Below are positions 1 through 64,000 of a stretch of DNA of 64,000 bases, in pieces. The notes under the pieces were generated by a model. That model did not search any database. It worked only from the letters and a program-made list of their open reading frames with translations, and was not told where the DNA came from. Source of the DNA: Methanocaldococcus sp. 16A (lineage in GTDB: Archaea > AGJL01 > Methanococci > Methanococcales > Methanocaldococcaceae); NCBI GenBank assembly GCA_049860595.1, contig CP187551.1; one strand, written 5' to 3'. Every line of letters starts with the position of its first letter. The stretch's first letter is position 1. The translations under genes and the position numbers were made by a program.

Positions 1-532
1 TGTTTTAGCCGCTGGAGACACTTTCAGAGCTGGAGCTATTGAGCAATTAGAACAACATGCTAAAAATGTTGGAGTTAAGGTTATTAAGCATAAGCAGGGA
101 GCTGATTCTGCAGCAGTTATTTATGATGCTATACAGCATGCAAAAGCGAGAGGAATTGATGTTGTTTTAGCAGATACAGCAGGAAGACAGGCAACAAACA
201 CCAACTTAATGGAGGAAATCAAAAAAGTTGTTAGAGTTACAAAGCCGGATTTGGTTATATTCGTTGGAGATGCCTTAACTGGAAATGATGCTGTATATCA
301 GGCAGAAGAGTTTAATAATGCAGTAAATATTGATGGAATTATCTTAACAAAAGTAGATGCTGATGCTAAAGGAGGAGCAGCTTTATCAATAGGTTATGCT
401 ATTGGAAAACCAATTTTATATTTAGGAGTTGGGCAGAGATATTCAGATTTAATTGAATTTGATGCTGACTGGATGGTTAAAAAATTGTTTGGAGAAGAAG
501 AGTTTGAATTTTCTACTGAAAGAGAATTTTAA
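1..532 (+). CDS. ftsY: Signal recognition particle receptor FtsY, 3' part (5' end outside window)
   Basis: Frame open from position 2 ([16 protein letters not shown]...DTAGRQ...[14 protein letters not shown]...GVGQ): SRP GTPase motifs. Confidence 0.95.
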
Positions 533-562
533 TTTTGTATTTTATTATTACACTTTATCTTT

Positions 563-832
563 TTATTCAGAATATTTATCTCTATATGCTGCATTTGCAA
601 TTGCATGAGCTAAGAAGGGTGCTAAAATTAGATAAACAAATGCCAAAAGTGGCTCACCTAAAGCTATAAAAATTAAAAAGCATGCACAATCTATAACACC
701 CAAAATATGTATTCTTGCATAAATGATATTTTTTCTATCTTTTTCTATCCATAATCTATAAGAAGCTAACAAAATACCAAATGAAGCTATAAAAATAAGA
801 ATATCCTTAACAATCCCAATGAATTGTTCCAT
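563..832 (-). CDS. Small membrane protein, MnhG/EhbC-like cation antiporter or energy-converting hydrogenase subunit
   Basis: Three hydrophobic segments; YARIH and AHAIA.AAY motifs typical of the MnhG family; GGTGA RBS before ATG 832. Confidence 0.6.
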   Translation of the reverse strand: MEQFIGIVKDILIFIASFGILLASYRLWIEKDRKNIIYARIHILGVIDCACFLIFIALGEPLLAFVYLILAPFLAHAIANAAYRDKYSE

Positions 833-917
833 AAACATCACCAATTTATAAGGACATTTATAATGATTAATAATGATAAATTAAAAAAAGATTTATTTAT
901 ATGTTTTGGTGAACGAG

Positions 918-1463
918 ATGTTTATCGTGTTTGAAGGTATAGATGGATGTGGAAAAACAACACAATCAAAGATTTTAGCTGAAAAGTTAAATGCATTTTG
1001 GACCTATGAGCCATCAAACAGTGAGGTAGGTAGATTTATAAGAGAAATTTTATCTGGAAAAATAAAGGTAGATGATAAAACCTTAGCTTTATTATTTGCG
1101 GCTGATAGAGTAGAGCACACCAAATTAATAAAAGAAGAGCTAAAAAGAAGAGATGTAGTTTGTGATAGGTATTTGTATTCTTCAATCGCATATCAAAGTG
1201 TAGCAGGAGTTGATGAGGACTTTATAAAATCAATAAATAGATATGCTTTAAAGCCAGATATTGTTTTTTTGTTAGTTGTGGATATTGAAACTGCATTAAA
1301 GAGGGTTAAAACAAAAGATATATTTGAAAAAAAAGAGTTTTTAGAAAATGTACAGAATAAGTATTTAGAGTTAGCTGAAGAAAACAACTTTATAGTTATC
1401 GATACTACAAATAAGTCAATAAATGAGACTCATGAAGAAATTTTAAGTTATCTAAAAAGATAA
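918..1463 (+). CDS. tmk: Thymidylate kinase
   Basis: FEGIDGCGKTTQ P-loop; DRYLYSSIAYQ motif. Confidence 0.95.
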   Translation: MFIVFEGIDGCGKTTQSKILAEKLNAFWTYEPSNSEVGRFIREILSGKIKVDDKTLALLFAADRVEHTKLIKEELKRRDVVCDRYLYSSIAYQSVAGVDEDFIKSINRYALKPDIVFLLVVDIETALKRVKTKDIFEKKEFLENVQNKYLELAEENNFIVIDTTNKSINETHEEILSYLKR

Positions 1464-1543
1464 TATATAACAAAATATAAAAAAGTATATAAATTATAAT
1501 ACTGAATTGAGTTATTTGTTAGATAGACTTGTAGGTGGGGATT

Positions 1544-2128
1544 ATGGAAATTACATATAACATTCCTGTTTCAGAGGTTATGAGTTTTCCCGTAATTACA
1601 GCTACAAAGGACATGACAATCTATGATGTAGCAAATATAATGTCTGAAAAAAACATTGGAGCTGTTGTTGTTGTAGAGGGTAATAAGCCTGTTGGCATAT
1701 TGACAGAAAGAGATATTGTAAAAAGAGTAGTTTCAAAAAATTTAAAGCCAAAGGATGTTTTAGTAGAGGAAGTGATGAGCAAAAAGATAATTACAATCCC
1801 TCAAAATGTTTCAATTACTGAAGCGGCTAAAATAATGGCAACTCACGGAATTAAAAGATTGCCAGTTGTAAAAGATGGGGAATTGGTAGGGATAATTACT
1901 CAAAGTGACATAGTTAAAGTTTCACCAGAGTTGTTAGAAATAGCTGCAGAATATGCATCAATAAAACCAGAAGAAAAAGATGTTATTCCATTAGACACTG
2001 ATGAGTTTACAGAAGAATACATAAATGGAATATGTGAAAATTGTGGATATCAGGGAAGAGTTAGGTTATATCATGGAAGATACTTATGTGATGAGTGTAT
2101 AGAAGAATTTGAAGAAAATGAAGAATAA
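1544..2128 (+). CDS. CBS-pair protein with C-terminal Cys4 zinc ribbon
   Basis: Two CBS domains (GILTERDI, GIITQSDI); CENC...CDEC tail. Confidence 0.85.
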   Translation: MEITYNIPVSEVMSFPVITATKDMTIYDVANIMSEKNIGAVVVVEGNKPVGILTERDIVKRVVSKNLKPKDVLVEEVMSKKIITIPQNVSITEAAKIMATHGIKRLPVVKDGELVGIITQSDIVKVSPELLEIAAEYASIKPEEKDVIPLDTDEFTEEYINGICENCGYQGRVRLYHGRYLCDECIEEFEENEE

Positions 2129-2137
2129 ATATGCTAC

Positions 2138-3046
2138 TCATTCATGAGCAATTCCAATAATATCCTTCAATGTTAAATTTTCCTCTTTTAAAAAGCTAAT
2201 TATCTCATCACAAACTTTTTTGAATATATCATATCCTCTATAATAAACTCCACTTCCTATTTGAACAGCTGAAGCTCCAGCCATCATATATTCAATAGCA
2301 TCATCTCCATTCATTATTCCTCCAACACCTATTATAGGAATATCAAAATTTTCATACAAATCCCAAACAACTTTTATACCTATTGGTTTTATTGCTCTTC
2401 CACTTAAACCACCAAACTTATTTCCTAAAATTGGTTTTTTTGCTCTAATATCTATTGCCATTCCTCTAACTGTGTTTATAGCTACAAGTCCATCAACTCC
2501 AGCATCTACAACTGCCTGAGCTATTTCAACAATATCTGTAACATTTGGTGTTAATTTAGCAAAAACTGGAATTTTTACTGATTTTTTTACTGCCTTACAA
2601 ACACTGTAAGATAAATCTGGATTCTGCCCAATTGTGGCTCCATAACCCTTAGCATGAGGGCAGGAAATATTTAGCTCAATAATATCAACATATTTCTCCA
2701 TCTTCTTAGCTACTTCAGCAAACTCCTCCTCATTCTTTCCATAAACTGAGCCAATAATTCTGACATCCATTCTATTTAATTCATCTCTAATTCTCTCTAT
2801 TTCCTCCAAATACTCATCAACTCCAGGATTTGGCAATCCCATAGCATTTAAAAATCCACCATAAACCTCTACAATAGTTGGATTTCTATGTCCAGGATTT
2901 GGATTTAAACCAATAGATTTTGTTGTTACAGCTCCTGCCCCACCTTTAGCAATTCTTTTTAATGCACTTCCAGTCTCTCCCATTATCCCGCTTGCTAAAA
3001 AAACAGGATTTTTGAACTCTATTCCACATAAATTTGTTCTCAGCAT
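2138..3046 (-). CDS. pyrD: Dihydroorotate dehydrogenase, catalytic subunit (family 1)
   Basis: KNPVFLASG, NAMGLPNPG, ELNISCPH, KLTPN, GGLSG motifs. Confidence 0.95.
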   Translation of the reverse strand: MLRTNLCGIEFKNPVFLASGIMGETGSALKRIAKGGAGAVTTKSIGLNPNPGHRNPTIVEVYGGFLNAMGLPNPGVDEYLEEIERIRDELNRMDVRIIGSVYGKNEEEFAEVAKKMEKYVDIIELNISCPHAKGYGATIGQNPDLSYSVCKAVKKSVKIPVFAKLTPNVTDIVEIAQAVVDAGVDGLVAINTVRGMAIDIRAKKPILGNKFGGLSGRAIKPIGIKVVWDLYENFDIPIIGVGGIMNGDDAIEYMMAGASAVQIGSGVYYRGYDIFKKVCDEIISFLKEENLTLKDIIGIAHE

Positions 3047-3244
3047 ATATTCACCCAACCAAAAGTTTTAAATACTAATTCTTATGGTATAATGATATTA
3101 AATTTTTGATGGCAAATTGTAGTTTCTATAGTGAGAATAAACTAAAACATTATTATAGTTTTAAAAATATACTGCGATTTTTTGTAATGATAAAACAGCC
3201 AATTCTAATACTATCAAAATTCAATATTAAAAGGTGAGCTAAAC

Positions 3245-3517
3245 ATGCCAGCACCAAGATACAGGTCAAGGTCATATAGAAGAATATATAGAAGAACACC
3301 AGGAGGAAGAATAGTTATCCATTATAAGAGAAGAAAACCAAACAAAGCAAAATGTGCTGTATGTGGAGCTGAATTACACGGAGTTCCAAGAGGAAGACCA
3401 GTTGAGATAAGAAAATTACCAAAATCACAGAGAAGACCTGAGAGACCTTATGGAGGCTACTTATGCCCAAGATGCTTAAAGAGATTAATGATTCAGAAAG
3501 CAAGAAACTTAAAGTAA
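3245..3517 (+). CDS. rpl34e: 50S ribosomal protein L34e
   Basis: [18 protein letters not shown] motifs. Confidence 0.97.
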
Positions 3518-3580
3518 TTTCAAAAAATTTATATAATAAAAAATTGTATAATGGTTAATCCATTTTGGATGGGTGAATAA

Positions 3581-4126
3581 ATGATAATCACTATTGGGGG
3601 GCTACCAGGGACAGGGACTACAACAATTGCAAAGATGATAGCAGAGAAATACAACCTTAAACATGTATGTGCAGGATTTATTTTTAGAGAGATGGCAAAA
3701 GAAATGGGCATGGATTTGCAAGAATTTAGTAAATATGCAGAACAGCACAAAGAAGTTGATGAAGAGATTGATAGAAGACAAGTAGAAATAGCAAAGCAGG
3801 GAAATGTTGTATTAGAAGGTAGATTGGCAGCATGGATGCTTTTAAAAAATGGAATTAAGCCAGATTTGACAATCTGGTTTAAAGCCCCCCTTGAAGTTAG
3901 AGCTGAAAGAATTAGCATGAGAGAAAGTGTAGATAAAGAAATTGCTTTAAAAAAGATGATTGAAAGAGAAGCTAGTGAGAAAAAAAGATATAAAGAAATT
4001 TATAATATAGATTTAGATGACTTATCCATTTACGATTTAGTTATTGATACTTCAAAATGGAACGTGGAGGGAGTGTTTAATATTGTCTCCTCTGCCATCG
4101 ATAATTTAGCCAAAAAACAAATTTAA
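3581..4126 (+). CDS. cmk: Cytidylate kinase (archaeal type)
   Basis: [10 protein letters not shown]-loop, EGRLAAW; conserved rpl34e-cmk-rpl14e order. Confidence 0.93.
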
Positions 4127-4211
4127 AGAGAGGGGGCGATATTAAACCTCCCTCATTGGAGGATGAGTTGTGATTCGCGAGAGTCACAACAACAAAAATG
4201 AGGTGAGGTAA

Positions 4212-4454
4212 ATGCCAGCTATTGAAGTAGGAAGAGTCTGTATAAAAACAGCAGGAAGAGAAGCAGGAAAAGTTTGTGTTATCGTAGATATCTTAGACAA
4301 AAACTTTGTTATAGTTGATGGATTAGTTAAGAGAAGAAGATGCAATATAAAACACTTAGAACCTACAGAGAAAAAAGTTGATATTAAGCCAGGAGCTTCA
4401 ACAGAAGAAGTTAAATTAGCTTTAGATGCTGCTGGATTGTTAAAAGAAGAATAA
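4212..4454 (+). CDS. rpl14e: 50S ribosomal protein L14e
   Basis: [29 protein letters not shown]. Confidence 0.97.
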
Positions 4455-4578
4455 ATCCATTTCTTTTCTTTTTTATTTATTGAATATAATATTGATTAAT
4501 GTAAATTAATAAATATAAAATTCTTAAATAATATGGAATCAAAAATTATAATAATATAATTTTTTTAGGTGGGCTTTT

Positions 4579-5532
4579 ATGCTATTCAATATCTTTAAAA
4601 AATCTAAAAAGAGATTGGATGAATTTTTAGATGAAAATAAAGACAAAGTTTTAACATTAGAGTTAAATAGCAAAGTTGATTGTTTATGTGACTTCACTTA
4701 CAACTTTATATGGCAAAGTAAATTTAATCCAGAAACCAAAATAAAAGATAATATCTCCTTCAAAACCCTTGTAGAGCATTTAAAAAATGGTGGCATAATA
4801 TATATAAAAGGAGATGTAGGGAAAAGATTCTGCTCTTCCATGGGTGTTGATTTAAAATATTTTGGTGGAAGTGGGGGAAGGATAAAAGTAGGAACAGTTA
4901 TTGTGGATGGAGATGTTGATACAAGATTTGGAATAAGTATGTTATCTGGAACTGTCTATATCAATGAGAAAAATAATATAAAAGAACCTATGGGGAATAT
5001 TATTGAAGTTGAGAGTGATATAAAAGGTTATAGAAAATTCATATCCATAACAGAGTTTGTTGAATATAGATATAGAGATGAAAAACTCTTAAAGCCAAAT
5101 AAATTTGATAAAAATAAAGGAATTTTAGAAATTAATGATAAAATAAAAAGAGATACTGTTGGAGCAAGATTGAATGAAGATAAAACAATAGTAGTTAATG
5201 GAGATGTTGATTTATCCACAGGAATTTTAATGAAAAATGGTAAAGTTATTGTAAATGGAAATGCTGGAAAAAATACTGGAGCTGTATTAAATGGTGGAAC
5301 TGTTATAATTAATGGAGATACTAATGACTTCACTGGTTTTGAAATGAAAAATGGAGTAATAGTTGTTGATGGATATGCTGGAAAGTATTTGGGTGCCAAA
5401 AAGAAAGGTGGAATTATATATGCAAGAGATGGAAAAGAAGTTCCTCCAACAAAAAAATATGACTTAGATCGAGAGGATATTAAATTCTTAAAAAGTTTAG
5501 GTTATACAGGAAAGTTTTACAAATTTGTATAA
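4579..5532 (+). CDS. GXGXG beta-helix protein, FwdC/FmdC (formylmethanofuran dehydrogenase subunit C)-related
   Basis: Repeated G.M..G.I.V.G.AG units. Confidence 0.75.
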
Positions 5533-5602
5533 ATTCTTTAAATTCCTCTAAATGTAGTAAAAAGAGTATTAAAAGGTTTAGCTAAACCTTAATATTTGTG
5601 TT

Positions 5603-5836
5603 TTAAATTTTCTCTGCAAATGCAAACTTGCTTTTTACAGCTGTTATTCTTATATCAACTTTATCTCCTTTTTGTGTTTCAGGGACGAAGACAACAAATC
5701 CTTCAACTCTTGCTATTCCGTCTCCGCCTCTACCCATATCTTCAATTGTAACACTGTAGGTTTCGCCTTCTTTAACTGGAACATTTCTTCTAATTTCATT
5801 ATTTCTTACAGTTCTTCTTCCTTTATTATTAAACAT
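5603..5836 (-). CDS. Single-TRAM-domain RNA-binding protein
   Basis: [33 protein letters not shown] motif. Confidence 0.92.
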
Positions 5837-5973
5837 TCAATTCACCAAATTTCAAAGATAGTATTTAGATATTTCATCGCATTTCGCTCAATATCAATGT
5901 TGTCAAAAGGGGTATAAATACTTATGGATGTGTAAATATTTTTATATTTTTACACAACTATAAATAAAAACTA

Positions 5974-6504
5974 CTACTCTCTCTTTTTCCTATATTTTAG
6001 AGATACTTCCAATAACCTCTCTTTAGCCTTTTTAAACTCTTCTTCATCAACACTTTCCTCAAATCCTAAATACTTCAAAACAAGCTCAGCGTATTTAAAA
6101 TATTCCTCATCAACTCTATCCTCTCCCAAATAAAGCCCTCTACAATTCCTCAAAAACCATATATCATAGGTTAATGTTAATCTCCCATTCCTAAGTTGAA
6201 CAGAATATGGTCTAAGCCTACAAATTAAAGGTCTGGCTTCATAAATTTTACATTTTTTGGTTTTTTTGTCTAAAAATATACATTTTCCTCCAACCTCTTT
6301 AAGTTCTCCAATATATCCATTAAAAAATCCAACATATTTTTTAAAAACTTCAGAAAGAGGAATTTTTAAATATCCCGCTATTTTTGCTAAATCCTTTTTT
6401 GTAACTGTTGGTGCATCACAACAAAACCCACATTTTATGCAATGATAAGCTATTCCTCCCAAATAAATATCAAACTTTATTTTGTTTTTCTTATTATTTT
6501 TCAT
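5974..6504 (-). CDS. YkgJ-family cysteine-cluster (Fe-S/Zn) protein
   Basis: CIKCGFCC...CIFLD...CKIYEARPLICRLRP. Confidence 0.88.
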   Translation of the reverse strand: MKNNKKNKIKFDIYLGGIAYHCIKCGFCCDAPTVTKKDLAKIAGYLKIPLSEVFKKYVGFFNGYIGELKEVGGKCIFLDKKTKKCKIYEARPLICRLRPYSVQLRNGRLTLTYDIWFLRNCRGLYLGEDRVDEEYFKYAELVLKYLGFEESVDEEEFKKAKERLLEVSLKYRKKRE

Positions 6505-7204
6505 GGTTATCACACTTTCCACATAAGATACATGGCTTTATATGTCCAGCTAAAAAATCTAATGCTTTACTAATCTCTAAATGAATAGTTTTAGGGAATT
6601 TATATATAGCATAGCCATATAAAATTCCTGTAATAACATCAACAATCCAGTGCATTCCCATAATTAATGTAGAAATTGGAATTAAAACTGCTAATGCAAA
6701 GTAAATATAATTTAAAAATTTTTCATCTTTAAAATGTAGTGCCAATAAAAGAGAATATGCAGTGTGTAATGAAGGAATTTCATAAGTGGGCTTTGTAAAT
6801 ATCCAAAAAAAATTACTATTTATTAAATCCTTAGTAACACCCACTTGAAATGGTGATTGAACAACAATAATAGTGTATATCAAACCTGCAAATAGCCATC
6901 CTAAAGCTAAATCAACTAAAATAATGTCACTCTTTAAAAAATTTTTCTTTATAAATAAATAATAAGCAATACCTCCAACAATCATAAAAGAGAAGCCATA
7001 TAAATAAATAATTTTAAAAAACTCAATAATAATGGATGGTAATGACTGCAAAACCATGTAAAATTCCTTATTACATAGAGGGAGTTTTAATAACAAATTA
7101 GTTGCATCAATTGGCTCTATAATTTGAGAATACCACATCAATCCCCCCCACATAATATAAGCGATAGGATAAACTGCTAATCTAACTAAAATTCTCTTAT
7201 CCAC
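6494..7204 (-). CDS. PAP2-superfamily membrane phosphatase/phosphotransferase
   Basis: PSLH and STLIMGMHWIVDVITG motifs; multiple TM segments; GTG start after GGTGA. Confidence 0.8.
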   Translation of the reverse strand: MDKRILVRLAVYPIAYIMWGGLMWYSQIIEPIDATNLLLKLPLCNKEFYMVLQSLPSIIIEFFKIIYLYGFSFMIVGGIAYYLFIKKNFLKSDIILVDLALGWLFAGLIYTIIVVQSPFQVGVTKDLINSNFFWIFTKPTYEIPSLHTAYSLLLALHFKDEKFLNYIYFALAVLIPISTLIMGMHWIVDVITGILYGYAIYKFPKTIHLEISKALDFLAGHIKPCILCGKCDNHEK

Positions 7205-7239
7205 ACTATCACCAATTTTCAAGTATATGAGGTGAGATT

Positions 7240-8715
7240 ATTAAATTCTTAGAAGCAATTACTGATTTTTTAGAGAAAAATGTAAAAACCATATTTTCCT
7301 ATCCAGGAGAGCAAATATTGCCGTTGTATAATGAAATAGAGAGTAGCAATATAAAAAATATTACGGTTAGAGATGAGAGAGGAGCTGGCTTCATGGCTGA
7401 TGGTTATGCAAGAATAACCAACTATATAGGAGTTTGCTTAGTAACTGCTGGTCCTGGAAGCACAAATTTAACAACACCAATAGCTAATGCATATAAAGAT
7501 AACTCCTCAGTATTGGCAATTACTGGAAGATGCCAAAGAAAATATATTGGAAAAAATTACTTCCAAGAAATAAATATGGACTTTTTAAATTTCTATAAAG
7601 GTTATTTTGTTGATAATGCAGATATAAACTATATTGTTGATGCATTTAATGACTGCTTAACTAATAAAAAACCTGTTCAGCTAAATATTCCAGTTGATTT
7701 ATACAAAGAAGAAACAAAAGATATAAATACAAATGCATATATAGATATAAATAAAGACGATAATGAAGATACATTAAATAATATAAAAGAGATTAATGCC
7801 AAAAAACCACTATTTTTAATTGGGCAGGGGATATTTGGAACTTTAAGTTATAAAGAAATGTTAAAAATATCAAAAATATTAAAAAAAGTAAATTGTCCTA
7901 TAACCACAACATTTCCTGCAAGAGGAGTAATTGATGAAAGAGATGATAACTGTATTGGTTTAGTTGGTAGGAGAGGAGATTTAAAATCTTTATTAGAGGC
8001 AGATAAGATAATAAATATTGGTTCTTCATTATCTTACAATACCTATGTAGAGAGTGTTAGGGAAAAACTTTTAAGTAAAACCTTAACTATAAATCTGAAA
8101 CCAAAAAATATCAAAGAGTTAAAAGAATTTTTTGATAATTTGAGTGTAGAAAATAACAATTGTATAAATGAAAATAGCAACAAATTTTCTCCTCGTGGAG
8201 ATTATTCAAGTAAAATTAATGAAATTATTAAAAATATTCCAGAAGATTCTATAATAGTTACAGACGCAGGCAAACATACTGTATTTACATGTTTATTAAA
8301 AACCTGTGTAGTTCCAAGAAATATAATCTCTTCACACTCATTTGGAGCTATGGGCTTTGGTTTGCCTGCAACTATTGGAGTTAAATTTGGGGCTATTGAT
8401 TTTAACATTGATAGAGAAGTTGTATTAATTAGTGGGGATGGAGGATTTTTAATGAATATAGAGGAGCTTCAAGTAGTTTCTGAATATAATTTAAAAATCT
8501 TAATGGTTGTATTTAAAAATAACAGCTTGGCTGAGTTTTGTAAAATAAAGAATCCTAACTTTAACAAAATAGCCGATGCCTTTGGAATTGATAACTGTTA
8601 CATTGAAAAAGCTGATGAAATTAGCCCAACAATTAAAGATTATCTAAAAAAGGATAAACCTTTGTTAATGGTTGTTGAGACAGAAAACGAGCCATTACCA
8701 AAACCAAATATATAA
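7240..8715 (+). CDS. ThDP-dependent enzyme, acetolactate synthase large-subunit-like (function uncertain); probable ATT start
   Basis: FSYPGEQILP, DERGAGFMADGYAR, GPGSTN, GAMGFGLP, GDGGF motifs; conserved N-terminus lies upstream of the ORF-track TTG at 7318. Confidence 0.8.
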   Translation: MKFLEAITDFLEKNVKTIFSYPGEQILPLYNEIESSNIKNITVRDERGAGFMADGYARITNYIGVCLVTAGPGSTNLTTPIANAYKDNSSVLAITGRCQRKYIGKNYFQEINMDFLNFYKGYFVDNADINYIVDAFNDCLTNKKPVQLNIPVDLYKEETKDINTNAYIDINKDDNEDTLNNIKEINAKKPLFLIGQGIFGTLSYKEMLKISKILKKVNCPITTTFPARGVIDERDDNCIGLVGRRGDLKSLLEADKIINIGSSLSYNTYVESVREKLLSKTLTINLKPKNIKELKEFFDNLSVENNNCINENSNKFSPRGDYSSKINEIIKNIPEDSIIVTDAGKHTVFTCLLKTCVVPRNIISSHSFGAMGFGLPATIGVKFGAIDFNIDREVVLISGDGGFLMNIEELQVVSEYNLKILMVVFKNNSLAEFCKIKNPNFNKIADAFGIDNCYIEKADEISPTIKDYLKKDKPLLMVVETENEPLPKPNI

Positions 8716-8766
8716 TTGATAATTTAGCATATATGGTTTTAAAAATTTAAATTTTGGAGGGATAGT

Positions 8767-9642
8767 ATGGAAGAAACTTTAAATGAGCTATTTAAAATTT
8801 TATCGAAAGATTTACACTTTAATGCTACTAAATTAAACTCTGAAACTTATGAACAAAATTGGAAAGTTCCAGAAGGATTTATTTCAATAATAGGACTTGA
8901 AAATGCTAAAATGCCTGTATTTTATTATGGAATAACAAACACATATAAAAAAGAGTTTGAAATTAAAAAAATAGTTACACCAAAAGGGCAAAAACAAGTT
9001 TTTTCAAGAATCTACTATATTTTTGATAGAAGAGATATTATTGAAAAAGAAAAATATGTTGTTGCAAATGCCTTTAATGGGCTCTTATTAGTTATAGAAT
9101 TTAATAAAACAGAGTTTATTGAGAAAGCTATTGATATGCTAACAAAAGGTTATGAAGAAGATGAATTCATTAGAGAAGTTATTAATAATATAAAAGAAAA
9201 GAATATGTTTGACACTATTGAAGAAACCATAAGATTTATAGCCAATAGAGATTACAATTGGTTAATTGGGAGAATAAAATACAATATGGGAATTTTAGAA
9301 TATTCTGGGCAAGGTTACTATTTACTTCCAATAAAAACAAATATGCAAATAACTCCAGGAATAAAAATCAATAATGGGAAAGTTATAATCGATTTAGAAA
9401 ATTCTCATCTATTTAAAAACTTCATTGTATATGTTGATACTATAAACAATAAAATAATTTACAACAAAGAGAGACTATGTAACAAAAATCCTGCCATATT
9501 GGATATAATGTCAAAGATAGATGATAACACCTGCCCATGGTGTGGAGCTAAGTTGAGAGTGGTTAGAACAAGAAAAGGAGAGTTTTTAGGATGTACAAAT
9601 TATCCAAAGTGTTTGTATAGGAGATTTCCAAAAAAACAATAA
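8767..9642 (+). CDS. Uncharacterized protein with C-terminal topoisomerase-type C4 zinc ribbon
   Basis: CPWCG...GEFLGCTNYPKC. Confidence 0.75.
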   Translation: MEETLNELFKILSKDLHFNATKLNSETYEQNWKVPEGFISIIGLENAKMPVFYYGITNTYKKEFEIKKIVTPKGQKQVFSRIYYIFDRRDIIEKEKYVVANAFNGLLLVIEFNKTEFIEKAIDMLTKGYEEDEFIREVINNIKEKNMFDTIEETIRFIANRDYNWLIGRIKYNMGILEYSGQGYYLLPIKTNMQITPGIKINNGKVIIDLENSHLFKNFIVYVDTINNKIIYNKERLCNKNPAILDIMSKIDDNTCPWCGAKLRVVRTRKGEFLGCTNYPKCLYRRFPKKQ

Positions 9643-9644
9643 AA

Positions 9645-10664
9645 TTATTTCTTTAAATAACTACAAACTTTTTCAAACATCAAATCAGTTGGGTCTTCTA
9701 ACTCAATAACTCCTAGTTTTTTTCCTAAGTTATCTTCAACATAATTTATAATTTCCTTAACATCATTTGTATGAATCATTCTATTTTTTTCAATTAGATA
9801 TTTATCAACCCCAAGCAACTCTTGAGGATAACAGGATATTGTAGGGACTCCAAGAATAGCACTCTCCCTATTCATTGTTCCTCCAGCACCAATCATGAAA
9901 TCAGAGTTATACAATAAAGAGAGAGCATCTATTGTTTCATTTGGAACAATAACATTAAGCTCTTTATATATATATTTTTGATTTTCATTCCTTGGAAATA
10001 CAACTATATTACAATCAATTCTCTTTTGAAGCTCTTTAATAATCACTGGCAAAATATCCCTATGCCCATTACAATAGGAAGAGTTCGGGCAAGGTCTCAT
10101 AACTATTGTTGGATTATTATTTGAAATTTCCAATTTTTTTAAAATTTCATTGTCTATTGGATAATATCCCTTTAACCTTGAATTTACATTTGCCATCTCA
10201 CATGTACCGTCAAAATTTACGAAATTTCTTCCTCCAAAATCTCTCAACTTATTTTCATCGGTTGCTATTGGCTTAATAATCTCATCGACCAATGGAAGAG
10301 TTAATTTATTTTGAGCTTCAGCGTGTTCATTATCTACAACAAAAATTATTGGAATGTTTAGACCAAAAGCAACTCTCGGCAGTTCGACAGAGTGTTTAGC
10401 TATAGCAACCTTTGGTTTTGCATTTGATATTAACTCAGCTAAGCCAATAACTCTCTCAGCATAAAAAATTAATTTATCTTTTAATGTTTTTCCATGCTTT
10501 CCAATGCATTTTCCAACAAAATCGTAAATTTCTACTAATTTAGCCAAATTTTTTGAATCTCTAAAAGTTAATAAATACTCAATCCCTTCCTTTTCAAATT
10601 TTTTTATTAGTTGGCAAAAATAATGCACATGGGGAGCATTTGTTAAATCAATCCATACATCCAA
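9645..10664 (-). CDS. DUF354-family GT-B-fold (glycosyltransferase-like) protein
   Basis: VWIDLTNAPHVHYF; GAGGTMNRESAILGVP. Confidence 0.8.
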   Translation of the reverse strand: MDVWIDLTNAPHVHYFCQLIKKFEKEGIEYLLTFRDSKNLAKLVEIYDFVGKCIGKHGKTLKDKLIFYAERVIGLAELISNAKPKVAIAKHSVELPRVAFGLNIPIIFVVDNEHAEAQNKLTLPLVDEIIKPIATDENKLRDFGGRNFVNFDGTCEMANVNSRLKGYYPIDNEILKKLEISNNNPTIVMRPCPNSSYCNGHRDILPVIIKELQKRIDCNIVVFPRNENQKYIYKELNVIVPNETIDALSLLYNSDFMIGAGGTMNRESAILGVPTISCYPQELLGVDKYLIEKNRMIHTNDVKEIINYVEDNLGKKLGVIELEDPTDLMFEKVCSYLKK

Positions 10665-10678
10665 AACAATCACCCCTT

Positions 10679-11872
10679 TTAATATAAATACACATCTACA
10701 AGCTCTCCTTTTTCATAACCTTCAACATTCTCTGGAATTAAGATATAACCGTCACTCTTTGTTAATGAGGAAATAACACCACTACCTGTTATTCTTATGG
10801 GTTCAACATCTCTATCTACCTTAACTCTAACAAAATCTACTCTGCCGAGTTCAGAAGCTACATTTCTCTTTAAGGGCATGGTTATTTTCTTTCTATTTAC
10901 AAAAAATCTTTGGATAAATAACTCAAATTGAACAGCTGATGCTACTGGATAACCAGACAGCATAAAGATAAGTTTATCATTAACTTTTCCTAATCCAAAA
11001 GGTTTTCCAGGTCTTATATTTACTCCATGTAATATAACATCTCCCATTTCTTTAACTGTTTCAATTGTAATATCTCTTTCACTTACAGAAGTACCTCCAG
11101 TGATTAATAAGATATCATTTTCATTTAGAGCTGTTTTAATGGCTTTTTTTAACTTTTCTTTATTATCTTCAACAGCATCATAAATTTTCGCATCAAATCC
11201 AAGATTTTTTACTAAACCATATAGCATATATGAATTAGAATTTATAATTTTTCCTTTTAGTTTGTTAATATCTTTTTTAATATCTCTAATTTCATCTAAA
11301 CTAACAAGCTCATCTCCTGTAGAAATTATCCCAAAACTTAAATCATAAACCTTAATTTTTTTAATTCCTAAAGATGCAAGCATATTTAAATGATAAGGAT
11401 TAATAACATCTCCTTTTTTTAAAACAACATCTCCTTTTTTAACATCTTCTCCAATTCTTGAAACATTTTCATTTGGATGAACTCCTTTATAAATCTCAAC
11501 GAAGTCATCAACTTCATTGCAAAATTCTTTCATAACAACAGCATCTGCATTTTTTGGCAGTTCATCTCCAGTAAATATTTTCTTCGCCTCTCCTGAAAAT
11601 ATCTCATCCCCATCAACGAGATTTAATATTATTGGGTTTGTTTCAGATGCTCCAAAGGTGTCTTCAGCTATAACAGCATATCCATCCATCGCGGCTTTAT
11701 TAAAATATGGTAAATCTATTGGGGCTGTTATATTTTCAGCAGATATTTTGTTTAACGCCTTAATAATATCAATTTCTTTAATTTTTTTATTATTGTTTAA
11801 ATAATTTGATAATTGCCCAAAAACAGTTTTTTCAGCATTTTTTAATGGCATTAATTTTCTTATTAGCTTCAT
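10679..11872 (-). CDS. moeA: Molybdopterin molybdenumtransferase MoeA
   Basis: AAMDGYAV, STGDEL, TGGTS, IRPGKP, SGYPVAS. Confidence 0.93.
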   Translation of the reverse strand: MKLIRKLMPLKNAEKTVFGQLSNYLNNNKKIKEIDIIKALNKISAENITAPIDLPYFNKAAMDGYAVIAEDTFGASETNPIILNLVDGDEIFSGEAKKIFTGDELPKNADAVVMKEFCNEVDDFVEIYKGVHPNENVSRIGEDVKKGDVVLKKGDVINPYHLNMLASLGIKKIKVYDLSFGIISTGDELVSLDEIRDIKKDINKLKGKIINSNSYMLYGLVKNLGFDAKIYDAVEDNKEKLKKAIKTALNENDILLITGGTSVSERDITIETVKEMGDVILHGVNIRPGKPFGLGKVNDKLIFMLSGYPVASAVQFELFIQRFFVNRKKITMPLKRNVASELGRVDFVRVKVDRDVEPIRITGSGVISSLTKSDGYILIPENVEGYEKGELVDVYLY

Positions 11873-11969
11873 ATTTTCACCAATAGGTAGTATTTTTAAA
11901 GAAATTATATAAAGTTTGAAATATAAAAAATTAGATTATAGGAAAATAAGTTAGTAGATGGTGATTTAA

Positions 11970-13481
11970 ATGCTACTCCTAAAGGTTAGAGTTTTAGACA
12001 TTGACTTGGAAAATTTAGTTTTAATTAACTCTGAAGATTTAAAAAATTCCCAATATTTCCCTCAAGATAGAGTAGTTGTTGAATTTAAAGGAAAAGAGGT
12101 TATTGGAGTTTTGTATTCATCAATCACATTAATAAATAGAGGGGAAATTGGGCTACCTCAAAAGTTGGTTAAAGATTTAGGTGTTAAAGAAGGAGATACA
12201 GTTACAATAAAACATGCTGAAAAACCAAAATCTCTCCCATATATAAGAAAAAAGATGGATGGAAATAAATTAAGAAAAGAAGAAATTTTTGCAATTATAG
12301 ATGAGATGGTTGATGGGAAGCTAACAAATATTGAGATATCAGCCTTTGTTACCTCCTTATACATAAATGGAATGGACATGGATGAAATTGAAGCAATGAC
12401 TATTAGAATGGCTGAAACTGGAGATATGGTTAATTGGGAAGGGCAGATATTTGATGTGCATTCAATTGGAGGAGTTCCTGGAAACAAATATGCTTTATTA
12501 GTTGTGCCAATAGTAGCCTCTGCTGGATTAAAGATTCCAAAAACTTCATCAAGGGCAATAACTTCAGCAGCAGGAACAGCAGATGTTGTTGAGGTTTTAA
12601 CAAGAGTAGATTTAACTATTGAAGAAATAAAAAGAGTTGTTAAAGAAACTAATGGCTGTATGGTATGGGGAGGGGCTTTGGATTTAGCTCCTGCGGATGA
12701 TATAACAATAAATGTTGAAAGACCTCTTGGTATAGACCCTGAACCTCTATTATTATCAAGTGTCATGGCAAAAAAATTGGCTATGGGTGTCAATAAACTA
12801 TTGATTGACATTCCAACTGGTTATGGAGCAAAGGTTAAATCTATAAAAGAAGCTTCAAGGTTAGCAAGGAATTTTATTGAACTGAGTGATAGATTAAGAA
12901 TAGCTACTGAGTGTGCTATCACCTATGGAGGACAGCCAATTGGTAGAGCTATTGGCCCAGCTTTGGAAGCAAAAGAGGCATTATTAGCTTTAGAAGATTA
13001 CAAACAGGCTCCAACAAGTTTAGTGGAGAAATCTATATCACTTGCAGGAATTTTATTAGAGATGGGAGGAGTAGCTCCTTCTGGAGAAGGAAAGTATTTG
13101 GCTGAGAATATATTAGCAAAAGGAAAAGCTCATGACAAATTTATGGAGATTATTGTAGCTCAAGGAGGAAAAGAGGTTAGCTCCGATGAGATTGACGTTG
13201 GGAAATACTACGCAGATATACATTCTCCAATAGATGGGTATGTTACAAGAATATCAAATGCTGGAATTACAAAAATTGCTAAAGAAGCAGGAGCTCCAAA
13301 TGATAAAAAAGCTGGAGTTTATTTGAATGTAAAAGTCGGAAATAAAGTTGAAAAAGGAGACGTATTATATACAATATATTCAAGTTCAGAGGAGAGATTA
13401 AAATCTGCAGTAAAATTGGCAAGAATATTATATCCAGTAAGAGTTGAAGGTATGTTACTTCAAAAAATTTCAAGATTTTAA
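11970..13481 (+). CDS. deoA: AMP phosphorylase (thymidine phosphorylase family)
   Basis: DVHSIGGVPGNK, KTSSRAITSAAGTAD; N-terminal extension typical of archaeal AMPpase. Confidence 0.92.
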   Translation: MLLLKVRVLDIDLENLVLINSEDLKNSQYFPQDRVVVEFKGKEVIGVLYSSITLINRGEIGLPQKLVKDLGVKEGDTVTIKHAEKPKSLPYIRKKMDGNKLRKEEIFAIIDEMVDGKLTNIEISAFVTSLYINGMDMDEIEAMTIRMAETGDMVNWEGQIFDVHSIGGVPGNKYALLVVPIVASAGLKIPKTSSRAITSAAGTADVVEVLTRVDLTIEEIKRVVKETNGCMVWGGALDLAPADDITINVERPLGIDPEPLLLSSVMAKKLAMGVNKLLIDIPTGYGAKVKSIKEASRLARNFIELSDRLRIATECAITYGGQPIGRAIGPALEAKEALLALEDYKQAPTSLVEKSISLAGILLEMGGVAPSGEGKYLAENILAKGKAHDKFMEIIVAQGGKEVSSDEIDVGKYYADIHSPIDGYVTRISNAGITKIAKEAGAPNDKKAGVYLNVKVGNKVEKGDVLYTIYSSSEERLKSAVKLARILYPVRVEGMLLQKISRF

Positions 13482-13721
13482 GTGAATGTCTTTATTATTA
13501 TTTAATAATAATTTTTCTGACTCTTTTAATTTTGGGCAAGCTAACAATATTAAATCATATAACTCAGTATTTCTTGTAGCATTTAATACATTAGATATTA
13601 CTCTTCTATTGTTAGCATGTGACTCAAGAATATGTCTAATCATAATTACTTTAATTCCTACATATTTTGCGTTATTATTAATTATTTCTAAATCCTTTAA
13701 GACTTTTTTTTCAATTTTCAT
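13470..13721 (-). CDS. Hypothetical protein
   Basis: GGGATAG RBS-like sequence before ATG 13721; plausible composition; no recognised motif. Confidence 0.55.
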   Translation of the reverse strand: MKIEKKVLKDLEIINNNAKYVGIKVIMIRHILESHANNRRVISNVLNATRNTELYDLILLACPKLKESEKLLLNNNKDIHLKS

Positions 13722-13940
13722 AACTATCCCTACAAAAATATAAACCAAATTATAAAAAATATTAAAAAATATTAAAAATACATGATAGAACAAAAATCCC
13801 TCTATAACTCCATGTCCTATATTATGGTATTAAAATATTTATAAATTTTTTGCACATGCTTCTATATGTATGTATGTATGTTCTTATGGACATAAAATAG
13901 TAAAATAATTAAAAATAATTAAATAAAAATAAAATAAATT

Positions 13941-15050
13941 TTATTTAAATTTTAATTTTCTAATTTTTAACTTCATAGTTCTCTCTATATATTTTAATTT
14001 TTTGTACTCTTTTCTATTGATAATTGATATTGCCTTTCCTTTTTTTCCCGCTCTTCCAGTTCTTCCAATCCTATGCATATAAGATTCAGGATTTTGTGGG
14101 AGGTGATAGTTAATTACACAGTTTAAATCATTAACATCTATACCTCTACTCATAACATCAGTAGCAATTAAAATTTTAATTCTTTTTTGTTTAAATAGCC
14201 TTATAATCTTCTCTCTTTGGGATTGACTTAAATCTCCATGAATTGCCCCAGCTTTAAATCCAATATCTCTCAACATATTTGCCAATTCTTTAGTATCTCT
14301 CTTAGTTTTACAAAAAACCAATCCATAAAATTCTTTATTTTTTAATAATCTGCATAAAGCTTCAAATCTCTCATTTTCATTAACTTCTATATAGCTTTGC
14401 TCAATATTTGCATTTATCTTAGCTCTTACAAACTTATAATCTCCCATGTATTTTTTAGCTAAGTTTAATATCTCCTTTGGCATGGTGGCAGAGAACAACA
14501 AAATTCTCTTATTTTTATTACAGGCATTTAAAATCTTCTCTACATCTTCAACAAATCCCATATTGAGCATTTCATCAGCTTCATCCAATATAACGTATTT
14601 AACATTTTTTAGGTTTAAAGTACCTCTATTTATATGGTCTAAAATTCTTCCAGGAGTTCCAACAACTATATTAGCATTTTTTAAAGCTTTAATTTGTGGA
14701 TAAATGGCTTTTCCTCCATAAATTTTGGCAATCTTTAAATTTTTGTTACCTTTTAATGATTCTATTTCATCAGCCACTTGTATAGCTAATTCTCTTGTTG
14801 GGGTTAATATTATTGCCTCTATTTTATGGTTTTCATTGTTTTTATCATCAATAAGCTCAATTAATGGAATTGCAAACGCTGCAGTTTTTCCACTTCCAGT
14901 TCTTGCTTGAGCTACTATATTACCTTCATCATTTAAAAATAGTGGTATAACCTTCATTTGAATATCTGTTGGATTTTCAAAACCTTTATTTTTAATGGCT
15001 GTTAAAACATTCTCTGATAAATTTAATTCACTAAAATTCATATATTCCAC
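13941..15050 (-). CDS. DEAD-box RNA helicase (minimal two-RecA-domain)
   Basis: ARTGSGKT, PTRELA, DEAD, SAT, HRIGRTGR. Confidence 0.96.
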   Translation of the reverse strand: MEYMNFSELNLSENVLTAIKNKGFENPTDIQMKVIPLFLNDEGNIVAQARTGSGKTAAFAIPLIELIDDKNNENHKIEAIILTPTRELAIQVADEIESLKGNKNLKIAKIYGGKAIYPQIKALKNANIVVGTPGRILDHINRGTLNLKNVKYVILDEADEMLNMGFVEDVEKILNACNKNKRILLFSATMPKEILNLAKKYMGDYKFVRAKINANIEQSYIEVNENERFEALCRLLKNKEFYGLVFCKTKRDTKELANMLRDIGFKAGAIHGDLSQSQREKIIRLFKQKRIKILIATDVMSRGIDVNDLNCVINYHLPQNPESYMHRIGRTGRAGKKGKAISIINRKEYKKLKYIERTMKLKIRKLKFK

Positions 15051-15115
15051 ATCCTAATGAAATTCATTTTTAAAGATGCTAAAAAGAGATTTTAGCATCC
15101 TCAACAACTATGGGT

Positions 15116-16177
15116 TTATAGTATAAAAATGTTTGCATTTTTAAAAAATTCCGTTCTCATCTTTTTAATAATCTCTGATGAGTTTAAATCTTCCTTTTGG
15201 ATATTTAAAATTTCTTCTGGAATATTTCCTTTTTTTATCTGTTTTGTTGATAGGTATTTTCCTATTTTGATTAATTTTTCTTTTAACTTTTTTCTTCTTT
15301 TCTCTCTATCCTCTATTATTTTATCTTTAGTTAAATTTAAGGTTTTATCCCTATAAGGTAGAGCTATAACTGATAAAGCTATAATTCTCTCATCAATCTC
15401 ATTAATTCTATCTGGTTTAAAATCTGGGTTTTTGTATGCTAATGTTATTCCCCTCTTTCTTCCTATGCTCTCTTTTTCTGAAATTACAAAATTAGATTCA
15501 ACCAAAGCACTTCTAAAAGGAATTGATGAAGAATAAGATATTAAAACTCCATTATCTTCCATTCTTTTATAAACTTCTTTTAAAAAATCGTAAGTATAGA
15601 GAGTAGGGTCTCTCTTTGGTGAAAATGCATCGTGAAAAACTATGTTGTATCTTTTATCACTTTTTATTATAAATTTTCTTGCATCTCCAACATATAGATT
15701 GATGTTACTATAAGGGGAGTTATATTCAATACCAATTTTGTTTAAAAAATACTCTCTAACCTTATCTTTTATAATCTCATGCTCTTTATATGGAATATCT
15801 AAAAATAAAGTTAAAAATAAAGCTTCTTCACAGATTTCAACCATATCAATCTCTGCATTTTTATTATGATGTAAAGCGGCTATAGCATTATATCCTAAAC
15901 CGCTACATAAATCCAAAACTCTCGGATTTTTTAAATTTTCAATTTTTGATGGCTTTGCAAACTTATAGATTGCTTCTTTTAAAGCCCCAACTTTCGAATG
16001 CATCATCTCTTCATCATCTTCTGCCTTTAATGTATAAGTTCCATCTTCAGTTTCTACTAAAACCTTTTCTTCTTTTAACTTTCTAATTATATTCTCTTTA
16101 ATGTCCTCTTCATTCTTTCCATTGTAAATTTTCATATACTTTCTAATAATTCCTAAAGCTTTTTTGTTTGGAAGCAT
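15116..16177 (-). CDS. MnmC/MnmD-like SAM-dependent tRNA U34 methyltransferase
   Basis: MHSKVGALKEA, LDLCSGLGYN, HDAFSP, SYSS motifs. Confidence 0.75.
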   Translation of the reverse strand: MLPNKKALGIIRKYMKIYNGKNEEDIKENIIRKLKEEKVLVETEDGTYTLKAEDDEEMMHSKVGALKEAIYKFAKPSKIENLKNPRVLDLCSGLGYNAIAALHHNKNAEIDMVEICEEALFLTLFLDIPYKEHEIIKDKVREYFLNKIGIEYNSPYSNINLYVGDARKFIIKSDKRYNIVFHDAFSPKRDPTLYTYDFLKEVYKRMEDNGVLISYSSSIPFRSALVESNFVISEKESIGRKRGITLAYKNPDFKPDRINEIDERIIALSVIALPYRDKTLNLTKDKIIEDREKRRKKLKEKLIKIGKYLSTKQIKKGNIPEEILNIQKEDLNSSEIIKKMRTEFFKNANIFIL

Positions 16178-16208
16178 AAAAACCACATAATTATTTTTTA
16201 TTTTTTTA

Positions 16209-16928
<720 letters not shown>

Positions 16929-17205
16929 TTATATATAGTTAAGTTAAACAACACTAAAGTGTGAATAATATAATCACATATATTTAAGTGTAAAAAAATG
17001 TATGATTGGAATAAACCAAATAGTAGATAGTGAGACATACTCTATATTATGTCCTACATAATATATTAACTTTTGATAATAAGACCAAAGATAATAGATG
17101 AGCGTCTAAGAAAAGGTCAGGAATGTGTTACGATATTTGTCCAAGAGTATCATCAGAAAAATACCAAAAAAGAAGTTTAAAGAAGAATATTATTTAGGTT
17201 AGTTA

Positions 17206-17916
17206 GAGACTGTCAAGATAAAGATTAAATAAATATGTGTAAATAAAGGAAGATATGAAACTTACGATAGAAATGTTAAAGGAAGGGATTAAGAAGATAG
17301 TTAAAAGGAATAAGAAGTCGATAGAGATTAAAATTTTAGCTGGAATTTTGTATTATTTAGGATTATCGTTAAGAAAGGTTAGTTTGTTTCTTTCTCAATT
17401 TGAAAGTATAAGTCATGAATCGGTTAGAACATATTATCACAAGATTAAGGAGATTTTAAACGAGCCTGAAAGAAAGACAAGAAACCTAATAGCAATCGAT
17501 GAAACTAAACTAAAGATTGGAAATGAAACTATTTATGTATGGTCTGCTATCGATGTGGGTTCTAAAGAATGTTTAGGTATCTATGTCTCTAAAACAAGAT
17601 GCTACCTCGATACAATCTTATTCGTAAAAAATATATTAAAATTTTGCTCGAATAAACCAAAGATTTTAGTCGATGGTGGCAAATGGTATCCGTGGGCACT
17701 GCAAAGATTAGGACTAAAATTCGAAAGAGTTCGATTCGGTTTAAGAAATTGTGTCGAAAGTTTCTTTTCCCTACTCAAACGAAGAACTAAATCTTTCTAT
17801 AATCGATTCCCAAGTAATACTAAATTCTCAACCGTCATTAGCTGGCTCGTATCTTTCTCCTCTTTCTATAACTTCTTTCTCTCCTTATCTTGACATCGTC
17901 TTATCTTGACATCGTC
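17206..17916 (+). mobile_element. IS6-family insertion sequence
   Basis: Left IR GAGACTGTCAAGATAA (17206-17221) matches the reverse complement of TTATCTTGACATCGTC (17885-17900, repeated 17901-17916) at 13/16; encloses a DDE transposase; no clear target duplication. Confidence 0.85.
17255..17893 (+). CDS. IS6-family DDE transposase
   Basis: HTH (GLSLRKVS...SHESVRTY); [23 protein letters not shown]. Confidence 0.92.
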
Positions 17917-17925
17917 GGGAAAATT

Positions 17926-18774
17926 ATGAAAAATAATACTTCATATAATAAAGAAAATCTAGCTAACGTCTGTCAAAAAATTTTAAATAAAATTAATGAA
18001 CCTATAACTATAGAAAAGTTAGATACAATATGTGATGAGTTATTAAACGTATATCCAAAACATCCAGTTGCTAATTTTTTAAAAGGTCTTTTACTAACAG
18101 TAACAGGCAATTTTGAACATGCATTAAAATTTTTTGATAAAGGATTAGAAAACAATCCTAAAAATACTTTGATAAAATTTCTTAAAGCTCATAATTATGA
18201 ACTTATGAATAGGATAGATAAAAGTTTAAAAGAATATGATGAGACTTTAGAAATTAATCCTCGTTTTCTCCCAGCATTGCTTAGAAAAGGCGAAATTCTC
18301 AGAAAATTTGGAAAATATGAAGAAGCATTAGAATGTTATAACAAAGTATTAGAAATTTCCTCAAACCTAACAGCCCTTTATGGAAAAGCTTTGATTTTAT
18401 ATAGATTAGGAAAATTTGAAGAAGCAGTGGATTGTTTAAACAAAGCCTTAGAGATAAATCCTAACTTTTTATCAGCACTTATACTAAAATCCAAAATATT
18501 ATTATCATTAAATAAACTTTCAGAGACGATAATGACATTAAAAAAAGCACTTGACATAAGACCTGATGATATAGGGGCTTTATTTATTTTAGGTATTGCC
18601 CATTTGAGATTAAAAGAGTTCAAAGAAGCCATTGAAGTGTTTGACAAAGTTTTAAAAAAGAATCCTTATCATTTAGGAGCCAAACTTGGTAAAGCTATAG
18701 CTTATGAAAAAATAGGAGATTTGGAAAAAGCCGTTAAATTATACAACAAAATATTTACCTACTACTCAGAATAA
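17926..18774 (+). CDS. Tetratricopeptide-repeat protein
   Basis: About 7 TPR units (KGEILRKFGKYEEALECYNKVLEI etc.); the ORF-track start lies within the IS end, while ATG 17926 follows GGGA. Confidence 0.88.
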   Translation: MKNNTSYNKENLANVCQKILNKINEPITIEKLDTICDELLNVYPKHPVANFLKGLLLTVTGNFEHALKFFDKGLENNPKNTLIKFLKAHNYELMNRIDKSLKEYDETLEINPRFLPALLRKGEILRKFGKYEEALECYNKVLEISSNLTALYGKALILYRLGKFEEAVDCLNKALEINPNFLSALILKSKILLSLNKLSETIMTLKKALDIRPDDIGALFILGIAHLRLKEFKEAIEVFDKVLKKNPYHLGAKLGKAIAYEKIGDLEKAVKLYNKIFTYYSE

Positions 18775-18797
18775 TGAAATATCATTTATTATTCTTT

Positions 18798-20096
18798 TTA
18801 AATATATAGGAAGAAATATAAAGTTATTAAAGTTGCAGAGATTATTGACAAAATTACTCCAATTTTCATCATCTCTTCTTTTTTGACACCTTCACCATAT
18901 ACAATAGCATTAGGTGGGGTTCCTACTGGCAGAATAAATGAACACGATGCCGATATACCGATAGCTAATATTAAAATCTCTTTTGGAATTCCTAAAGACG
19001 CTCCAAATAGTATTGGAACTAATATTCCAGTCAGTCCAGTGTTGCTTATAAAATTGGTTAGAATTATTGTTATTATAATGACAGCAAATAAAACTACAAT
19101 TGGGCTTAAATTACCTAATATAGCTATAAGTTTTTCAGATAAGAATGTGTTGGCTCCACTTTCAACAATAATCCCTCCTAAGCATAAAGCTCCACCAAAT
19201 AAAATTAAAGTACCCCAATCTATTTTCTTGAAATCATTAACTTCAACTAAATTAAATACAAACAACAAAATTATAGCAAATATAGAGATTATTGAATCAA
19301 AATATTTGATATTAAAAATTTCACTTAAATAATCACTAATTATCCAAAGAAAAGCTATCAATAAAAATATTCCTAACAATGTATAAGCTTTTACATTTAA
19401 CTCCGTTCTTGCTTGAATAGCAATGTTTTCTTTTGGAATCCATTTTTTAAAGTAAATATATAGTGTTAAGGTAGAGATTAAAAATAACAATAAGCTTATT
19501 GGAAATCCAACTTTAAACCAGCTAAAAAATCCATAATTTAAATAACTACTTGCTATGGCATTTGGTGGAGAGCCAATAATTGTTGCTATTCCTCCTACAG
19601 AAGCAGAGTAAGCAACCCCCAACAATAAAAAATCCCTCAACTTATCAGTTTTATTATAAACTAAGCCAAGAGCTATTGGCAATAAAATTAATGTTGCAGA
19701 TGTGTTGCTAATCCACATCGACAAAAAATATGCGGATAAAAACATTAAAAAGCTGGTAGTTTTAAAATCCTTTCCATAATTTAGTAGCTTATAGGCAATA
19801 AATTTATCTAAATTATGATTTTTTAATGCCTGTGCAAGCATAAACCCTCCTAAGAATAGGAATATTATTGGATGAGCAAAGTATGTCAAAGCCTCTTTTA
19901 AATTAAAAATTCCTAAAAACACTGCCATTATTGGAATTACTAAGGATGTAACTGGAAGAGGTAGTAATTCAAAAAACCATAGGCATCCAGCAACTACTAA
20001 TATAATAATACCTTTATAAATATCTGGTAATGTTGCTCCAAAAATAAGAGAGATTATAATTATCCCCAATCCTATAAATTCTTTTGACAATTTCAT
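18798..20096 (-). CDS. SLC13/DASS-family di/tricarboxylate or sulfate symporter
   Basis: SMWISNTSA, GGIATIIGSPPNA, TNFISNT, LPVGTPPNA. Confidence 0.92.
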   Translation of the reverse strand: MKLSKEFIGLGIIIISLIFGATLPDIYKGIIILVVAGCLWFFELLPLPVTSLVIPIMAVFLGIFNLKEALTYFAHPIIFLFLGGFMLAQALKNHNLDKFIAYKLLNYGKDFKTTSFLMFLSAYFLSMWISNTSATLILLPIALGLVYNKTDKLRDFLLLGVAYSASVGGIATIIGSPPNAIASSYLNYGFFSWFKVGFPISLLLFLISTLTLYIYFKKWIPKENIAIQARTELNVKAYTLLGIFLLIAFLWIISDYLSEIFNIKYFDSIISIFAIILLFVFNLVEVNDFKKIDWGTLILFGGALCLGGIIVESGANTFLSEKLIAILGNLSPIVVLFAVIIITIILTNFISNTGLTGILVPILFGASLGIPKEILILAIGISASCSFILPVGTPPNAIVYGEGVKKEEMMKIGVILSIISATLITLYFFLYI

Positions 20097-20166
20097 TATC
20101 CCTCCCCCACCTAATTTAAATTTTTAATAAAAGTTTAACTTGTTCATGTCCTATAATAGTTAAGTT

Positions 20167-20174
20167 TTTATATA
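20167..20174 (+). promoter_or_regulatory. Putative TATA box (TTTATATA) predicting a start near 20198-20201
   Basis: Consensus methanococcal box A; the tRNA promoters here have an ATGC initiator about 31 nt after the first T. Confidence 0.5.
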
Positions 20175-20197
20175 TCTTGTGTGTTTATTCATTATTC

Positions 20198-20229
20198 ATA
20201 GACTCGCATGGCTGACCCGTGTCTCTTTT
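20198..20229 (+). ncRNA. Candidate ~30-nt small RNA antisense to two 16S rRNA sites
   Basis: 20201-20213 is the exact reverse complement of 54327-54339; 20214-20225 is the exact reverse complement of 54592-54603; TATA upstream, T-run downstream. Confidence 0.55.
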
Positions 20230-20367
20230 ATAAAACAAAATTTAAAGTAAAAATTATAAAATTATAAATGGTATTTGGGATAAATTCTCCAAAGAATTTA
20301 TAGGTTTAGAAATAATAAGAAATCTAATTGAAAAATATTAAAAACAAAATTATTACCGGGTGTTAAT

Positions 20368-20757
20368 ATGAGTGTATGGCAGGGAAGAAGTAGAAGAAAA
20401 CCAACAGGAGGATTATATAGACCAGCAAGAAAAAAGAGAAAATTTGAAATGGGTAGAGAACCAATTGAAACACACGTAGCAGAAGATGTTATCAAAGTAA
20501 AGAAGGTTAGAACAAGAGGAGGAAACTTAAAGGTTAAAGTTGTTAGAACAGGCTTTGCTAATGTATTAGACCCAGAAACAAATACCTGTAAAAAAGTTAA
20601 AATAATAAGAGTTAGAGAAAACACTGCAAACATCCACTACGTTAGAAGAAACGTTATAACAAAAGGAGCAATTATTGAAACAGAGATTGGTTTGGCAAAA
20701 GTTACATCAAGACCAGGGCAAGATGGAACTGTCAATGCAATATTAATTAAAGAGTAA
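20368..20757 (+). CDS. rps8e: 30S ribosomal protein S8e
   Basis: [28 protein letters not shown]. Confidence 0.98.
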
Positions 20758-20827
20758 ATCTCTAATCTTTTATTTTTTATATCCTACATAATTTATTTAT
20801 TTAAATTAACCATTAATATGTGAGATT

Positions 20828-21835
20828 ATGAAACTTGAGAGATATTTAGCTGTTTCAAAAGATTTAGTCCCAGCAAAGTTCATAATAACTAAGTGTATAG
20901 AAGTTGAAGAATTTGATGGATTGGAAATAAACGAATTATGGAACTTACATAACAAATTTGTAAAAAAATTAGACTTTAATATCAATTTTGAAGATTTGGA
21001 ATTTGTTAAACCAAACTTATTAGATTTAAAAATAGAAATTGCTAAAAGAATTTTTAGAAATTGTCATTTCTGTGAGCATAGGTGTTATGTAAATAGAGAA
21101 AATGAGAGAGGATTTTGTAGAATAAAAGAAAGTTATTACTCATCAGAATTTTTGCATTTTGGAGAAGAGAATGTTTTAATACCATCACACACAATTTTTT
21201 TCTGTGGATGTAATTTTAAATGTGTCTTCTGCCAAAATTGGGATATATCTCAAGTTTATTTTGATGATTCCATACCAAACTTATGCATCCCTTATAACCC
21301 AAAAGAAATGGCTAAAATTGTAGAATATAGAAGAAGTATTTCAAAAAACGTTAATTTTGTTGGAGGGGAACCTACTCCTCATTTATTAAGTATTTTAGAG
21401 ACATTAAAATATCTAAATGTAAATATTCCTGTTGTTTGGAACTCAAATATGTATCTGACTGTTGAAGGACTAAGTTTATTAAAAGGTGTCGTTGATGTTT
21501 TCCTAACAGATTTTAAATTTGGAAATAATGAATGTGGAAAAAGATTATCAAAAATTGAGAACTATTTTGATATAATTAGTAGGAACCATTTACTTATAAG
21601 AGATGAGGAAGTTATTATAAGGCACTTAGTAATGCCTAACCATCTTTATTGTTGCACAGAGAAAATATTTGAATTTATTTCCAAATATTTGGACAATGCT
21701 GTAGTTAATGTAATGTTTCAATATCGTCCAGAATATAAGGCAAAATATTATCCAGACATAAATAGAACTTTAACATATGAGGAGATGGCAATAGCATTAG
21801 ACTTAGCAAAAAAATATAAATTAGATTTAATTTAA
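20828..21835 (+). CDS. Radical SAM protein, PflX/PFL-activating-enzyme-like
   Basis: CNFKCVFC motif plus N-terminal CHFCEHRC; GGEPTP; QYRP. Confidence 0.88.
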   Translation: MKLERYLAVSKDLVPAKFIITKCIEVEEFDGLEINELWNLHNKFVKKLDFNINFEDLEFVKPNLLDLKIEIAKRIFRNCHFCEHRCYVNRENERGFCRIKESYYSSEFLHFGEENVLIPSHTIFFCGCNFKCVFCQNWDISQVYFDDSIPNLCIPYNPKEMAKIVEYRRSISKNVNFVGGEPTPHLLSILETLKYLNVNIPVVWNSNMYLTVEGLSLLKGVVDVFLTDFKFGNNECGKRLSKIENYFDIISRNHLLIRDEEVIIRHLVMPNHLYCCTEKIFEFISKYLDNAVVNVMFQYRPEYKAKYYPDINRTLTYEEMAIALDLAKKYKLDLI

Positions 21836-21841
21836 TACTTC

Positions 21842-23020
21842 TTATCCATTTTTCACCTTTTCCCTCTTAATCATTTTAAATTTTTTCCCTCCACATTCAC
21901 AAATTAAATCCTCAACTTTTTTTATTTTATCTCCAACTTTATGGATTTTTCCACATTTTAGGCATTTGTAATATCTTATAACCGGCTTAACTAAACCAGT
22001 ATATATTTTCTCAGTGTCTCCAATATTTATTTTCAAATTTTTTCCAATTAATCTCGCTATAAATGTTGTATTTGCAATTATCTCACTACCTTCATAATAA
22101 TTAAAGTTTGGTATCAACTCTGAAATAACGAATCCCATATCTGTAATTGCTTTTTGAATAGAGAGCCATTCATCTATTGGCTTGTGAGAATAAGACAAAT
22201 AAGCTATTCCTTCTTTTCCTAACGCCTCAATCCCTCTTGATAAAAATAGCTTTAAGCCATTAACAGTATATGGCGGGTCTGTTGAGATAACATCAAACCT
22301 CTCCTTTAAATTTTCAGGAAGAGGCTTTCTCAAATCATGTTTAATTGTTTTAATCTTAACATTTTCTTTTTGTGAGAATTTTTCTATAAGCTTTAGAATC
22401 CTCTCATCTATATCCACAACAGCTATTTCTTCAGCCATGTTTGTTAGAGCAGTTGGTAGAGATGTTAGGTCATCATCTCCAACAAATAGAATTCTCTTTC
22501 CTTCTAAATCCCCTCTTTCGTACATTAAAGCAGCTCTATATGTTGATGTCTCTGGTGTTGCAAAGGATTGGTCTATTGTTGTATTGACTAATGGCCTTCT
22601 TTTAGCCCAAACTCTAACCTTATTTAAAATATCTTCAAAAAATTCATCTAAAACTATGCCTCTACCTCCACATCTATCACATAGCAAAGATTTTTTATAC
22701 TTTAATTTTAAAAAATTCTCTGCAAATTCTATTCCTAAATCTGTTAGCTCAGCTCCTCTTTCAGTCCTCTTTAATATTTTTTCTCTCTCTAAGATAGTCC
22801 TTACCTTAGCAACAATTGGTAAAGGCAATCTTGTCTTTTGACCAATCTTTTTTGTAGATATTGGCTGATGTCTATAAATAACTCTAATTATATCTTCAAC
22901 AGCTCTTTTTCCCTCAGCTATATCAGCTTTTTTAGCAACACTATCCAAAAGTATTGAAAATTTTACCTTCTCATCTACTTTTGTTTCTTTACCTTTTCCA
23001 ATTTTCCCAATAATTTTCAT
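21842..23020 (-). CDS. BpsA/DUF43-family aminopropyltransferase-like (Rossmann) protein with N-terminal wHTH and zinc ribbons
   Basis: GDDDLTS, DIDERIL, TDPP motifs; CDRC and CLKC...CECGG. Confidence 0.75.
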   Translation of the reverse strand: MKIIGKIGKGKETKVDEKVKFSILLDSVAKKADIAEGKRAVEDIIRVIYRHQPISTKKIGQKTRLPLPIVAKVRTILEREKILKRTERGAELTDLGIEFAENFLKLKYKKSLLCDRCGGRGIVLDEFFEDILNKVRVWAKRRPLVNTTIDQSFATPETSTYRAALMYERGDLEGKRILFVGDDDLTSLPTALTNMAEEIAVVDIDERILKLIEKFSQKENVKIKTIKHDLRKPLPENLKERFDVISTDPPYTVNGLKLFLSRGIEALGKEGIAYLSYSHKPIDEWLSIQKAITDMGFVISELIPNFNYYEGSEIIANTTFIARLIGKNLKINIGDTEKIYTGLVKPVIRYYKCLKCGKIHKVGDKIKKVEDLICECGGKKFKMIKREKVKNG

Positions 23021-23041
23021 TATTTCACCAAAAATTAAAGA

Positions 23042-24049
23042 TTAACAGACTCTCGGTATAGGGTCACCGATTGGTGTATCTACAACTCTCTTTCCTACAA
23101 TTGTTTCCATTACAACCCCTTTATGTTCTTTTGTAGCATAGCCAATAATTTCAGCATTCTTTCCTAACGGATGTTCTCTCAAAATCTCTAAACATCTTTC
23201 AGCATCTTCCTTTTTAACAGCCATTACTACCTTTCCCTCATTAGCTATTGTTAAAGGGTCTAAGCCAAGGATATCACAAATTGACTGAACTTCATCACTT
23301 ATTGGGATTTTGTCCTCAAAGATAGTTATTCCTATATTGCTTTTTTCAGCCATCTCATTTAACGCATCTGCCAAACCTCCCCTTGTAGGGTCTTTCATTG
23401 CATTTATTTGAATTTCTTCTTCTAAAACCTTCTCAATCAATTTATTTATTGGGGCTACATCTGATTTTATATTTGTTTCAAAATCAAATCCTTCCCTTGA
23501 TAATAGAATAGCTAATCCATGCTCTCCTATATTTCCAGAGACAATTATTGCATCTCCCTCTTGAACATTACAATCTCTAATAGCTTTACCTCTATCAACA
23601 ATCCCTATTCCAGCAGTTGAAATAATGATATCATCAACTCCATCAGATACCTTTGTATCTCCTGTTACTATTGCTACTTCTGCCTCTTTAGATGTCTCAT
23701 TTATTGATTTAATTATTTTCTCTAAATCCTCTAAGTTAAAACCCTCTGGAATGATTAAAGATAGAGATAGAGCTAATGGCTTAGCCCCCATAACTGCTAA
23801 ATCATTTACAGTCCCACTAACAGCCAATCTACCTATATCCCCACCTGGGAAAAATATTGGTTTAACTGTATGCCCATCAACGGTAAAGACAATCTCTTTA
23901 TCTCCTATTGGGATAGTTGCTGAATCATCTAAGCTCTCTAAGCCAATTCCTCCATTAACTGATGTTATCTCTAAATTTTTCAATATTACATCTTTTATAA
24001 GTTCCTGCATTACCTTTCCTCCAGCTCCATGCATTCTTGTGATTTTCAT
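23042..24049 (-). CDS. hypE: Hydrogenase maturation protein HypE
   Basis: HGAGG, FFPGGDIG, DPTRGG; C-terminal PRVC. Confidence 0.96.
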   Translation of the reverse strand: MKITRMHGAGGKVMQELIKDVILKNLEITSVNGGIGLESLDDSATIPIGDKEIVFTVDGHTVKPIFFPGGDIGRLAVSGTVNDLAVMGAKPLALSLSLIIPEGFNLEDLEKIIKSINETSKEAEVAIVTGDTKVSDGVDDIIISTAGIGIVDRGKAIRDCNVQEGDAIIVSGNIGEHGLAILLSREGFDFETNIKSDVAPINKLIEKVLEEEIQINAMKDPTRGGLADALNEMAEKSNIGITIFEDKIPISDEVQSICDILGLDPLTIANEGKVVMAVKKEDAERCLEILREHPLGKNAEIIGYATKEHKGVVMETIVGKRVVDTPIGDPIPRVC

Positions 24050-24186
24050 AATCTCACTCTTTAACTTTATTGAATACTTAAATATTTTGATATTTAATTT
24101 ATAGTCCTTCACTGAATCTAAGTTTAATCAACATGAACAAAAATAACTACTAAAATAAATAAAAAAATAGAGATAAATAACCAAAT

Positions 24187-25179
24187 TTAATCTCCTCTAT
24201 ATTGCATTTTCTCAGCTTCGCTTATTTGAGTTATATCTATTCCTTTCATAGCTTCTCCTAAGTTCTTGCTAACCTCTGCAACAACATCTGGCTTATCATA
24301 GTTATAAGTAGCTTCAACAATTGCTCTAGCTCTTTCTAATGGGTTCTCTGATTTAAATATTCCTGAACCAACAAAAACTCCATCAGAACCGAGTTGCATC
24401 ATTAATGCAGCGTCTGCAGGTGTTGCAACTCCTCCAGCCGCAAAATTAACTACTGGCAATCTTCCTAATTTTTTAACCTCTAATAAAACTTTATACAATC
24501 CATCAACAATCTCAGCCAATGTAAAGCCCTCGTAGATTGGCTCATTTTCTAAAACAGTTGCTGGCAATCCCATTCCTTCTCTAACTGTCTCAGCTAATTC
24601 AGCATATCTTTGAGCATAGAATTTAGCAACTCCATAAACTTCTTCATCAGTCATTCTCTGCAATTGAGCTATAGCTTCATTCATCAATCTCATGTGTCTA
24701 ACTGCCTCAACAATGTTTCCAGTTCCTGCCTCTCCTTTTGTTCTTATCATAGCTGCTCCTTCCCAGATTCTTCTAACAGCCTCTCCTAAGTTTCTTGCCC
24801 CACAAACAAATGGAACGTTAAATTTCTTCTTATATATGTGGAAAAATGGATCTGCTTGGGTTAAAACTTCACTCTCATCAATCATATCTACTCCAATAGC
24901 CTCTAAAACCTCTGCTTCTGTTGTATGTCCAATTCTACACTTAGCCATAACTGGAATTGAAACAGCATCCATTATCTCCTCAATTAAAGCTGGGTCTGAC
25001 ATTCTTGCAACTCCACCAGCTGCCCTAATATCAGCAGGAACTCTTTCCAAAGCCATAACTGCAACAGCTCCTGCTTCTTCAGCTATTTGAGCTTGTTCAA
25101 CATTAGTAACGTCCATTACAACTCCATGCTTAACCATCTTAGCAAATCCTTTCTTTAATAAATCAGTTCCTTTTTTCAT
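24187..25179 (-). CDS. pdxS: Pyridoxal 5'-phosphate synthase lyase subunit
   Basis: [39 protein letters not shown]. Confidence 0.97.
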
Positions 25180-25265
25180 AACTATCCCTCCATAAGCTAT
25201 GAGTTATTTAAAAGTTTGTGTATGAAGTTATAATCTCCAAGCTATTATATATTATTTTAATTTTT

Positions 25266-26228
25266 TTAGTGATAAATTATTAGCACAAACACTGCTATAA
25301 ATAACATAACCCATAATAAAATTGCATATAACGTATATTTTTTTGCCTTCTCTTTTTCCCACCATCTATATGGTGAAATCCCATAAGCTGAGAATATAAC
25401 AATGGCGGATAAATTTATTGCTATCATATTTATTAAAAATAAAATTAATGCTAAAAAACTCTCTGTTATATAACCAGCCCCTATTAGCAAACCAAACACA
25501 GCCAATGGAGGTAGTAAGGCAATAGCTATCATAACTCCTACAACAGTAGATGAAACGTTTGATATTGTTGATAAACTTCCAGCAATCCCTGCTGATAAAG
25601 CTATAACAATATTCCAAAAATCTAAGGTAATTCTTGAGTGTATTTGTGGATTATCTAAAGATATAGGCAAATAATGACCAGCAATCATTGACAAAACTAT
25701 AACAAAAACTAATTCTATTATTATTGTCTTTATACTTTTTAATGCCAACTTATAATCTGCTACTGTAATTGACAAAGATAAAGAAATATTAGGACCTAAT
25801 AAAGGGGCGATAATCATTGAAGCTATCAATAAAGCAACATCATCTTTATAAATCCCAGCTATAGCAACGATTGTAGATAATATAAGCATTAAGATATTTT
25901 CCTTTGTTAAATTTGCAATATCTGCAACTGTACTATATAATTCCTCCCTAATTAATCTCTCTGGTTTTTCTTTCTCTTCTTCCTCTTCAATTGGAGGATA
26001 AGTCATGGTTGGTTCAAATACAACAATCCTATAATTTGCTCCTCCATATCTCTCTTTAAGTTTATCAACTATCTTTTCACTATCTTTTAATGTCGTTAAA
26101 ATTTGTATGGTTGAGATTGCTCCATTTGTTTTAACATTAGCCCAAATAACTCCATCCCATTCTCTTATTTCATCAATTCCCATAAATAAATGCTTAGGTA
26201 TGTGGCATTCAATAAATCTAAGCTTCAT
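25266..26228 (-). CDS. TIGR00341/DUF389-family membrane protein
   Basis: ASMIIAPLLGP; VGVMIAIALLPPL. Confidence 0.85.
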   Translation of the reverse strand: MKLRFIECHIPKHLFMGIDEIREWDGVIWANVKTNGAISTIQILTTLKDSEKIVDKLKERYGGANYRIVVFEPTMTYPPIEEEEEKEKPERLIREELYSTVADIANLTKENILMLILSTIVAIAGIYKDDVALLIASMIIAPLLGPNISLSLSITVADYKLALKSIKTIIIELVFVIVLSMIAGHYLPISLDNPQIHSRITLDFWNIVIALSAGIAGSLSTISNVSSTVVGVMIAIALLPPLAVFGLLIGAGYITESFLALILFLINMIAINLSAIVIFSAYGISPYRWWEKEKAKKYTLYAILLWVMLFIAVFVLIIYH

Positions 26229-26267
26229 AATCCCAACATAAAAATTATTTAAAAATTTAAAATAGAT

Positions 26268-27218
26268 TTACTCTTTTTTCATCTCGTTTAAGATTCTCTT
26301 AGCTATGCTTTCTCCATCTAATCCATAGTATTTTAAAAGCTCATCTGCCTTTCCACTTCTTCCAAATACATCATTAATTCCTATTCTTAAAAGCTTTTTA
26401 TTTAAACCATTTGAAGCTATTACCTCAGCAACAGCTCCTCCTAAACCGCCAATAATGTTGTGGTCTTCAACTGTAACAACAAAATCTTTTGATTTTTTAA
26501 TTATTTCCTCATCTATTGGTTTTATTGTAGCCATCTCTACTATCTCAGCTGATATTCCATTTTCTTTTAAAATTTCTGCAGCTCTCAAAGCCTCTGGCAC
26601 TTCCTCTCCAGTAGCTATGATAGTTAAATCATCTCCTTCAACTAAAACCTTTCCTCTTCCTATTTTAAATGTTGCCTCTTCCTCATTTTCATAAATTATC
26701 TCAGTATCTCTCCTTGGCATTCTTACATAAACAGGACCTTTATAATCAGCTATAGTTCTAATAACATTTTTTGTGTGATAATAATCTGAAGGAGCAATAA
26801 CAACCATGTTTGGAATTGCTCTCATTATAGCTATATCTTCACACATTTGGTGGGAAGCCCCATCCTCTCCAACAGTAATTCCTGCGTGTGTTGCAACAAT
26901 CTTCACATTTAGCTTTGGATATGCCACTAAATTCCTTATTATTTCCCATGCCCTTCCACTTGCAAACATTGAGAATGATGAAGCAAAGACAATTTTACCA
27001 GTTGTTGCTAATCCTGCTGCCATACCTATCATATTTTGTTCAGCAACTCCTGCATTGAAAAATCTGTCTGGAAATTCCTTAGCAAACATAGCTGTTTGTG
27101 TAGAACCAGATAAATCAGCATCCAAAACTACCAAATTTTTATACTTTTTTCCTAACTCTATCAGTGTCTCTCCATAACCTTTTCTCATCCCTTTATAAAC
27201 TCCACTCAACTTAACCAT
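26268..27218 (-). CDS. Transketolase, C-terminal subunit
   Basis: GVAEQNM, GEDGASHQ, TIKPID, VEDH...GGLG. Confidence 0.93.
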   Translation of the reverse strand: MVKLSGVYKGMRKGYGETLIELGKKYKNLVVLDADLSGSTQTAMFAKEFPDRFFNAGVAEQNMIGMAAGLATTGKIVFASSFSMFASGRAWEIIRNLVAYPKLNVKIVATHAGITVGEDGASHQMCEDIAIMRAIPNMVVIAPSDYYHTKNVIRTIADYKGPVYVRMPRRDTEIIYENEEEATFKIGRGKVLVEGDDLTIIATGEEVPEALRAAEILKENGISAEIVEMATIKPIDEEIIKKSKDFVVTVEDHNIIGGLGGAVAEVIASNGLNKKLLRIGINDVFGRSGKADELLKYYGLDGESIAKRILNEMKKE

Positions 27219-27252
27219 AATTTTTCACCTAATAATTAATTTTATTTTCTTT

Positions 27253-27966
27253 TTACTGTGTTTCTTCATGAATATCAAAGCTTTTTGTTGAAAAATTCTG
27301 ATTTTCTATATTTAAAGCTTTTAAAGCTGCGTCTCTTAAGTTTTTAACTGCTGTTTTAACATCATCTTTTCCAAATATTGCTGAAGCTGCAACTAAAACA
27401 TCTGCTCCAGCTTTTACTGCCAATGGGGCGGTTTCAACATTTATTCCTCCATCAACAAAGATTTTTGTATCATAACCATTTTCAACAATCATGCTTTTCA
27501 ATTTTCTAATCTTTTTTGTCATCACTGGAATAAACTTCTGTCCAGAAAATCCAGGTTCAACAGTCATGACTAAAACTCCATAAACTTCATCTAAAATATA
27601 CTCTATTCTATCCAAAGGTGTTGCTGGATTTAAAGCTACTATTGGCTTAGCTCCAATGCTTTTAATCTTATTTATAATTCTAAATGGAAATCTTACCGCT
27701 TCTATATGGAAGGTTATATAATCCATTTCTTCAAATTCATTAATAAATAAATCAACATTTTCAACCATTAAATGAACCTCAATAGGGAGGTGTGTTAATT
27801 TTTTAACATGCTTTGCAATCCCAATTCCCATACTTATATTTGGAACAAAATGCCCATCCATCATATCTACATGGAAGAAATCAACTCCAGCTTCTTCAGC
27901 CTTCCTAATCTCTTCCTTTAAATGTCCAAAATCTGCAGATAATATTGAGGCTCCAATTTTAATCAT
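27253..27966 (-). CDS. rpe: Ribulose-phosphate 3-epimerase
   Basis: HVDMMDGHFVPN, MTVEPGFSGQ, VDGG. Confidence 0.96.
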   Translation of the reverse strand: MIKIGASILSADFGHLKEEIRKAEEAGVDFFHVDMMDGHFVPNISMGIGIAKHVKKLTHLPIEVHLMVENVDLFINEFEEMDYITFHIEAVRFPFRIINKIKSIGAKPIVALNPATPLDRIEYILDEVYGVLVMTVEPGFSGQKFIPVMTKKIRKLKSMIVENGYDTKIFVDGGINVETAPLAVKAGADVLVAASAIFGKDDVKTAVKNLRDAALKALNIENQNFSTKSFDIHEETQ

Positions 27967-28049
27967 TTAAACCACCAAAAATCAATTAATAAAACAATTA
28001 ACAACTAAATTTTAATTTAAATTTTTATTTTTTTAATAATATTACATAA

Positions 28050-28880
28050 TTACTCTTCATATTTTAATTCTTCTAATGCTTGTTTTAACTGCTCTTCATT
28101 TGGTGCTTTTCCATGGAAAGCTACATTATTCTCCATGAATGAAACTCCTTTACCTTTAATTGTATAAGCAATAATCATCTTTGGCTTTCCATTTTTTAGA
28201 TTTTTAGATTTTTCTACCGTATTTATAATTTCTTCAAAGTTATGTCCATCTATCTCAAAAACATCCCATCCAAATGCTTCAAACTTAGCTTTTATATCTC
28301 CTAAACTCATAACATCCTCTGTGCATCCATCAATCTGTAATTTATTTCTATCAACAAATGCAATTAAGTTATCTAATTTGTAGTGGGCTGCTGCCATTGC
28401 CGCTTCCCATACAATGCCTTCTTGACATTCTCCATCTCCCAACAAAACATAAACATAATTATTCAACTTCTCTAACTTACATCCCAAAGCCATTCCTACT
28501 GCTGCTGAAAATCCTTGCCCTAATGAACCTGTGCAAATCTCAACTCCTGGTGTATCCATTGAAGGATGTCCTTGCAACTTTCCTTCCAATCTTCTTAATT
28601 TCCAAAGCTCCTCCTCTTCTATTATTCCCAACTCAGCCAAAACAGCATATAACGCTGGAGCAGCATGTCCCTTACTTAAAACAAATCTATCTCTATCTTT
28701 TTTATATGGATTTTTTGGGTCATAGTTCATTAATTTGAAGTATAAAGCCACTATAATATCAGTTGCAGATAAACTTCCTCCAGGATGCCCCGACTTTGCT
28801 AAACCAACCATTTTTACAATATTATATCTAACTTTTTTTGCTATTTTCTCTAAATCTTTAATTTCTAAGTTATTAGCCAT
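28050..28880 (-). CDS. Transketolase, N-terminal (ThDP-binding) subunit
   Basis: [34 protein letters not shown]. Confidence 0.94.
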
Positions 28881-29034
28881 AGTTTCACCTTTTTAAGATT
28901 TAAAAAATCATATCTTTGTTTAATAAATTAATAAAAAAGTAAAAACAAAAAATCTATAATGATGTTATGCTAAAATAATTATTAGTCCTATTTAAAACTT
29001 ACACCTAAAAATAAATAGAAATAAATAGAATGAT

Positions 29035-30477
29035 TTATCCTTTAATAACTCCCAATGGTCTCATTCTTGCTACTTTTAAAGATATTCCTGCTCTATGACA
29101 TGTGTCTGCAACTAAATCAATATTCTTATATGCCTCTGGTGCTTCTTCAGCCATAACTGCCTTTGAATCACTCATGGCAATTATTCCCATCTCAGCTAAT
29201 TTTCTTTGTATCTCTTTACCTTTCCATAGCTTTAAAGCCTTAGCTCTGCTCAACTTTCTTCCTGCACCATGAGCTGTTGAACCAAATGTTTCTTTCATAG
29301 CTATTTCTGTCCCTCTCATTAAATACGAAGCTGTTCCCATATCTCCTGGAATAATAACTGGCTGTCCTACTTCTCTATATTCTTTTGGAATCGCCTCATG
29401 CCCTGGTGGAAATGCCCTTGTAGCCCCTTTTCTATGAACTACAACTTTAACTTTTCTTCCATCTATTATGTGTTCCTCTTTTTTGGCAATGTTGTGGGCT
29501 ACGTCATACACTATACTCATCTCTAAATCCTCAGCATGTATTTTAAATACTTCCTCAAAGCTCTCTCTAACCCAGTGTGTAATCATCTGTCTATTTGCCC
29601 ATGCATAGTTTGCTCCACAACACATTGCCTTAAAGTAGCTCTGCCCTTCTTCTGATTCAAATGGAGCACATGCCAATTGTCTATCTGGCAACTTTATTCC
29701 ATAGTTCTTAGCTGCTTTTTCCATAGTTCTTAAATAATCAGTACATATTTGATGTCCAAGCCCACGAGAACCGGTATGCACCATAACAACGACTTGATTC
29801 TCCTCTATTCCATAAATTTCTGCAGCTTCTTCATCAAATACTCTCTCAACATATTGCACTTCTAAAAAGTGATTACCACTACCTAAGCTACCCAATTGAA
29901 CTCTTCCTCTCTCTTTTGCTTTATCTGATACATAAGATGCGTCTGCATCTTTTAAGCAGCCATGTTCTTCAATAAACTCTAAATCTTCTTTCCAACCATA
30001 ACCCTCTCTGACAGCCCATCTAACTCCCTCTTCTAAAACATCATCCATAACACTTTTACTGAACTTTACAATTCCTTTACTACCTAAACCAGAAGGGACA
30101 TTTTTAAATAATGTTTTTATAAGCTCTTTTATTTTTGGTTCTACTTCATCTTTTGTTAAATTAGTTCTTATTAATCTAACTCCACAGTTTATATCAAAAC
30201 CTACTCCTCCAGGACTTATAACTCCCTCTCTCTGGTCAAAAGCCGCTACTCCTCCAATTGGGAACCCATAACCATAATGTACGTCTGGCATTGCAATTGA
30301 GTATTTGTAAATTCCAGGTAGGCATGCAACATTGGCTATTTGTTCTAAAACCTCTGGCTCTAACTCATCTAAAAGAATCTCATTTAAATATATTCTTCCA
30401 GGAACTCTCATACAATCTTTATAGTCTTTAGGTAACTCCCAAACTACATCAGAAACTCTGTTTAAAATATCTTTCAT
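29035..30477 (-). CDS. rtcB: RNA-splicing ligase RtcB (no intein)
   Basis: [44 protein letters not shown]. Confidence 0.97.
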
Positions 30478-30511
30478 AATTTTCACCATTATAATTTTAA
30501 ATTCTAATTCT

Positions 30512-30588
30512 AATAAGACTTTTGCAGTTTATATATTTAATAAGGAAGTTGTATGCCTTTAAGTATCTATTTTTGCGAAAATCCTATT
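30512..30588 (+). repeat. Palindromic MITE-like repeat, copy A
   Basis: Ends AATAAGACTTTTGCA ... TGCGAAAATCCTATT form imperfect 15-bp IRs; similar to copies at 33180, 41790, 59613, 60704. Confidence 0.75.
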
Positions 30589-30703
30589 CTAAGTAAAATA
30601 TATGTACTTGCTTGGTATAATTAATTAATAATCATCATAATATTAATAAAATTGGGCTTGATATATTTTAAATAAACTCATTATATTTATTTTAGGGGGT
30701 AGT

Positions 30704-31990
30704 ATGGAAAATAAAAAACTTTCCTTATATGAAGCTGTTTCTATGGGTATTGGTGTAATGATAGGAGCAAGTATTTTCTCCATATTTGGGACTGGAGTTA
30801 AAATAGCTGGAAATTTACTACCCGAAGCTTTTGTATTGGCAGGAATCTATGCTTTTTTAGTAGCTTATTCATATATTAAGTTAAGCAGAGTTATTGTTTC
30901 TGATGCTGGACCTATAGCTTATATTCACAAAGCCTTTGGAGATAGTATAATTACTGGAGTTTTAGCTATTTTGATGTGGTTGAGTTACGTTATCTCTATA
31001 GCTTTATTTGCTAAGGGATTTGCAGGATACTTTTTACCATTGTTTAATATAGGTATAACTCCATTAACCACTGGTTTGGTTGAATTGGCAATTATTTCCT
31101 TCTTTGTGGTATTGAACTTTTTTGGTAGTAAAGCTGTTGGAAAAGCTGAGTTTCTTATTGTTTCAATTAAAGTTTCCATACTTCTATTATTTATATTATC
31201 TGGATTTTTAGTTTTAAATCCTTCTTATTTGTACCCTCCTAATTCCACAACATTTGGACTACTTTCAGCATCTGCTATATTTTTCTTATCCTATATGGGT
31301 TTTGGTGTAATCACTAACGCATCTGAACATATTGAAAATCCAAAGAAAAATGTTCCTTTAGCAATACTACTTAGTATTATTATTGTGATGTTTATATATG
31401 TTGGAGTTTCTGTGGTAGCTTTAGGTTCTTTACCAATTGATGAATTAATAAAATATAGTGAAAATGCCTTAGCAGTAGCAGCTAAACCTGTTTTGGGGAA
31501 TTTAGGATTTTTATTAATATCTATTGGGGCGTTATTTTCTATATCCTCAGCAATGAACGCCACAATTTATGGTGGAGCAAATATTGCCTATGCTTTGGCA
31601 AAAGAAGGGGAGTTACCAAAATTTTTTGAAAGAAAAGTTTGGTTTGGCTCCTCTGAAGGGTTGTATATAACAGCTATCTTAGGTTATCTATTTGCATTAC
31701 TTTTTAATATGGAGGGGGTAGCTTCAATAACAAGTGCTGTCTTTATAATGATATATTTGTTTGTAATCTTATCCCATTATAAACTTATAAACGAAGTTGG
31801 AGGAAAAAAATGGCTTCTTAAATTTAATTTTTCTATAATATTTATTGTTTTTTTAATCCTTTTATATTATCAATGGTGTAACAATAAAATGGCTTTCTAT
31901 GGAATTATTATAACATTTCTATTAGCATTTTTATTTGAGTGTTTCTATAGAAAAAGAAGATGCTTTACTATCAAAAATAAACACCCATAA
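30704..31990 (+). CDS. APC-family amino acid transporter, ApcT-like
   Basis: MIGASIFS (TM1), FFLSYMGFG (TM6), ENPKKNVP; about 12 TM segments. Confidence 0.9.
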   Translation: MENKKLSLYEAVSMGIGVMIGASIFSIFGTGVKIAGNLLPEAFVLAGIYAFLVAYSYIKLSRVIVSDAGPIAYIHKAFGDSIITGVLAILMWLSYVISIALFAKGFAGYFLPLFNIGITPLTTGLVELAIISFFVVLNFFGSKAVGKAEFLIVSIKVSILLLFILSGFLVLNPSYLYPPNSTTFGLLSASAIFFLSYMGFGVITNASEHIENPKKNVPLAILLSIIIVMFIYVGVSVVALGSLPIDELIKYSENALAVAAKPVLGNLGFLLISIGALFSISSAMNATIYGGANIAYALAKEGELPKFFERKVWFGSSEGLYITAILGYLFALLFNMEGVASITSAVFIMIYLFVILSHYKLINEVGGKKWLLKFNFSIIFIVFLILLYYQWCNNKMAFYGIIITFLLAFLFECFYRKRRCFTIKNKHP

Positions 31991-31994
31991 ATAT

Positions 31995-33107
31995 TTATCT
32001 CTCATCTAAAAATTCTTTAATTCTTTCTAAACCCTCTTTAATGTTTTCGTAAGAGTTGGCATAGCTAATCCTTATACAATTCTTTCCTTTACTTCCAAAA
32101 CCTATTCCTGGAGTTAAAGCGACATATTTCTCTTTCAATAATTTGTAACCAAATTCTCTCCCATCCTCTCCAATGTTTGGAAAGACATAATAAGCTCCAA
32201 TTGGGTTATTAACTTTCCATCCAAAATATTTAACATATTTTAAAACCAATTTCCTCCTTCTATTAAATTCTTTTATCATATTATTTATTTCTTTTTCAGT
32301 TTCTTTTTCAAAGGCTTTTAACGCGGCATATTGAGACATTGTTGGAGCTGAGATGAATAAATTTTGCTGTAATTTTAACACTGCTTCAATAATTTTTTTA
32401 TTTGATAGAACATAACCAATTCTCCATCCAGTCATCGCATACAGCTTAGAGAATCCGTTAACTAATATTGTTTTTTCCAAATTTTCATCAAACTCATTTG
32501 CTGAATAGCATTTTCCTTCATAAACTAAGCCGTTGTAGATTTCATCAGAGATAATGTAAGGGATGTTTTCATAAGCAAATTCATAAATCTCTCTATCTAC
32601 AACCTCTCCTAATGGATTAGATGGGGAATTTATGATTATAGCTTTAGTTTTATTAGATAATGCCTTTTCTAAACTTTCAACTGTAAAATCACAAAATACT
32701 GGTTTAGCTCCCAAAAACCTAATAAAATTTTTATAACATGGATATGATGGATTTTGAATTAAAACTTCATCTCCCTCATCAATTATTGAAGATAGAGCAA
32801 AAAATAAACCTAAAGAACTACCTCCAGTAATGATTATGTTATCTGGATTTATATCTGCTTTATATTTACCTTTATATAGTTCTCCAATCTTCTCTCTTAA
32901 CTCTAAAATACCTCTACTGTCTGTATAATGAGTAAATCCTTCTTTTAAAGCTTTAATACCCTCTTCAACTATTGACTTTGGAGTATTAAAATCTGGCTCC
33001 CCAATCTCTAAATGTATAACCTTTTTTTCATTTTCAAGTTTTTGAGCTAAAGCCAAAATATCCATAACCTCAAATGATTCAAAATTTAAAAGTCTTTTTG
33101 ATAACAT
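31995..33107 (-). CDS. Class I PLP aminotransferase (probably MfnC, methanofuran biosynthesis)
   Basis: IGEPDF, NSPSNPLG, SDEIY, GFSKLYAMTGWRIG; MfnC assignment by recalled similarity and position to MJ0684. Confidence 0.8.
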   Translation of the reverse strand: MLSKRLLNFESFEVMDILALAQKLENEKKVIHLEIGEPDFNTPKSIVEEGIKALKEGFTHYTDSRGILELREKIGELYKGKYKADINPDNIIITGGSSLGLFFALSSIIDEGDEVLIQNPSYPCYKNFIRFLGAKPVFCDFTVESLEKALSNKTKAIIINSPSNPLGEVVDREIYEFAYENIPYIISDEIYNGLVYEGKCYSANEFDENLEKTILVNGFSKLYAMTGWRIGYVLSNKKIIEAVLKLQQNLFISAPTMSQYAALKAFEKETEKEINNMIKEFNRRRKLVLKYVKYFGWKVNNPIGAYYVFPNIGEDGREFGYKLLKEKYVALTPGIGFGSKGKNCIRISYANSYENIKEGLERIKEFLDER

Positions 33108-33179
33108 AAGCACCACCATTATAAATGTTAAAGATAAATAGTTATTAATTATTAATACTAAAAAAAATGGATAAACAAC

Positions 33180-33257
33180 TATATGACTTTCACAAGAATA
33201 AATCGTTTATTTGCATCCAACTACCTTATTAAATAAATATATTGCGAAAGTCCTATA
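33180..33257 (-). repeat. Palindromic MITE-like repeat, copy B (inverted relative to copy A)
   Basis: GCATCCAACTACCTTATTAAATAAATATATTGC closely matches the reverse complement of the copy A interior; end TGCGAAAGTCCTATA. Confidence 0.75.
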
Positions 33258-33289
33258 CTAAATCAAATATTTTATTGTGGTGGCATAAA

Positions 33290-34045
33290 ATGATTATCGC
33301 TGTTAGTGGAAAAGGTGGAGTTGGAAAGACAGCATTTACAACACTATTGATTAAAGCATTATCCAAAAAAACAAATAGCATTTTAGTAGTTGATGCTGAC
33401 CCTGACTCAAATCTGCCAGAAACTTTAGGTGTTGAAGTAGAAAAAACTGTAGGGGATATTAGAGAAGAGTTAAAAAAGTTAGTAGAAAAAGATGAGATTC
33501 CTGCAGGAATGACAAAATTAGACTATTTAAGAAGTAAGATTTTTGAGATTTTGGTTGAAACAAAACATTATGACTTGTTAGTCATGGGAAGACCTGAAGG
33601 TAGTGGTTGTTATTGCAGTGTAAATAATTGGTTAAGGCAGATAATAGATAATCTATCTAAGGATTATGAATTTGTTGTTATAGATACTGAAGCGGGTTTA
33701 GAACATCTTAGTAGAAGGACTACTCAAAATGTAGATGTTATGGTAGTTATAACTGATGCTTCAAAAAGAGGTTTAGGTACTGCAAAGAGAATAAAAAAGT
33801 TAGCTAATGAGTTAGAGGTTAAGTTTAAGGATATTTATGTTGTAGCAAATAAAGTTAAACCTGAGCATGAAGAGTTAATTGAAAAATATGCAAAAGAACT
33901 TGGATTAAATTTAATTGGAAAACTTCCTTATAACAAAGAGATAGCTGAGTATGATTTAAAAGGTATTCCTCTCTGGAATTTACCAGAAAATAATGAAGTT
34001 TATAAAAAAGTTGAAGAGATTGCTGAGAAAATAATTAAAAAATAA
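33290..34045 (+). CDS. CooC/AcsF-type nickel-insertion ATPase
   Basis: GKGGVGKT, DADP, GSGCYC, DTEAGLEHLSR; ORF-track TTG start lies inside the repeat. Confidence 0.9.
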   Translation: MIIAVSGKGGVGKTAFTTLLIKALSKKTNSILVVDADPDSNLPETLGVEVEKTVGDIREELKKLVEKDEIPAGMTKLDYLRSKIFEILVETKHYDLLVMGRPEGSGCYCSVNNWLRQIIDNLSKDYEFVVIDTEAGLEHLSRRTTQNVDVMVVITDASKRGLGTAKRIKKLANELEVKFKDIYVVANKVKPEHEELIEKYAKELGLNLIGKLPYNKEIAEYDLKGIPLWNLPENNEVYKKVEEIAEKIIKK

Positions 34046-34050
34046 AATTT

Positions 34051-35049
34051 TTACTCAATCATTGAATTTGCTATTTTTATTACTTCATCTTTGTTTAATT
34101 TACTCATTATACCTACTCTAACTCCATTATAAGAGAATGTTAATGATGTATATCCATAACTTTCATAGATTGTAGCATTAACTCCATTATTTAATGTAAT
34201 TTTATTATTGCCTATATTTGTTTGATTTCCCATATCTTTCATTTCCATTATCATTAACTCCCCAGTTTCCCCATAAACTAAGCTAACCATTTCAAACTCT
34301 TCTCCATTCATATTTTGTTTTGCTGAGTTAGCCTTTTGTAATTTTAAATTTGCAGTGTATTTTGGAATTAATATTTTGAAACTAACATCTTTTTGAATCT
34401 CATTTATATTAGTTGAAGTAGCTACTTTTCCAGAACCTATTAACTCAGCTCCTTTTGGAGGAGTAAAGCTGAATTTGCTGTCTGGAATATCTACATTGAA
34501 TTTAACATTTTTATATTCAATAACCATATCTTTTGACTCTATTTTAAGTGGCTGCCAGTAATTTTCATCAACATATATTTTCATTTTAATTGTTGAGTCT
34601 TTTTTAGGAATTAACTCTAAAACATAGCACTTTTTATTATCATAATTTTCTTCTCCTAAGTATTTGACGTCATATTCTTTCAACATTTCTTTAATAAATT
34701 TCCCATAATCTGGGTTATATGGATTTTCTTCCCCTTTAATTTCAGTTTTCATATATTTGTTACTCTTCTTATCATAAATATACATTGTCTTTCCATCAGA
34801 AACTATTAAAACATCATCATTTTCCATATAGTATTTATTTGGTTTTTTAAAAGCATAGCTATATTCTATCGTCTTTACCTTTCCATTTACATTTAATGTC
34901 ATTACTAAATTTCCTTCCATAGTGTTAATACTTTCATACTTTTCTTGCATTTTCTTTGCTATCTCATCTGCATTCATCTGCTGTGTGCATCCTGCAAAGA
35001 TAATGCCTAAAACTAAAAATAAGGAAAGTATTAGGTATTTATATCTCAT
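34051..35049 (-). CDS. Lipoprotein with LolA-like (lipoprotein-sorting) fold
   Basis: Signal peptide ending FAGC; FKKPNKY, VSDGKTMYIYD, FNVDIPDSKFSFTPP. Confidence 0.8.
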   Translation of the reverse strand: MRYKYLILSLFLVLGIIFAGCTQQMNADEIAKKMQEKYESINTMEGNLVMTLNVNGKVKTIEYSYAFKKPNKYYMENDDVLIVSDGKTMYIYDKKSNKYMKTEIKGEENPYNPDYGKFIKEMLKEYDVKYLGEENYDNKKCYVLELIPKKDSTIKMKIYVDENYWQPLKIESKDMVIEYKNVKFNVDIPDSKFSFTPPKGAELIGSGKVATSTNINEIQKDVSFKILIPKYTANLKLQKANSAKQNMNGEEFEMVSLVYGETGELMIMEMKDMGNQTNIGNNKITLNNGVNATIYESYGYTSLTFSYNGVRVGIMSKLNKDEVIKIANSMIE

Positions 35050-35156
35050 AATTCCACTCTCAGTTTAATAATGTAAAGTAAAAGCCCAAATTGGGTAAAA
35101 TCATTTATTATTTTATTTATATTTAAATGTTTCTAAAATTTCAAAAATGTGATAAA

Positions 35157-35564
35157 ATGAATGTGAAAGCAGTAGTTGAATTCATAAAAAACTTTTCTAA
35201 TTCAAAAAATTGCAAAAAAATAGCTGAGGTTGGTGTTGGGTTTAAATTTGATGTTGCAAAAGAGTTAAGCAGATGTTTTGATTTAATGGTTATTGATATC
35301 AATGAAAAAGCTGTTGAAAAAGCTAAATTTTTTGGATTGAAAGCTTATAAAGATGATTTATTTAATCCAAATATAAATTTATACAAAGATGTTAATTTAA
35401 TATATTCTATAAGACCTCCTAGAGATTTACAGCCCTATATTCTATATTTATCAAAAGAGATTAATGCTAATTTAATTATAAGGCCTCTTTTAAATGAAAT
35501 TCCTATAAAAGAGCTAAAACTAAAAAACTATAAAGGGGAAGTGTTTTATATAAAAGAGATTTAA
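35157..35564 (+). CDS. UPF0146-family protein
   Basis: EVGVG, DDLFNP, YSIRPP. Confidence 0.85.
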   Translation: MNVKAVVEFIKNFSNSKNCKKIAEVGVGFKFDVAKELSRCFDLMVIDINEKAVEKAKFFGLKAYKDDLFNPNINLYKDVNLIYSIRPPRDLQPYILYLSKEINANLIIRPLLNEIPIKELKLKNYKGEVFYIKEI

Positions 35565-35720
35565 TTAAGCTTTCAATTTCTTTCTTCTCCAGTATCTCAT
35601 TTTTGGATGGAATCTAACTCTTCCTCTTGTTTTAACAATAACAAACAATGGAACTCTTCTATTCTGCTTCAAAGCCTTAGCCAATCTCAACTTCTTTCCT
35701 AATGGCTTGTTGCTTCCCAT
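35565..35720 (-). CDS. rpl39e: 50S ribosomal protein L39e (missed by ORF track)
   Basis: Manual translation [51 protein letters not shown]. Confidence 0.96.
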
Positions 35721-35729
35721 CATTCTCAC

Positions 35730-36323
35730 CTAAATTTTCTTTTTTAATCCAACTACTCTTGTTTGTTTATGTTCTGGGAAATATTTTTCAGGATTTTCTC
35801 CTCTTTCCTTCAATATATACCTAATTTCAGCCTCGTAGTCAGAGCTCAACTTAGTTCCACTTTTTATCTCTTCTAATATAAAAAATTCACTTGCTAAATG
35901 TCTTAATGTTTTATAACCAAGACCCATTAATGGGGTTATATATTGAATATTTTTCCTCATCTCTAAGCTCTGAATCTCTGAATAGCTGAGCTTTGGAACT
36001 TTATCATCTCTTCTTGTCCCATCCGCTAAAATGCTGTATTCATCAGCTAAAATTTCTAAGACAGTTTTATGAACATATTGTATAGCTGGAGCAGGATATT
36101 TATTCTCTATAATCATATCAGCAGCTTTTTCAACAATTTTTCTATCGAGAGTTATAACTTTATGCTTAAATCCCAAAATCCTAGCTGTCTCTTCAGCTAA
36201 TTTATAAGAAGGAATAACACCAAAATTTATAGTTATTAAATGAGGTTCATAACCAAGTTTTTTTAATATCACTGCTGAGAGGGAACTATCTTTCCCTCCA
36301 CTAAAGAGAACATGAACATCCAT
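35730..36323 (-). CDS. PP-loop (adenine nucleotide alpha hydrolase) protein
   Basis: LFSGGKDSS; ADGTRRDD; conserved rps19e-PDCD5-PP-loop-rpl39e context. Confidence 0.85.
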   Translation of the reverse strand: MDVHVLFSGGKDSSLSAVILKKLGYEPHLITINFGVIPSYKLAEETARILGFKHKVITLDRKIVEKAADMIIENKYPAPAIQYVHKTVLEILADEYSILADGTRRDDKVPKLSYSEIQSLEMRKNIQYITPLMGLGYKTLRHLASEFFILEEIKSGTKLSSDYEAEIRYILKERGENPEKYFPEHKQTRVVGLKKKI

Positions 36324-36328
36324 AAGTT

Positions 36329-36658
36329 TCACTTTCTAATGATTTTAATATCTCTCTTTCTCTTTGTCATAGCACTTAATCTCTCAAGTAAAGCTTTAAA
36401 GTCCTCATCTTTTAATGGAATAGGTAATCTACCAAGTTGAGCTAATTGAATCAGTTGCATTTCAACAGCTTCAGCAAATTCTGGTCTCGCTAATCTTATT
36501 CTCTCCAATCTCTCTCTTGCTTCAGGAGCCAATATCTTTCTTAATAATGCTCTTTTTTGCATTTCAGCTTCTAATAATGCCTCTTCTTGCTGTTGTTGTT
36601 CAGCAAGCTTTTTTTGCATTTCAAGAAGCTTTCTTCTTTTAATTTCTTCAATATCCAT
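36329..36658 (-). CDS. PDCD5-family DNA-binding protein
   Basis: ILAPEARERLERIRLARPEFAEAVE. Confidence 0.92.
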   Translation of the reverse strand: MDIEEIKRRKLLEMQKKLAEQQQQEEALLEAEMQKRALLRKILAPEARERLERIRLARPEFAEAVEMQLIQLAQLGRLPIPLKDEDFKALLERLSAMTKRKRDIKIIRK

Positions 36659-36669
36659 TTTGCATCCCC

Positions 36670-37116
36670 TTAGTATTTAGCAAGAGCAGGGATTTCATTG
36701 ATTATTTCATCCCTAACCTCTTTAGCAATGTTGTCTAAGAAACTTCTACCTTTTGGTGTAATAACTCTACCTTCTGGTGTCTTTTCAACAAATCCTAATT
36801 TTTCTAATTCTTGTAAAGCTTTTCTAATGATATTTCCACTACCTTTGTAGAAGTGCTCAGGAGCATGACCTCTATTTTTTCTTCCTCCGTAAGCAGTTCT
36901 TAATCTTGAAACTCCAACTGGGCCGTAAATATAGATTTTTCTTAAAATTGATGCACACCTTATATACCACCAGTCATCTTGCTCAGGTCTTCTCTCTCTG
37001 CTAACTCCTGTCTTAACAAAAGGGACCCACTCTGGAACTCCAATATTCATCTCTTTTAATTTTTCAGCTGTCTTCTGAATTAACTTATCAGCTGGAACAT
37101 CATAGACAGTTACCAT
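36670..37116 (-). CDS. rps19e: 30S ribosomal protein S19e
   Basis: [31 protein letters not shown]. Confidence 0.97.
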
Positions 37117-37209
37117 TTTTGCACCTCTCTTAAATTATTTTAATTTATTTTTGATTTTCTCTGACTTCTTTATTTTGTGTTTAAGATTTAGATTTTTGTT
37201 AGTATAAAA

Positions 37210-37292
37210 CATCAAACTTTTTCACTTATATATTTTTAACTCTAAGAGTATCAACCTTTCCTTTAAAATTTTATCTTTGCGAAAGTTTTATT
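37210..37292 (+). repeat. Degenerate MITE-like repeat
   Basis: Right end TGCGAAAGTTTTATT (37278-37292) resembles the family terminus; left end weak. Confidence 0.4.
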
Positions 37293-37450
37293 AAACCAAC
37301 AAAACAAGCTTAGTATTAATTTGATTAAGTTATATTTATATCTTATTATTATTGATAGATACACCTTTAGGTCTAAAATTTAACTTTATAAAAAAGAGAA
37401 TCTAAGCCTCATATAAGACAATATAAAAAATGAATCCAAAAAGTTTCAAA

Positions 37451-37525
37451 TGGAGCCGGGGGTGGGATTTGAACCCACGTAAGGCGGATCTGCAGTCCGC
37501 TGCCTAGCCCCTAGACTACCCCGGC
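37451..37525 (-). tRNA. tRNA-Cys(GCA), CCA encoded
   Basis: Cloverleaf; anticodon arm GCGGA-CTGCAGA-TCCGC; TTCAAATC T-loop. Confidence 0.97.
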
Positions 37526-37567
37526 TCTCCAAACCTATGAGTTGCATACATAAACTATATAGAAGAG

Positions 37568-37576
37568 GTATATAAA
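37568..37576 (-). promoter_or_regulatory. TATA box of tRNA-Cys
   Basis: TTTATATAC on the minus strand, ATGC initiator about 31 nt downstream (G at 37545). Confidence 0.7.
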
Positions 37577-37618
37577 TTTTATGGTTTATATTTTAGCTAA
37601 TTTCTATATTAAAATTAT

Positions 37619-38245
37619 TTAATATATTTTATCACTGTAATATTTTTTCCACAATATTCTTAAACATTCAATAACCATCCTTTTAGCAATCTCATCTAAT
37701 GTATATGGAGTTATTGGCTCAAAATCTCTGATAAATTTCTCAGTTCCTACAACTATATGTCCCTCTTCATCCAAATTTAAAAACTTAGCTGGGCCTTTTG
37801 TATATTTAGCATCACAAACCTTTATTTTTTCTTCTATACCAAAAACCCCATTAGTTCCTATTGTTTTAATTCCTCTCTCTTTACAATAGTTTATGATTGC
37901 CCTTGTTGTAGGAATTGTGTCTCCACCTGCTATACATATAATTGCCACATCTCCTCTAATTAAACTAAGATTATCTTTAGTTATATTTTCTCTAAATGCT
38001 TCAACTCTATCTCCAAAAAATCTCTTTATAAAATCTACTTTGTATTCCCCAACCTTTCCCCCTAATCTTCTATGGATTATATCATTTTTTTCTATCTTAG
38101 CATTATCAAAAACATAAACTTTCTCTACCCCACCTCTATGCACTTCTAATAAATCAAAAGCTACTCTAACTCCCAACCTTCCACATCCAATTATTGAAAC
38201 TTCCCCTTTTGGTTTTAATTTTCTTTCCATCTCTTCAACATTCAT
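37619..38245 (-). CDS. hcgE: ThiF/E1-like adenylyltransferase, probably HcgE (FeGP cofactor of [Fe]-hydrogenase)
   Basis: IGCGRLG Rossmann motif, HRGG, IAGGDTIP; no Zn-site cysteines; assignment by recalled similarity to MJ0693. Confidence 0.65.
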   Translation of the reverse strand: MNVEEMERKLKPKGEVSIIGCGRLGVRVAFDLLEVHRGGVEKVYVFDNAKIEKNDIIHRRLGGKVGEYKVDFIKRFFGDRVEAFRENITKDNLSLIRGDVAIICIAGGDTIPTTRAIINYCKERGIKTIGTNGVFGIEEKIKVCDAKYTKGPAKFLNLDEEGHIVVGTEKFIRDFEPITPYTLDEIAKRMVIECLRILWKKYYSDKIY

Positions 38246-38344
38246 AAATATCCCATCTAAACAGAACTATTCTATAAGGAAAGTATTTATTTATGAAATT
38301 TTAATGTTGTTCTATATATAAAAACTTTAAGGAAGGTGATTATT

Positions 38345-39589
38345 TTGATTTATGTTGCTTTCACACCTTATGGAGCTTTTGGAGTTAAGGATAATAAAGA
38401 AGTTAATAGCTTAGATGACATAGAATATAAAAAATTGTTTAATGAAGATGAAATTCCAAATATAATGTTTAAATTAAAAACCCAACCAAATAAAATAGTA
38501 GATGAGCTAAAAGAGGAATGGGGAGATGAGATTAAATTAGAAATCCTTAGCGTTAAGCCATTTAATATAGGAGATTTCTTAAGAAATAATTTATTTGATG
38601 TTGGAAAGGAATTGGGATACTTCAATAATTATGAGGAATTTAGAAAGAAGATGCATTTTTGGAACACTGAGCTAACAAAAAAAGTTATAAAAAGTTATGC
38701 ACAACAAAAGGATAAAATCATTATTCAAGTTGCAGAAGCAATATCTGATTTAGATAAAACTCTAAACTTATTATCTGAGAGATTAAGAGAGTGGTATTCT
38801 CTCTATTTCCCAGAGTTAGACCACTTAGTTAATAAACATGAAGTTTATGCCAACTTAGTAACTAATCTAAAAAAGAGAGAAAACTTTACAAAGAGTCAGT
38901 TAAAAAAAATCCTCCCTTCAAAATTGTCTGGAAAAATTGCTGAAGCTGCAAAAAATTCAATGGGAGGAGAATTAGAAGATTATGATTTAAACGCTATTGT
39001 TAAATTTGCTGAAGAAATATGCCATTTATATGAAAAGAGAAAAGAGCTATATAACTATTTAGAGAAATTGATGAATGAAGAAGCTCCAAATATTACCAAA
39101 CTTGCAGGAGTTTCATTAGGGGCAAAATTAATAGGTTTGGCAGGAGGTTTAGAAAAATTATCTAAGATGCCTGCTTCAACAATACAAGTTTTAGGAGCTG
39201 AGAAAGCTTTATTCGCTCATTTAAGAACAGGAGCTGAACCTCCAAAACATGGTATAATTTATAATCACCCTTTAATTCAAGGTTCTCCACATTGGCAAAG
39301 AGGGAAAATTGCAAGGGCTTTAGCATGTAAATTAGCAATAGCTGCAAGAGCTGATTACGCTGGAGATTACATAGCAGATGAACTTTTAGAAAAGCTAAAT
39401 AAGAGAATTGAAGAGATTAAAAGGAAGTATCCAAAACCAAGAAAGAAAAAGAAGAAAGAGAAACCTAAAGCAAAGAAAAAAGAAAAGAAAGATAAGAAAG
39501 AAAAACCTAAGAAAAAGAAGGATAAGAAAAAAGACAAAAAAGGAAAAATGGAAAGAAAGGTTATAGGAAAAACAAAGAGCAGAAAATAA
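38345..39589 (+). CDS. nop5: C/D box sRNP protein Nop5 (Nop56/58)
   Basis: ERLREWYS..FPEL, PASTIQVLGAEKALF, PKHGII; Lys-rich tail. Confidence 0.96.
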   Translation: MIYVAFTPYGAFGVKDNKEVNSLDDIEYKKLFNEDEIPNIMFKLKTQPNKIVDELKEEWGDEIKLEILSVKPFNIGDFLRNNLFDVGKELGYFNNYEEFRKKMHFWNTELTKKVIKSYAQQKDKIIIQVAEAISDLDKTLNLLSERLREWYSLYFPELDHLVNKHEVYANLVTNLKKRENFTKSQLKKILPSKLSGKIAEAAKNSMGGELEDYDLNAIVKFAEEICHLYEKRKELYNYLEKLMNEEAPNITKLAGVSLGAKLIGLAGGLEKLSKMPASTIQVLGAEKALFAHLRTGAEPPKHGIIYNHPLIQGSPHWQRGKIARALACKLAIAARADYAGDYIADELLEKLNKRIEEIKRKYPKPRKKKKKEKPKAKKKEKKDKKEKPKKKKDKKKDKKGKMERKVIGKTKSRK

Positions 39590-39607
39590 TTAAATTTTAA
39601 TGACTTT

Positions 39608-39712
39608 TTATTGCTTTTTATTTTTATACTTTTTATTTTTGTTTATGTAATGAACGATTGAAGCATATATAATTGCATCAAGAATCAATAAAATCATTGT
39701 TATTTTATCCAT
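39608..39712 (-). pseudogene. Truncated membrane-protein paralog (34 aa)
   Basis: GGGA RBS + MDKITMILLILDAIIYASIVHYINKNKKYKNKKQ*; N-terminus resembles that of the adjacent gene. Confidence 0.45.
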
Positions 39713-39719
39713 ATTCCCA

Positions 39720-40251
39720 CTATTTTTGTTTTAAATGCTTTTTTATAATGTTTTCAATTTCTTCATCATAAGGTAAATAAATTCTTTTAATTGAACAAAC
39801 TTTTTCTCCTAAAATTTTTTTCTTATTAAATAACAATTCAATAAAATCCCCATCTTTTTTAAAATCCTCAAATTTCTCCCAATTTATAAATCTGTTAATG
39901 TAATAAATTCCATCTTCACATAAATAAACAATAATTTCCTTATTAAATGCTTTCCAAATAATAATCGATGATAATCCTATCAAAAACAAACTAACGAAGT
40001 AGGATAGCTTAAACTTCCCCCTCATAACATAAGATTATGGATAACAATAAACCTAACATAACCATTCCAAAAATAATAACTGGAAAGTATTTTTTATCAA
40101 ACTCTGCCTTTTTACCATAAAATATATTAAGATAATGCATTTTAATTTCTCTTAAGATTTTTGTTTTAATCTTTGGTTGCATTTTTGTTATTTTGTGGAA
40201 GATAACACTTTGTATTAAAAATATAAATGAGAGATATAGAAGAGTATCCAT
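39720..40251 (-). pseudogene. Membrane protein with C-terminal PH-like domain (DUF5673-like), split by a frameshift
   Basis: ORFs 40009-40251 and 39720-40025 fuse (LCYEGKFKLSY) if one G is removed from the G5 run at 40017-40021; EDGI...INWEKF motif. Confidence 0.65.
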
Positions 40252-40515
40252 ACTCTCTCACCACATTTATTTAGAGTAATTCTTATATGATGATAAATTA
40301 AATAAAATTTGAGGGAAAATATTATTACTTGTTATGGATGATGCTTGAATTGTTCCTGATTACTATAAATAGTATAAAGACGTTATTCCATGGTTAAAAA
40401 TAATAATTAAAAAGTAAATACTCTTTTACACTATAAATTAAATGTCTTTCTTTGCTATTGTTTAGAAGCAGAATTATTTATATACTCGCATCATTATCTA
40501 TTTTTTGGTGATAAA

Positions 40516-41205
40516 ATGGAAAATGTAAAAATTAGAGAGATTTTTGAAAACATTTATGAAGTTGATTTAGAAGATGGTTTAAAAAGAATAGCAACAAAAT
40601 CTATTGTTAAAGGAAAAAAAGTATATGATGAAAAAATAATAAAGATTGGAGATGATGAGTATAGAATTTGGAATCCAAATAAAAGTAAATTGGCTGCTGC
40701 AATAATTAAAGGTTTAAAAGTTATGCCAATAAAGAGAGATTCAAAAATTCTATACTTAGGAGCTTCAGCAGGTACAACACCATCTCACGTTGCAGATATT
40801 GCTGATAAAGGTATTGTTTATGCTGTAGAATATGCTCCAAGAATTATGAGAGAGCTCTTAGATGCATGTGCTGAGAGAGAAAACATAATCCCAATTTTAG
40901 GAGATGCTAATAAACCTCAAGAGTATGCAAATATTGTTGAAAAGGTAGATGTTATATATGAGGATGTTGCTCAGCCTAATCAAGCAGAGATATTAATTAA
41001 AAATGCCAAATGGTTTTTAAAGAAAGGAGGATATGGGATGATAGCAATAAAGGCAAGAAGTATAGATGTCACAAAAAATCCTAAGGAGATTTTTAAAGAA
41101 CAAAAAGAAATTTTAGAAAAAAATGGTTTTAAGATAGTTGATGAAATTGATATAGAACCTTTTGAAAAAGACCATATTATGTTTGTGTGTCGCTGGGAAG
41201 GTTAA
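40516..41205 (+). CDS. flpA: Fibrillarin-like rRNA/tRNA 2'-O-methyltransferase
   Basis: [36 protein letters not shown]. Confidence 0.97.
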
Positions 41206-41215
41206 AGGTGAAAAT

Positions 41216-41794
41216 ATGAGAGTTTTTGAAGTAATGAGAGAAACAAAGGAGACAAATGTTTATTTAAAAATAAATATTGACGGAACTGGAAAGTATAAAA
41301 TAGATACTGGAATTCCATTTTTTGACCATTTATTGGCATCTTTTGCTAAACATGGATGTTTTGATTTAATTGTTAAAGCAAGAGGAGATTTAGAGATTGA
41401 CGACCACCATACAGTTGAAGATGTGGGAATTTGCTTAGGCTTAGCTCTAAATCAAATAGAGAGAAAAAATATTTTTAGATTTGGATGGGCAATAATTCCA
41501 ATGGACGATGCAAGGGCAATGGTTTCAATAGATATAGGAGGAAGAAGTTATTGTGTGGGAAATTATAAACCAGAGAGAGAATATATTGGAGATTTGGCAA
41601 CAGAGAATATAAATCACTTTTTTGAGTCAGTGGCAAGCTATGGAATGCTAAATATCCATTATGAAGTTGTTGGTAAAAATGAGCATCACAAGGCTGAGGC
41701 GTTATTTAAAGCGTTTGGTGTTGCTTTAGATTTAGCTACAAAATTTGACGATAGAAAGGGAATTGTAAGTACAAAAGGAGAAGTTAAGCTATAG
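41216..41794 (+). CDS. hisB: Imidazoleglycerol-phosphate dehydratase
   Basis: [30 protein letters not shown]. Confidence 0.97.
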
Positions 41795-41833
41795 AATTTT
41801 CATTAAAAAATTTATTCCTGCGAAAGTCCTATT
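41790..41833 (+). repeat. Internally deleted MITE-like repeat
   Basis: TATAGAATTTTCA...AAATTTATTCCTGCGAAAGTCCTATT. Confidence 0.7.
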
Positions 41834-41848
41834 AATTTTTATTTGAAT

Positions 41849-42964
41849 TTAAAGGCTAAAATCTACAATGTCTCCTTTCTCACATCTTGTAACAACTGAG
41901 GCAACAATATTCTTAGAAAATAGTATAGCATTTGTTGGTTTTATAAAAGTAAAAGTAGCTTTAAATCCCTCCTCTATCAAACCAACATTCTCAAGCTTTA
42001 AAATCTTTGCATTGTTTATTGTTGCCATTCTCAAAATATCCTTTGGTTCTATGTGATAAAGTTTATAAATAAAATCCATCTCCTTAAATATTGAAGGAGA
42101 GTTTGCCATAAAATTATCTGTCCCAATTCCTACCAATAAATTGTCGTTAAGTTCATTTAATTTTGGCATCCCTACATTAAATGATAAGTTAGCTCTTACA
42201 CAAGCAATAACTGGAATCTTATTTTCCTTCAATAATTCTATATCATTATTTGTGAGATGAGTCCCATGAACAATAAAATTTAGCTTTATTCCTAAATCTA
42301 TTAATCTCTCAACCTCTGTCATGCCATATTTGTTTAAGCTGTATTCTACAGCCCCTTTATGCTCAGCTGCGTGTATGGCAAATAATTTCCTATCATCTTT
42401 TTCTTTAAATCTCTTAAAGATTTTAAAAATTAATTTTAGTTCATCATCTTCAAATTCATTAGCTCCACTTAATCCTAAACCATTAGATATTTTTAAAACC
42501 TCTTTTATTTCATTTTTGTTAATTTTTGTAGGTCTTCCCAAGATTATTGCCTTTGGATAATCATAAGATTCTAAAGCTTTATTTAATAAATTAATTCCCC
42601 TAACCCCATTTTCCCTAAAATCACAAAAAAATTTTATTCCAAGCTCTCTCATATCTTCTAAACCAAGTTTCATGCCCTCAATTAAAATTTCATCATCACA
42701 TTCAGCCAAATATCTATGCTTTAAACCATTTGGAGGTTTAACTAACTCATCCAAAGTTTTATTAATACCTATATCCTTTATACTATTATCAGCTATGTGT
42801 GTATGGGCATTTATTAAGGGAGGTATAATTAATCCTTTAAACTCAACAATCTCACTACTATGTTCATTTGTAAAGCCTTTAATAATGCCATCTTCAATAG
42901 CTAAAACCCCCTTTCTCAGCTCAAAATCCTTCCCATATAAAAATTTACCTTTTAGTAACAACAA
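41849..42964 (-). CDS. Amidohydrolase-family metal-dependent hydrolase/deaminase
   Basis: NAHTH, IHAAE, VHGTH, GTDN. Confidence 0.88.
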
Positions 42965-42985
42965 AATCACCTTAGAGGTTTATTT

Positions 42986-43960
42986 ATGATTGATAACAGA
43001 ATAAAATTAGGAATAAAGATTGTATTATTAATAATTTTATTACACAGCCTTATATCAGTTTTTAATTTAGAGACATATATTGGGCTACTTACCAAATACC
43101 AAAATCAAATAATGATTATTGGTATTATTATTTTATCTGGGCTTATTATTGTCGATATTGCTTCTGAGATATTTAAAAAATATGCAAGGGAAAGAGAAGA
43201 AAAAGCTGGAGAATATTTAACTCTAAACTATATCTTTAAATATCTCGTCTATGTTTGTGTAGCTTTGATGATTTTTGGTGTTCTCTATCAAAATGTTTCC
43301 TCTTTAGTGGTTTCAGTTGGTTTAATTGGGGCGGCAATAACTTACGCTCTACAAAAGCCCATTTTAAACTTTGCTGGATGGATTATCATCTTATATACAA
43401 GAACAATAAAAATTGGAGATAGAATTTTTATTAAAGGTATTGGAGCCGGTGATGTATTTGATATTGACACTCAGCACATCTACTTAAGTGAATTAACTCC
43501 TGAAAATTTTAATCCTACAGGAAGAGTATTAATTATTCCAAATTCATATATATTTACATCTTCAATAGAAAACCTTACAAAAGGAACACCATATGTTTGG
43601 GATACGGTTATTGTGCATTTTACACTAAACAGTAATGTAAATAAAGCTGAAAGAATAGTTTTTGAATCTGTTAGTGAAGTTGTAGGAGATTTGATGAAAG
43701 AACTTTATAAAAAATGGTCTAAAAGGAAATATCTAACTTCAAAAAGATTATCTGATAAGCCATTAATTAGAATGGGCATAACAAGAAGTTCTTTTTATAT
43801 AAAATCTCATTATTTAGTTCATGTTTATAATAAAGCAGAAGTAAAAACTGAAATTTATAAAAGAATCTTAGAAAATGTCAATAAAGAAAATGATGTAAAA
43901 TTGGCATATCCTCACATTAAAGCTGTTATTGAATCAGAAAACAACTTTAAAAACACGTGA
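42986..43960 (+). CDS. MscS-family mechanosensitive channel
   Basis: [32 protein letters not shown]. Confidence 0.9.
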
Positions 43961-43965
43961 TTGTT

Positions 43966-45066
43966 ATGATTTTAGAATATTTAGATGAATTTAAGGATAT
44001 TGATTTTTTAGAAGCTTTAAAAAGATATAGAAATTTAATACTATCGAAGTTAAGATACATTTATGAAAAAAGTAATGAATATCAGAAGGATATAAGGGAA
44101 TATTCAATATGGGATAACATAGATAAAAAAAAGTTAGATACCTTAATTGATTATCTTTTAATAATTTTACTATCTCATACTAATTATTTTAACTCGTTTA
44201 TAAAAGAATATTCTGAAATAAAAAAATATAATTTAATAAAAAATCTCCCTAATAAAATATCTGTCTGGGAATTTATAAAAACAGCTTCAAAGGCAAGAAA
44301 TAATGATTTACACTTAGAGAGATTAGATTTAGAAAATGGATATGTTGATATAACTGAAATTAAAGAAATTTACGCAAGAGAATTTATTAGAGTTGAATTA
44401 AAACATCTCGGAGATTTAGCTAAAAAAGCAAAACTTCCTGAAGAAGATATAATAAAAGACTTACTAAATGAGATTAACAACTACCTAAAAGATAAGGTTA
44501 AATATGAACAAATAGAGGGGATTAAAGCATTAAACTATAAAGGAAACATCCCGTTAGAATGGCATCCACCATGTATAAGAGGAATTTTAAATGATATTTT
44601 GAGTGGAGGCTCTCCATCACATTATGCAAGGAGAAGCTTTGTAGTTTATTGGTTCTGTGCTAAATTTAATCCTAATTTAAGACCTTTAGATAAAAATGGA
44701 AATTTGGTAAATATCTCAGCAACAGATATTACCTCTGAAGAAGAAATTGAGAGATTTATAGATGAACTTATTGAGATGATGTTTAAAAATGTTGAAGATT
44801 TTGATGAAAAAAAGACAAGGTACTATATTATGCACAATATTGGATATAAAGTAGGGCATCAGAGATTAACTCACTGTGAATACTGCAAAAACTGGCAATC
44901 TGATGGAGGGAAGGGACTAAGTTATTACTGCAAACCAGATGAGATTTGTAAGAAAAAATTTATCATACATCCTTTAGATTATCTTTGCTATAATATAAAT
45001 AAAAATTTAAAAAAGGAGAGATTTAAGAAGTTGAAGAAGGAGGATAAAAATGGAAATAATGAATAA
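43966..45066 (+). CDS. priL: DNA primase large subunit PriL
   Basis: HPPCI...SHYARR, DFDEKKTRY, Cys-rich Fe-S domain, HPLDY. Confidence 0.85.
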   Translation: MILEYLDEFKDIDFLEALKRYRNLILSKLRYIYEKSNEYQKDIREYSIWDNIDKKKLDTLIDYLLIILLSHTNYFNSFIKEYSEIKKYNLIKNLPNKISVWEFIKTASKARNNDLHLERLDLENGYVDITEIKEIYAREFIRVELKHLGDLAKKAKLPEEDIIKDLLNEINNYLKDKVKYEQIEGIKALNYKGNIPLEWHPPCIRGILNDILSGGSPSHYARRSFVVYWFCAKFNPNLRPLDKNGNLVNISATDITSEEEIERFIDELIEMMFKNVEDFDEKKTRYYIMHNIGYKVGHQRLTHCEYCKNWQSDGGKGLSYYCKPDEICKKKFIIHPLDYLCYNINKNLKKERFKKLKKEDKNGNNE

Positions 45067-46831
45067 ATTTTTAGATATTGAAGTTTTATTATCCCCAACG
45101 GTTTATGAAAAGTTGAAAAATTTTAATGAAAGTGAAATTAACAATTTAATTGAAAAAATTAGAGAATTTAAAAAATACAACGATAGCTTTATTTTGTTGG
45201 ATGAGAAGTTCTTAGAAATTTTTTTACAAAAAGATTTGAATGAAATAATAGATGAATATAAAGATTTTGACTTCATATTTTACTACACTGGAGAAGAAGA
45301 AAAAGTAGAAAAAGTTGAAGAAGTAAAAGAAGAAACTGAAGAAAAAATTAAAGAAGAAGTAGAAAAAATAGAATTTGTTAAGAAAGAAGAAAAAGAACAA
45401 TTTGTAAAAAAATCTGAGGAAGATGTTGAAGAGAAATTAAAACAACTAATTTCCAAAGAAGAGAAAAAAGAAGATTTTGATGCTGAGAGAGCTAAAAGAT
45501 ATGAACACATAACAAAAATAAGAGAAAGTGTAAATAGCAGAATAAAATGGATAGCCAAGGATATTGACGCTATAATAGAGATATATGACGATTCAGACGT
45601 TTCTGGAAAATCTACATGCACTGGAACAATTGAGGACTTTGTTAAATACTTTAGAGACAGATTTGAAAGATTAAGAGTATTTATTGAAAGAAAGGCTCAA
45701 AGAAAGGGATATCCTTTAAAAGATATAAAGAAAATGAAAGGGCAGAAAGATATTTTTGTTGTTGGAATTGTTAGTGATGTTGATACCTCAAAAAATGGTA
45801 ATTTAATAGTTAGAATTGAAGATACTGAAGATGAGATAACATTAATTTTACCAAAAGAAAAAATAGACAGTGGACAGTTGCCAGATGATATATTATTGGA
45901 TGAAGTTATTGGAGCTATTGGAGTTGTTAGCAAATCTGGAAGCTCAATATACGTTGATGAAATTATAAGACCTGCATTTTCACCAAAAGAACCGAGAAGA
46001 ATAGATGAAGAAATATATATGGCATTTTTATCAGATATTCACGTTGGAAGTAAAGAGTTCTTACATAAAGAGTTTGAGAAGTTTGTTAGATTTTTAAATG
46101 GGGATGTTGATAACGAATTAGAAGAAAAAGTTGTCAGTAGATTAAAATATATTTGCATTGCTGGAGATTTGGTTGATGGTGTAGGAGTTTATCCTGGACA
46201 AGAAGAGGATTTATATGAAGTAGATGTTATTGAGCAGTATAGAGAGATAGCTATGTATTTAGAGCAGATTCCAGAGCATATACATATAATAATTTCACCT
46301 GGCAACCACGATGCTGTCAGACCTGCAGAACCACAACCAAAACTGCCAGAAAAAATAATAAAGCTATTTAATAGAGATAATATTTACTTCGTTGGAAATC
46401 CGTGTGTTGTTAATATCCATGGCTTCGATACCTTATTATATCACGGTAGAAGCTTTGACGACTTGGTTGGGCAAATAAGGACTGCAAATTATGAAAATCC
46501 AGTAACTATTATGAGAGAGTTAATAAAAAGAAGGTTGTTATGTCCAACTTATGGGGGAAGATGTCCAATAGCTCCAGAACATAAAGATTACTTAGTTATA
46601 GATAGAGATATTGATATTTTACACACTGGACATATACACATCAATGGTTATGGGATTTATAGAGGAGTTGTTATGGTTAATAGTGGAACATTCCAAGAGC
46701 AAACAGATTTCCAGAAGAGAATGGGAATCTCTCCAACTCCTGCAATAGTTCCAATAATAAACATGGCTAAGGTTGGAGAGAAAGGGCATTATTTAGAATG
46801 GGATAGAGGAATTTTAGAAGTTAGATATTAA
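45050..46831 (+). CDS. polB: DNA polymerase D small (proofreading) subunit DP1
   Basis: SDIHVGS, AGDLVDG, PGNHD, HGRS, HTGHIH. Confidence 0.95.
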   Translation: MEIMNKFLDIEVLLSPTVYEKLKNFNESEINNLIEKIREFKKYNDSFILLDEKFLEIFLQKDLNEIIDEYKDFDFIFYYTGEEEKVEKVEEVKEETEEKIKEEVEKIEFVKKEEKEQFVKKSEEDVEEKLKQLISKEEKKEDFDAERAKRYEHITKIRESVNSRIKWIAKDIDAIIEIYDDSDVSGKSTCTGTIEDFVKYFRDRFERLRVFIERKAQRKGYPLKDIKKMKGQKDIFVVGIVSDVDTSKNGNLIVRIEDTEDEITLILPKEKIDSGQLPDDILLDEVIGAIGVVSKSGSSIYVDEIIRPAFSPKEPRRIDEEIYMAFLSDIHVGSKEFLHKEFEKFVRFLNGDVDNELEEKVVSRLKYICIAGDLVDGVGVYPGQEEDLYEVDVIEQYREIAMYLEQIPEHIHIIISPGNHDAVRPAEPQPKLPEKIIKLFNRDNIYFVGNPCVVNIHGFDTLLYHGRSFDDLVGQIRTANYENPVTIMRELIKRRLLCPTYGGRCPIAPEHKDYLVIDRDIDILHTGHIHINGYGIYRGVVMVNSGTFQEQTDFQKRMGISPTPAIVPIINMAKVGEKGHYLEWDRGILEVRY

Positions 46832-46888
46832 ATATTATTTTTTATATATCACGATGAAGGTTTTTTATTTTTAGTTTATGATAAAAAT

Positions 46889-47368
46889 TTAAAACTCAAC
46901 AAATACAGCGATAAAAAGCAATAAGATTATGGGCATAAGAAATACTAAAACATTTACAACATTTACTGAATCTACTCCTAAATAACCTAAAATATATCCA
47001 GCAAAATACATCCAAACTATAATAAAACCAAATGTTAACAAAAATAACCAGTTATGTTTATCAAAAGGTAGTTTTTTATAAATGATAACCTCAATGAGAG
47101 TTTTAATAACTAAAAATAAAATAAAAACATTAATTACAGTTAATTTTATGTTTAAAAGTTTAATAAAAAGTATTGTTATAACTAAACTAACCAATGTTAT
47201 AACAACTTTTTTAATATCAATATCTTTAATGGCTTTATATAAACCAAACAATTCTTTAAATCCATTATCAACACCAACCATTTTTTTAAATAGTATATCT
47301 AAAACAAAGATAAATATGCATCCAAAAATTAATACTAAAGCAATATATTCTATAAAACTAATATCCAT
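46889..47368 (-). CDS. Hypothetical integral membrane protein
   Basis: GGTGA RBS; about 5 hydrophobic segments. Confidence 0.65.
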   Translation of the reverse strand: MDISFIEYIALVLIFGCIFIFVLDILFKKMVGVDNGFKELFGLYKAIKDIDIKKVVITLVSLVITILFIKLLNIKLTVINVFILFLVIKTLIEVIIYKKLPFDKHNWLFLLTFGFIIVWMYFAGYILGYLGVDSVNVVNVLVFLMPIILLLFIAVFVEF

Positions 47369-47455
47369 TTGTCTTCACCATTTTGAATTTTATTTAAATT
47401 TTTAAATTTGAACTAATTATTATCTTGGATTTAAATCTTTCACATTGGTGAAAAT

Positions 47456-48136
47456 ATGGAAATAATTCCAGTTATTGATTTAAAAGATAAAATAGCTGTG
47501 CATGGAAAGAGCGGAAATAGAGACGAATATAAGCCATTAAAATCCGTTATTTGCAATTCATCAAATCCTATTGATGTAGCAATTGCCTATAAAGAAAGAG
47601 GAGCTGAAACTATCTACATCGCTGATTTAAACGCTATAATGGGAAATGGAAATAATTTTGAAATTATAAAAAAAATAGATTTTATAAATAAAATTGTTGA
47701 TATTGGAATAAAGAAAAAAGATGACTTAGAATATATTAAAAAATTTTTAAATAAAGATGATAAAGCAATAGTGGCAACTGAAACATTAAATGATATTGAA
47801 TTACTTAAAGAAAGCGATATAGTTGTTAGTTTAGATTTTAAAAATGGAGAACTTTTAAATTATAGCTTAGATGAAGTTTTAACTTATGTTAAAAAAGACA
47901 CACCATTAATAATCTTAGATATCTCTTCAGTTGGAACTCAAAAAGGTGTTAATGTAGAACTTATAAAATGTATTTTAGATAAAACAAATAATCCCGTGTA
48001 TGTTGGTGGAGGAATTAAAGATATTAAAGATATTGAGCTATGCTATAAATTAGGAGTTGATGGGGTTTTGATAGCAACGGCAATACATAAAGGAGTTTTA
48101 GATTTGGAAGAAATTATTAATAAATTTGGTGATTAA
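47456..48136 (+). CDS. HisA/HisF-related TIM-barrel protein
   Basis: IIPVIDLK...VHGKSG.R..Y.PL; YIADLNAI; LDISSVGT; GGGI. Confidence 0.85.
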   Translation: MEIIPVIDLKDKIAVHGKSGNRDEYKPLKSVICNSSNPIDVAIAYKERGAETIYIADLNAIMGNGNNFEIIKKIDFINKIVDIGIKKKDDLEYIKKFLNKDDKAIVATETLNDIELLKESDIVVSLDFKNGELLNYSLDEVLTYVKKDTPLIILDISSVGTQKGVNVELIKCILDKTNNPVYVGGGIKDIKDIELCYKLGVDGVLIATAIHKGVLDLEEIINKFGD

Positions 48137-48166
48137 ATAACAATTAAATAAATTTTTGGTGGTATA

Positions 48167-49384
48167 ATGGAAAATTATAATGAAATAATTGAAAAAATGA
48201 TAAATGGAGAAATAAAGCCATATCAATTAGATAAACTATATAATTCAAAAATAGCTACTGAAATTAGGAGAAAATTTATTGAAAAAGTAGTAGGGATAGA
48301 GTTTAAACATATTAACAAATACACAATAGATGAAGAAATGGCTATGAAAAAGAATATAGAGAACATGATTGGAGCCATACAAATCCCTCTTGGATTTGCA
48401 GGACCTTTAAAAATTAATGGAGAATATGCTAAAGGAGAGTTTTATATTCCATTGGCTACAACTGAAGGGGCTTTAGTAGCTTCAGTTAATAGAGGTTGCT
48501 CAATAATAACAAAATGTGGGGGAGCTACTGTTAGGGTTATAGATGATAAGATGACAAGAGCCCCTTGCTTAAAAACAAAAAGTGTTGTAGATGCAATAAA
48601 AGTTAGAGATTGGATTAAAGAAAACTTTGAAAAGATAAAGGAAGTTGCTGAATCAACAACAAGGCATGGAAAATTAATAAGGATAGAACCAATCTTAATC
48701 GTTGGAAGAAACTTATATCCAAGATTTGTATTTAAGACAGGAGATGCTATGGGCATGAATATGGTTACAATTGCTACAGAAAAGGCTTGCAATTTTATAG
48801 AGGAAGAATTAAAAAAAGAAGGTATATTTGTTAAAACCGTTGCTGTTAGTGGAAACGCTTGCGTTGATAAAAAACCAAGTGGAATGAATTTAATTAATGG
48901 AAGAGGAAAATCAATTGTAGCAGAGATTTATTTAGAGGAAAAAGAGGTTAATAAATATCTAAAAACCACTTCTGAAGCAATTGCTGAAGTAAATAGATTA
49001 AAAAATTATATAGGCTCAGCAATAAGCAACAGCATGGGTTTCAATGCTCATTATGCAAATATTATTGGAGCTATATTCTTGGCTACTGGACAAGACGAAG
49101 CTCAAATAGTTGAGGGTAGTTTAGGAATTACTATGGCAGAGGTCGAAGATGATGGATTATACTTCTCTGTAACATTGCCAGATGTTCCAATAGGAACTGT
49201 TGGTGGAGGGACAAGGGTTGAGACACAAAAAGAGTGTTTAGAAATGCTTGGTTGCTATGGAGATAATAAAGCTTTAAAATTTGCTGAGATTATTGGAGGG
49301 GCTGTGTTAGCTGGAGAGTTATCCTTATTAGGTGCTTTAGCTGCTGGTCATTTAGGAAAAGCTCACCAAGAACTCGGTAGATAA
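48167..49384 (+). CDS. hmgA: HMG-CoA reductase (class I)
   Basis: ENMIG, TTEGALVAS, DAMGMNM, GTVGGGT. Confidence 0.97.
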   Translation: MENYNEIIEKMINGEIKPYQLDKLYNSKIATEIRRKFIEKVVGIEFKHINKYTIDEEMAMKKNIENMIGAIQIPLGFAGPLKINGEYAKGEFYIPLATTEGALVASVNRGCSIITKCGGATVRVIDDKMTRAPCLKTKSVVDAIKVRDWIKENFEKIKEVAESTTRHGKLIRIEPILIVGRNLYPRFVFKTGDAMGMNMVTIATEKACNFIEEELKKEGIFVKTVAVSGNACVDKKPSGMNLINGRGKSIVAEIYLEEKEVNKYLKTTSEAIAEVNRLKNYIGSAISNSMGFNAHYANIIGAIFLATGQDEAQIVEGSLGITMAEVEDDGLYFSVTLPDVPIGTVGGGTRVETQKECLEMLGCYGDNKALKFAEIIGGAVLAGELSLLGALAAGHLGKAHQELGR

Positions 49385-49386
49385 TT

Positions 49387-50031
49387 ATGAGAGATGCTTA
49401 TTTAATGATGGTCTTAATGGATGCATTGAAAGAAATATTTGATTTAAAAGAAATTCTAAAGAGCCCTATAAGAAATAAAAAAGTTGTTTTATTTGTCAGT
49501 GTAATTTTTATTTTATCTTTAGCAATATCATATATTTTGATTGCCAATGTAAAATATTTTTCGTATTTAGGAGATATGGCCTTTCAAAATTTTCAAGAAC
49601 ATGTTGAAAATCTAAAAATCACGTTAAATGAGGATAGTTCAACAATAATATTAGCCATTTGGAAAAATAACCTAACTGTCTGTATTTTAAACTATATCAT
49701 TGGAGCTTTGTCATTATTTGTTATTGCTGTTAATTCCTATATTTTATCATACGTGCTCTACAAATTTGGTGCTGAAAGCTTTATCTACTTAGTTTTACCA
49801 CATGGAATCATTGAAATCCCCGCTCTAATACTTTCAGCATCAAGTGGAGTTTTATTTAACATAGGATTGATTAATTTTTTAATAAACTTCAAATTTGGGA
49901 CTAAAAGAGATGTTTTACATTATATAAAAGAATCTTTAAAGTTACTTGTCCTCTCTATAATACTATTCATAGTAGCTGGAATTGTTGAAGGGACTATAAC
50001 ATATAAAATAGCCAAAATCATGTTTTCTTAA
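49387..50031 (+). CDS. SpoIIM/DUF95-family membrane protein
   Basis: NN...LPHGIIEIPA...AGIVE. Confidence 0.85.
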   Translation: MRDAYLMMVLMDALKEIFDLKEILKSPIRNKKVVLFVSVIFILSLAISYILIANVKYFSYLGDMAFQNFQEHVENLKITLNEDSSTIILAIWKNNLTVCILNYIIGALSLFVIAVNSYILSYVLYKFGAESFIYLVLPHGIIEIPALILSASSGVLFNIGLINFLINFKFGTKRDVLHYIKESLKLLVLSIILFIVAGIVEGTITYKIAKIMFS

Positions 50032-50121
50032 AGATAAAAAGAGAAATTAAATGAAAAAATTAAAGTCCATTAATGAGAAATAATATAATAGAAAAACATA
50101 GAAAAACAAAAAATAGCTCGT

Positions 50122-50265
50122 TTATCCTCTTGGTTCTTTTGCTTTTGGTCTTAAACCTTTGTATCCACACTTTCTACATTTTGTAGCTCTCCAAGGGTTT
50201 CTTGCATTACATCTCATGCAAATCTTTTTCATAAATAATCTTTTCATTGCTTCTTCAAATGGCAT
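50122..50265 (-). CDS. rpl40e: 50S ribosomal protein L40e (missed by ORF track)
   Basis: Manual translation [47 protein letters not shown]. Confidence 0.96.
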
Positions 50266-50336
50266 TTTCTCACCTGCAGATTTTTAATAGAACAAGTCCT
50301 ATTTAATAAACATTATGTTTTTCATTTGAAATTTTT

Positions 50337-50846
50337 TTATCTTTGCAAAAACTCTTGTTGAATTTCAACAACTTCTGCTGAATTTTTAGCATTTGAGTAT
50401 CTTTCTAATAATTCATTATTAACATTTATAAATGTTTCTGCCCACTTAAAGCAGGAGGTTAAATTTAATGCTTCATCCTTAAAGTTAGTTATATATAAAG
50501 CAGCGATAAAAGCTTCTAATGTTGAAAGCATGCAAGGCTTTCCATAATTTATTGGATTACAGGCAACTAAAAATGGTAAAGACCTTTGATTTTTAAATTT
50601 AAATTTCTTAAACATCAACTCTGCTTCTTTCCATGAACAGTCAAGAGCAGTTATACCAAACTTTTCCACTATTTTTTTATCTTCTGGAGATAGAGCTTTT
50701 TCAGCGTAAGGGTTTAGAATTATTGAGTTTTTTGGAACTTTGTATGGGTTTTTTAACAAAATGGCTTTATTCATCTTAGCCATTTTTAAGGATGTGCATT
50801 TTTTTGGGTTGCATTGATTTGCATGATATATGAAAAGCTTCGGCAT
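50337..50846 (-). CDS. tsr3: 16S rRNA aminocarboxypropyltransferase Tsr3
   Basis: QCNPKKCT, LDCSW, RSLPFLVACNPINYG, FKWA. Confidence 0.92.
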   Translation of the reverse strand: MPKLFIYHANQCNPKKCTSLKMAKMNKAILLKNPYKVPKNSIILNPYAEKALSPEDKKIVEKFGITALDCSWKEAELMFKKFKFKNQRSLPFLVACNPINYGKPCMLSTLEAFIAALYITNFKDEALNLTSCFKWAETFINVNNELLERYSNAKNSAEVVEIQQEFLQR

Positions 50847-50930
50847 TGTTATCACAATTTTGTGAAATGGTAAAGAAAATTAAGTTGTATAAGTAGTATT
50901 TATTTTTTACTGTTATTGTGGTGATATGGA

Positions 50931-52286
50931 ATGAAAAATGTTGAAATTCTCTTAGGTAATCCAAAAAAAGCTATAATTGAGGTATCAAAACCTATAATTG
51001 TTGCTACATTTATTGAATCAATCTATAGCTTAGTTGATAGCATCTGGGTTTCTGGATTGGGGGCTGATGCATTAGCTGCTGTAGGAGCGAGTTTTCCAAT
51101 ATTAATTAGCATATATGCAGTTAGTTGGGGTTTGAGTGTTGGAATTAGTTCCGGAATAGCAAGGAGAGTTGGAGCAAAAAATAAAGTAGAAGCTGATAAA
51201 GTGGCAAATCATGCAATTATATTAGCATTGATTTCTGGAATTTTGTATATCTTAGCTGTATATCCAAATCTTGATACACTATTTAGCTTAATGGGAACTT
51301 ATGGAGCTTGTAAATCCTTGGCTATAAAATATTCAAACATATTGGTTTTAGGGGTTGTTATATTTACAATCTGCGATGCGTTGTATGGAATATTTAGAGG
51401 TGAAGGGAACACAAAAATTGTTATGATAGCAAGTGTTGTGGGAACTTTAACAAACATCATCTTAGACCCAATATTCATCTATATGTTAAATTTAGGGATA
51501 AGTGGGGCAAGTTATGCTACTTTAATAGCTATAACTATATCCCTCTTAATTTTAGCTTACAATTTATTTATAAAAAAGGCATGTTATGTTACTGTTAAGT
51601 TATCAAAATTTAAACCTAACTTAGATATTATTATTGATTTAATTAGGGTGGGAATTCCCTCAGCACTAATGGAAATGACCGTTGCAGTATCATTCTTTAT
51701 AATGACATCAATAATTATGATTGTTGGAGGTAGCGAAGGTTTAGCTGTCTATACTGGAGCTTTAAGAATAACAGAGTTTGGTTTTATTCCAATGTTAGGT
51801 TTGGCTAGTGGAGCTACATCAGTTATAGGAGCTACCTATGGGGCAAAAAGCTTTGAAAAATTAAAAACAGCTTATTTTTATACAATAAAAATTGGAATTT
51901 TAATGGAAATTGTTATAGTTGCTTTAATAATGCTCTTATCCCCAGTTTTGGCTTATCTATTTACTTATACTGAAGTTTCTATGGGAATTCATGAAGAACT
52001 CGTTAGAGCTTTAAGAATAGTTCCATTATATTTACTATTTACTCCATTTATATTAACAACATCTGCAATGTTTCAAGGGATTGGAAAGGGAGAGAAATCA
52101 TTGATAATAGCTATATTTAGGTCTTTAGTATGTCATATAGGATATGCTTATTTATTTGCTATAATTTTAGGGTTAGGAATGTTTGGAATATATGGAGGTT
52201 TAGTGACTGGAGAATTCACCTCTGGAATTTTTGCATTTCTATTTGGAATTTTAACAATAAAAACATTAATCAAATATTCTAAATAA
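50931..52286 (+). CDS. MATE-family efflux transporter
   Basis: [32 protein letters not shown]. Confidence 0.92.
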
Positions 52287-52324
52287 TAAAATTAAAACTA
52301 AAAAAATATTTTTGAGGGATAATT

Positions 52325-53380
52325 ATGATTGGATATGTTCTAAATGGAGAGCATGAAGAAATCCCTTATGGAGAGCTCATGGCATTATTGGAAATTTTTG
52401 ACTATAATGGAAATATTGAGAGATTAAAAAGATACGTTGTAACTGAAGATAGTCCAGCTAAAGATGTTGTTAGAAGAAGTGGGTATATAGACGAAGGGCA
52501 TAGGATAATATTCAAATACAATTTAGAAGAAAAGAGTGTAGATTTAGCAGATAAAATTGTTGATGATTTTATAAACTCATTTAAAGACTTTATAGCAAAT
52601 ATTGATTATCCCGACATTGATAAAAGCAAATCATTCGCTGTTAGAGTTTTAAAACTCCACAAAGATGAATTTACAAAATCCATAGACTCATTAAAAATTG
52701 AGAGAGAAATTGGAGGAATTATAAAATTAAAAACCAATGCAAAAGTAAATTTAACAAAACCAAATGTGTTAGTTAGAGTGGTTATCTTAGAAAATACATT
52801 TTTTATTTCCAATGTATTAGAGATGAGAGATAGGGAATATTTCCAAAAAAATAGACCGCATTTAAGAAAGTACTTCCATCCAGGTTGTATGCTTCCAAAA
52901 CTTGCGAGAGCTATGGTAAATTTAGCAAGAGTTAAAGAAAAAGATGTTGTTTTAGACCCATTTTGTGGAACAGGTGGATTTTTAATTGAAGCTGGTTTAA
53001 TTGGGGCTAAGCTCATTGGTTGTGATATAGATTGGAGAATGGCTTCTGGAACTTTAATCAATCTTGAAGAGTACAACCTATTAGATAAAGTAATAAAAGT
53101 TAAAAGATTAGATGCCAAATATGTAAAAGAGTTTTTAAATGAATTAAACATAGAAAAAGTCGATGCCATTGTAACAGACCCTCCTTATGGGATATCAACA
53201 GCAAAAAAAGGTGAAATTGAGAAGATATTAGAAACTCTCCCAAAGGTTATTAAAGAAAATGGCTACTTTGTTTTTGCATATCCAAGAAAGATTGACCTTG
53301 ATATGGAATTAAAAGGACTTTATAAAGTATATATCCATAAGGGGCTGATTAGACACATCCATGTTTATAAGAAAATCTAA
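52325..53380 (+). CDS. trm11: tRNA (guanine10-N2)-dimethyltransferase Trm11/TrmG10
   Basis: THUMP domain; LDPFCGTGG; TDPPYG. Confidence 0.88.
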   Translation: MIGYVLNGEHEEIPYGELMALLEIFDYNGNIERLKRYVVTEDSPAKDVVRRSGYIDEGHRIIFKYNLEEKSVDLADKIVDDFINSFKDFIANIDYPDIDKSKSFAVRVLKLHKDEFTKSIDSLKIEREIGGIIKLKTNAKVNLTKPNVLVRVVILENTFFISNVLEMRDREYFQKNRPHLRKYFHPGCMLPKLARAMVNLARVKEKDVVLDPFCGTGGFLIEAGLIGAKLIGCDIDWRMASGTLINLEEYNLLDKVIKVKRLDAKYVKEFLNELNIEKVDAIVTDPPYGISTAKKGEIEKILETLPKVIKENGYFVFAYPRKIDLDMELKGLYKVYIHKGLIRHIHVYKKI

Positions 53381-53462
53381 ATGTTATTACATTTACTAAA
53401 AATATTTATGAAAATTTATGAAAAATTTATTAAATTGTAAGTTAAATATTTAAATACCCAAC

Positions 53463-53477
53463 CGAAAAGTTTATATA
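53463..53477 (+). promoter_or_regulatory. BRE-TATA promoter of tRNA operon
   Basis: CGAAAAG-TTTATATA; ATGC initiator at 53499-53502. Confidence 0.8.
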
Positions 53478-53513
53478 TGTGAAATGTAATGCATAATTAT
53501 GCAAACATTGGGT

Positions 53514-53590
53514 GCCGCGGTAGTTCAGCCTGGGAGAACGCTGGACTGAAGATCCAGTTGTCGGGTGTTCAAATCACCCCCGCGGCACCA
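53514..53590 (+). tRNA. tRNA-Phe(GAA)
   Basis: CTGGA-CTGAAGA-TCCAG anticodon arm; CCA encoded. Confidence 0.97.
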
Positions 53591-53598
53591 TTTTATGT

Positions 53599-53674
53599 GC
53601 CCCCATAGCTCAGATGGTAGAGCGACGGACTGTTAATCCGTAGGTCGCAGGTTCGAGTCCTGCTGGGGGCGCCA
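53599..53674 (+). tRNA. tRNA-Asn(GTT)
   Basis: ACGGA-CTGTTAA-TCCGT; CCA encoded. Confidence 0.97.
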
Positions 53675-53703
53675 TTAATTTTTTATTTTTTTATGCCCGA
53701 TAT

Positions 53704-53781
53704 GGGCCCGTAGCTCAGCCTGGTCAGAGCGCTCGGCTCATAACCGAGTGGTCAAGGGTTCAAATCCCTTCGGGCCCACCA
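53704..53781 (+). tRNA. tRNA with CAT anticodon, probably tRNA-Ile2 (agmatidine-modified) rather than Met
   Basis: CTCGG-CTCATAA-CCGAG; GGGCCC acceptor stem typical of archaeal Ile tRNAs; no initiator features. Confidence 0.85.
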
Positions 53782-53796
53782 TATAACTAATAATTA

Positions 53797-53871
53797 GCTC
53801 CGGTGGTGTAGTCCGGCCAATCATGCGGGCCTTTCGAGCCCGCGACCCGGGTTCAAATCCCGGCCGGAGCA
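53797..53871 (+). tRNA. tRNA-Glu(TTC), CCA not encoded
   Basis: CGGGC-CTTTCGA-GCCCG. Confidence 0.96.
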
Positions 53872-53910
53872 TCATTTGCTCTATTTTGGGGTTAATTAAG
53901 TTTTATACGT

Positions 53911-53998
53911 GCAGGGGTCGCCAAGCCTGGCCAAAGGCGCTGGGCCTAGGACCCAGTCCCGTAGGGGTTCCAGGGTTCAAATCCCTGCCCCTGCACCA
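53911..53998 (+). tRNA. tRNA-Leu(TAG)
   Basis: CTGGG-CCTAGGA-CCCAG; long variable arm; CCA encoded. Confidence 0.95.
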
Positions 53999-54008
53999 TA
54001 GGTAAAGT

Positions 54009-54081
54009 GGCCGGGGTGGGGTAGTGGCCATCCTGGGGGACTGTGGATCCCCTGACCCGGGTTCAATTCCCGGTCCCGGCC
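54009..54081 (+). tRNA. tRNA-His(GTG), with genome-encoded G-1 and C73
   Basis: GGGGA-CTGTGGA-TCCCC; followed by a T-rich terminator. Confidence 0.95.
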
Positions 54082-54191
54082 CTTTTTTTATTTTTTAATC
54101 CTTATTGTTCTAATCCTAAAAACATTACATATAACAACTTCTCACTATAGGATGCACTTGAAGGATGCGTCCCCAATCCGAAGGGGTTGGG

Positions 54192-54237
54192 GCTGAGGCA
54201 AGCCCACGACTGGTGGTGAAACCCCGCAGCAACCAGC
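54192..54237 (+). other. 5' strand of the 16S processing stem (bulge-helix-bulge)
   Basis: TGAGGCAAGCCCACGACTGG...CCCCGCAGCAACCAGC is complementary to 55773-55815, with two 3-nt bulges flanking a 4-bp helix. Confidence 0.85.
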
Positions 54238-54280
54238 CGCAAGAAAGGTTTATCCTTTCTTGCGACCGTACTCCTACTTA

Positions 54281-55761
<1,481 letters not shown>

Positions 55762-55825
55762 GAGAAAAAAGTGCTGGTTGCTGCGGGGCACCAAACCAGT
55801 CGTGGGCTTGCCTCATAGGGAAAGT

Positions 55826-55898
55826 GGGCCCGTAGCTCAGCTGGGAGAGCGCCGGCCTTGCAAGCCGGAGGCCGTGGGTTCAAATCCCACCGGGTCCA
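55826..55898 (+). tRNA. tRNA-Ala(TGC) in the 16S-23S spacer
   Basis: CCGGC-CTTGCAA-GCCGG; G3-U70 pair. Confidence 0.97.
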
Positions 55899-55954
55899 CT
55901 ATATATGCAGCCTGCAACTCTAAAGAGTTGCAGGTGAAGGGCCTGAAAAACATG

Positions 55955-55997
55955 AGGGCCATGCATAGGCTTCCACATCCCGGTGAAATCTGGATAC
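55955..55997 (+). other. 5' strand of the 23S processing stem
   Basis: AGGGCCATGCATAGGCTTCCACATCC...TCTGGATAC is complementary to about 59002-59044. Confidence 0.85.
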
Positions 55998-59002
<3,005 letters not shown>

Positions 59003-59065
59003 TGTCCAGACACTAAGCGGATGTGGAAGCCTATGCATGGCCCTAAAAAGGCACCATTTATTTCT

Positions 59066-59183
59066 TGGTACGGCGGTCATAGCGGGGGGCCACACCCGAA
59101 CCCATCCCGAACTCGGAAGTTAAGCCCCCCAGCGATGCCCCGAGTACTGCCATCTGGCGGGAAAGGGGCGACGCCGCCGGCCA
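59066..59183 (+). rRNA. rrf: 5S rRNA
   Basis: CGGCGGTCATAGC...CCCATCCCGAACTCGGAAGTTAAG...GCCGCCG; T-run after. Confidence 0.96.
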
Positions 59184-59242
59184 CTTTTTATTATTTTAGA
59201 AGACAATATTTATACATTCAAATTTTAAGTTAAGAAAGTTAA

Positions 59243-59508
59243 GTGGGTAAGGGGGCTGGTGACTTTCCCCTCTTTAAGAGGGGAGGAAGTTCCGCCCACC
59301 CCATTTATGGGCAGCGTCCCCTGAGAAGGGGCGGGAGATGCAGCAGAAACGACACGGCTCCGGAAGAGATGACGATGATAGTAAAAGTTGAGGACTTCCG
59401 GAGAACCGGTGAAACGGGCATCTCCCCTGCCCGGGGTGCAAGCCGGTTTCGGCGCTTAGCCGAATGTCACCGAAATTACAGAAGGCGGGCTATAGCCCCC
59501 ATACCCAC
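59243..59508 (+). ncRNA. rnpB: RNase P RNA (type M)
   Basis: P1 GTGGGTA.GGGGGCT/AGCCCCC.TACCCAC; P4 GAGGAAGTTCCGCC and ACAGAAGGCGGGCTA; TATA TTTATACA at 59209-59216. Confidence 0.95.
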
Positions 59509-59612
59509 TCTATTTTTTATTTTTTAATTGTCAATCAATAAACTTAAATTAATAAATGTAAATTATTTTATTCAAATTAGGTTTTTATATATCAAAAAGT
59601 AAAATTAAATTT

Positions 59613-59707
59613 AATAGAACTTTCGCAATTTATATATTAAATTTGGAACTTTGACATCTTTAGGTGTCTATATTCAATAAGAAATTTATTCCTGCAAAAG
59701 TCCTATT
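59613..59707 (+). repeat. Palindromic MITE-like repeat, longest copy (95 bp)
   Basis: AATAGAACTTTCGCA ... TGCAAAAGTCCTATT terminal IRs; internal hairpin GACATC-TTTA-GGTGTC. Confidence 0.8.
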
Positions 59708-59737
59708 TAAAAAAGAAATTAAAGATTGGGAGAAATT

Positions 59738-60705
59738 ATGGAAACTATTTTAAGTGGTAAGATTGTTCAAATACTTGTGGGATATTTAAAAGAAAATATC
59801 TATTCAGAACAAATGATGAAACTTAGGATGAAGAGAATTTGTAGCTATGAAGAGTTTTTACCAACATATTCTTTAGTAGAAAGAATTACTGAAGAGAACA
59901 AAGAGATAGCAATAAAAGTATATGAAAAAAACATTATCGTAGAGATTGTTAAAGATTTTAAAAAGAAAGGTTTAATAGAATTGTTTGAGCTTAAAGAAGA
60001 ACTATTTGATGAAGCTTTAAGCTATTTAAAAAAATATAATGCAGATAAATTTTTAGAAAGCTATACTTTATATTGCTTTAGTGAGTATTCAGACCCTGAT
60101 TCCTTTATAAAAGAAAACAAAAGTATATTAACAAAACTTCTTAGAAATCAGTATGAAGATGTTCCAGAAGAATATATAAACGAACTATTAAAAAGCAAAA
60201 TAAAGTATTCTACAAAAGATTTAATAATTTTGGACTGGGATAATGGAATAATTTTAGATAAAAATGAAGATTTCTGGGAGGAAGTTGATATTATTGAGCT
60301 TGCATGTATTAGAGTTTTAAACTTAAGAATCTTTGATAACATGCTAAGTGAAGCAATCCAATATTTCACAAGATTACAGTGGGAAAAACTTGGATATTTT
60401 AGATTAAAAAAATTGTCTAAGGATTTATACTTGCAGAGAATTAGCTATATATCATATTTTGATAGCATTGAAAATGTTCTTATGTTGTATGGAGATAGAT
60501 ACTATGCCGAGTTGTATGAAAGGTTATGTAAAATATTCTATGTCTCAGAGTGGATTAAAAGAGTAGAAAAAAAATGGAAATGATTAGCGACATATATACA
60601 ATGACAAGACAGCATTTAACAGAGTTTTATGGACTATTCTTAGAAGGAACAATAGTTGCCTTAATACTGTTAGAGATAATTTTAGCTTTAGCAAAAATAG
60701 TTTAA
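59738..60705 (+). pseudogene. Uncharacterized protein (RMD1/DUF155-like C-terminus with TM tail) interrupted by a frameshift
   Basis: ORF stops at 60583, but the -1 frame continues MEMISDIYTMTRQHLTEFYGLFLEGTIVALILLEIILALAKIV* after the A8 run at 60567-60574. Confidence 0.7.
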
Positions 60706-60734
60706 TAGAAATTTATTCCTGCAAAAGTCCTATT
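60704..60734 (+). repeat. Short MITE-like repeat (right end)
   Basis: AATAGAAATTTATTCCTGCAAAAGTCCTATT is nearly identical to 59677-59707. Confidence 0.75.
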
Positions 60735-61738
60735 TAAATAATTCCTGTCTCTTCAGCCAATTTTTTTGCCTCTTCTCTACTTAATCCATCTCTTAATATA
60801 GTCCATCTATTTCTTATTTTATGAGCTATAGTTAATGCCTCAATAACAATATCTTCATCAAATCCAAGTTCTTTAGCTGTTATAGGAGATTTAACTTTTT
60901 TTAGAGATTTTTTAATCTTTTCATGCATTCCAGATAATTTTTTATTCTCTTTCTCATGCAAGTAACTCATCATTATTGTTCCTATTCCGCATTGCTCTCC
61001 ATGTAAAGAATTAACATCTAAATCATATTCCTCTTTTAACTTATCCAAAGCATGTGAAAAGAGATGCTCACTTCCAGAAGCTGGACGAGAAGAGTTAGCT
61101 ATAGCAATAGCAATTCCACTCCCAACTAATGCTTTTACAAGTTTGTTGTGATACTCTGATAGGTCAGAGTTTAGAACATAGTTTATTAATTCCTTAGCTA
61201 TTGTTTTTGAAAATATGGCAGAACTCTCACTATATTTCTCCCCTTTTTCTTTATAAGCTAATTTCCAATCTAAAACTGCAGTAATATTTGAAACAATATC
61301 TCCCATTCCAGCACTCAATAATCTTTTTGGAGATTTTTTTATTATCTCAGTATCGGCAATAATAGCTATTGGAGCATCAGCCATAAATGAAGGCTGTTTT
61401 ATAGATACAATTGGTGATGCTATACCATCATTTGATGCAGTTGTAGGCACACTAATAAATGGAATTCCTAATTTATAAGCTAAGTATTTACCAGTATCTA
61501 TTGCCCTCCCGCCTCCAACACCAATTATACAATCATATCCAAAATATCTCCGCTCAATTATTTGAGAATTTAAGATTTCATCATAATATTCAATATCATA
61601 AGAAAACTTACAGTACTTTTTTGTATTTTTTCCAGTTACAATTAAAGGATTTTTTAATTTGAGATTTTTTAAAACTTCTTCTAATTTATTAATCGCTCCA
61701 TCTTCTATAATTGTATATCTTGGCGTTATAATTATCAT
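60734..61738 (-). CDS. egsA: sn-glycerol-1-phosphate dehydrogenase
   Basis: [43 protein letters not shown]. Confidence 0.96.
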
Positions 61739-61739
61739 T

Positions 61740-64000
61740 CTACCCCTCTCTAAATAAATAAGCAATACCTTGTCCAAAACTAATTCCTCCATCTCCATTA
61801 GGGACTCTTTGATGATATATAAAATTAAAGCCCTCTCTTTTTGCATTATTCATAATTCTTTCAGTTATTATTCTATTGTACGAAACCCCTCCAGTAATAC
61901 CAATAGTATCTATTCCAAATCTATCAGCCAATTTTTTAGCAATCTCAAATAATCCATTTGCTATATAAATATGAGCAAAGTATGCTATTCTCTCTTTACT
62001 TTCATTATTTAAAAGCATCTCATAGGATTTATAAATAAGTTCTGTAGTATTTAACACATTATTTTTTATCCTTGGCTCTACATCAATATCTCCTTCAAAC
62101 CTATTTGCCACAGGCTCTAATCTTATACTTGGTTCTCCATCATATGTTTTTTCAAAGCAAATTCCTAATAATGATGAAACAGCATCTAAAACTCTTCCTG
62201 TAGATGTAGTTATTGGACAATTAATTTTTTTTTCAATTTGAAATTTTAATAATCTAAGTTCTTTCTCTGAGAAGAAATTGTATCTCTCTATAAAATCAAA
62301 AGCCTCTTCACCAATTGCTTTATATAATATAGAAAGTAGCATCCTCAAAGGATATTTCGTTGCTAAATCTCCTCCTAACTGATACTGCTTTTCTAAATGT
62401 CCTACTCTTTCCATCCTACCATCTTTAAATAACAAAACCTCCCCTCCCCATATATTTCCATCCAATCCATAACCCACTCCATCCAATGCCAAAATAACAG
62501 CATCTCCAAAATAATTATTATCTCCAAATAAGCTATAAGCATGTGCAAAGTGGTGCTGAACTCTAAAAACCTCAATACCAAATTTATCAGCAAACTCTTC
62601 AGCTAATTTTGTTGAATTAAATTGTGGATGTAAGTCACAGACAATAGCATCAATTTTATTTGTATTTGTTAATCTCAAAATGTTATTTATAGCTTCTTTT
62701 AAATAACAGAATGTCTCATATTTTAAAGTATTTCCTATATATTGAGTTAAATAAAACTTATCTTTCTTTACTATACAAGCGGTTGAGTTTAGCTCAGGCC
62801 CAACGCATAGGATGTTTTTGTCATTTTCAATATCAACCTTTATAGGCTCAGGAGAAAATCCCCTCGACCTTCTCAAAAAAACCAATCTATTAGCTATCTT
62901 TTTAACAACGCTATCATCACATCTATTCACAATCCTTCTATTATGCAATAAGAAATAATCTGCAATGCCATTGAGTTTTTTTAATATCTCATCATTATCT
63001 TTAACCATTGGCAATCCTGGCAGATTAGCAGAGGTCATAACATAAGCTATCTCTTTATCAAATAAAAGATAATGCAGCCCACTATATGGAAGCATAACCC
63101 CAATAGTATCTAAATTAGAAACATACTCTGAAAAATATTTATCATAATCCTTCCCTTTCTTTAAAACAACTATTGGCCTTCTTAAGGATAATAACGCTTC
63201 TTTTTCATCTTCATCAACTTCAGCAAATAAATCTATATACTCCCTTTTACTCATCACAGCAAATGGTTGTGTAGGTCTTCCTAATCTATTTCTCAAATTT
63301 AAAATAGGCTCATCTTCACTAACCTTACAACATAGATGAGTTCCTCCAATCCCTTTTATAGCTAAGATTTTTCCTTCTTCTAATAACTTAACAGCTTCTC
63401 TAATTGCATCATCTTTCTCAGCAATAATATCTTTTCCATCAGTTAAAAATACCTTAGGTCCGCAAATTGGACAGCAAGTAGCTTGAGCATGAAATCTCCT
63501 ATCTAATGGATTTTTATATTCTTTTAAACATTCTTCACATAAAGGAAAATCTCTCATAGATGTGTTTTCTCTATCATAAGGAAGTTTTTCAACTATTGTA
63601 AACCTTGGCCCACAGTTTGTGCATGCTATAAAAGGGTATCTATACCTTCTATCCTTTTTATCAAGCATTTCTTTTAAGCAGTCATCACATATTGCTACAT
63701 CAGCCGGGATAGTTCCTTCTTCTTCATCTTTTGTATCTTCACTCCTTATAATGTAGAAGTCATTGAACTCTTCAACTCCTTTAATCTCTTCAATATCTAA
63801 TTTATCAATTCTTGATAATGGCGGTTTCTTATTTTTTAAATCATTAATAAAATCTTCAATATTCTTTTTTTTTCCTTCAATAAGAATTTCCACATAATTT
63901 CCCATGTTTTTTACATAGCCTTTTAAATGATTTTTCTTAGCTATTCTATAAACAAATGGTCTAAAACCTACACCTTGAACTATACCTTTAACTTTAATCT
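61740..64000 (-). CDS. hypF: Hydrogenase maturation carbamoyltransferase HypF (start just outside window)
   Basis: Frame open to window edge ([13 protein letters not shown]); Zn fingers CTNCGPR; KGIGG; QHH.AH; [10 protein letters not shown]. Confidence 0.96.

What the first reader, a model, noticed from the sequence alone, without database searches (positions are those of the whole stretch)
20198..20229. Candidate tiny bipartite guide RNA antisense to two distant sites of 16S rRNA, upstream of rps8e
Seen: a GC-rich island, GACTCGCATGGCT-GACCCGTGTCTC, lies in an otherwise very AT-rich intergenic region. The first 13 nt (20201-20213) are the exact reverse complement of 16S AGCCATGCGAGTC (54327-54339, about nt 47-59). 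The next 12 nt (20214-20225), with no spacer, are the exact reverse complement of 16S GAGACACGGGTC (54592-54603, about nt 312-323). A lone 13-mer could be chance, but given it, an abutting 12-mer hitting the same 16S has probability of roughly 1470/4^12, about 1e-4, under a uniform model. A TATA box (TTTATATA, 20167-20174) predicts initiation near 20198-20201, using the spacing seen for the tRNA promoters here. A T-run follows at 20226, and rps8e appears to have its own TATA-like box (20297-20304). Established: the targets fall in the helix 5/6 and helix 13 regions of the SSU 5' domain, the domain bound by eS8; eukaryotic U3 snoRNA chaperones pre-rRNA folding through multiple antisense contacts. 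Inference: this is a ~30-nt splint or chaperone RNA that clamps 16S nt ~323 next to nt ~47 during 30S assembly, or a guide for an unknown rRNA-modifying or processing enzyme. It has a CTGA (box D-like) at the junction but no box C, so it is not a canonical C/D sRNA. Alternatives: a 5' leader of the rps8e mRNA that senses free pre-16S, or a minus-strand rRNA mimic.
Basis: partly seen in the sequence, partly recalled or inferred. Interest (0 to 1): 0.9.

Follow-up and report, generated by a model that had tools for sequence, protein, structure and literature searches.

The report
Conserved 16S-antisense element upstream of rps8e
A short GC-rich stretch at the start of the transcript for ribosomal protein eS8 is conserved across Methanococcales and is the exact antisense of a part of 16S rRNA that matters for ribosome assembly, so it may link eS8 production to rRNA, but no expression data exist yet.

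Summary
Window 20201-20213 and 20214-20225 are reverse complements of 16S 54327-54339 and 54592-54603.

It is not an artefact. A core, CTCGCATGG(C), lies upstream of rps8e in 15 of 37 assessable Methanococcales genomes from 4 of 5 genera. In all 15 it sits 37-44 nt after the start of the conserved promoter motif GTTAA(G/T)TTTTTATA and is followed by a T-run.

The second 12-mer is limited to a subclade of 7 genomes in the window's own genus. There it never varies, while the junction between the halves shows 1-nt indels and substitutions.

Six genomes keep the promoter without the element. The element therefore reads best as the 5' end of the rps8e transcript, perhaps ended early at the U-tract, not as a separate gene.

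The targets are the h5 strand/J5-6/h6 base and the h13 loop with its 3' strand. This lies in the 5' domain, where eS8 binds.

No Rfam family and no paper matched. Pairing with 16S is plausible (about 0.45) but untested: the target never varies, so covariation cannot be tested, and no usable RNA data were found.

The parts
20159..20174 (+). Conserved archaeal promoter: GTTAAGTTTTTATA motif, including the TATA box TTTATATA at 20167-20174
   Evidence: The motif (1 mismatch or fewer) lies 37-44 nt before the core in 15 of 15 genomes with the core. It is also kept upstream of rps8e in 6 genomes without the core (alignment A2).
20196..20200 (+). Predicted transcription start (about A20198)
   Evidence: Inferred from TATA spacing. 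TATA start to core is 36 nt in the own genus and 29-30 nt in the other family. There are no RNA 5'-end data.
20201..20213 (+). Segment 1, exact antisense of 16S nt 47-59. The order-wide invariant core CTCGCATGGC is 20203-20212.
   Evidence: The 16S target ACTAAGCCATGCGAGTC is identical in 29 of 30 Methanococcales 16S sequences; L048 has one substitution.
20214..20225 (+). Segment 2, exact antisense of 16S nt 312-323. Found only in a 7-genome subclade of the genus.
   Evidence: It is identical in G000, G001, G002, G005, G007, G012 and G014. It extends to 15 nt (CTGGACCCGTGTCTC) in metagenome contigs L167, L169, L171 and L177.
20226..20229 (+). T-run (T4): candidate archaeal oligo-T terminator or attenuator
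   Evidence: A T4-T6 run starts 7-20 nt after the core in 15 of 15 genomes with the core. Termination itself is not shown.
20230..20367 (+). AT-rich, poorly conserved remainder of the putative rps8e 5' leader, with a Shine-Dalgarno-like GGGTG at 20358-20362
   Evidence: Sequence after the T-run diverges completely in G012 and G002 while the element is kept.
20368..20757 (+). rps8e (ribosomal protein eS8), 129 aa
   Evidence: Pfam Ribosomal_S8e, E 1.8e-43; ORF.
54327..54339 (+). 16S target 1: helix 5 5' strand (nt 48-50 and 52-54), junction J5/6 (G55 A56) and the first 3 pairs of helix 6 (nt 57-59)
   Evidence: Rfam SSU_rRNA_archaea consensus structure. Helix names follow the standard 16S numbering, which I recalled.
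54592..54603 (+). 16S target 2: 8 of the 10 loop nucleotides of helix 13 (nt 312-319) plus 4 nt of its 3' strand (nt 320-323)
   Evidence: Rfam consensus structure.

Best explanation
The island is the first 25-30 nt of the transcript that starts at the rps8e promoter.

Layout, shown by comparison: a strong BRE/TATA promoter, then a start near 20198, then a GC-rich segment whose core CUCGCAUGG(C) never varies across four Methanococcales genera, then a short variable stretch, then a U-tract. About 140 nt of unconserved AT-rich leader and rps8e follow.

Inferred steps:
1. RNA polymerase either stops at the U-tract, releasing an RNA of about 30 nt, or reads through to make rps8e mRNA.
2. The exposed 5' segment base-pairs in trans with newly made, not yet folded 16S rRNA. 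The site is the helix 5 strand, junction J5/6 and the base of helix 6. In the M. jannaschii-like subclade it also pairs with the helix 13 loop and 3' strand.
3. Both targets sit around one multi-helix junction of the 5' domain, the part of the subunit where eS8 binds.
4. Pairing would report, or act on, 16S that has not yet assembled. It could change the balance of termination and read-through, the stability or location of the rps8e mRNA, or hold the junction open for a time.

Sub-probabilities: a real, selected, promoter-proximal transcribed element of the rps8e unit, about 0.85; it works through pairing with 16S, about 0.45.
For: Conservation and layout:
- The core lies upstream of rps8e in 15 of 37 assessable genomes: own genus 9 of 16, g5 2 of 2, g4 1 of 1, g3 3 of 11, g2 0 of 7.
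- It is always 37-44 nt after the promoter motif and always followed by T4-T6. Surrounding leader sequence is not conserved.
- The promoter is retained in 6 genomes without the element, so it serves rps8e.

Match to 16S:
- The core is the exact antisense of a 16S stretch identical in 29 of 30 sequences.
- In the own genome its complement occurs only in the 16S genes.
- Lineages lengthen the match differently. G008/G016 have a 16-nt contiguous match, then ACCC(C), which matches the next 16S antisense block after a 4-nt gap. G012 has 13 nt by a different extension.
- The 7-genome subclade adds the unvarying 12-mer. That match is 15 nt in four metagenome contigs, and 17 of 18 with one gap in G005-type elements.
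- The three junction variants (added C, T or G) each lengthen one of the two complementarities.

Targets:
- They flank the same junction, and site 2 is mostly an open hairpin loop.
- J5/6 is described as a universally conserved, metastable motif essential for 30S assembly in E. coli and contacted by bS20 (PMC6007441: abstract, Introduction and section 15 read).
- eS6 and eS8 are said to bind a region similar to bS20's, and eS8 is placed in the 5' apical subdomain (PMC12825303: passages read).

No rival partner: no conserved pairing partner exists within the mRNA.
Against: - There is no RNA evidence. The only run found covers the coding sequence of a relative, not the element.
- Covariation cannot be tested. 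Site 1 shows one substitution in 30 sequences, in a genome where rps8e was not found. Site 2 differs between the families, but the other family has no second half.
- Outside the subclade the complementarity is only 10-12 nt. Predicted duplexes at 65-85 C are weak: -5.7 to -7.6 kcal/mol at 85 C for site-1 duplexes in G039, G038 and G026.
- Duplex energies exceed those of shuffled elements only modestly. The clearest case is G016, about 4 sd from the shuffled mean. For the window it is -9.3 against a mean of -7.8, sd 1.3.
- The element has been lost in 22 of 37 genomes, so it is dispensable.
- In mature 16S, site 1 and part of site 2 are base-paired, so pairing needs nascent or unfolded rRNA.
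- Single 12-13-mer rRNA matches are at chance level genome-wide.
- T4 is a weak archaeal terminator (recalled).
Confidence: 0.45

Rival explanations
1. Stand-alone tiny RNA gene. The promoter, 25-nt body and T-run form a separate unit that makes a ~30-nt trans-acting guide or splint for 16S. rps8e is expressed from its own downstream promoter.
For: The promoter-core-T-run unit is compact and conserved, while the sequence between the T-run and rps8e is not. The distance from core to rps8e varies from 103 to 297 nt. G039 carries a second promoter-like AAGTTAAAGTTTATATAT about 55 nt before rps8e. The window has TTTATAGG at 20297-20304.
Against: Six genomes keep the same promoter motif in front of rps8e with no element. 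In G006, G010 and G011 the alignment looks like a clean deletion of the element plus T-run. The proposed second TATA is missing in G005, G001 and G007. No family of similar units exists in the genome: a scan for TATA + GC island + T-run gave 3 non-coding candidates, and only this one has an rRNA antisense match of 12 nt or more. This rival overlaps with the best explanation if termination is partial.
Confidence: 0.15
2. Protein-binding operator or leader site. The core is recognised on DNA at the start site, or on the nascent RNA, by a regulator such as a transcription factor, eS8 itself or another assembly protein. The complementarity to 16S is a historical leftover or a coincidence.
For: The core overlaps the start-site region, where archaeal repressors usually act (recalled). 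Only 9-10 nt are conserved order-wide. Feedback through ribosomal protein leaders is a known theme in Methanococcus L1 (recalled). A 10-mer matching some place in about 4.6 kb of rRNA in antisense has a chance of roughly 0.004 (my arithmetic), which is small but not negligible.
Against: The element is antisense to rRNA, not a sense mimic, so it cannot copy an rRNA protein site. Coincidence does not explain the lineage-specific extensions that follow the 16S antisense sequence: 16 nt + ACCCC in G016, and the second 12-15-mer in the subclade. The core is not palindromic in the own genus.
Confidence: 0.2
3. Cis hairpin attenuator. In the subclade, GCAUGG pairs with CCGUGU (6 pairs, 2 of them G-U) in front of the U-tract, like a bacterial intrinsic terminator. 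The two halves are conserved as stem arms and the variable junction is the loop.
For: The terminator scan finds this hairpin at 20206-20222 followed by CTCTTTTATA; 1 was found against a mean of 0.2 in shuffles. All junction variants fall in the predicted loop.
Against: The hairpin is weak: -6.5 kcal/mol at 37 C, against a shuffled mean of -4.1 (sd 2.0), and 0.0 at 85 C. These organisms are hyperthermophiles (recalled). The G014 deletion removes it from the predicted fold. It explains 6 of the 12 unvarying bases of the second half. No hairpin is predicted in G016, G039, G038, G036 or G037, which keep the core and the T-run. Archaeal termination does not need a hairpin (recalled).
Confidence: 0.1
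4. Neutral relic or chance. The island is a decaying inverted scrap of rDNA, or a chance double match, or an assembly chimera.
For: Single 12-13-mers shared with rRNA are at chance level. The scan looked at very many windows.
Against: The core is unchanged across four genera whose eS8 proteins are only 64-70% identical, inside AT-rich DNA that is otherwise unalignable. It is present in 15 independent assemblies and 11 metagenome contigs. The order of the halves (site 1 antisense, then site 2 antisense) cannot arise by simple deletion within an inverted 16S copy (my inference).
Confidence: 0.05

Closest known systems
Archaeal box C/D sRNA guides
   Same: A short (10-13 nt) exact antisense match to rRNA, in a small GC-rich island of an AT-rich genome. 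A C/D-like candidate in this genome has a 10-nt 23S match.
   Different: There is no box C (RUGAUGA) or C' on either strand. CUGA at the junction is not conserved. The two antisense blocks abut instead of each preceding a D/D' box. There is no Rfam hit.
Eukaryotic chaperone snoRNAs (U3, U14, snR30) that pair with several pre-18S sites
   Same: Bipartite antisense contacts within the 5' part of the small-subunit rRNA that would compete with native helices (inference; the snoRNA facts are recalled).
   Different: The RNA would be about 30 nt with no snoRNP boxes or hairpins. It is encoded at the 5' end of a ribosomal protein transcript. No protein partner is known. It is restricted to one archaeal order, and bipartite only in one subclade.
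Ribosomal protein mRNA leaders with feedback control (for example L1 in Methanococcus; recalled)
   Same: A conserved element in the 5' leader of a ribosomal protein gene, related in sequence to the rRNA region where the protein's neighbourhood lies.
   Different: Known leaders mimic the rRNA site in the sense orientation and bind the protein. This one is antisense, so it would bind the rRNA itself.
5' UTR processing of ribosomal protein mRNAs in methanogens (PMC5499594: abstract and passages read)
   Same: rps8e is among the genes with a long 5' UTR that is processed upstream of the ribosome-binding site in Methanolobus. A long leader is inferred here too.
   Different: That work describes cleavage with a uridine signature, not an rRNA-antisense element. 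Its Supplementary Figure S4 on rps8e could not be seen.
Oligo-T promoter-proximal termination or attenuation, and sRNAs derived from 5' UTRs
   Same: A conserved T4-T6 run 7-20 nt after the core could give a short terminated RNA plus a read-through mRNA.
   Different: No sensor structure or ligand is evident. The proposed effector is rRNA pairing, for which I found no precedent in print (searches returned nothing relevant).

Membership tests
Box C/D sRNA | Box C (RUGAUGA) near the 5' end and box D (CUGA) near the 3' end | tested here: not met
   There is no RUGAUGA within 60 nt on either strand. The only CUGA is at the junction, and it is TTGA in G012 and absent in G008/G016 and the other family.
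Box C/D sRNA | Guide of 10-12 nt placed directly upstream of box D or D' | tested here: inconclusive
   Segment 1 ends in the junction CUGA in the window only. Segment 2 is followed by a U-tract, not a box D.
Any described RNA family (Rfam 15) | Covariance-model match | tested here: not met
   No match at gathering threshold in the window near 20.2 kb. None at E of 10 or less in 20050-20450. None in six relatives' loci.
Ribosomal protein leader that mimics rRNA | Sense-strand resemblance to the protein's rRNA binding site | tested here: not met
   The + strand, which carries the promoter and rps8e, is the antisense of 16S.
Ribosomal protein leader that mimics rRNA | Binding of the encoded protein to the leader | not testable with these tools
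   This needs a binding assay with recombinant eS8.
Hairpin-dependent intrinsic terminator | Stable GC-rich hairpin directly before a U-tract | tested here: inconclusive
   There is a 6-pair stem with 2 G-U pairs, -6.5 kcal/mol at 37 C and unfolded at 85 C. It is absent outside the subclade.
Archaeal oligo-T terminator or attenuator | Run of 4 or more T on the coding strand at a conserved position | tested here: met
   T4-T6 lies 7-20 nt after the core in 15 of 15 genomes. Termination activity itself was not tested.
Trans-acting antisense RNA to rRNA (U3-like chaperone) | Demonstrated pairing with pre-rRNA | not testable with these tools
   Only sequence complementarity and its conservation are shown.
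Leader peptide or mini-ORF | Conserved reading frame from the AUG inside the core | tested here: not met
   Read by eye from the sequences printed; no tool translated them. The frames after ATG differ: a 19-aa ORF in the window, ATG-GCN-stop in G005, G012 and G008/G016, and unrelated peptides elsewhere.

The most novel reading that the evidence does not exclude
The nascent 5' end of the rps8e transcript, or the ~30-nt RNA released at its U-tract, pairs directly with newly transcribed 16S rRNA at the metastable h5/J5-6/h6 junction and the h13 loop, next to where eS8 binds. By this pairing it either senses unassembled 16S and sets eS8 synthesis, or holds the junction open as a protein-free, snoRNA-like folding timer. 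This would be the first rRNA-to-mRNA base-pairing feedback in ribosomal protein control, and a minimal prokaryotic counterpart of chaperone snoRNAs.
Probability: 0.3. Interest if true: 0.9.

Novelty: new variant of a known kind. Interest (0 to 1): 0.65.

Why it matters
How archaea match ribosomal protein output to rRNA supply is largely unknown. The few known cases copy the bacterial scheme, in which a protein binds an rRNA mimic in its own mRNA.

This leader is the antisense of a universally conserved 16S assembly junction, and it sits in front of the gene for a protein of that same domain. That suggests a different logic: the mRNA, or a short RNA cut from it, reads the rRNA directly.

The element is short, unique in the genome and naturally absent in close relatives. 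M. jannaschii-type strains carry it. The idea is therefore directly testable by end mapping, in vitro transcription and deletion.

Even if the rRNA link proves wrong, this is an undescribed conserved cis element of a core ribosomal gene in Methanococcales.

Tried and rejected
- Exact 25-mer search with 3 mismatches or fewer in 40 order genomes found only the own genome. This was misleading, because relatives differ by 1-nt indels at the junction. The protein-anchored comparison found them.
- RNA evidence: one small metatranscriptome run (X1) held 0.05 of the sampled words. When laid, it covered only 20317-20749 with many differences, so it is a relative's rps8e. Nothing lay on the element. This says nothing about expression.
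- No conserved pairing partner for the element exists within the leader or coding sequence; the best partners fall at different places in each of 12 species.
- Duplex energy against 16S compared with shuffled elements is not a useful discriminator, because the long GC-rich 16S gives shuffles good partners.
- Degenerate copies of the core (2 mismatches or fewer) behind TATA-like boxes in the own genome: 12 hits, and none resembles the element apart from itself.
- A family of TATA + GC island + T-run units: 3 non-coding candidates. One is this element and one looks like a C/D sRNA.
- Wider distribution: of 80 rps8e loci from genome contigs, the 68 from other archaeal lineages have no exact core in 900 nt upstream. 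Four have one-mismatch 9-mers on the + strand in unrelated GC-rich contexts. The 'phylum' scope of the genome search returned the same 40 genomes.
- Hfq link: Hfq is present in the own genus (17 of 17 including the own genome) and in g5 (2 of 2). It is absent in g2, g3 and g4 (0 of 21), yet g3 and g4 genomes carry the element. There is no strict association.
- A 9-nt match of the core to the 23S 5' region in four g3/g4 genomes is a lineage-specific helix variant. I read it as coincidence.
- Mini-ORF from the AUG in the core: rejected, because the frames are not conserved.
- Literature searches found no description of this element. Zhang and Olsen 2009 (mRNA processing in M. jannaschii) is not held. 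Published M. jannaschii start-site tables (recalled) and all supplements were closed, and they may already hold the 5' end of this transcript.

Full report
**Observation.** The window has GACTCGCATGGCT at 20201-20213 and GACCCGTGTCTC at 20214-20225. Each recurs exactly once more in the window, as the reverse complement inside the 16S gene, at 54327-54339 and 54592-54603. These are 16S nt 47-59 and 312-323. The neighbours are a divergent CitMHS/Na-sulfate-symporter-type permease (18798-20096, minus strand), rps8e (20368-20757, Pfam S8e, E 1.8e-43) and a radical-SAM gene.

**Is it more than chance?** Single matches are not. In 147,563 non-coding bases of this 30% GC genome there are 17 exact matches of 12 nt or more to 16S/23S in either orientation, against 21 with reversed rRNA. 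Abutting 10+10 pairs number 41, against 28 in the control. The 13+12 pair is the best real one; the best control is 11+12. I estimate about 0.006 such pairs per genome. That is rare, but not safe given the size of the scan. Conservation decides the matter.

**Conservation.** The 25-mer with 3 mismatches or fewer is found only in the own genome among 40 genomes of the order. That result is an artefact of junction indels. Anchoring on rps8e (found in 38 of 40 genomes) and reading upstream shows the core CTCGCATGG, or its 1-nt-deleted form in G014, in 15 of 38 loci. One locus (G013) is cut 10 nt upstream, so the count is 15 of 37 assessable.
- By genus: own genus 9 of 16 assessable, g5 2 of 2, g4 1 of 1, g3 3 of 11, g2 0 of 7.
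- In all 15 the core starts 37-44 nt after the start of the motif GTTAA(G/T)TTTTTATA, and a T4-T6 run begins 7-20 nt after it.
- In alignment A2 only the promoter block and the core are conserved; the remaining leader is not alignable between genera.
- A metagenome scan with a promoter-plus-core pattern gave 19 stretches. Eleven are followed by an rps8e-like start, one more is element-like, and seven are unrelated.
- Outside Methanococcales, none of 68 rps8e loci has the core.
- In the own genome the core occurs only here and, in antisense, in the two 16S genes.

**Forms of the element.**
- Own-genus subclade (G000, G001, G002, G005, G007, G012, G014): GACTCGCATGG, then a variable junction, then GACCCGTGTCTC, then TTTT. 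The second 12-mer never varies. The junction reads CT, CCT, CTT or, in four metagenome contigs, CTG; in G014 one G of the core is also lost.
- Each added junction base lengthens one complementarity. GGCTT extends site 1. CTGGACCC makes a 15-nt match to site 2. GGCCTG-ACCC is 17 of 18 to site 2 with one gap.
- G008/G016: GGACTCGCATGGCTTAGACCC(C), then T5-6. This is a 16-nt contiguous antisense match to 16S, followed by the next antisense block after a 4-nt gap.
- g5: G(A/G)CTCGCATGGC, then an AT-rich spacer, then T6.
- g3/g4: ATGCTCGCATGG(C/T)CTCTCG(C/A), then T4-5.
- The 16S site 1 is identical in 29 of 30 sequences of the order (L048 has one substitution). Site 2 differs between the two families, and the second half exists only where it matches. 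Covariation therefore cannot be tested.

**Separate gene or leader?** Six genomes keep the promoter motif in front of rps8e with no element (G006, G010, G011, G009, G029, G033). In G006, G010 and G011 the flanks line up as a deletion of the element plus T-run. The promoter therefore serves rps8e, and the element is the 5' end of that transcript. Spacing puts the start about 3-6 nt before the core in the own genus and 1 nt before it in the other family (inference). The conserved T-run allows early termination and release of a ~30-nt RNA, so the leader and small-RNA readings can both hold. G039 has a second promoter-like box near rps8e, which leaves room for a separate unit in that lineage.

**Structure and alternatives.**
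- A 6-pair hairpin (GCAUGG/CCGUGU, 2 G-U pairs) with the junction as its loop precedes the U-tract.
- It is weak: -6.5 kcal/mol at 37 C, about 1.2 sd from the shuffled mean, and unfolded at 85 C. The G014 deletion removes it from the predicted fold, and it is absent in the other forms.
- No conserved partner exists within the mRNA.
- The AUG inside the core opens no conserved frame.
- No Rfam family matches, even at E of 10 or less.

**The targets.** On the Rfam archaeal SSU structure:
- nt 48-50 and 52-54 are the 5' strand of the helix closed by nt 342-347 (helix 5);
- G55-A56 are the junction;
- nt 57-59 are the first pairs of the next hairpin (helix 6);
- nt 310-319 are the 10-nt loop, and nt 320-325 the 3' strand, of the hairpin at 304-325 (helix 13).

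Helix 13, helix 14 and the 3' strand of helix 5 follow each other directly, so both targets lie around one junction. Helix names are recalled standard numbering.

From the literature: the J5/6 right-angle motif is reported as universally conserved, metastable and essential for 30S assembly in E. coli, with bS20 lying on one side of it (PMC6007441: abstract, Introduction, section 15). [quoted passage not shown]

**Interpretation.** The element is a selected, promoter-proximal, transcribed part of the rps8e unit (about 0.85). The best-supported mechanism is trans pairing of its exposed 5' segment with nascent 16S at that junction. This would couple eS8 output, or junction folding, to unassembled rRNA (about 0.45).
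- Shown: sequence, layout, conservation, position of the targets.
- Inferred: the start site, termination, pairing, and any effect.
- Against: no RNA data, weak short duplexes outside the subclade at high temperature, only modest separation from shuffles, frequent loss, and no possible covariation test.

**Novelty.** No Rfam family and no paper in the held library describes it. It resembles known kinds (ribosomal protein leaders, antisense guides, chaperone snoRNAs) but fits none. It fails the box C/D test and is antisense rather than a mimic.

Noticed in passing
L003 (G014), leader between the element and rps8e, about 60-155 nt before the ATG: G014's leader carries an extra block of about 95 nt, bounded by inverted repeats (TATAGGCCTTTCGCAG ... 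CTGCGAAAGGCCTATA). The window and G005 lack it. It looks like a small MITE-like insertion, and it shows the leader tolerates insertions downstream of the T-run.
   Followed up: no
L024 and L025 (G030, G024), about 60-230 nt upstream of rps8e: A GC-rich, structured-looking block (including CCATGAGGCCGAAA ... GTCGGCTGAACGG) replaces the element in these two genomes. It has no Rfam match at gathering threshold.
   Followed up: partly
G000:C1 near 1448112 (+), outside the window: A TATA box is followed by AATGATGA, then AAGTTACCCCCA, then CCGA and TTTT. It looks like a box C/D sRNA with a 10-nt antisense match to 23S near nt 2012.
   Followed up: no
Order-wide; own genome G000:C1:1416050-1416193 (-): An Hfq-family gene is present in all 17 genomes of the own genus and in both g5 genomes. 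It is absent from g2, g3 and g4 (0 of 21). It does not track the element.
   Followed up: partly
L049-L052 (G037, G032, G036, G026), 23S nt about 50-60: In these four genomes the 23S 5' region reads CCCATGCGAGG, so the core also has a 9-nt antisense match to 23S. Other genomes have CCCGGGGGAGG or similar at that place. This is probably a lineage-specific helix variant.
   Followed up: partly
window 53514-54081 and 59069-59504: Seven tRNA genes lie directly upstream of the 16S gene. An archaeal RNase P RNA gene (59247-59504) follows the 5S gene at the end of the rRNA operon.
   Followed up: no
window 17255-17893 (+): A 212-aa ORF ([14 protein letters not shown]...) lies two genes upstream of the permease gene. 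By eye it looks like a small transposase or IS-element protein. It was not searched.
   Followed up: no
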